From: Okeania sp.
GTDB lineage: Bacteria; Cyanobacteriota; Cyanobacteriia; Cyanobacteriales; Microcoleaceae
Assembly: GCF_035285525.1 (NCBI RefSeq)
Contig: NZ_JAYKGW010000173.1
Coordinates: 21,817-53,816, forward strand
Length of the DNA: 32,000 nucleotides
Direction of reading: 5' to 3'
The notes under the pieces are model-generated. The model saw only the letters and a program-made list of their open reading frames with translations, was not told the origin of the DNA and did not search any database. The translations under genes were made by a program, and so were the position numbers. Position 1 is the stretch's first letter. Each line of letters begins with the position of its first letter. Positions 1-32,000 of the stretch are shown here, piece by piece.

Positions 1-102
1 GCCAACCTAAAATTCGTTTCATTTGAGATTTTTCCTCCATCTACAGGTATTAATGGTCAAGTTAACCTCTGTCTAGAGGGTAAAATTATTTTGAGTGAAT
101 GA
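1..102 (+). CDS. 3' end of an unidentified CDS entering from the left edge (partial)
   Basis: Frame 1 is open from base 1 for 33 codons (ANLKFVSFEIFPPSTGINGQVNLCLEGKIILSE) and stops at TGA 100-102. No family recognised, and it is too short to be sure it is coding. Confidence 0.25.
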   Translation, partial: ANLKFVSFEIFPPSTGINGQVNLCLEGKIILSE

Positions 103-271
103 TATAAATTTAATATTTTCTTTATAAGTTTAGAAATTACCCATAAAAACCTTATCAGAACTTAGGCACTTACCCTAGATGTAGTGCTTAAAACTCTTGT
201 GCAATAGTTTTTTGAATCTATATTATAGATATAGTAAGTCCTGTTTATCATCAAAAGGGCGGGTTTAGGTA

Positions 272-630
272 GGGTATGCTGATTTATCGGGAACCGTAAA
301 AGTCTTTATAAGGAGATGGGGAGATGGGGAGATGGGGAGATGGGGAGATGGGGAGATGGGGAGATGGGGAGATGGGGAGATGGGGAGATGGGGAGATGGG
401 GAGTAATTTTTTTCCCAACGTATGCGCCCAAAATGCGCTCCTTTTTAAACCTTTTTGAGCTAAAAGCTGACGTTTTTTCCCGACTTAAAATTCCTAAAAG
501 CTTTGTATGTCGATGCTTTCATATTTTTTCAGCAAGCCCTAGGTAAATCTGAGATGGAACCGGAATTGGTCGCTCTACAATATAAAAACCCTAATGATTA
601 ATAATTAATAATTAATAATTAATTATTTAA
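272..630 (+). mobile_element. MITE-like dispersed repeat, family 1 (GCTGATTTATCGGGAACCGTAAAAG end, internal octamer STRR)
   Basis: Colinear with 14075-14325: GCTGATTTATCGGGAACCGTAAAAGTCTTT, then an octamer STRR, then AGTAATTTTTTT..CAACG.ATGCGCC, a second GCTGA..TTTTT..CCCGA motif and terminal AATAATT heptamers. The same end sequence occurs inverted at 19661-19691. Boundaries are approximate. Confidence 0.5.
312..403. repeat. STRR: octamer GGAGATGG x11 plus a 4-nt partial copy
   Basis: Perfect 8-nt period counted directly from 312 to 403. It generates the artefactual ORF 316-546 (MGRWGDGE repeated). Confidence 0.97.
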
Positions 631-1747
631 TACCTAAATTTTGAGCATTCTGCCAACTTTTATAAGTTTCTGTATCACTAAGAATATTTACATTAAATAA
701 ATCTATTCCTTCTTCCTCTAATAAAGCCAATATTGCTAAATTTAATTGATCATAAGCTCTCGAATAATTTTTTAAATCATTAGTAAATCCAATTACTCTA
801 ATGATACGAGCATTTCTTTCGCATCCCTCAAATCTAACTGAACAAGAATCATATAAAATATCAATTGATTTTGGTATTTCTCGAATTTTATCCCTGATAT
901 GAGCTACTTTTGTAGATGAAATACCATCAATTTTAATATACGACATAAAAGCTGCTGTCTTATTTTCAATTGGCTGTTGAGAGAAACTTTTGATGCTACC
1001 ATCAATCATTTTAGAGTTAGGAATTTTTTGGGTGACTCCCTCATCGGGTATATAAATTGTTGTACTTCTAATGCCTATATGTTGTACAGTACACTTCAGA
1101 CCACTTGGCAGTAAAAGCCAGTGATTTACTCGATACAAAGTGTCAGTATAAATTACAATTGTCGCTAACCAATCAACAATAACATCCTTAAATAATAAGC
1201 CTAGTGAAAGACCAGCACCTCCGATTAAACCAAATATTGCAGTAGCAGAAGCTCCTAGTAATACTTCTCCTGCTTTTATAGTAAAAATTACGATGGCAGT
1301 TAACCTCAATAATTTAGGAATATAGGGGCTAATAATATCATCCAATTCCGTGTCTGTTTGAGCTGATAAAAGTCTCAAAAATTCTCCTAAAATTGGAGAT
1401 GTACGGTAGATAATTAGTGTGATATTACCTACTATTGCTAGGCTAATAATTCCTGTGATTTCTTGATTGAATTTGGGGGAAATATAATCTGTCAGGATTA
1501 ATTGTATAACCCGAAATCCCAATAAATAGATAAACCATCCGATAGGTTGTTTAATGGCTGCAATTAATTGGTCATCAAGGGTGGTTTTTGTATTACGAGT
1601 TAAAGCTTCAATTCGCTTAATTACAATTGTGCTTAATAATTTTTTGAAGACTAATGTTGCCATTAAAACCAGGACTATAACAAATATTTTTCTTAATGGT
1701 ATATCCTGTATTGTCAGAATTGTAATGCTTTGTAAAATTTGTTCCAT
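623..1747 (-). CDS. MscS-family small-conductance mechanosensitive channel-like membrane protein
   Basis: 374-aa ORF with N-terminal TM helices, then GLIGGAGLSLGLLFKDVIVDWLATIVIY..VNHWLLLP..KCTVQHIGIRSTTIYIPDEGVTQKIPNSKMIDGSIKSF. This matches the MscS pore-helix/beta-domain pattern (G-rich TM3, then ..G.V..I..R.T.......IPN). AATAATT heptamers abut the stop codon. Confidence 0.65.
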   Translation of the reverse strand: MEQILQSITILTIQDIPLRKIFVIVLVLMATLVFKKLLSTIVIKRIEALTRNTKTTLDDQLIAAIKQPIGWFIYLLGFRVIQLILTDYISPKFNQEITGIISLAIVGNITLIIYRTSPILGEFLRLLSAQTDTELDDIISPYIPKLLRLTAIVIFTIKAGEVLLGASATAIFGLIGGAGLSLGLLFKDVIVDWLATIVIYTDTLYRVNHWLLLPSGLKCTVQHIGIRSTTIYIPDEGVTQKIPNSKMIDGSIKSFSQQPIENKTAAFMSYIKIDGISSTKVAHIRDKIREIPKSIDILYDSCSVRFEGCERNARIIRVIGFTNDLKNYSRAYDQLNLAILALLEEEGIDLFNVNILSDTETYKSWQNAQNLGIK

Positions 1748-1920
1748 AATTAGCTGATAAGTTATTCAAACTTTAAAATTTACGTTAGATTAAAGCAGGA
1801 GGTATAGGATATAAAGGATAATGGAATAGTTTTTAGAGATAGAAATACTTTTGTTTACTGTTTTGTACGAATGTTGTATACAACGCCTCTATCTACTTCT
1901 TAGTTATCTTCTTCAATACA

Positions 1921-2030
1921 TACCTAAATTTTGCCTATTCTGTCAATTTTTATCAGTTTCTGTCTGGTATATCCTGTATTGTGAGATTTGTCATGCTTTG
2001 TAAAATTGTTTCCATCATTTGCTGATAATA
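1921..2030 (-). pseudogene. Internally deleted relic of a tandem MscS-like paralogue (3' end fused to 5' end)
   Basis: 1921-1966 aligns with the last ~46 nt of the intact gene (631-676, about 38/46 identical). 1967-2030 aligns with its first codons and leader (1698-1761, about 56/64 identical). Same orientation. The roughly 1 kb in between is missing. Confidence 0.65.
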
Positions 2031-2612
2031 ATAAAGCCAAATACTGTTTCTGACTTTACAGAACTACCTGCTTCCTGTCATGGCTAGTTTTGAATGTTTC
2101 TACTCATAGCATATCTGAGATGGACCCTGATTACTTCATTCTTGATTATAAATTTGTTCGATATTTTATCAAACAAATAAGCAAATTTTTATATTAACTT
2201 TAAGTTTTGACAAATTAAATAATATTAAAAACTTATATATGTAAACATTTCCTGCGGAATGTTTCGCAAACAGCTATTAGCAGTCAGCTTTTCCTGCGGA
2301 ATGCACTCACAAACAGTAATAAAAATGAATAAATCAAATATTTACTGACACTTATAGTAAATTTTAAGCAAATAATTAAAGCCTAATAATTAAGTAGCTC
2401 TAGTTGTCAACTAAAGGTAATAAAACCCATAGCTGTTAGCTGACTGCTGACAAATTATTACTTGAAGCTGCTAACTATGACATAATTGAAAGTTATGCAA
2501 AAAATTGAACATTTATATTTCAATTGTTAGTGCTAAAGAAAATTTTATCTGTAGATAGTGTATGATTCTGATATAATCAAAATTTGTCCCTATATATAGA
2601 GTGCATTATTAA

Positions 2613-5600
2613 ATGAATCCCAGTCCCGAACCACAAATTAATTATTTCCGAGAATGGACTAATAGCTGTGTTGATGACCAATTAATTAAGCTCAATGTTG
2701 TCCCTTTAGAAGGACAAGAACCTTATGAATTTTTATTTTATTCTGATGCTATTCCGCGACGCAATGATGGTCGAGTAACGAGCGAAATATTAAGGCGATA
2801 TGAACATATTGAGGAAGGTGGATGGTGGTGTTCTGGAATTGATTTATTGTCCGGAGAGGAGGACCTTTGGGGTTGTTTTAAGCCTAGTCAACCACGTCAT
2901 AGTTACGACGAAAAAAAGTTAATTAAATACGAACATCCTCCGAAGACTCCTACGAGTTTATTTGCTCTGAAAATTCCTCTACATTTATGGCAGAAAATAG
3001 CTGGTCGTTATCAATTAGAAATTCTTCGGGAAGATATCGATCATAATCAACCAGATTTGGGTTTTTGGCAGTGGTTTATGAAGCATCCTGAGATTCCTTT
3101 ATGTATTACTGAAGGAGCGAAAAAAGCGGGTGCTTTACTAACAGCATCTTATGTGGCTATTGCTTTACCAGGAGTATTTGGGGGATATCGAGTTTTGAGA
3201 GATGAATATGGGAATCGTATTGGCAAAGCAAATTTAATTCCTCAGTTAGAAAAGTTGATTAATAATCATCGAGAAGTTTATATTGTATTTGACCAAGATA
3301 CTAAACCGAAAACTATTAAAAATGTTAATGCTGCGATTAGAAAAACTGGATATTTACTGGCTAGAAAAGGATGTAATGTTAAAGTAGTTTCCTGGAATCC
3401 AGAGTTAGGAAAGGGAGTTGATGATTTAATCGCTAATCAGGGAAAAAATGTTTTTGATGAAGTTTATGAAAAGGCTTTACTTTTAGAACTTTGGAAAGCT
3501 AAATCATTTATTCGTCTCACATATCCTGTAAATTTGAGGGTTAATAGTCGTTATCTTTCAGAAGAGAATATTTTTAGTTCTTTAGGCAATAAGAATTTAC
3601 AGAAGTTAGATAATCTGGATTTAGCTTATAGTACAAATTTTCCAGCCAAACTTGTAGGGATAAAATCTGCTAAAGGAACTGGAAAAACTAAATTATTAGA
3701 AAAAATAGTTGCGGAAGCTGTAGCTAGGAATAAAAAAGTTTTAGTTATCGGTCATCGGGTACAGTTAGTACAAGAATTATGTCAACGTTTTGGATTGAAA
3801 TATATTACAGAAGCCAATTCAGAATCTCCAGATAATTTATTAGGTTTAGGTTTATGTATTGACTCTTTACATCCTAATTCCCAAGCAAATTTTAATCCAG
3901 AAACTTGGTCAGATGGAGTAGTAATTATTGATGAAATTGAACAGGTAATTTGGCATGGTTTAAATTCTAATACTTGTCGGCAAAATAGAGTAGAAATTCT
4001 CAGATGTTTTAAAACATTAATGCAAAATGTTTTAGGAGGAGTTGGTCAAGTATTTATAGCTGATTCTGACTTAAGCGATATTTCCATAGATTATTTAGCA
4101 GCTTTAGCAGGAATAAAAGTAGAACCTTTTATTATTCAAAATGATTGGTTGCCTGGAGAAAAAGAAGCTTGGCAAATTTTTAATTATCCAGAAACAACTC
4201 CCAAAAAATTAATAGCAGATTTACACAAACATATTTCTGAAGGTGGCAAACCAATGGTTTGTTTATCGGCGCAAAAATTAACAAGTAAATGGGGAACTCG
4301 TGCTTTGGAAGCTTATCTGAAAAAACAGTTTCCCCAGTTCAAAATATTGAGAATAGATTCGGAATCTTTAGCTGAACCAAATCATCCTGCTTATGGTTGT
4401 ATTAAATCATTAAATCAAGTCTTACCAACATACGATATTGTGTTAGCTTCTCCCTCAATTGAAACTGGAGTTAGTGTCGATATTCAAGGGCATTTTACTT
4501 CAGTTTGGGCAATTGCTCAGGGGGTGCAGGGAGCAACTTCTGTTTGTCAATCTTTGGGGAGAGTTCGTGAGAATATTCCGAGATATTTATGGGTAGCAAA
4601 TTCTGGTTTTAATAAGGTCGGTAATGGTTCGACTTCTATCACTTCTTTGCTCAATTCTGAAGAACGTTTGACTCAACTAAATATTAGATTATTACAACAA
4701 TCTGATTTTGATAGTTTGGACGATTTAGAAGTAAATTTTCAACCAGAATCTTTTTTGTGTTGGGCAAAAATGGCGGTACGTTTTAATGCGGGAATGAATA
4801 AATATCGAGAATCTGTTTTAGAATTTTTACAAAAAGAAGGGCATCAGATTAAAGAAATTTCTACAGAAGTTTTATCCGATAATTCAGAAGCAGAAAAATC
4901 ATCGGAAACTCCGATAGAAGTTAATAATTTCCAGGAAGTTATAGACACCGTAATTAAACAAAATTATCAGAGAGAATGTGAGGCGATCGCTACGGCGAAA
5001 AATATTAGTTTATCTGAGTATGAGAAACTCAAAAAAAGATTATCAAAACCAATTCAAAAACAACGGGAACAACGGAAATTTCAATTAATGTTACGTTATA
5101 ATATTCCTATAACTACTGAATTAGTTGAAAAAGATGATGAAGGTTGGTACGAACAGTTAGAATTACATTATTTTCTGACAGTAGGACGACCATATTTAGG
5201 AGCGCGAGATAAGGAAGTTGCCAAAAAATTGTTGGATTTAGGTAAAGGTAATATTTTTATTCCTGATTTTAATGATTGTTTATTAGGGGCAATTATTGGG
5301 GTAATGGAATTATTAAAAATCCCCTCGTTATTGAAGGATAAAAACCGGGAGTTGAAAAATATAGATCCAGATTTACAGTTGTTAGGAAAAACAGCTTTGG
5401 CAAATAGAAATGAAATTAAAACTATATTAGGAATAGGGTTAGCTGCTAGTTCGAGTCCGATTATAATTGTGCGACGTTTTTTAGAGAAAATTGGTTATAG
5501 TTTAGAATTTTTACGAACAGAAACTCATCAGAAAAAACGATTGAGAATTTATCGGATTGTTAATGCTGATGATGGTAGATTTGAAATATTTCAGCAATGG

Positions 5601-5639
5601 TTAAGTGGGGGGAAATTAGAGTCCAGTAGGGTGTGTTAG
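2613..5639 (+). CDS. Plasmid-type replication protein, CyRepA1-like (DUF3854/Toprim-like N-terminal domain plus P-loop helicase/NTPase domain)
   Basis: 1008-aa ORF. Toprim-like ITEGAKKAG (E167, nt 3111-3113) and acidic FDQD (nt 3288-3299). Walker A AKGTGKT (nt 3669-3689). Walker B VVIIDE (DE at nt 3930-3935). This architecture matches what I recall for cyanobacterial plasmid Rep proteins such as Slr7037 of Synechocystis pSYSA. The last 4 codons and the stop lie inside an inverted repeat. Confidence 0.7.
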   Translation: MNPSPEPQINYFREWTNSCVDDQLIKLNVVPLEGQEPYEFLFYSDAIPRRNDGRVTSEILRRYEHIEEGGWWCSGIDLLSGEEDLWGCFKPSQPRHSYDEKKLIKYEHPPKTPTSLFALKIPLHLWQKIAGRYQLEILREDIDHNQPDLGFWQWFMKHPEIPLCITEGAKKAGALLTASYVAIALPGVFGGYRVLRDEYGNRIGKANLIPQLEKLINNHREVYIVFDQDTKPKTIKNVNAAIRKTGYLLARKGCNVKVVSWNPELGKGVDDLIANQGKNVFDEVYEKALLLELWKAKSFIRLTYPVNLRVNSRYLSEENIFSSLGNKNLQKLDNLDLAYSTNFPAKLVGIKSAKGTGKTKLLEKIVAEAVARNKKVLVIGHRVQLVQELCQRFGLKYITEANSESPDNLLGLGLCIDSLHPNSQANFNPETWSDGVVIIDEIEQVIWHGLNSNTCRQNRVEILRCFKTLMQNVLGGVGQVFIADSDLSDISIDYLAALAGIKVEPFIIQNDWLPGEKEAWQIFNYPETTPKKLIADLHKHISEGGKPMVCLSAQKLTSKWGTRALEAYLKKQFPQFKILRIDSESLAEPNHPAYGCIKSLNQVLPTYDIVLASPSIETGVSVDIQGHFTSVWAIAQGVQGATSVCQSLGRVRENIPRYLWVANSGFNKVGNGSTSITSLLNSEERLTQLNIRLLQQSDFDSLDDLEVNFQPESFLCWAKMAVRFNAGMNKYRESVLEFLQKEGHQIKEISTEVLSDNSEAEKSSETPIEVNNFQEVIDTVIKQNYQRECEAIATAKNISLSEYEKLKKRLSKPIQKQREQRKFQLMLRYNIPITTELVEKDDEGWYEQLELHYFLTVGRPYLGARDKEVAKKLLDLGKGNIFIPDFNDCLLGAIIGVMELLKIPSLLKDKNRELKNIDPDLQLLGKTALANRNEIKTILGIGLAASSSPIIIVRRFLEKIGYSLEFLRTETHQKKRLRIYRIVNADDGRFEIFQQWLSGGKLESSRVC

Positions 5640-5769
5640 GCGCTAGCCGTAACGCACCGCTATTAAATTAATTGAAAAGTCATATAAGGAATTAATAATC
5701 GAGTAATCTGTAGGGTAGTTTAAGCATTCCTAAAAGATGGTGCGTTACGCTCCGCTAACACACCCTACT
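5625..5769. repeat. Long inverted repeat / MITE-like element, family 2 (AGTAGGGTGTGTTAG...ACGCACC arms)
   Basis: Left arm AGTAGGGTGTGTTAGGCGCTAGCCGTAACGCACC (from 5625) pairs with right arm GGTGCGTTACGCTCCGCTAACACACCCTACT (ends 5769). Related copies lie at 26308-26394 and, partly, at 28436 onward. Confidence 0.7.
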
Positions 5770-5902
5770 AGCTATAACTTTTGGAATTGATTCGCTTTAA
5801 TTTTATATTTTTCATGGCTGACTCAGGGTATGCTATCCTTATTTTATAACTAGATGAAAGTTAAGAGCAAATTCTAAATATATATTAGCAGAGGTAAAAT
5901 CA

Positions 5903-7096
5903 ATGACAACTAATATAGACATTATAAAAAATACAAGAATAGACATCATAAAAGATACAAGAGCTAATTGTTATTCTGCAATGGTTCAATTGAATGTAGC
6001 AGAATATTTAAAAATGGTAGAAAAAGTATTTAAAAAGAAAGGAGGTTTAGAAGGACAAAGAGACACTTTAAAAACAAGAACAGCTATTAGGACTCGCCAG
6101 AGAATGATTGATGATTTGAAAAAAGGAGCTATACTACCGCCAATAGTTCTAGGAGTTATTACTTCAGAAGAAGAGTTATCTACTATTGATAGATTAGATA
6201 GAAATGAATTACTAAATGTCATCAATAATCCTGAAAATAGCATATCTATCATTGATGGAATGCAAAGAACAACTGCTTTATATGAAGCTAAACAAGATAC
6301 TAATATTAGCGATAATAAAGTTCGGGTAGAATTTTGGATAGCATCTCAAGTAAATAGCTTAATCTATCGAATGTTAGTATTAAATACAGGGCAAATTCCT
6401 TGGAACTTGAAAAGACAAATTGAAACTGTTTTTCAAGCAAATTTGAAGGAACTAAAAGCAAAATTTCCAGATATAGATATTATCAAAGTTGATGACCAAG
6501 GAAAACGTAGAAATCCTCGTCAATATCATGCTAATAAAGTTATTGAGCTATTTCTAGTATTCGGTGCTAGAAAGGAAAAAGTTGACCTACAAGAGACATT
6601 AGCTGAAGAGTTTACTAAACAAGACTTTATAGAGTCAGTAGCTAATCCTGATTTTACAAATATATTCTATGAAGTAATGGGATATCTAGCTGACTTCGAT
6701 CTAGCTATATCTGCGTATAAAAATACAAATGAAGAGGGAGATTTTAAAGAAGGTAAAGACTTATTTAGTAGTCATTCAGCTTGTATTGGTTTTGTAACTT
6801 CTATTGCTATATATGTAAAAGGTAGACCTGGTAATGATTATGATTTAGAAAAACAAAATACAAGATGGAATAAAATAAAAAATAATGCTCATCAACTTTT
6901 AGAAAAACTAAAAAAAATGGAACCTATTGAAATAGCTGATTTTTTAGATTTTTCAACTCTTAATGAACTGATTAGCAGAAAAATAGGTAAACCTCATAAT
7001 TTTGAAAGAGAGTTTTTTTTAAAGGCTTTTAAATTATTGATAGAGGATAATTTTAGTGTTGAAACAATGACAGAATGTTGGAGAGCTTACGACTAA
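5903..7096 (+). CDS. ParB/Srx-fold protein of the DUF262/DndB-like type (DGxQR motif), with no attached C-terminal nuclease domain
   Basis: 397-aa ORF with GAGG 8 nt upstream of the ATG. Motif IIDGMQRTTALY (D118-R122, nt 6254-6268) follows GQRDTLKTRTAIRTRQRMIDDLKKGAILPPIVLG, the layout seen in DGQQR/DGQHR ParB-like domains. The C-terminal 250 aa are helical and unrecognised. The CDS call is confident. The family call is motif-level only. Confidence 0.6.
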   Translation: MTTNIDIIKNTRIDIIKDTRANCYSAMVQLNVAEYLKMVEKVFKKKGGLEGQRDTLKTRTAIRTRQRMIDDLKKGAILPPIVLGVITSEEELSTIDRLDRNELLNVINNPENSISIIDGMQRTTALYEAKQDTNISDNKVRVEFWIASQVNSLIYRMLVLNTGQIPWNLKRQIETVFQANLKELKAKFPDIDIIKVDDQGKRRNPRQYHANKVIELFLVFGARKEKVDLQETLAEEFTKQDFIESVANPDFTNIFYEVMGYLADFDLAISAYKNTNEEGDFKEGKDLFSSHSACIGFVTSIAIYVKGRPGNDYDLEKQNTRWNKIKNNAHQLLEKLKKMEPIEIADFLDFSTLNELISRKIGKPHNFEREFFLKAFKLLIEDNFSVETMTECWRAYD

Positions 7097-7103
7097 TACC
7101 AAT

Positions 7104-8192
7104 ATGTCTAGAAATATGATCGAAGCCAATAAATATATATTCAATCAATTAGCTAATTTTGTTGAAGAAAGCAAAATTGATGATACTTTTGATAGACAAA
7201 AAAAACGCTATATCGAAACTAATGATGAAGACAAGGAGTGGTTAAAAAAATTAAAAATAACCAACAAAAAATATCCAATTTTACCAAATTTTCAAACAGC
7301 ATCTTTTCAATATGGAGGTAATGATTATTTTGTAGCTATTGGTGTAAAGGAGAATTTAGAAATCAATCAAGAAGAATTTATTCAACCTCTAGAATTGAAT
7401 CCAGGTATATTTACGGCTTTATTATTTGAACTGAAAATATCGGTCGATCAAAAAGCTAATCCTCTTGAAATTACAAATGATTTTTTTAATGAAGGTGGAT
7501 ATAATTTCCATCAAGTAAAAGATTTTTTTGAACCAATCTTTGTTTATAAAATTCCTAAAAATTCTCCTTTTTTAAGTTTAGATAACATAAATATTGCCAG
7601 AATTTCTGGTTTCTATGCTGTTAAAAGCAGCCAAGTAATATCATTAAAATTTTTACCAAATACTCTAAATGAATTTGAAAAGCTATTCATTGAAGGTTCA
7701 AATAATATCCCCTATGAAAGTTTACTATTTAGCTTAGTTTCTGTTTCCTGGAAATATTCATTTCTTGATATTTACAGATGTATTGAAAGATTATTTCCTA
7801 TATCAGCATTAGAAGACTTACACAAAAAATTGAAGATTGAATACTCTCTCCTAAACTTTGCTGATGATATTGAGTCTTCTATTGGTTGGAGACCAAAAGA
7901 AAATGAAGCATTGAATAAACTGATTAATAATAATAGTTCTCTTGAAATAGCACGTCAGATACTTCGCGAAGTCAAAGATAATATTGAAGGTACAGAAAAG
8001 GGAAAACTTGGAGATTTTGTCTATGGCATTCGTAATTCAATAGTGCATTTTAGACCTGCCACAAAGCAAAATAAATTAGATGATAATAATTGGGATATGT
8101 TAATCTATTCATCTTTGCTAATTATTGAATATTGGTATGAAAAATATGAACCACAATTTACAGATAGTAATTTTAATGATAATGAGACTTAA
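7104..8192 (+). CDS. Hypothetical protein with a C-terminal HEPN-like domain (Rx4H motif), predicted RNase effector
   Basis: 362-aa ORF starting 7 nt after the upstream stop, so probably an operon. Near the C-terminus GDFVYGIRNSIVHFRP gives R310-N-S-I-V-H315 (nt 8031-8048), the RNxxxH form of the HEPN Rx4-6H motif, within a predicted helical region (aa ~195-350). The N-terminal ~190 aa are unrecognised. The CDS call is confident. The HEPN assignment is tentative. Confidence 0.5.
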   Translation: MSRNMIEANKYIFNQLANFVEESKIDDTFDRQKKRYIETNDEDKEWLKKLKITNKKYPILPNFQTASFQYGGNDYFVAIGVKENLEINQEEFIQPLELNPGIFTALLFELKISVDQKANPLEITNDFFNEGGYNFHQVKDFFEPIFVYKIPKNSPFLSLDNINIARISGFYAVKSSQVISLKFLPNTLNEFEKLFIEGSNNIPYESLLFSLVSVSWKYSFLDIYRCIERLFPISALEDLHKKLKIEYSLLNFADDIESSIGWRPKENEALNKLINNNSSLEIARQILREVKDNIEGTEKGKLGDFVYGIRNSIVHFRPATKQNKLDDNNWDMLIYSSLLIIEYWYEKYEPQFTDSNFNDNET

Positions 8193-8196
8193 TTTT

Positions 8197-8242
8197 GTAA
8201 GCATTCAGCTATTAAATGAACCTGAATGCTTACTTGATTTTA
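8197..8242 (+). terminator. Rho-independent terminator-like hairpin after the ParB-like/HEPN operon
   Basis: Perfect 12-bp stem GTAAGCATTCAG (8197-8208) / CTGAATGCTTAC (8222-8233), followed by TTGATTTTA, beginning 5 nt after the stop codon. The GTAAGCATT..AATGCTTAC hairpin is also a dispersed motif (see 14679-14704 and 10829-10855). Confidence 0.55.
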
Positions 8243-8289
8243 ATACTAAAAAGCACCAAAAATTACCTTTTCCATAACACCTTAAAACC

Positions 8290-8882
8290 ATGCAAATTCA
8301 ACAAAAAAAAACTACACTTCCATCGAATATCTAAACCTTAAAACTAACTCACAAGAACGACACGAATACATTAATGGTGAAATTATTCATATAACTTCTG
8401 GAACTCCAAATCATAATCAAATTGCCCTTAACTTCAGCGCATCTTTAAATTTTTCCCTTAAACGTCAACCCTATCGAGTTTTTGTTTTAGACCAACGACT
8501 TTGGATTCTGAAAAAACGCATTTATACTTATCCTGATGTTATGGTAACTCCAGGAAATTTACAACTACAACAAGGAAGAAAAGACACCATTACCAACCCT
8601 ATAATAATTGCTGAAGTTTTGTCAAATTCAACTAGAAATTATGACAAAGATGAAAAATTTTCAGCTTATCGAACTATTCCTACATTTCAAGAATATCTAC
8701 TCATAGACCAATACACAATTCCAGTCGAACAATATCACAAAACTGCTCAAAAAAAGTGGATTTTTTCAGAATATAACGAACTCGAAGAAACTATCTCTCT
8801 CAACTCAATTGATTTTCAAATAACCTTGGCAGATATTTACGATCAAGTTGAATTTGAAATAATAGAAAACAGCGATAATTAG
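8290..8882 (+). pseudogene. Uma2-family (DUF820) endonuclease gene interrupted by a frameshift in an A9 run
   Basis: ATG at 8290 (MQIQQKK) runs into a stop at 8332. The -1 frame continues ..KKNYTSIEYLNLKTNSQERHEYINGEIIHITSGTPNHNQIALNFSASLNFSLKRQPYRVFVLDQRLWILKKRIYTYPDVMVTPGNL.. into track ORF 8541-8882. Together these give a typical full-length Uma2 sequence. The frame change maps to A9 at 8303-8311. Confidence 0.8.
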
Positions 8883-9057
8883 AAATATTGAAGTTTACAT
8901 AGCAATTCTAAATTATTCGTGAAAAAAATTGTAGATATTTGGTCTTTAAATTTCACGAAATGTCTATTTGATATGTGATTTAATTTTAGCATAAATATTG
9001 ATAATTAGAGATATTTTTAATTATTAATTATTCATTATAAATTACCAATTATTCCTA

Positions 9058-9669
9058 CTATCCTTTTCTAACTTGTTCTGGTACCCCCACTGGAGATAAA
9101 CCAGCGATCGCTTTTAAATTTTGAGACCTAATTAACTCAGTAAAATTAAAATTATTACGCCCTTCTATTTTAACTATATTTTCAATTCCTTGTAATAAAT
9201 GATTAGCTGCTGCTGGTGCTTCATAACCTCTTCTAGTTGCGATTCTAATTGCCATTTCATCTGCTGCTAATTCTGTTTTTGTACTATGATTATTCTGCCA
9301 CATTCTGGTCAAAGCAATTACACTTAAACCGCTACCCACTAAAATTCCAACTACATCATTTTCAGCTAATTGGGAAATTATCCCTATTAACCCAACTGCT
9401 AAAATACCTTGATTTATATTTGGTTTAAACCATTGAATTTCAGATAACCAACTCACAGTTCTTAATAAGATTAAATCTCGTTGTGCTTTGGGTAAATTCA
9501 TCCATAAATCAAAATTGAGATAGATAACACGATTATTTTTCCATGGTACAGGAAAAGTTGTTTTAATAATTGTCGGTTGTTCTGGTTTTCCAACTATTTT
9601 GATTGTCATGCGCCCAGAAGCAGGCATAATATCAAATAAACGGCTAGTTTCAGAAAGTTCAGGATTCAT
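9058..9669 (-). CDS. Conserved hypothetical membrane protein (two central TM helices), cyanobacterial type
   Basis: 203-aa ORF with hydrophobic segments GILAVGLIGIISQL and VVGILVGSGLSVIAL. It contains a HIP1 site and has GC content typical of the host. No family is confidently recognised. Confidence 0.55.
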   Translation of the reverse strand: MNPELSETSRLFDIMPASGRMTIKIVGKPEQPTIIKTTFPVPWKNNRVIYLNFDLWMNLPKAQRDLILLRTVSWLSEIQWFKPNINQGILAVGLIGIISQLAENDVVGILVGSGLSVIALTRMWQNNHSTKTELAADEMAIRIATRRGYEAPAAANHLLQGIENIVKIEGRNNFNFTELIRSQNLKAIAGLSPVGVPEQVRKG

Positions 9670-9697
9670 ATTTTTAACTGCCTCAATTTATTATAAG

Positions 9698-9795
9698 TAG
9701 TCGTGAAAAATCAATTTTATAATTGAAAGAGGGAAAAGGGAACAGGGAAAAGGGAGTCAACAAAATATGTAATTAATTTTGCATAAGCACTTAGT
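9698..9795 (+). repeat. Dispersed repeat family 4 (GTAGTCGTG.AAAATCAATT / GGGAAAA-type STRR / CAACAAAATATGTAATTAATTTTGCATAAGCACTTAG)
   Basis: Aligns colinearly with 15327-15516 (same strand) and with the reverse complement of 16037-16150. It contains the heptamer tract GGGAAAA/GGGAACA at about 9731-9764. Confidence 0.55.
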
Positions 9796-9908
9796 AATAA
9801 TATAGAACTAATTTAGGGTTTATGGAAAAATAGATTTGGTGATCAAGCAATAAAGAAGAAAAATAAATCTATTTCAGTAACTTGATAAACTCTATAGATA
9901 GCTACTTT

Positions 9909-10730
9909 TTAATAACCAAAAATTTTGAATATATCTGCTCCTTCTTTTTGAATAAAGTTAATTTCTTCCTGTTGCAAAACCTGACGATAACGCCCCACAC
10001 TAGCGGCAGATATTCCTTTGCCATAAAGTTCTGAATACCAAGGTTTTTCTGCATCACTTAACTGACTATAATTAATTTTAATTCGCTGCCATTTATCATC
10101 TTTTATAGAGCTACTTAAATTTAAACCAGTAAAATCTTGAAGTTGTCGAATTGCTTTTTCAGGATTAAGTACCAAATGTTCATATTTTATATAAGCAACT
10201 TTAGTTTGAAAACCTACTAATTTACAGTTCCAGGAAGAGGCATAAGCACGGCGATAAAATTCTAGAAACTCTGATAATTTTCTTTCTGTAAACATTGGTG
10301 TTAAATGTCTTGTTTCACCCAGAGTTGCCATTTTATTTCCTACATTAATTAAAGAAGCAATAGTATCTCGGGGGTCTCTAATAATCAATATAAATTTTAC
10401 ATCTTCTACTAACTCATAAATTTCTGGAAATAATTCTCCGATGAGAGGGTATCTAAGGACAATGTGAGTAGCATCAGTATAACGGTTCTGAATATGTTTT
10501 AAAAATTTATTGACTAATTCAGAGCTAAAATTTCTGAGTTCTGTTAGATTGGAAAAATAATATTTAGTCTGACTTTCAAAATCTATTTTACCTGTACTAT
10601 AAGCATTAACTAAATGATACAGATAACCTATTTCTCCAATTAATGGATTAACTTTGCTATCAGAGCAAATAATATTTTGTAATAAAGTAGTTCCAGAGCG
10701 AGGACATCCACCAATAAAAAAGTAAGTCAT
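9909..10730 (-). CDS. Sulfotransferase family protein
   Basis: 273-aa ORF with N-terminal GGCPRSGTTLLQN (5'-phosphosulfate-binding loop) and IIRDPRDTIAS (3'-phosphate-binding motif), the two PAPS-binding signatures of sulfotransferases. Confidence 0.8.
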   Translation of the reverse strand: MTYFFIGGCPRSGTTLLQNIICSDSKVNPLIGEIGYLYHLVNAYSTGKIDFESQTKYYFSNLTELRNFSSELVNKFLKHIQNRYTDATHIVLRYPLIGELFPEIYELVEDVKFILIIRDPRDTIASLINVGNKMATLGETRHLTPMFTERKLSEFLEFYRRAYASSWNCKLVGFQTKVAYIKYEHLVLNPEKAIRQLQDFTGLNLSSSIKDDKWQRIKINYSQLSDAEKPWYSELYGKGISAASVGRYRQVLQQEEINFIQKEGADIFKIFGY

Positions 10731-10732
10731 TT

Positions 10733-10767
10733 CAGTTATCAGTTATCAGTTATCAGTTGTTAGTTAA
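10733..10767. repeat. STRR heptamer CAGTTAT x3 plus 2 degenerate copies
   Basis: Counted directly. On the minus strand it reads (ATAACTG)n and ends 2 nt before the sulfotransferase ATG. Confidence 0.95.
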
Positions 10768-10898
10768 TTGACAAGTTAATGCACAATTAATTTTACTTCA
10801 GCATTACTACTTTGGAATAAAGAATGGTAAGCATTTCCTCCGGAATGCTGCGCAAACAGCCGTCAGCTATAAGCTAGCTTCCTCGGTCGTAACTGGGA

Positions 10899-11038
10899 AA
10901 TTCAGCTATTAGTTTTTTATTTCTAGTAAAAGCTTTATGATTTAGAAATTTTATTTGACTACAAAATCCTGTTTTTAAGTCTATATTCGTTTAAATTTAC
11001 TCCTTAAGGTTGAGCTTTTTATTGCTAATAGCTGAATT
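10899..11038. repeat. Small inverted-repeat element (perfect 14-bp arms)
   Basis: AATTCAGCTATTAG (10899-10912) and CTAATAGCTGAATT (11025-11038) are exact reverse complements separated by about 112 bp of AT-rich DNA in a 540-bp intergenic region. Confidence 0.45.
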
Positions 11039-11268
11039 ATTACAAAAAATGTTGCCAAAAGGTATATCTTGAGGGAGTATGCTTAAAAATTCAAAATATC
11101 TGCTCAAGTTAATTTTAGATAGCTACCTCTATCATTTTCCTTTCCAAATTTACCAATAGATAATTGATGATTTATCAATTCAGTTTAAAGTCTCTCTTTT
11201 TAAGGATAAAAAAGAAATCAGATTTTTCAACTTGGTTTAAACTGAGATAATTGAACCAGATGTAATTA

Positions 11269-12558
11269 TCAATTATCCATTAATGAATCCTTCTTCCTTA
11301 CTTCAATTAACTTTTCTCCTAATTTAATTCCTTCAGCTTTAGTAAAAATTTTCTCTTCAGCTCGTGCTATTGAAATTTCTGTTAAAAGCTGACCAACTAT
11401 CGGACCTTTAGGTAATTTTAAAGCTGTAATTAAATCATTTCCGTTCAATAAAGGTATGGGATGAGCAACTGGATCCTCTAGATTAATATAACGTTTAATT
11501 AAATAATTAACTTCCTCTATAGATATTCCTTTTGCTACTGCTACAACTGCTAAAGCTGGAAAATTTTTTCCTATTTCTTGAAAGCAAAAATATTGCTGTC
11601 TAACAGACATTTTAGAAACTTCTATTTCTGACAGTTTTGCTAAACCTTTAATAACTGCAATTGTACTTCTAATTTCGGCATTGCTATATTTTAGCCGCAT
11701 CAATTCTCTTTCCGCTTTTTCAGGATTAGAATCAACTAATATTGCTAACTTAGCGATCGCTAATAAAGATAAAGAAGTTTTGACTGTACCCCTGACTCCA
11801 GTTCCTAACTCTACTTCTAAATTAGACCAATTTTCTTTTAAATTCTTCACTGCTATCTCTATCTTTTTTCCTATTTCCAAATTGTTTTTAGCAGTGGGAA
11901 AATAATCTGAGAGTAAACCATTATTCCAAGCTTTTTCTATCCAAACCATTCCATCAGAATGACTCAATAAATAACCTAATTCTGTCTGCACTCTTTCTGC
12001 TGCAACTTGAGAAATAAAAGGTGCAAATTCTCCAATAGTTTTTTCAGTTTCTGGGCAAATAACAAAACCTAATTGTGCTGCTTGACGATATGCGCGTAAT
12101 AGTCGAAGAGGATCATCTTTAAGGTTCTCAGATTTTACCATTCTGATCATACCATTTTGCAAATCTTTTAGAGCATTAAATAAATCTATTAATTCATCAG
12201 TAAAAGGATTATAAACAATAGCATTAATCGTAAAATCTCGTCGCCATAAATCTGACTCCAAACTATCACCTTCTATCTCTGCAAAATCAACTGTCATTTC
12301 TTTAAATACTACCCTAGCGATTTTTCGTTCCGCATCCAAAACCACAAATCCCGCTTGATATTTCTTGGCAATATTTCGAGCAATACTAACTGCTTGCTCA
12401 AAAACAATAAAATCTAAATCCAAATATTCGCTCTTCCGTTTTAGCAAGGCATCTCGCACCGAACCACCCACTAAATAAACAGGTTGGGGCAGCATTTTTC
12501 CATCAAACGGCCAAGTTTCCGGTGATAAAATAGAAAGGTAATTTATCGACATTGCCAT
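11269..12558 (-). CDS. cca: CCA tRNA nucleotidyltransferase (poly(A) polymerase/CCA-adding enzyme family)
   Basis: 429-aa ORF with VYLVGGSVRDALL..DLDF (nucleotidyltransferase G[SG] and DxD motifs), RRDFTINA and DPLRLLRA, all hallmarks of class II CCA-adding/PcnB enzymes. Confidence 0.85.
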   Translation of the reverse strand: MAMSINYLSILSPETWPFDGKMLPQPVYLVGGSVRDALLKRKSEYLDLDFIVFEQAVSIARNIAKKYQAGFVVLDAERKIARVVFKEMTVDFAEIEGDSLESDLWRRDFTINAIVYNPFTDELIDLFNALKDLQNGMIRMVKSENLKDDPLRLLRAYRQAAQLGFVICPETEKTIGEFAPFISQVAAERVQTELGYLLSHSDGMVWIEKAWNNGLLSDYFPTAKNNLEIGKKIEIAVKNLKENWSNLEVELGTGVRGTVKTSLSLLAIAKLAILVDSNPEKAERELMRLKYSNAEIRSTIAVIKGLAKLSEIEVSKMSVRQQYFCFQEIGKNFPALAVVAVAKGISIEEVNYLIKRYINLEDPVAHPIPLLNGNDLITALKLPKGPIVGQLLTEISIARAEEKIFTKAEGIKLGEKLIEVRKKDSLMDN

Positions 12559-12826
12559 ATCAGTTATCAGTTATTATGTAAGCAAACAGCTATTAGCACC
12601 TCAGCTATCAGCAATTAGTAATGAATAATTATTTTTGAGCTTTGGGAAGGGAACTTCGACAGTAACTTTTTATTTTTTCTCAATTTCAAGAGTTGTTTTA
12701 CCTTCTCCACAATTAATACTCAATATACGAAGTTCCGACCCAGGGGACTAGCTAAAAGCTGACTGCTGAATGCTCATATATAATGTATAATCAAAGTGGA
12801 TAGTGAATAATCAAAACTATCTCTGA

Positions 12827-12877
12827 TTATCAATTATCCATTATCCATTATTCATTATTCATTATTCATTATTCATT
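12827..12877. repeat. STRR heptamers TTATCAA/TTATCCA/TTATTCA, 7 copies
   Basis: Counted directly. The array runs straight into the ycf34 ATG at 12878. Confidence 0.95.
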
Positions 12878-13126
12878 ATGTGTATTTGTGTTAACTGTCA
12901 TTATGTAGATCGGTGTATAACTTATCATGCTGTAGAAAGTCAGCACGAACAACCTCATTTAACAGAAAATCCAGATTTTGAGGCGGTTGAACCTACTATT
13001 AATGTCAATATTCGTCCTCAACAAGAGGAAATAGAGATGGAGTGGGATGTTGTGGGTTGTGAAAGTTTTCTAGAAGAAATTGGTAAATGGGCAAAATTAA
13101 GACCAGGTGAACTTATCCCTACTTGA
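12878..13126 (+). CDS. ycf34: Ycf34 family protein (small Cys-rich cyanobacterial/plastid protein)
   Basis: 82-aa ORF beginning MCICVNCHYVDRCITYHAVESQHEQPHLTENPDF and containing ..EWDVVGCESF, the conserved Ycf34 N-terminal cysteine pattern. Confidence 0.85.
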   Translation: MCICVNCHYVDRCITYHAVESQHEQPHLTENPDFEAVEPTINVNIRPQQEEIEMEWDVVGCESFLEEIGKWAKLRPGELIPT

Positions 13127-13446
13127 ATTAAATTTTGGTGATTTTGGCTATAATTTTACAGTCTAAAAACCAGGTTTGTGTTAGATGTCTTACTATACTA
13201 AACTAATATTTATTTGTCTTCCATAAACCCGGTTTTTTATGCCCTAAATATGGTATATTTAGCTGTATCTATAGCTATCCTAATTTTGTTTGTGTATAAA
13301 AATTTTACCACTTTTAGGGAATAGCAGAAGTTCCCGTTTTTTCTTTACTTTTTGATTTGTTACAACTTATTTAGGATGGCTATATAAATTCACCTATATT
13401 TATTCTTCCTTCTGCCTTCTTCCTTTTTCTTTCTGCCTTCAAACAA

Positions 13447-14073
13447 ATGACAAATATAGAAAAAAAATATGGTTTAGCAATTCATACTACCAGTCCAGAG
13501 TTAGGTTTAGCTATTAGTAATTTTGGTGAAAATACTCGCTCTAAAACTTGGAACTTAGGGCGAGACCTATCAACTTGTCTACATCAAAAATTACAAGACT
13601 TTATGCCACCTCAAACCTGGCAAGAATTAAGCTTTATTGCTATTGCCAAAGGTCCGGGAAGTTTTACAGGTACTCGTATTGGAGTAGTCACAGCTAGAAC
13701 TTTAGCCCAACAATTAAATATTCCACTATTTGCAATTTCAACCTTGGCAATTATAGCTTGGTCATACAAACAGAAAAGTAAAATTTTATCCCTAGAAATG
13801 TCTGCTCAAAGAAACCAGTTATTTACAGCTATTTATCAGGTAAAAGAAATGGGTATAAATTCTCTTTTAGAAGATAAATTAATGAATCCCATAGAATGGG
13901 AAAAAATCTTAAAAAACTGGGAAACTTCTTATCAGTTAATTCAGGTGGAAAACAGTTTAGGAAAATCTGTTGTTAGTCTATTAGAATTAGCTAATTTAGA
14001 ATGGCAAAAAGGAAACAGACCTCATTGGTCAGAAGCATTACCTTTTTATGGACAACACCCTGTTAATAATTAG
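13447..14073 (+). CDS. tsaB: tRNA t6A37 threonylcarbamoyl-adenosine biosynthesis protein TsaB (YeaZ family)
   Basis: 208-aa ORF with LAIHTTSPELGLAI.. and AIAKGPGSFTGTRIGVVTARTLAQQLNIPLFAISTLA, the YeaZ/TsaB signature. Confidence 0.85.
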   Translation: MTNIEKKYGLAIHTTSPELGLAISNFGENTRSKTWNLGRDLSTCLHQKLQDFMPPQTWQELSFIAIAKGPGSFTGTRIGVVTARTLAQQLNIPLFAISTLAIIAWSYKQKSKILSLEMSAQRNQLFTAIYQVKEMGINSLLEDKLMNPIEWEKILKNWETSYQLIQVENSLGKSVVSLLELANLEWQKGNRPHWSEALPFYGQHPVNN

Positions 14074-14074
14074 G

Positions 14075-14325
14075 AGTTGCTGATTTATCGGGAACCGTAA
14101 AAGTCTTTTTTAAGGAGTAGGGGAGTAGAGGAGTAGAGGAGCAGGAAAGTAATTTTTTTTGCTCAACGATGCGCCTAGAATGGTAACTTGAGGGGCATTA
14201 AAAGCTGATTTTTCGGTTCCCGAAAAACAGGTACTTTTTCCTGACCTAAAAAGCCTAAAAATTATTAGTATGTAAATACTTTTAGTTTTCCATACCCAAG
14301 CCATAATTAATAATTAATAATTACC
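14075..14325 (+). mobile_element. MITE-like dispersed repeat, family 1 copy (octamer STRR GGAGTAGG/GGAGTAGA/GGAGCAGG at 14114-14145)
   Basis: Begins GCTGATTTATCGGGAACCGTAAAAGTCTTTT, identical to 278-307, 2 nt after the tsaB stop. Its internal layout is colinear with 272-630 and it ends in AATTAAT heptamers. It explains the spurious ORF 14110-14304. Confidence 0.55.
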
Positions 14326-14480
14326 TCTTCTTATAAAGAAGAGGATTGACAAAAATGATTTGTGAGAAAAAATGTAGGGTTTTGGTCTCCAAACCCCGTT
14401 AGATAAAATCTGACAACCTATTACAGTTACTAAACCCCTTACTTAAAAATCTTTAAATTTTCCAAATTGTTTAAATTACC

Positions 14481-14636
14481 CTAATCTTTTTTCTTCCAAG
14501 AGTAACTAAATTTTTTACCTTGTTGATTTGTCTCTATTTCTATTTCATATTTTTCTTTCACCTCCATTTTTTCTTGCCAATTATTCAATTGGTCAAAAAG
14601 CTTTTTGTTTATCTTAAATACTGGTTTTTCTGACAT
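14481..14636 (-). CDS. Possible small Lys/Glu-rich protein (51 aa)
   Basis: Internal Met of track ORF 14481-14723 (MSEKPVFKINKK...). GGAGG lies 8 nt upstream (plus-strand CCTCC at 14645-14649). It sits after a terminator-like hairpin, so independent expression is uncertain. No homology recognised. Confidence 0.25.
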   Translation of the reverse strand: MSEKPVFKINKKLFDQLNNWQEKMEVKEKYEIEIETNQQGKKFSYSWKKKD

Positions 14637-14659
14637 TTTTTTGCCTCCTTTTGAACAAA

Positions 14660-14704
14660 AAACAAAGCTAGATATAAAGTAAGCATTCCGTAGGAAATGC
14701 TTAC
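14660..14704 (-). terminator. Hairpin terminator candidate immediately after the MAPEG gene
   Basis: GTAAGCATTCC-GTA-GGAAATGCTTAC (14679-14704) abuts the stop codon at 14705-14707. On the minus strand it is followed by TTTATATCTAGCTTTGTTTTTTG. Confidence 0.5.
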
Positions 14705-15118
14705 CTATAAAGTATTCTTCCAAAGAAATAATATTATTGCCACCAAAGCACCTATAAGTAGAACCATAGTAGTTAAAGAACTAATACCAAACCCAACAAC
14801 TCGTTTCTCTGCTGCCTGATAATAACCCCAAGCAAATAAGATACGCCCCACTACCCAAATAGCCCCAATAATAGCACCCCATAATGCACTGACAAACAGA
14901 GAAAAAAGCCACAAAGAAGGTAAAAATAAAATTAATTGTTCTACAGTATTTTGTTGTACCCTTACTACCCGCTCAAAATTTTCGTCTCCAGACATTTGAG
15001 GAGGCATAATTTTGTATTTAGCTCTAGCTCTACCAACATTAAGAGTTACCACAAAGTACATTAATAAACTGGCAACTGTTACTAAACTCGGCCATATAAT
15101 TTTTTCTGTTTCTAACAT
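14705..15118 (-). CDS. MAPEG family membrane protein (microsomal glutathione S-transferase-like)
   Basis: 137-aa ORF with four hydrophobic helices and VGRARAKYKIMPPQMSGDENFERVVRVQQNTVEQLILFLPSLWLF, the MAPEG loop/helix-2 signature. Confidence 0.75.
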   Translation of the reverse strand: MLETEKIIWPSLVTVASLLMYFVVTLNVGRARAKYKIMPPQMSGDENFERVVRVQQNTVEQLILFLPSLWLFSLFVSALWGAIIGAIWVVGRILFAWGYYQAAEKRVVGFGISSLTTMVLLIGALVAIILFLWKNTL

Positions 15119-15326
15119 AGCGATCGCTTTGAGATGAGAATTGATTTGAGTAAATATTTATCTAAAAAGTATACAGCAATTTTCAGAGCAATTAACTACA
15201 TAAAAAATAAAAAGACAAACCTTATTACTTCTAACTTCCAACTATAGAATCCGGTTAAATACTTATCATATTTACAGAAAGAAGATAAAAGGCAAAAATG
15301 GTTTAACCCTGCGCAGACAATCAATG

Positions 15327-15516
15327 TAAGTAGTCAAGTCATGCAAAATAAATTTTCTAGTTGAGAGAGGGAACAGGGAACACAGAAGGTGGGAAGAGGA
15401 AGAAAGAATTAATAATTTCTGGATAAGATTAGAGATGTTTAATAGTAATTTGCAATTAATTTTGGTTATAGATTTATACAATTAATTTTGCCTAAGCACT
15501 TAAGTGGTAAAATCCA
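15327..15516 (+). repeat. Dispersed repeat family 4 copy
   Basis: GTAAGTAGTCAAGTCATGCAAAATAAATTTTCTAGTTGAGAGAGGGAACAGGGAAC...AATTAATTTTGCCTAAGCACTTAAG is colinear with 9698-9795. It explains the spurious ORF 15272-15481. Confidence 0.5.
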
Positions 15517-16036
15517 GTATTATCAATATACACAGAGGGTTAACTCCCCCAACCACAGGTTACTTGCGGAATCTAGATCAAGTAAAAGTATTCTAGAAAA
15601 CAACACAAACAAAATTTATTTATTATAATTAAAAGATTTTGCTAATTCAATATGAAAAATCAGCAATATATACACTCGACTGCCCAACTGTGGACTATCT
15701 TCCATAACTTACTAATGTTCAGGACTCTAGTCGTAACTCACTAATATTAAGCAGTCTAGTGGCCTGAATCTTTTCTGCACAAACAGTTTTTCCAGTAAGC
15801 AATCTACACTAGCTCAACTTTTTCCTGTTTTGAGTATTTATTAGTTTTAAATATTGTCAGTATAAAAATAAATAATGTTTTAGAGTAGTTAAAATTTACT
15901 ACAATCATCTCGAAGATTTGAGTGAAACTGCTCTTATTTAAGATGTTTTCAATCATAAAGGACTTACACAGAAATCCGGTTTATTGAAGAAATTTGGTGG
16001 TTTGAGAGACAATAATCAGAGAAATCAACTCAGCTT

Positions 16037-16150
16037 TGTAAGCGCATAAGCAAACCCTAATTACACATTTTGTTGATTCTCTGTTTTCCCTTACCTGTTC
16101 CCAGTTAAGTATTCCCTATCTCAACTAGGAAATTGATTTTGCACGACTAC
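16037..16150 (-). repeat. Dispersed repeat family 4 copy (inverted)
   Basis: Its reverse complement reads GTAGTCGTGCAAAATCAATTTCCTAGTTGAGATAGGGAATACTTAACTGGGAACAGGTAAGGGAAAACAGAGAATCAACAAAATGTGTAATTAGGGTTTGCTTATGCGCTTAC, colinear with 9698-9795. Confidence 0.5.
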
Positions 16151-16190
16151 TTATTTAGGGTTTGCTGATTAAATCTAAAAGTTACAACAA

Positions 16191-17423
16191 ATGTCAAACT
16201 ATTTATTAACCCAAAATAATTATCAATCCACCCAAAAAGAACAGATACTTTATGACTATTTACAATATTTAGTTCGGAACCAAGAACCTGAAAATTTGAT
16301 TGATGATTTTAAAGCTATTTTTATTGATGCTTCTGAAGACTTTATCCCAGAAATATGGCAGGCAATGGAAGCAATTATTGACATGGAACCTGAACCAGAA
16401 GATTTTCATAATATTATTAATAGAAGTTGCTATATTTTAATTAATTATTGGTTACAAAACCCCAGACTACAAAAATCAATTCCAGACTTAGTAAATCTCT
16501 TCCAAGAGAAAGCAAATCGCTACGCTACTTGCTGGACTTCTCAACGTATACGTTGTTTGAGCAGTAGTTTTAGTAGAACTGAACAATATTTTGCCTTACA
16601 ACGTTTGGCTCGAATATTAACCAAACAAGTTGAAGAAAATACAAAAGTTAAAGAGCAGACCCTGGTCAAATTAATTAATCGCTACCCATACCTATATGAA
16701 AATAGTATTAATAATGAGAACAATACTGATAAAGAAAGAAAAGAAATTATAAAAATTCGACAAAAACAGCAACAAAAATATGAATTAGATTTATGTAAAT
16801 ATATTATTTATCAAAAATTGTCTAGAAAAAACAATTATGTCAAAAATCCTACACTCATAGGAGACAAAGAATTAAATTATACTATCCAATATTTCACTGG
16901 CAAAATTAATGGTGGTCAAACATTGCGAAACCAATCAGAAATATTTCGTTCCTATTGTGACTTAACTTACTCCTATCGCAGTTTTAAAGATGGTTTATAT
17001 GAATACTTAACTGATACAATTAACTGTGGTTATGGCAAAAGTAAATTCAATCGTAAACTATATTATAAATTGAAAAATACCTTTTCTCAAAATAACAGTC
17101 ATCAACCCAATGATTCTCTAATGTTAGATACTTGTAGAGACTTATTAAATTTTATGGTTGTAGAGAGTTTAGAACAACCCAAACATTTTGTTTTTTATGA
17201 CTTAATTAATAATCTAGGGCCGATAAAAGTTATTGGTATTTTGTTAAAAATCGTACTATTTTGTCGTCAAGCCAGACCTAATTTAGAAGAAAAATTTTCC
17301 ATTTTATTTAACCATTATCAAGGGTTTAATTCTGGTAAAGTATGGTGGTTAGTTAAGTGTATGGAGATTCTCAATGTTGCTTTAACAACTAACTTCGGCA
17401 GAAATAGGCTCTGTTGCCTCTAA
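16191..17423 (+). CDS. Hypothetical protein (410 aa), soluble, no family recognised
   Basis: Long uninterrupted ORF with no competing ORF on the other strand and composition typical of neighbouring genes. I recognise no motifs. Confidence 0.6.
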   Translation: MSNYLLTQNNYQSTQKEQILYDYLQYLVRNQEPENLIDDFKAIFIDASEDFIPEIWQAMEAIIDMEPEPEDFHNIINRSCYILINYWLQNPRLQKSIPDLVNLFQEKANRYATCWTSQRIRCLSSSFSRTEQYFALQRLARILTKQVEENTKVKEQTLVKLINRYPYLYENSINNENNTDKERKEIIKIRQKQQQKYELDLCKYIIYQKLSRKNNYVKNPTLIGDKELNYTIQYFTGKINGGQTLRNQSEIFRSYCDLTYSYRSFKDGLYEYLTDTINCGYGKSKFNRKLYYKLKNTFSQNNSHQPNDSLMLDTCRDLLNFMVVESLEQPKHFVFYDLINNLGPIKVIGILLKIVLFCRQARPNLEEKFSILFNHYQGFNSGKVWWLVKCMEILNVALTTNFGRNRLCCL

Positions 17424-17463
17424 TGCCATTTCCCAAAAACTTTTCTAGATTTAATTCATCAAG

Positions 17464-17491
17464 GGAGTAGGGGAGTAGGGGAGTAGGGGAG
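17464..17491. repeat. STRR octamer GGAGTAGG x3 plus a partial copy
   Basis: Counted directly. It is the same octamer found inside the family-1 MITEs at 14114-14145 and, inverted, at 19619-19645. Confidence 0.95.
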
Positions 17492-17647
17492 AAGTAAACA
17501 TAAGAATAATTAACATTAACTTAGCTCAAATTGGCAAAAAAGTGATTCGGATTGTGCTAATTAGTTAATAACTGAAGTATTGCCCAAGTATAGCACTAAT
17601 GCATGGGAATTGGTATAAATTAACCTTAATGTAGACAAAAAAAACTT

Positions 17648-19309
17648 ATGCAAATTGTTAACAGGTTACATTTTCAGAACCTGCGGGGTGACTTACTAGG
17701 CGGAATAACCGCCGCCATTGTCGCACTGCCTTTAGCCTTAGCCTTCGGGGTATCCTCTGGAGCTGGTGCAATAGCTGGTCTTTACGGTGCCATCTTCGTT
17801 GGTTTTTTTGCCGCTCTGTGTGGTGGGACACCCTCGCAAATCAGTGGTCCAACAGGTCCAATGACCGTCATTATGACAGCTGTCTTTAGCAGTTTAATAG
17901 CTGAGAACCCAGATTCAGGTTTGGAGATGGCATTTACTGTAGTTATGCTTGGGGGAATATTCCAGATACTTTTTGGAATCCTGAAACTGGGAAAATATAT
18001 TGTTCTCATGCCCTACGCTGTAATCTCAGGATTTATGTCTGGAATTGGGGTCATAATTATCTTCATTCAAATCGGTCCATTTTTTGGTCATCCTGGTACT
18101 GCTAATGTAATTGAATCAGTTAGCAAAATTCCATATTTCATTAACAATCTAAATCCTGATGTAACTACTCTAGGAATCATCACACTGATAATTCTTTTCT
18201 TGGCACCACGCAGAATAACTGCATTCGTTCCATCTCCACTGTTAGCATTACTAATAGGAACTCTAGTTTCAATATTTTTTCTACCAGTACCAGAGAGTAA
18301 TCTTATTGGAGAAATTCCCACTGGTTTGCCAACACCGCATTTACCAGTATTTTCCTTAGAGCAGATGAAAACAATGCTGGTGAATGGTTTGATGCTAGGA
18401 ATTTTAGGAGCAATAGACTCTTTGCTTACTTCTTTAGTTGCTGACAATATTACTCATACTAATCACGACTCTGATCGCGAATTAATTGGTCAAGGAATTG
18501 GAAATTTAGTGTCGGGGATGTTTGGAGGACTACCAGGAGCGGGAGCAACGATGCGGACTGTAATCAATGTTCATGCTGGTGGTAGAACACCCCTATCAGG
18601 GATTACTCATTCAATTATTTTACTATTCATTTTATTGTGGGCTGCAAAATTCACCGAAGTGATTCCCCAAGCTATTTTAGCAGGAATATTACTCAAAGTC
18701 GGTATTGATATTATTGATTGGGGATTTCTCAAGCGAGCGCATAAGTTATCGCTCAAAGCTACTGGTATTATGTACAGTGTACTTTTGCTAACTGTCTTTG
18801 TCGATTTGATTACTGCGGTCGCTATTGGTGTATTCATTTCTAACCTTTTAACTGTCCAACGCCTCAGCGATATGCAAATTGATGAGGTGAAGTCTATAGT
18901 TGAACCCCATGATGAAGCTCCTTTAAGCGATGAAGAAAAAGAACTTCTTGAGAAAGCTGGAGGTCGCCTCCTGTTGCTACATTTGTCTGGACCAATGAGT
19001 TTTGGAGCTGCCAAAGCTATCTCTGGACAAATGGGGATGGTAGACAAATATGATGTTCTGATTCTCGATCTCAGTGATGTTTCTTATCTTGGGATTACTG
19101 CATCTCTAGCTCTGGAGAATATGATGAAAGAAGCACGTCAAAAACATCGTGAAGTTTTTCTAATTGGGGCATCTGGTTCAGTTAAAGTCAGACTAGGGAA
19201 GTTAGATATCTGGAATTTTTTACCTCAACGAAACCAGGTAGCGACCAGGATGGAAGCTTTGGAGAAAGCACTTATTGTTTTGGATGGCAACATTGCTTTA
19301 TCAAAATGA
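17648..19309 (+). CDS. bicA: SulP-family anion transporter with C-terminal STAS domain, BicA-like (Na+-dependent bicarbonate transporter type)
   Basis: 553-aa ORF. The N-terminus MQIVNRLHFQNLRGDLLGGITAAIVALPLALAFGVSSGAGAIAGLYGAIFVGFFAALCGGTPSQISGPTGPMTVIMTAV and the later ELIGQGIGNLVSGMFGGLPGAGATMRTVINV..GIDIIDWGFLKRAH track BicA of Synechococcus PCC 7002 closely as I recall it. The STAS region is LLLHLSGPMSFGAAKAI..ILDLSDVSYLGITASLALENM. SulP assignment is confident (about 0.95). Bicarbonate specificity is about 0.6. Confidence 0.8.
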   Translation: MQIVNRLHFQNLRGDLLGGITAAIVALPLALAFGVSSGAGAIAGLYGAIFVGFFAALCGGTPSQISGPTGPMTVIMTAVFSSLIAENPDSGLEMAFTVVMLGGIFQILFGILKLGKYIVLMPYAVISGFMSGIGVIIIFIQIGPFFGHPGTANVIESVSKIPYFINNLNPDVTTLGIITLIILFLAPRRITAFVPSPLLALLIGTLVSIFFLPVPESNLIGEIPTGLPTPHLPVFSLEQMKTMLVNGLMLGILGAIDSLLTSLVADNITHTNHDSDRELIGQGIGNLVSGMFGGLPGAGATMRTVINVHAGGRTPLSGITHSIILLFILLWAAKFTEVIPQAILAGILLKVGIDIIDWGFLKRAHKLSLKATGIMYSVLLLTVFVDLITAVAIGVFISNLLTVQRLSDMQIDEVKSIVEPHDEAPLSDEEKELLEKAGGRLLLLHLSGPMSFGAAKAISGQMGMVDKYDVLILDLSDVSYLGITASLALENMMKEARQKHREVFLIGASGSVKVRLGKLDIWNFLPQRNQVATRMEALEKALIVLDGNIALSK

Positions 19310-19357
19310 TAGAAAGTGTTGATGTGAAAATTTACAGGACTTAGGCAAACTAATCAA

Positions 19358-19382
19358 GAAACCGGGTTTATTGCCCGGTTTC
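19358..19382 (+). terminator. Terminator-like hairpin downstream of the bicA-like gene
   Basis: GAAACCGGG-TTTATTG-CCCGGTTTC, 49 nt after the stop, with a weak U-tract (TGTATAAG). The AACCGGGTT hairpin motif recurs at 21733-21778 and 26104-26136. Confidence 0.4.
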
Positions 19383-19456
19383 TGTATAAGTATGAATTAG
19401 GGCTAGCTGATTAAAGATAAAAACATTTAGAGATAAAGGTTTGAACAATTTTAGGT

Positions 19457-19691
19457 GCTGATTTCTCACCGATTTCTCGGGAACCGTACCGTAAAAGTAC
19501 TAGCTTATGGCCTGATGGAGCAGAAAAAGTCAGCCTAAACTGGGTAATGATCAGAGAAAAACTAAGGTAGGATTATGAATAACCACTTTTTCTACAACTC
19601 CCTTAAATCCCAACTCTTAACTACTCCCTACTCCCTACTCCCTGCGTTGTCAAAAAAAAACTTTTACGGTTCCCGATAAATCAGCAAACCC
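19457..19691 (-). mobile_element. MITE-like dispersed repeat, family 1, most complete copy with both inverted ends
   Basis: Left end is GCTGATTTCTCACCGATTTCTCGGGAACCGTACCGTAAAAGTAC. Right end is CTTTTACGGTTCCCGATAAATCAGCAAACCC, the exact reverse complement of the 5' end of the copy at 14075 (the copy at 272 has TAT in place of TTT in the flanking GGGTTT). An internal CCTACTCC x3 tract (19619-19645) is the inverted GGAGTAGG STRR. Confidence 0.6.
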
Positions 19692-19703
19692 TAGTTAATT
19701 CCT

Positions 19704-20210
19704 CTAATTTGTCTGATTAGGGCAAGCAAGCTTAGTTAATTCAACTAATCTATCCTGTGAATTGTTTTCTCTTTTAAGATCATTATATTTATCTTGATAT
19801 TGTTGTTCTACTGTTGTAAATTGCACAATATTGAAGAATTGAGATCTATCATTATCCCGTTTACCGTGAACACGAAGACAAACAGGTTCTTTATTTTCAT
19901 ATGCCTGAACGATTCGTGCTTGCAGCGTTTGAGAATTTCTTTTGTATTGATTATTTCCAGCATCGCCAGCAATCTGGCCTACATAATCTACATTTTTCAA
20001 AACACTAAAATCTTTGGCTTGAGATGCACCGCTATTTAGCCCTGCATCTGTAGGTTGACGATCTGTATAAATCATGGGAGTTAGTTTAGATAATCCTTTT
20101 AACCTATTACCAAAAAAACTTATAAGCTCATTTGTTCCTTCTTGTTCAGCGGAATCATTAAGATGCCACTGAATGTCCTGTGATTTTGACCAAAATCCAC
20201 CTTGATTCAT
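19704..20210 (-). CDS. Hypothetical protein (168 aa), orphan
   Basis: ORF with GAGGA just upstream of the ATG. A TAA lies 8 codons upstream in the same frame, so the start is fixed. No family recognised. It overlaps the upstream ORF by 53 nt. Confidence 0.45.
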   Translation of the reverse strand: MNQGGFWSKSQDIQWHLNDSAEQEGTNELISFFGNRLKGLSKLTPMIYTDRQPTDAGLNSGASQAKDFSVLKNVDYVGQIAGDAGNNQYKRNSQTLQARIVQAYENKEPVCLRVHGKRDNDRSQFFNIVQFTTVEQQYQDKYNDLKRENNSQDRLVELTKLACPNQTN

Positions 20211-20415
20211 AATCCTCGGTAGTCTTTGGACTTATAAGTGCTTTAAATTGTACGAAATCAACAACTAATCCTATCATATTACTCATAATACCACCAAGAG
20301 TAGCAGCCAAAATCAGCATCCTATTTCTAAGGAGAGGCTGAATAAATCTGTGCAATAAATTATTGGATTGATTGCCCTGAGTGTTTTGATTATTTGGATT
20401 TTGTTGAGTAGTCAT
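20158..20415 (-). CDS. Possible small membrane protein (85 aa; Q/N-rich N-terminus plus one TM helix), or the N-terminal part of a frameshifted gene
   Basis: MTTQQNPNNQNTQGNQSNN..RNRMLILAATLGGIMSNMIGLVV contains a clear TM segment. The 3' end overlaps ORF 19704-20210 in another frame. Confidence 0.3.
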   Translation of the reverse strand: MTTQQNPNNQNTQGNQSNNLLHRFIQPLLRNRMLILAATLGGIMSNMIGLVVDFVQFKALISPKTTEDYESRWILVKITGHSVAS

Positions 20416-20587
20416 AACTGCACCTAATGTTGAAGTTTTGGTTTTAGTAAATCAAGAGATGAAAATTTCGAGGCTATCCAAAGCGATAGCCGCGAATATC
20501 TGACTAAGAGCGTTACCCTTAGAAGAAAATCACCTTATAATTATCAACACCAGTAACTAAGCTCTTTCCAGAATAAATTATTGTTTA

Positions 20588-21485
20588 TTAGGAATCTGAC
20601 TGATAAATTTGCCGTAATTGTTCAATAGTTTCTACAGTTTTGAGAGAGGAAAGAATTGTTTCTAAAAGCTGAATATTTTCCAGATTATTAATTTCGGAAA
20701 ATATCTCTTTTCCTGATTGGCCAAATTTCAATTCTAATCCTAGTTCTATTCCGGAAAGTATTCCTTGTTGTTGACCAATTTCAATGCCTCGTTGTTCACC
20801 CCGTTGTTGACCAATTTCAATACCCTCTTGTAATATTTGTTGATACCAAGGAGATTGTTGTAATACTGCCATATCCCACCTCATTATTTGTTGTATTACT
20901 TCTGTCTTTAATACAAATGTAGCAAAAAATGCTAGTAAATTTTCTAATTCTAAGAGTTGTTCATCCTCCCGTAAAAGTTGCAATGCTTTTCTCACAGTTC
21001 CTTCTTCTCCTCCTCCTTTCAGAATTGGAACAAAAGGCAGTAGAGAAGGTAGAGGTTGTTGAAAAACTGCTTCTGCTTCTACTTCCCACAAGTTAATAAC
21101 AAGGGTAGTCTTGATACGCCTTCAGATTGAGAAATTCTGATTCATAACAATTGACTATTTCTGTTTTTTCGCTTGGTTGGAGAATGTTGATTAACACAGG
21201 ATAAACTGGTTTTTGGTACTTTTCTTCTGCCAATCCTGCATAAGCACGCATCCGACGTGGCATTTTTGCATCGTATCTTAATTGGATTTCATTGAGAACC
21301 AAAAATTCTCCATGTTCTGGTGTTGAAGCAGTTACTAAAACATCTCCTTCTCGACTTAACCATTGGAAGTCTGAAGATGCTATTTCTTTGACAGTAACAT
21401 TGGTAATTTATGTCACCCATTCCACCCAACGAGTAGGAGAAATTCCAATTATTCGTTTACTACTAATATCAACTTTTTTTGTCAT
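20588..21485 (-). pseudogene. Decayed Rpn-family / DUF4351-type PD-(D/E)XK putative transposase gene (one nonsense codon plus one frameshift)
   Basis: The minus strand from ATG 21485 reads MTKKVDISSKRIIGISPTRWVEWVT, then an in-frame TAA (21408-21410), then ITNVTVKEIASSDFQWLSREGDVLVTASTPEHGEFLVLNEIQLRYDAKMPRRMRAYAGLAEEKYQKPVYPVLINIL. A frame change near 21093-21105 leads into VINLWEVEAEAVFQQPLPSLLPFVPILKGGGEE...IEIGQQRGEQRGIEIGQQQG (track ORFs 21093-21302 and 20588-21091). Confidence 0.7.
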
Positions 21486-21570
21486 TGATGAAGTTGAATA
21501 ATTTCTGTTTGTTAAAAATTATCATATAGCAGTCTTCAAGTCAATGAAATACATTCAAAAAATAATACCC

Positions 21571-21625
21571 TAGGGGTTTGGTCTCCTTTCCCCAAGTGCT
21601 AAGGGATTTGGAGACCAAACCCCTA
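21571..21625. repeat. Perfect 16-bp-stem hairpin repeat (family 5: TAGGGGTTTGGTCTCC)
   Basis: TAGGGGTTTGGTCTCC (21571-21586) is the exact reverse complement of GGAGACCAAACCCCTA (21610-21625). The adjacent CAGCTTTTTCTCACA matches, inverted, TGTGAGAAAAAATGTAGGGTTTTGGTCTCC at 14361-14390. Confidence 0.65.
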
Positions 21626-21726
21626 CAGCTTTTTCTCACATCTCATTCCTGATTGCTATATAAGGGCGAATGCCATTCTCCCCTACTTTGTCTCAAATGA
21701 AAAGCGCTGTCATAGATTTATTCCCA

Positions 21727-21780
21727 ACAAAAAACCGGGTTGATTGCTCTATTGTTGTTAGCGCTAATCAACCCGGTTTC
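21727..21780 (-). terminator. Rho-independent terminator candidate for the M16 protease gene
   Basis: On the minus strand: AACCGGGTTGATT, a 20-nt loop, AATCAACCCGGTT, then TTTTGTTGG. It lies about 200 nt downstream of the stop at 21977. Confidence 0.4.
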
Positions 21781-21976
21781 TACCAGTGCGATTTTTCGCT
21801 TCAGATTCTTGTTCGCTTCGGGTTGATATTATTTCATGTCCGCATAATAAGTGATCAAAGACTTTTATCGCTTTAGACCAATATTTCCTTCTGCTTCCCC
21901 CCTTTCAAAAGGGGGTGGGTAGGGGGGATTTCCTCTGGTGTTCCTCTGAAGTTTAACTATTCAACCGAACATGATA

Positions 21977-24940
21977 TTACATAATATCAGAAATTTTCAA
22001 TGGTTCTGCTTCCATTTCCCCATTTGCTGCTGCCAATTTTTCGCGAGAAGACATAACGCAAACATTGTTACGTTCCATCCCCGCAGTGAATACATCCAAT
22101 AAAGTTTGCTTCACATCCGCAACTGTAGCTTTCAGCGATCGCTCATAACGTTCTTCTCTCAACTCAGCAGTTTGCGCTGTCAAATAACGTTCCAAAGCTA
22201 AACTTGTTGCCACCTCTGGACGCAAAACTGGAGAATCATCTTGAGTTGTCGCAATAATGGCGCGGTCAACATCAGTCTGAGTCCAATCTAAATTCTTGAG
22301 ATAATCTATGATACCAGCAAATACATCCAGAGTCCGAGTAACATGGGGGTCGCGATAGGAATACAAAGAAACAGTCTTTCCTAAACCACTATAACGACAT
22401 CCTGCACCGTAAGCATTACCCTTCAAACGAATTTCTGTGAATAGATAACCCAAACCTAATAAATGAGCGCCCAACTTTAAAAGTGGCGATCTTTCATCAC
22501 TGAAATGAGGTGCTGGCATCATCTGAACACAATAAGCTACCTGTACTGGACCAGCTAAACCTTCCCGGATATTGTAAATTGGTTCAAAGCGACTACCAAA
22601 AATATCTCCTTCTTGTTGTTGTTGCTGACTACCCCATTCGGAAAGAGTTTTCTTGACTACCTCATAAGCACCATCTGAACCAGTGAAGCTAGCAGTCAAT
22701 GGTTGATTAGCAATAAAATCTCGGATAGTTTCAATCTGAGTCATCAAATTTGCCCCATGCTCATCAAAGCGAGCGCAGACTTTATTCAACAACTCTAGTT
22801 GAGGTAAACCATTAACAATCTCACTAAGACTAGCTTCTTTTGTCATACCAGCACCAGCTCGCGACATAGCTGTATACATACCATTGTAAATCAAATCAGA
22901 ACTAGATTGAGCTAGAGATTGAGTCATCACCTCCCGTAGTCGAGCAGTATCGCGAGGGTTGACAGCAAAAATTATATTGCGCAATAGTTCTAATGCAGGT
23001 TCAATCTGTTCATCTAGAGTTTTCATGGTAACGCGGAGTCCGTACACAGGACGATAAGCGTCTTGAGCATAAGTGCGCAACTGAGATTGAAAACCAATTC
23101 CTCCAGTATAAGCAGTAATACCACGAGCAACCTGTTCGTAGTTCATTTCCCCTGCACCTAATTTCCGGAGTGCATCTATATAAACAGATACATACAACCA
23201 CAACTCTTCAGGCAACCCCCGCAAACTGAAATCTAGTTGTAAATAATTTACCCCATTTGTCAATACATGATTCCGTAATAGTGTGACTCCACCATCAATT
23301 TCTTCGACATCAGTGGGAATATGTTCTGGTTTTTCGGGTAGATCGCTAACTTGTAGTTGAGGCAGTTTAGCTACTGCTTCGGGAGCATTGGGAGTTCCTG
23401 ACTCTAGTTGTAATTCTTCTGCTTCCTTCGCTATCTGCTCTAATTGTTCTGGAGTTAGTTGAGAACGAACTTGTTCTACTTGTTCGACTACCGCTTGGTC
23501 ATAGTTAGCTTGCCATTCTTGGTCTGGTTTTAATACCAAAGTCAAACGGTGGGGGTTGTCGAGTAATTTTTCCCGAATTAAATCGTTGAAATAGTTGGGG
23601 TTTTCCGCATAACGCTGTTTACATTCAGCGAGGCGATCGCTAATCTGTAAAAATGCTAATGGATCGCTATCATAAATCCAAGTTTGCATCACTCGGAACA
23701 ACATCCGCAAAGGATACATCCGAGCAACTTCTTGATGTTGATAAATTGCCTGTTGGAATGCTCCTTCAACCATACTAGGTTCAATTTCCCCGTCAGCAAT
23801 TATTTTTAGGGTATTGATAACTAACTGAGTAAATGCTTCACCTTGATCCGGTTCACTGCCTTGAATACCCAAAACGAAAGTAGCTTCCTTACCCACAGAA
23901 TCATTTCCAGAACGTAGTAAGTCTTTACCGATTTGGGATTCAATGATCGCTTTTTTCAAGGGAGCTGCTTCATTTCCTAATAAAATGCGACTGAGAATAT
24001 CCCAAGCTACCCATTCCTCAGAGTTGGTGCTATCTCCTACTAACCATTTCAGCAGTATATAAGTTTTCTCTGTGGTTTCGTCTGCTGCACTAACAGGATA
24101 AGGTTCTTCTTTGAACTGAGGTTCACTCCAGCGAGATTGAGGATTAATATTAATATTGGGTTCCCGTCTTTCAAAAACATCTAACTTTCCAGCTAAAAAG
24201 TTCAGATATTCGGGAGTGGGAATATTGCCATAGAAAACAAAGTGAGCATTACTAGGATGATAATAGTTAGCATGAAACTCACGGAAGTCTTCGTAAGTCA
24301 GTTCGGGAATATTTTTCGGATCGCCTCCGGACTCCAGACCGTAAATATTATCAGGAAATAGAATTTGATTAGCAATACTCTCTAACCTTTGTTCGGGGTC
24401 AGAAAAAGCGCCACTCATTTCGTTGTAAACTACCCCAGTAAATTTTAATTTCCCTGTAGGGTTTTCGGGGTCAGCAGGAGCTAAGTGATGTCCTTCTCGT
24501 TTAAAAGTATTTTCAGTCAGCAGTGGATGAAATACAGCATCAAAATATACTTCTGCCAAATTAAATAAGTCTTGTTTGACTTTACTGGAGACTGGATAGT
24601 AAGTGCAGTCAGGACCAGTCATAGCATTAATGAAGGTTGCTGGACTCATTTTTAGCATTTCAAAAAATGGTTCCTTTACAGGATATTTTTTTGAACCTGC
24701 TAATACCGAGTGTTCTAGGATGTGGGGTATTCCCGTACTATTTGGAGGCGGGGTAGGAAAACTAATTGAAAATAGATTTTCGGCATCCTCTGAATAAAGA
24801 TGTAAGAGTTTAGCACCTGTTTTCAGATGTTCTAGTTGATAGGCGACCATCTGCTGTTGCTTTAGGTCAGTAATGGCTTTTACTTCAAAGCCTTCTAGTT
24901 GTTGTCCAACTTCTAAGGTTCTTTCGGTTAATATGGGCAT
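21977..24940 (-). CDS. M16-family zinc metallopeptidase, PreP-like (presequence protease / M16C type)
   Basis: 987-aa ORF with the inverted zinc motif HILEH in GIPHILEHSVLAGSKKYPVKEPFFEMLKMSPATFINAMTGPDCTYYPVSS and ..YNEMSGAFSDPE... The size and four-domain length are typical of PreP/M16C enzymes. Confidence 0.9.
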   Translation of the reverse strand: MPILTERTLEVGQQLEGFEVKAITDLKQQQMVAYQLEHLKTGAKLLHLYSEDAENLFSISFPTPPPNSTGIPHILEHSVLAGSKKYPVKEPFFEMLKMSPATFINAMTGPDCTYYPVSSKVKQDLFNLAEVYFDAVFHPLLTENTFKREGHHLAPADPENPTGKLKFTGVVYNEMSGAFSDPEQRLESIANQILFPDNIYGLESGGDPKNIPELTYEDFREFHANYYHPSNAHFVFYGNIPTPEYLNFLAGKLDVFERREPNININPQSRWSEPQFKEEPYPVSAADETTEKTYILLKWLVGDSTNSEEWVAWDILSRILLGNEAAPLKKAIIESQIGKDLLRSGNDSVGKEATFVLGIQGSEPDQGEAFTQLVINTLKIIADGEIEPSMVEGAFQQAIYQHQEVARMYPLRMLFRVMQTWIYDSDPLAFLQISDRLAECKQRYAENPNYFNDLIREKLLDNPHRLTLVLKPDQEWQANYDQAVVEQVEQVRSQLTPEQLEQIAKEAEELQLESGTPNAPEAVAKLPQLQVSDLPEKPEHIPTDVEEIDGGVTLLRNHVLTNGVNYLQLDFSLRGLPEELWLYVSVYIDALRKLGAGEMNYEQVARGITAYTGGIGFQSQLRTYAQDAYRPVYGLRVTMKTLDEQIEPALELLRNIIFAVNPRDTARLREVMTQSLAQSSSDLIYNGMYTAMSRAGAGMTKEASLSEIVNGLPQLELLNKVCARFDEHGANLMTQIETIRDFIANQPLTASFTGSDGAYEVVKKTLSEWGSQQQQQEGDIFGSRFEPIYNIREGLAGPVQVAYCVQMMPAPHFSDERSPLLKLGAHLLGLGYLFTEIRLKGNAYGAGCRYSGLGKTVSLYSYRDPHVTRTLDVFAGIIDYLKNLDWTQTDVDRAIIATTQDDSPVLRPEVATSLALERYLTAQTAELREERYERSLKATVADVKQTLLDVFTAGMERNNVCVMSSREKLAAANGEMEAEPLKISDIM

Positions 24941-25194
24941 AAAAAAATGAATTACTATTTTTTTGACTTATTCTTAGTTTAGACTATTTCTAATATTCGG
25001 TTTACTCACCTAGTCAGGTACGGCAGAAAAGTGCGAAGTGTGGGAAGATAGAATAATTTTAGGATAAAGCAATCCGTACATAGGTTGTAACAATTCAAAA
25101 ACTAGAAATAAACTCCCAAGCTCTTGCCTATTGCCCATTGCCTCCATACCCATTCCCGAAAAGCGGTAACATTTTTATAGACAAATAAAATAGG

Positions 25195-25400
25195 CAGGAC
25201 TAAAGTCATGAGGAACGCAATTTTCTTGGCTTGAGATTGCTTTCATGAGGTCATGCTGCCCTTTCCATGTCGCGGAGCGAAACGCTTTCGCTTGCGCTGC
25301 GCTTTTCATGTCGCGTAGCGTTATCTTATAGGGACTGCTACCCAAACATTTCGGCTCAAGCCCCGAAAACGCAATGACAGAAATACGTTGCCCGTGCGTA
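25195..25400. repeat. Mosaic of dispersed repeat words (GCGCTTTTCATGTCGCG, TCGGCTCAAGCCCCGAAAACGC, GTGCGTAAGTC)
   Basis: The same words occur, partly inverted, at 28436-28570 (CGCGACATGAAAAGCGC, TCGGCTCAAGCGCCGAAACGC, TTGCGTAAGTCC). It lies in the divergent promoter region between the M16 protease and DUF1499 genes. Confidence 0.45.
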
Positions 25401-25511
25401 AGTCATGTAAAATATGATTGCTATAGAGGTAAATATATTTTACTTTTTTCCCAAAGTCCAGGTATAGAATAATATCTGGTTATCTAAATAAAACTATTTC
25501 TGAAATAAACC

Positions 25512-26036
25512 ATGGAAACAACAGAAAAAAAATCTTCTAACCTTTTGCAAATAATGTTTAATATTACGATTATTTTATTAGTAGTAGTTGCTATTGTGGT
25601 AGGAATTAATATTGGTACTAATGGTAAACTCACTCTATTTGCTGGCACGAGACCTGATAATTTGGGTGTATATTCTGGACGACTTGCACCTTGTCCTAGT
25701 AGTCCAAACTGTGTTAGTAGTTACAGTCAGGATGCACAACATGGTATTGTTTCTTTGAGCTATGATTCTGAACCGGAAAAGGCGATCGCTAACCTGAAAG
25801 AAATAATTGTATCTATACCTCGAACTAATATTGTTAAGGAAGATGAGGATTATTTGTATGCAGAGTTTACCAGTAAAATTATGGGTTATGTGGATGATGT
25901 AGAATTTTATGTGGATCGGGATGCTAATGCGATTCAAGTCCGTTCTGCTTCTCGTTTGGGAGAGTCAGATTTGGGTGTTAATAGGGAGCGAGTCGAAACT
26001 ATTCGGGAAAAGTTTAATGAATTGAAAAGTGTTTAG
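25512..26036 (+). CDS. DUF1499 domain-containing protein with an N-terminal membrane anchor
   Basis: 174-aa ORF with a TM helix (LLQIMFNITIILLVVVAIVVGI), then CPSSPNCVSS and ..EFYVD.....I.VRSASRLGESDLGVNRERVE, as I recall for DUF1499. Confidence 0.7.
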   Translation: METTEKKSSNLLQIMFNITIILLVVVAIVVGINIGTNGKLTLFAGTRPDNLGVYSGRLAPCPSSPNCVSSYSQDAQHGIVSLSYDSEPEKAIANLKEIIVSIPRTNIVKEDEDYLYAEFTSKIMGYVDDVEFYVDRDANAIQVRSASRLGESDLGVNRERVETIREKFNELKSV

Positions 26037-26103
26037 TGAATGAATAAATAGAGATTTTAGTTGGTTTCAACTTATCGCAACTTTATAATACAAAAACCTA
26101 CTA

Positions 26104-26136
26104 AGAAACCCGGTTTTTTGAAAAAACCGGGTTTCT
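26104..26136. terminator. Bidirectional terminator-like palindrome
   Basis: AGAAACCCGGTTTTT TG AAAAACCGGGTTTCT has 15-nt perfectly complementary arms and lies 68 nt after the DUF1499 stop. T-runs are present in both orientations. Confidence 0.55.
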
Positions 26137-26307
26137 GGACAAGCTCAAATTTTGCCGATTTTAAAATAACATAGGACTTACGCAGTGACGCTACATATAG
26201 CGCTCACAACTATGGTGACATAGTTTTTTGACTCTATAGATAGTACCTTTCCGTAAGTCCTGTAACAATTTTAAAGACCTTAATTTTGTTCAAATAGAAC
26301 AGTTTAT

Positions 26308-26394
26308 TAGGGTGTGTTAGCGGAACAAAATGGAGGGTAACGCACCTTTTTTGATGTTATTGGTGTGTTAAAAAGTGCGCTAACGCACCCTACT
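26308..26394. repeat. Family 2 inverted-repeat element (short copy)
   Basis: TAGGGTGTGTTAGCGGAAC..GGTAACGCACC ... GGTGTGTTAAAAAGTGCGCTAACGCACCCTACT has the same arm sequences as 5625-5769. Confidence 0.6.
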
Positions 26395-26612
26395 GGACTG
26401 TTTCACCTTAAATGGTGGATTAGGAAGACACCGTAGGGGCGGGTTTTACAAGTGAGTTAACGAGTTTTCATGGATTTCTCACATAAACCCCCTATGATAT
26501 GAACCGCTTCTCAGGGGCGGGTTTATGTAAATCCTAGAAAGAGATGAAAATTTCTGCTCAAACCCGCCCCTACCTATTGCACCATTTTAGATGAAACACT
26601 CCACTACTGGAC
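26392..26612 (+). mobile_element. MITE family 3 copy A (TIR about ACTGGACTGTTTCACCTTAAATGG; internal AGGGGCGGGTTT/AAACCCGCCCCT hairpins)
   Basis: The terminal inverted repeats pair: GGACTGTTTCACCTTAAATGG with CCATTTTAGATGAAACACTCC. The interior is the reverse complement of 28105-28347. The element ends about 10 nt from the stop codon of the Rpn gene. Confidence 0.65.
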
Positions 26613-26622
26613 TTTTTCATTA

Positions 26623-27540
26623 TCAATTATCAATTATCCATTTTTCTAAGTCTGGTATTGTTGCTAAATCAAAAATTTCTTCACCTAAAATATCTAATTT
26701 TTCCAAAGATAATTGCTTAATCTGAGTCTCAATTTCTGGAGGTATTTCTCCAAATTTTCGGCGAACTTGACGTAAGATTTGTTTCACTACTCCAATACCA
26801 ATTCCTTCTTCCCTTCCCATTTCTATCCCTTCGTTTCTGGGGAAACTAATTTGTCCTTGTTTATCTCTCATCAACTTTTCTTGTGGCTCTACTTTCTCTG
26901 ATTCTTTATTGTTTAAGTTGGGTCGATTTGCTATCTTTAATGCTGCTTCTATTTCTGAGACTTCTGCCAATGATTTTGGTATTACTTCTAAATTTGGAGC
27001 CGATTTAATAAAATATATCCATTTATCGCTGAGGGTTTCTAATTCTAATAATTCTTTTTTAAATTTGGGTAATTCTACAAATATTAACCTTAATTCATCT
27101 TCATAATCTAACAATTCTGTCTGTTCTTTAAGTCTGAATTTAGTAATCATTTTATCAATATGCTCAAATAAAACAAAATCGGTGATGGTTAAAACTATAA
27201 AAGGTGGGAACATTGTATAATCTTGTATTGCATCTAATTGATTTCCATAAGCTTTAGCTAAGTTATAAATTTCTGGTTTTTCAAAATCATCTACCTTCAA
27301 TATTTGCATTTTAATAACGATGGTATAACCATTATCTAAAAGTGCTTTAATATCAAAATAAGTGTCTTTCATAGTGTTAGTAACTCCAGGGTTATAGGGG
27401 TTAATGATTTTGAGGGATTGAATAACATTTTGATTGTTATAAACTATGGCATTGAGAAAGCTAATGAGGATTTTTTGACTGTGAACAGAACCAAAGATTT
27501 TTTTAAAGGCAAAGTCGGTTTTGGGACTGATAAATTTCAT
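26623..27540 (-). CDS. Rpn-family recombination-promoting nuclease / putative transposase (PD-(D/E)XK, TIGR01784-like)
   Basis: The 305-aa ORF begins MKFISPKTDFAFKKIFGSVHSQKILISFLNAIV, the characteristic N-terminus of this family. It also has ..DTYFDIKALLDNGYTIVIKMQ.., ..FVELPKFKK..L....DKWIYFIK and a C-terminal GIEMGREEGIGIG segment. The last codons (KWIIDN) are encoded by TTATCAA heptamers. Confidence 0.85.
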   Translation of the reverse strand: MKFISPKTDFAFKKIFGSVHSQKILISFLNAIVYNNQNVIQSLKIINPYNPGVTNTMKDTYFDIKALLDNGYTIVIKMQILKVDDFEKPEIYNLAKAYGNQLDAIQDYTMFPPFIVLTITDFVLFEHIDKMITKFRLKEQTELLDYEDELRLIFVELPKFKKELLELETLSDKWIYFIKSAPNLEVIPKSLAEVSEIEAALKIANRPNLNNKESEKVEPQEKLMRDKQGQISFPRNEGIEMGREEGIGIGVVKQILRQVRRKFGEIPPEIETQIKQLSLEKLDILGEEIFDLATIPDLEKWIIDN

Positions 27541-27761
27541 GATTATATATTTCCTAGAACTTATATGATTTATGATAGACTATAGGTTATAATTTACAGC
27601 AATGAATGAGGATGGTGAGGTACAGTTATTTGCAGTTCAGCCTTCGCCGGCTATAACAACCTGGAAGGTTGTGTTACAAAAAGTAGTGAAAGTTTGTACC
27701 TCACTAACTGCAAAATTGCCGTAATTTTAATCTGGAAATTATTAAAATAAATAATGTTAAA

Positions 27762-28093
27762 ATGGAAACTCTACCAATTAATCTCGATAATAAAACTTTA
27801 AAACAAATTGATGTTTTATCCAAATCAAGAGAATTTGTCTCTTTCTCAAATTGCTAAATTAGTGATCGAATTTTGCTCCCTGCTGCCACCTGCTGTCTGG
27901 TTAAACAGTAACGTTGTTTCGGGTGCAGAAAAAGTTGAGATGGCTAATATTCTCGCCCCAGGCAATTTTGGAAAGTCAGTACCATGAAGCTATAGACAAA
28001 ATTAAACCGCAGTTAGATCGGGAATGGTTAGATTCTTTGGTAACTGAGGACGATATTCTCAATGCTGCGGTTGAGCTAACTGAAAATGACTGA
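27762..28093 (+). pseudogene. Possible decayed small gene (three successive reading frames)
   Basis: METLPINLDNKTLKQIDVLSKSREF.. stops at about 27855. The next frame reads QENLSLSQIAKLVIEFCSLLPPAVWLNSNVVSGAEKVEMANILAPG.. and stops at 27985-27987. The following frame reads QAILESQYHEAIDKIKPQLDREWLDSLVTEDDILNAAVELTEND and stops at 28091-28093. The joined text looks protein-like, but no family is recognised. Confidence 0.2.
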
Positions 28094-28104
28094 GCCAGCC
28101 AGCA

Positions 28105-28347
28105 GTGGACTGTTTCATCTTAAATGGTCCATGGGGTAGGGGCGAGTTTGAGCAGAAATTTTCATCTCTTTCTAGGATTTACATAAACCCGCCCCTGAGA
28201 CGCAGCTAATATCTTATGGGGCGGGTTTATCTAATTTACTTGGAAAACTCGTTAACTCACTTGTGATTTTTCGGGAACCGTAACCCGCCCCTACGGATCC
28301 TGATTCCCTCATGCACATTTTTAGATGAGACAGTCCACTACTGGACT
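28105..28347 (-). mobile_element. MITE family 3 copy B (inverted relative to copy A)
   Basis: GTGGACTGTTTCATCTTAAATGG ... TTTTTAGATGAGACAGTCCAC. The interior GGTAGGGGCGAGTTTGAGCAGAAATTTTCATCTCTTTCTAGGATTTACATAAACCCGCCCCTGAGA is nearly identical to the reverse complement of 26500-26570. It carries an extra GATTTTTCGGGAACCGT insert (a family-1 word) at about 28265-28281. Confidence 0.65.
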
Positions 28348-28435
28348 CTTTCATTATCCATTATCAGCCGATCGCTCTTTTGATTTTATTAGTTATAAAA
28401 ATAATTTAATTAGGGCTTAAGCACGAACGCTATTG

Positions 28436-28570
28436 GTAGGGTGCGTTTTGCGTTCCGCAAAGCTCCGCTTTATATGTCGGCTCAAGCGCCGAAACGCTGC
28501 GCGACATGAAAAGCGCACAACGCACAACGCACGAATACTCTATTATAGTGCCTTTGCGTAAGTCCTATTA
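28436..28570. repeat. Mosaic dispersed repeat (family 2 arm plus the words shared with 25195-25400)
   Basis: GGTAGGGTGCGTTTTGCGTTCCGC..TCGGCTCAAGCGCCGAAACGCTGCGCGACATGAAAAGCGCACAACGCACAACGCAC..TTGCGTAAGTCC. Confidence 0.45.
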
Positions 28571-28889
28571 ATTATAGAGCGATCGCTTTTGGGAAGTTTT
28601 CAACTGCGATGCAGCCCAGAAATTTGTTTCTTAGCGGATGATAAAGATGGCTCTTAATTTAAAATAGCGATTAATTTCAAACAAGTATTTTGCCTAGTTA
28701 TATTCTCCTACTTCTAGCGATTTTTATGATCAGGACTTATGGTATGCAGTCCGGGAATTTATTTCTGGGTAGATGACAAAGATGGCTCGCCAAAGATTAA
28801 AATCCTTGGCTAATAGTTGAAGTCATCTTTCAGATGACTCTTGGGGTTTATACTCTAATTATAGAAACAAGACATTTACTCCCTATTCC

Positions 28890-31613
28890 CTATTTTTTCC
28901 ACACAAAATAAATCAACAAAAATCCCATCGCACCTACCCCCAACAACATACCAGGTTCGGGTAAACTGACATTATCCCACAAATTATTCGGCTCCGTCAA
29001 CACCCCCTTACCATCCTCAACTTGACGCTGAAAACCATCTCCCCCTACTTCCCCACCTTTAAAAGCTTCCCGTTGTTCATCATTAACCAAAACTATCATG
29101 GAAGAATAGGGAGTAACTATATTGTAGGTATTAGCGATCGCCTGCATACCATCCACAGTTGTCAAACCCAAAACCAACTGTTGAGCTGCTATAGGAGCAA
29201 AACTATCATCTTTTTTTGCCTCCAGAAATTTTCTTTCCATAAACCAAGCATACCCGTCTGCTACACTAATAACGGATTTTCCCAACTTTGATTTTGCCGT
29301 TATTTCTGGGAATATCTCACTCAACTTAGTCGCCACACCACCCCCACTTTGTTGAATAAATTTTAAAGTGGCATCATCATAAGCAGGTGGCATCCCCCCC
29401 AAATGCAAGAACCACACGGGAATAGATAATTTCGGCATTTGTTGACTACCATCTGAAAGTTCGTAACCACTTTCATCTGTCACTAATATTACCCGACTGT
29501 AGGGAGTATCCCCCCGTAACTGGAGAAACTGTTTCAGCATTTCTGGATAGGAGAGTCTCCGGAAATATGGAACTTTCTTAGCATCAAACTGACTAATATC
29601 ATCAAAGCGTTCGGGTGGAAAAAGCGCATTAGTCAGATATATGTCAGCATCACTATTAGCAAAACTCAGGTCTCCCAAACCATTTTTCACTAACCAGTCA
29701 ATATTCCGTTGCAGTTGCCAGGTTTTTGCTTTTATGCTATAGGAAGTATCGATAACTATGGCAAACCGTTGACTTTCTGGCAAAAATGTTTCTGGTGTTT
29801 CCAAAGGTTGAGCTGAAATCTGATATCCATTGGGAAAATTTACCTGATGTGGTTGGGGAGTGATATCGTTGACAGCGGTAAGACTGGGTGGCAACCATGT
29901 TTCTCCATCACTTCTGACAGATTTACCGTTGTATATTCGTTTAGTTTTGCGATTCCAAAATATATTGTGTTTTTCTATCAACTGTGGTAAGGCAAAGGTA
30001 TAATTTTCTGCCATGGTTTGATAGGTTAACCACAGGTGCATTTGTGTTGGTTGCTCTGGGTTATTTTGGGGTTGTGTTGCTGTTAGTTTTGGGGGTATGG
30101 GAAATACTCGCAAACGATATTGTCTAGGTCCGACTTTTTCGATGATAGCGGGCTCGACTGGGCGTTCTCTTCTGACTTGAGAGTTATAAACTTTTTGTGC
30201 TGCTCCATGGGGAGAAACTTGAAAGGGAAAACGGGAGGCGCGGTTGTCAGTATCACCTAACCAAATACCTGTAATAACTGCACTTTTTGGGAGGGTAAAA
30301 TAATAGATAATTTCTTGAGGTTGAAAGGTTTGATTTTCATAAATTTCATATAGTTCTATATTTGCCCAATCTCCATTTTCGGCAACTGTAATTTCTTGGT
30401 TTTTCAGCCAGACTTTTTGTTGCCCAATATTTAATAATCCAGCTTGAAATTCATCTAGATTTGCTGTAGATTTAATGGCTTTGAGAATAGCTTTTTGTTC
30501 TCCTTTTTGAATAGGAGTATCGAAAAATTCTCTATAGAGTTTTGCTGCTTTTTCTTGATCTTTATCGTCACCTTGATATAAGAATGGAGAAATGAGATTA
30601 TTAAAGCAATTTTGTAATGTTTGATTAATAGGTTCGGGCAAACCAAGTGTATTTTTGTACATCATCCGAATTTGATTATTTTCGGCAGCGGTACCTAAAT
30701 AACGATATGAGGATAAATAGGCATTAACCAATCCATTTTTAATTAAATCTGAATTAGCTAAAAGTTCTTGGCGATCGCTCTCATCTCTAATTGGTAAATC
30801 TAACATTTGAAAAGTTACAACTTGAGGTTGTTGGTTAAATGAAACTAACAGAATCATCCAAGCAGTCATTAAACCAATAGTTCCTTGAAATGTCCGTTTA
30901 TGCCCATATTGAAAAGCAAACATTCTCAAGATTTTTTGCCCAGAATGAACGTATAAAGTCGCCATTGCTGAAGGCATAAATACAAACAAGGTTCCTGCGA
31001 TTATAAATAAGAATAAAGATAAAAGGATGGAAAATATACCCAGAGGATGATTATTTATTTGATAAATAATTGTTTGAACCCAGTCAAAAGAGAAAAATTC
31101 TCGTAACAAAATTATGGGGAATGGCAGAGCATAAAATAGGAGTAAGATTCCCAGATATAAACCAGTCAAAAACATGAAAATATGAGCAAATAATTGTAAC
31201 CATGCTATGAAGGGATTTTGATGAGCATAACCATAGAAAAGTTCTAGAGCAAATGCGATAATACTAACTAATATTGTACCGAAAATTAAAGAGCTAGCTG
31301 GAGTAAGTTCTCGTAGCACAAATAAACGCAATAAACATAGTAAAAATAAAGGAGCTTCGACACCATAAAATAATCGAATTAATTCTAAAGGTTGTTTCCG
31401 AAAACGCCAGCCTCCAAAAATAGTAGAAAAAGTGGGAATTGCGATTATGCCGATAAAAGTAATCAAAAATTGACTGGGGATTAAACCAGAAAATGTATCC
31501 TCAATTAGAGAATATCCAAAAGTTGGTAATATCCAGAAATAGACAAATCCTAAAAATGCGATATTCCAAATCCAAAATATACCGTAATAGATGCAAAAAT
31601 ATTTATTTTTCAT
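28890..31613 (-). CDS. PEP-CTERM integral membrane protein with a VWA-like domain (TIGR02921-like)
   Basis: 907-aa ORF. The N-terminal ~260 aa hold about 8 TM helices. A MIDAS-like DxSxS sits in AIVIDTSYSIK (nt 29736-29750). The C-terminus VSLPEPGMLLGVGAMGFLLIYFVWKK has PEP, a TM helix and a basic tail, which is the PEP-CTERM/exosortase sorting signal. Confidence 0.7.
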   Translation of the reverse strand: MKNKYFCIYYGIFWIWNIAFLGFVYFWILPTFGYSLIEDTFSGLIPSQFLITFIGIIAIPTFSTIFGGWRFRKQPLELIRLFYGVEAPLFLLCLLRLFVLRELTPASSLIFGTILVSIIAFALELFYGYAHQNPFIAWLQLFAHIFMFLTGLYLGILLLFYALPFPIILLREFFSFDWVQTIIYQINNHPLGIFSILLSLFLFIIAGTLFVFMPSAMATLYVHSGQKILRMFAFQYGHKRTFQGTIGLMTAWMILLVSFNQQPQVVTFQMLDLPIRDESDRQELLANSDLIKNGLVNAYLSSYRYLGTAAENNQIRMMYKNTLGLPEPINQTLQNCFNNLISPFLYQGDDKDQEKAAKLYREFFDTPIQKGEQKAILKAIKSTANLDEFQAGLLNIGQQKVWLKNQEITVAENGDWANIELYEIYENQTFQPQEIIYYFTLPKSAVITGIWLGDTDNRASRFPFQVSPHGAAQKVYNSQVRRERPVEPAIIEKVGPRQYRLRVFPIPPKLTATQPQNNPEQPTQMHLWLTYQTMAENYTFALPQLIEKHNIFWNRKTKRIYNGKSVRSDGETWLPPSLTAVNDITPQPHQVNFPNGYQISAQPLETPETFLPESQRFAIVIDTSYSIKAKTWQLQRNIDWLVKNGLGDLSFANSDADIYLTNALFPPERFDDISQFDAKKVPYFRRLSYPEMLKQFLQLRGDTPYSRVILVTDESGYELSDGSQQMPKLSIPVWFLHLGGMPPAYDDATLKFIQQSGGGVATKLSEIFPEITAKSKLGKSVISVADGYAWFMERKFLEAKKDDSFAPIAAQQLVLGLTTVDGMQAIANTYNIVTPYSSMIVLVNDEQREAFKGGEVGGDGFQRQVEDGKGVLTEPNNLWDNVSLPEPGMLLGVGAMGFLLIYFVWKK

Positions 31614-31730
31614 TAATTATAAGATTCGTTTTTCAAACAGACATCTTGCCTGTGAATAATCAAATGTAACACAGGCATCTTGGCTGTAAATAATCAAAAT
31701 TATAGTGTAATAGTAGGGGCGGGTTTTATC

Positions 31731-32000
31731 TAGAATTTTAATACTTATTCTAAGATTTATATAAACTCGCTCTCATGGAAACTTTTGAACTAGAAAAATA
31801 ATACTTATTCTAAGATTTACATAAACTCCCTCTCATGGAAACTTTTGAACTAGAAAAATAATACTTATTCTAAGATTTACATAAACTTGCTCTCATGGAA
31901 ACTTTTGAACTAGAAAAATAATACTTATTCTAAGATTTACATAAACTCGCTCTCATGGAAACTTTTGAACTAGAAAAATAATACTTATTCTAAGATTTAC
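31731..32000. repeat. 60-bp tandem repeat (minisatellite), at least 4.5 copies, truncated by the window edge
   Basis: Exact 60-nt period. Unit: ATACTTATTCTAAGATTTACATAAACTCGCTCTCATGGAAACTTTTGAACTAGAAAAATA. Copies differ only at unit positions 20 (T/C), 28 (C/T) and 29 (G/C). There are no unique spacers. Confidence 0.97.

Follow-up and report, generated by a model that had tools for sequence, protein, structure and literature searches.

A gene pair of Okeania assigned by sequence to the Dazbog anti-phage system, with a putative HEPN-like RNase component

The gene pair and its features

We analysed a window of 32,000 nucleotides from a contig of Okeania sp. (NZ_JAYKGW010000173.1), which encodes two adjacent co-directional genes that are called here dzbA and dzbB, after the components of the Dazbog system. 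The features that matter for their interpretation are all on the forward strand:

5862-8886, forward strand: block dzbA-dzbB-uma2 common to this locus and Trichodesmium (blastn), with differing flanks
5903-7096, forward strand: dzbA, 397 aa; ParB-like protein of the DUF262 NTPase type that lacks a nuclease domain and has a helical domain at its C-terminus
6050-6061, forward strand: E50-G51-Q52-R53, first conserved ParB/DUF262 motif of DzbA
6254-6268, forward strand: D118-G-M-Q-R122, the DGxQR motif, a nucleotide-binding motif of the ParB/DUF262 fold
7104-8192, forward strand: dzbB, 362 aa; alpha/beta N-terminal domain of unrecognised family and helical C-terminal HEPN-like domain
7701-8159, forward strand: putative HEPN-type RNase domain of DzbB (residues ~200-352), all-helical
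7773-7787, forward strand: Y224-R-C-I-E228, conserved upstream motif with an invariant acidic residue
8031-8048, forward strand: R310-N-S-I-V-H315, the Rx4H motif, predicted catalytic site
8197-8233, forward strand: hairpin (arms 8197-8208 and 8222-8233), possible terminator, lineage-specific
8290-8882, forward strand: frameshifted gene of a Uma2-family nuclease (Pfam Uma2, E 1.7e-14, C-terminal part)

A preliminary description of the locus reported two same-strand ORFs of 397 and 362 aa separated by 7 nt, and the ORF coordinates bear this out. AGAGG is found 9 nt upstream of the ATG of dzbA. The pair was also said to be richer in AT than its neighbours, and indeed its GC content (28.3%, versus 34.1% for the window) is among the lowest 1.2% of same-size stretches. 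The reported absence of HIP1 sites from the pair is real but carries no information, because there are 10 sites in the 32 kb and the probability of finding none in 2.3 kb is ~0.49. Both genes are under purifying selection, with dN/dS values of 0.23-0.37 for dzbA and 0.26-0.42 for dzbB (0.23-0.42 for the two together). NCBI lists a hypothetical protein from Okeania sp. that has 100% identity to the product of dzbA.

The hairpin that follows dzbB has the perfect 12-bp arms initially described (with a 13-nt loop), but begins 4 nt past the stop codon, not 5. It folds at -16.6 kcal/mol (z = -5.5), and none of 200 shuffled sequences was equally stable. It was not called in a scan for consensus terminators because its loop is longer than 8 nt. 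A segment of ~46 nt overlapping the hairpin (about 8203-8248) is missing from the orthologous Trichodesmium locus (L009). Hence, conservation of the operon does not extend to the hairpin. The window contains a related stem, GTAAGCATT...AATGCTTAC, at 14678-14704.

Upstream of the pair, the gene at 2613-5639 encodes a plasmid replication protein of the CyRepA1 family (NCBIfam NF042913, 543 bits for a cutoff of 200), in agreement with the plasmid-type replicase first proposed. The downstream Uma2 gene had been called decayed. It is broken, but the term is too strong: it differs from the intact 197-aa copy of L009 by a single 1-nt deletion around 8304/8305.

Assignment to Dazbog and distribution of the pair

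The product of the first gene matched the PADLOC model of DzbA over its full length (PDLC03835, E 1.7e-57, 193.5 bits, residues 14-394, model positions 6-383 of 393). That of the second gene matched the model of DzbB weakly and partially (PDLC03836, E 2.9e-8, 31.5 bits, residues 135-315). Because both models match, we assign the pair to Dazbog and, on this sequence evidence, class the locus as a diverged Okeania member of the system. The architecture is thus not uncharacterised, as had been thought, since Dazbog was already validated experimentally. It protects against phages (Millman et al. 2022, 10.1101/2022.05.11.491447) in a manner resembling abortive infection: the m5C methylase of phage SPR makes it toxic, phages that escape it have lost the m5C methylase, and at high MOI the cultures collapse or arrest growth (Stokar-Avihail et al., 10.1101/2022.08.27.505566). 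The outcome at high MOI and the toxicity upon co-expression of the methylase indicate abortive infection. The suggestion that the pair is a defence or abortive-infection module is supported by its assignment to Dazbog and by the phenotype known from the Bacillus system. Reviews from 2025-2026 still call the mechanism of Dazbog unclear.

We compared the pair with a canonical-scoring Dazbog encoded in the Bacillus cereus plasmid NZ_CP053952 (DzbA 399 bits, DzbB 163 bits). In both systems dzbA is followed by a co-directional dzbB, and DzbA is a protein of ~400 aa with DUF262, the DGxQR motif and no nuclease, matched at full length by the same HMM. The two DzbA are 27% identical in residues 30-245 (tblastn). 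The DzbB proteins have ~360-390 aa, a helical C-terminal domain and the motifs LY..IE and Y..RN.IVH in Bacillus and here, but the score of the B. cereus protein is well above the 31.5 bits of the Okeania one. When the two were compared with hhalign, the C-terminal domain alone aligned (probability 78%, E 1.7e-5), whereas the N-terminal ~200 aa of the Okeania protein gave no alignment with Bacillus DzbB. The weak and partial match and the unaligned N-terminal domain therefore point to a diverged subtype. The system studied here also differs in its host, a marine filamentous cyanobacterium, and in the Uma2 gene that travels along with it in this lineage.

The two genes, initially presented as a tight operon, stay together across genomes. 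Of the 39 loci that have room for it, 37 encode DzbA directly upstream of DzbB and in the same orientation. These loci are spread over Cyanobacteriota, Desulfobacterota, Bacteroidota, Bacillota and Pseudomonadota. Ten further loci were inspected singly (L001, L003-L010, and the B. cereus locus, L011), and all have DzbA directly upstream; L009 and L014 of the 39-locus scan share a contig. The genes dzbA and dzbB form an obligate pair.

Using blastn, we found that the window is 84.7% identical to positions 6786-9750 of the Trichodesmium locus over 3044 bp. Two other Okeania loci (L007 and L008) share only 5829-8177 (82%), and a Trichocoleus locus (L010) shares 5939-8158 (71%). The genes flanking the block are different in every genome compared. 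In Roseobacter, Sulfitobacter and Xylophilus, relatives are carried by small plasmids (15-19 kb), and three Dazbog loci have C5-methyltransferase genes nearby. Dazbog moves as a compact AT-rich cassette, and was probably acquired as such here, together with Uma2.

DzbA was described early on as a protein of the DUF262/ParB type, and the profile matches agree. It matched only three models among Pfam, NCBIfam and PADLOC: GmrSD_N (DUF262, PF03235; E 1.4e-5, 25.8 bits, under the cutoff of 33.2), DGQHR (NCBIfam, E 5.7e-4) and DzbA. No classical partition ParB model is among them, and no ParA gene was found next to the pair in the window, where its neighbours are CyRepA1 and Uma2. The reported lack of a DUF1524 or HNH domain was confirmed, and neither protein of the pair matched the Pfam DUF1524 profile at E <= 1. 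The DGxQR motif is encoded where it had been placed (GAT GGA ATG CAA AGA, in the context IIDGMQR). In an alignment of 15 DzbA homologues with 38-81% identity, the residues S115, I117, D118, G119, M120, Q121 and R122 are invariant, as are G47, E50, G51, Q52 and R53. The DGxQR motif is also present in the DzbA homologues from plasmids and Bacillus, and in DUF262 proteins it contacts the beta and gamma phosphates (PMC12065111). We infer that the E50-R53 motif is the counterpart of the N-terminal QR motif of DUF262.

Several known systems resemble the pair. GmrSD, BrxU and SspE share with DzbA an N-terminal ParB-like DUF262 domain with DGxQR, but carry a DUF1524 His-Me nuclease where Dazbog has a separate putative effector protein with an RNase-type motif. 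We rejected this type of enzyme for the pair given the DUF1524 result above. In Menshen (NsnABC), a sensing role has been proposed for a ParB-DUF262 protein with a helical domain of DNA-binding type, and RNases predominate among the predicted effectors (PMC12065111). Yet, Menshen links the two through an ABC-ATPase transducer (NsnB), whereas Dazbog has no ATPase gene, and the effector folds of Menshen (BECR, inPIN) are different. ParB-HEPN gene pairs, which the preliminary description mentioned, are indeed reported in the literature: operons of the MAE_28990 family, often found by DNA methylase genes (Anantharaman et al. 2013, PMC3710099). DzbB was rejected as a member of this family, since it has no such Pfam match at E <= 1, and two sets of relatives (38 and 110) gave none at E <= 0.01.

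The conserved site of DzbB

No family was identified by profile searches for the N-terminal ~190 aa of DzbB, in line with their description as unrecognisable. The whole protein was modelled with AlphaFold2 at a mean pLDDT of 90.9, and the model of its C-terminal domain has eight helices (pLDDT 90.7). This domain contains the RNxxxH motif noticed early on, in the context YGIRNSIVH, with R310 encoded by CGT at 8031-8033 and H315 by CAT at 8046-8048. We gathered 110 homologues of DzbB (21-40% identity), of which 93 matched the PADLOC DzbB model (best E 5e-14); the other PADLOC matches among them were Cas13a in one and PtuB in one. Only Y224, E228, Y307, R310 and H315 are invariant in the 110 sequences, and N311 is at least 90% conserved. 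The pattern R[N/C]xxxH is kept in all 109 full-length representatives. The pair of residues singled out at first, R310 and H315, is therefore invariant and placed within the helical C-terminal domain. The pattern Y-x-x-I-E recurs as LYQVIES in B. cereus DzbB and as LYRILE in the L. plantarum partner.

In known HEPN domains, a polar residue follows the arginine of the Rx4-6H motif, which closes core helix 3 just ahead of the loop to helix 4, and an upstream helix carries a conserved acidic residue (PMC3710099). In the AlphaFold2 model, R310-H315 are at the C-terminal end of a helix (302-314), which a loop connects to a long helix (327-352), and Y224/E228 are at the end of another (216-228). Hence, DzbB resembles HEPN domains in the polar N after R, in the placement of the motif at the end of a helix and in the upstream acidic residue; E228 departs from the usual Ex3[KR] form.

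Profile and structure searches were less clear-cut. The best Pfam HEPN score of DzbB was for HEPN_Apea (E 0.0047, residues 234-344), at 17.8-18.1 bits, under the cutoff of 24.4. The same family gave sub-threshold matches for 9/110 and 5/38 relatives, together with pEK499_p136 (2/38), Ribonuc_2-5A (once) and the PADLOC Cas13a model (twice). These sub-threshold matches are mostly, not exclusively, to HEPN-type models: the same Pfam scan of the 110 homologues gave MauJ in 3/110 and single matches to four unrelated families. There was no match to a HEPN family at curated thresholds for DzbB or the relatives scanned (n=110 and n=38). In UniRef, two homologues are named “Apea-like HEPN domain-containing protein” and “ApeA N-terminal domain-containing protein”. 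As to the four-helix up-down fold of HEPN domains, Foldseek searches of the PDB and BFVD with the whole model and the C-terminal domain returned nothing at E <= 0.001; HEPN chains were among the non-significant matches (4nqf, E 1.6; Csm6 5yjc, TM 0.41, E 4). Profile searches against PDB sequences gave no match for DzbB.

The best-scoring family leads to ApeA, a single-gene HEPN tRNA anticodon nuclease (Gao et al. 2020) that is, like Dazbog, an abortive-infection-type defence. ApeA has ~580 aa in three domains, acts alone, forms decamers and is activated by deoxydinucleotides, and its HEPN domain is structurally diverged and has insertions (bioRxiv 10.64898/2026.01.26.701840). DzbB has 362 aa and needs DzbA as a neighbour. 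We rejected its identification as ApeA because of this difference in size, the lack of an ApeA_NTD1 match and the sub-threshold score for HEPN_Apea.

The proposal that gene 2 encodes a HEPN protein thus holds for the strictly conserved RNxxxH motif and the helical domain, but is not backed by Pfam, where scores are sub-threshold, or by Foldseek, which gave no significant HEPN match. Motifs and sub-threshold profile matches make the HEPN reading of DzbB plausible. We give even odds to a stronger statement: that DzbB is a real HEPN RNase both in this clade and in the validated Bacillus Dazbog, that a ParB/DUF262 NTPase reading DNA or its methylation directly licenses this RNase, and that the cyanobacterial and proteobacterial clade is a distinct subtype, set apart by another N-terminal domain in DzbB and, in Okeania and Trichodesmium, by the Uma2 nuclease that travels along.

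A possible mechanism and its alternatives

Our preferred explanation, to which we attribute a probability of about 65%, is that the locus is a member of Dazbog, carried with Uma2 in a small AT-rich cassette, in which DzbA is the sensor and DzbB a HEPN-like RNase. DzbA would be a ParB/DUF262-type NTPase that uses its EGQR and DGMQR motifs, and its helical C-terminal domain is likely to bind DNA, by analogy with other DUF262 proteins. It would sense invading or modified DNA, e.g., m5C-methylated, and its nucleotide-dependent switching would activate DzbB. The C-terminal domain of the latter would be a HEPN-like metal-independent RNase, with R310 and H315 as predicted catalytic residues helped by N311, E228 and Y224/Y307, and would probably work as a dimer. 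Cleavage of RNA would then arrest the infected cell, i.e., cause abortive infection. The variable N-terminal domain of DzbB might contact DzbA or choose the target. This split into a sensor and an RNase effector seems to us the most likely mechanism. In GmrSD, BrxU and SspE, modified DNA is sensed by DUF262 acting as an NTPase (PMC10952713; PMC12065111). The presence of the HEPN-like Y/E/Y/R/H site across the family and in Bacillus DzbB points to RNA cleavage as the abortive output.

The roles of the two proteins might be reversed, which we regard as unlikely. The NTPase DzbA would then be toxic, by NTP-dependent DNA clamping, nicking or nucleotide depletion, and DzbB would be its regulator or antitoxin, using the R/H site for sensing, RNA binding or a secondary activity. 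A dzbB deletion proved impossible to transform, “possibly due to toxicity”, and is put alongside three antitoxin deletions (Millman et al. 2022, 10.1101/2022.05.11.491447). This suggests that DzbA is harmful alone and restrained by DzbB, the opposite of a simple sensor-to-toxin scheme, and therefore calls for caution on the sensor-effector mechanism. DzbA is also the more conserved protein (dN of 0.10 vs 0.15, 2157 vs 134 database matches), as is often the case for the core enzyme, and ParB-fold domains were classed as endoDNases by Anantharaman et al. (PMC3710099). Yet, DzbA has no recognisable nuclease domain, and in GmrSD, BrxU and SspE the DUF262 domain is a sensor and NTPase, not a nuclease, and a separate DUF1524 does the cutting. 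Furthermore, the set of residues invariant in DzbB (Y/E/Y/R/H) looks catalytic, which would be unusual in an antitoxin.

Much less probable is a mechanism like type IV restriction, in which modified phage DNA would be attacked directly, without RNA cleavage or suicide, DzbB being a DNA nuclease or nickase. The DUF262 relatives GmrSD, BrxU and SspE do restrict modified DNA, Dazbog depends on the methylation of phage DNA, and C5-methyltransferase or R-M genes are close to several Dazbog loci. However, neither DUF1524/HNH nor another DNase domain was found, the motif conserved in DzbB is an RNase-type (HEPN) one, and the published collapse or arrest at high MOI and the toxicity of the methylase indicate abortive infection. 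Slimmer still is the chance that the pair is a maintenance or addiction module (toxin-antitoxin-like or partition-related) of the adjacent CyRepA1 replicon: it is directly downstream of the replication gene, has relatives on small plasmids, includes a ParB fold in gene 1 and shows a dzbB deletion problem reminiscent of toxin-antitoxin systems, but the shared homology block begins at 5862 and leaves the replicase outside, the Okeania, Trichodesmium and Trichocoleus genomes carry the pair amid unrelated chromosomal genes that include no replicase, no ParA adjoins it in the window, gene 1 matches DUF262/DGQHR and no partition ParB family was reported for it, and an anti-phage phenotype has been demonstrated for Dazbog.

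If the sensor-plus-RNase explanation is true, the HEPN RNase activity of DzbB would be the missing effector mechanism of Dazbog. Such a testable hypothesis is more useful than the locus itself, which is a routine annotation. Dazbog was first validated in Bacillus; among filamentous cyanobacteria it is widespread, with examples in Okeania, Trichodesmium, Microcoleus and Nostocales. Cyanobacterial genomes are heavily methylated, and the trigger here may therefore differ from that in Bacillus. How would a system triggered by m5C, in a host that is likely methylated and with several loci lying by C5-methyltransferase genes, avoid its own activation?

A diverged cyanobacterial Dazbog pair

The two genes had been proposed to form a ParB-HEPN defence pair of uncharacterised architecture. 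The domains were read well, but the architecture is known: the pair is Dazbog (DzbA/DzbB), a described and validated defence system (Millman et al. 2022).

5903-7096, + strand: dzbA, ORF of 397 aa
7104-8192, + strand (co-directional with dzbA): dzbB, ORF of 362 aa, 7-nt spacer from dzbA
8197-8208 / 8222-8233, 3' of dzbB: arms of a perfect 12-bp hairpin, -16.6 kcal/mol, z = -5.5 against shuffled sequence

Searches of PADLOC-DB gave a full-length match of the first protein to DzbA (E = 1.7e-57) and a match of the second to DzbB over residues 135-315 (E = 2.9e-8). The Pfam matches were all below threshold, to GmrSD_N (DUF262) for DzbA and to HEPN_Apea for DzbB, and NCBIfam gave no match for the latter. 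The motifs DGMQR in dzbA (6254-6268) and RNSIVH in dzbB (8031-8048) lie where the preliminary description had placed them. We rejected a GmrSD-like system (no DUF1524 domain), a partition ParB (no adjacent ParA gene) and ApeA (DzbB has the wrong size and architecture). The MAE_28990 HEPN family, an earlier lead for DzbB, could not be detected either, as there was no match to its Pfam model.

The Dazbog system of B. mycoides shows abortive-infection behaviour; Dazbog is toxic when the cytosine-5 methylase of phage SPR is co-expressed, and escaper phages lack that methylase (10.1101/2022.08.27.505566). Mutation or deletion of the DUF262 gene abolishes defence (PMC10952713). Reviews of 2025-2026 still term the mechanism unclear.

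An Okeania sp. protein matches DzbA at 100% identity, and the homologues of both genes are chiefly cyanobacterial. One genome per species was scanned, which yielded 43 loci distributed over Cyanobacteriota, Desulfobacterota, Bacteroidota, Bacillota and Pseudomonadota; 39 of them had space for an upstream gene. A full DzbA was encoded directly upstream, on the same strand, in 36 of these 39; the 37 pairs counted include one more locus (L013), in which DzbA is partial, truncated by the end of the contig. The remaining three loci with room comprised L023, with an apparently disrupted dzbA, and two loci with partial or weak matches. In L023 (2851-3642, Microcoleus sp. AR_TQ3_B6) dzbA seems disrupted, one frame holding only HMM positions 12-272, and a 359-nt gap separates this remnant from an intact dzbB; it may be a decaying copy. 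The loci inspected singly, conjugative plasmids among them, had the same dzbA-dzbB arrangement. Values of dN/dS were 0.23-0.42 for the two genes, DzbB being the faster-evolving.

The pair on a B. cereus plasmid reaches canonical Dazbog scores (DzbA 399 bits, DzbB 163 bits), and its DzbB carries the motifs LYQVIES and FYKVRNTIVH. Compared with this system, DzbA is well conserved in the window; DzbB has its C-terminal domain in common with it and a different N-terminal domain. Since the B. cereus DzbB could be aligned with the window family by hhalign in the C-terminal domain alone (probability 78%, E = 1.7e-5), we regard the window pair as a diverged subtype; it is a new, diverged cyanobacterial member of Dazbog. 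With the B. cereus DzbB as query for annotated canonical relatives, only three proteins came back, none with Pfam domains. One pair is more distant:

L012 3935-6039 (L. plantarum plasmid LBPp4): DzbA-family gene (PADLOC, E = 7e-46), then a gene for a 336-aa partner

This partner is missed by the DzbB model, yet has LYRILE and LRNKAFH; the pair adjoins a type I HsdR gene. Diverged DzbB partners are probably under-detected by the present Dazbog models.

Genomic setting of the cassette

The pair is the most AT-rich part of the window (28.3% GC against 34.1%, within the lowest 1.2% of equal-size windows), in agreement with the preliminary description. It does lack HIP1 sites, but with 10 sites per 32 kb this is statistically uninformative (P about 0.49). 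The spacer 5640-5902 had no more matches in a promoter scan than shuffled sequence. The hairpin is indeed a perfect one of 12 bp, starting 4 nt (not 5 nt) past the dzbB stop codon; it received no canonical call in a terminator scan, and sits within a segment of ~46 nt that the orthologous Trichodesmium locus lacks. A second hairpin with a near-identical stem (GTAAGCATTCC...GGAAATGCTTAC) occurs at 14678-14704, directly beyond the 3' end of a MAPEG gene, and the two may be copies of a small palindromic element dispersed in this genome or a terminator type that recurs in it.

The gene 5' of the pair, first noted as a plasmid-type replicase, belongs to the CyRepA1 family of plasmid replication genes (543 bits), and a Uma2-family nuclease gene lies on the 3' side.

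8290-8882, 3' of dzbB: Uma2-family nuclease gene, frameshifted (deletion at ~8304/8305 in CAACAA(C)AAAAAAA)
L009 9153-9746 (Trichodesmium): Uma2-family nuclease gene, intact, 197 aa

The former, previously taken for a decayed gene, is broken, but by one 1-nt deletion alone, which may have arisen through recent mutation or through a homopolymer sequencing error. Uma2 matches the PADLOC candidate family PDC-S03. The segment 5862-8886 (dzbA-dzbB-uma2) is common to Trichodesmium at 84.7% identity, other Okeania genomes share dzbAB alone with the window, and the flanks of dzbAB are different in each genome compared. Because the flanks differ and the homology is confined to the pair (plus uma2 in Trichodesmium), dzbAB moves as a cassette; the shared block stops exactly at the Uma2 stop codon, and Uma2 thus travels with it in this lineage. 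No convincing attachment-site-like direct repeats or tRNA gene were found on its flanks. Further out are ordinary chromosomal genes (CCA-adding enzyme, TsaB-like gene and sulfate permease among them), so that these surroundings are not a classic defence island.

Two repeats lie 5' of the CyRepA1 gene (2613-5639): a 61-nt direct repeat (1700-1760 / 1968-2028, 89% identical, 268 nt apart) and a 21-nt pair (2241-2261 / 2283-2303, 42 nt apart). Such repeats could be iteron-like or origin-like elements of a replicon, either integrated or resident. Unrelated to Dazbog, the window also encodes an Rpn-family recombination-promoting nuclease or putative transposase (26623-27540, - strand, TIGR01784, E = 1.5e-35) and a TIGR02921 PEP-CTERM integral membrane protein (28890-31613, - strand, 956 bits).

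Elsewhere, on a metagenome contig (L004 1-9503, ENA NODE_447), a dense defence island holds, in this order, Druantia type IV (DruE, DruL4, DruF4 and the cytosine methylase DruM), a distant Dazbog pair, a Vsr endonuclease gene and HicAB; the DzbA of this pair is extended N-terminally by ~95 aa. We rejected the methylase as a third Dazbog component because it is part of the neighbouring Druantia set (DruE/L/F/M). Genes for C5 cytosine methyltransferases were found a few kb from Dazbog in three unrelated loci: this metagenome island (L004 5109-6515), the Roseobacter plasmid pTB3 (L005 6935-8092) and the B. cereus plasmid (L011 1-1440, with Dcm and an NgoPII-type enzyme). This proximity deserves mention because a phage m5C methylase is the reported trigger of Dazbog; it could also reflect simple clustering in defence islands.

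The HEPN-like site of DzbB

When the C-terminal domain of DzbB was used as the profile in an exhaustive search, 759 cluster representatives were returned, the best 150 of which mostly shared the ~350-aa architecture, except for some shorter, probably partial sequences. Only Y224, E228, Y307, R310 and H315 were invariant among 110 sequences 21-40% identical to the query, and R[N/C]xxxH was kept in all full-length representatives (109/109). In the confident AlphaFold2 model of DzbB (pLDDT 90.9), RNSIVH lies at the C-terminal end of helix 302-314, ahead of a loop and then a long helix, and E228 is at the end of an upstream helix. The hallmarks of HEPN domains are an Rx4-6H motif closing helix 3, a polar residue after the arginine and an upstream acidic residue (Anantharaman et al., PMC3710099); the placement of the DzbB motif, its polar residue after R310 and E228 were therefore counted as HEPN features.

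Sub-threshold matches of the family were mostly to HEPN-type models (HEPN_Apea, pEK499_p136, Ribonuc_2-5A, Cas13a), the others being a few scattered ones to unrelated families and three to MauJ; none of the HEPN matches attains a curated cutoff. Two DzbB homologues bear Apea-like automatic names in UniRef. With the full-length model, Foldseek against the PDB gave kinases and other unrelated folds (best E = 0.56), which are not meaningful. The separately predicted C-terminal domain (pLDDT 90.7) had nothing at E ≤ 0.001 in PDB and BFVD; HEPN chains came only at E 1.6-4, so that the structure search neither confirms nor refutes the assignment. It is weak evidence in any case, since the HEPN domain of ApeA is itself structurally diverged, with insertions (bioRxiv 10.64898/2026.01.26.701840). 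PDB sequences searched with profiles from the 38- and 110-sequence alignments gave chance matches or none, and no paper among those consulted ties Dazbog to HEPN. We consider HEPN-type RNase chemistry likely but unproven for DzbB (probability of roughly 0.7).

Models of Dazbog action

Two motifs of DzbA, EGQR and DGMQR, are invariant, and its C-terminal half is helical and conserved. The DUF262 domain of related proteins is an NTPase switch sensing modified DNA, and the helical domain that follows it binds DNA (PMC10952713, PMC12065111). The family assignment, pairing and motifs of dzbAB are established here; in the best-supported model, we infer, DzbA would sense foreign or modified DNA and activate a DzbB RNase, whose activity would result in abortive infection. 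A model with the roles of the two proteins reversed is kept alive by the reported failure to obtain a dzbB deletion (Millman et al. 2022). The CyRepA1 neighbour and the plasmid-borne relatives hint at plasmid addiction, a reading weakened because the replicase lies outside the shared cassette and most copies are chromosomal.

The interest that remains is in the putative HEPN-like catalytic site common to all DzbB proteins, which offers a direct experimental handle on the effector mechanism of Dazbog.
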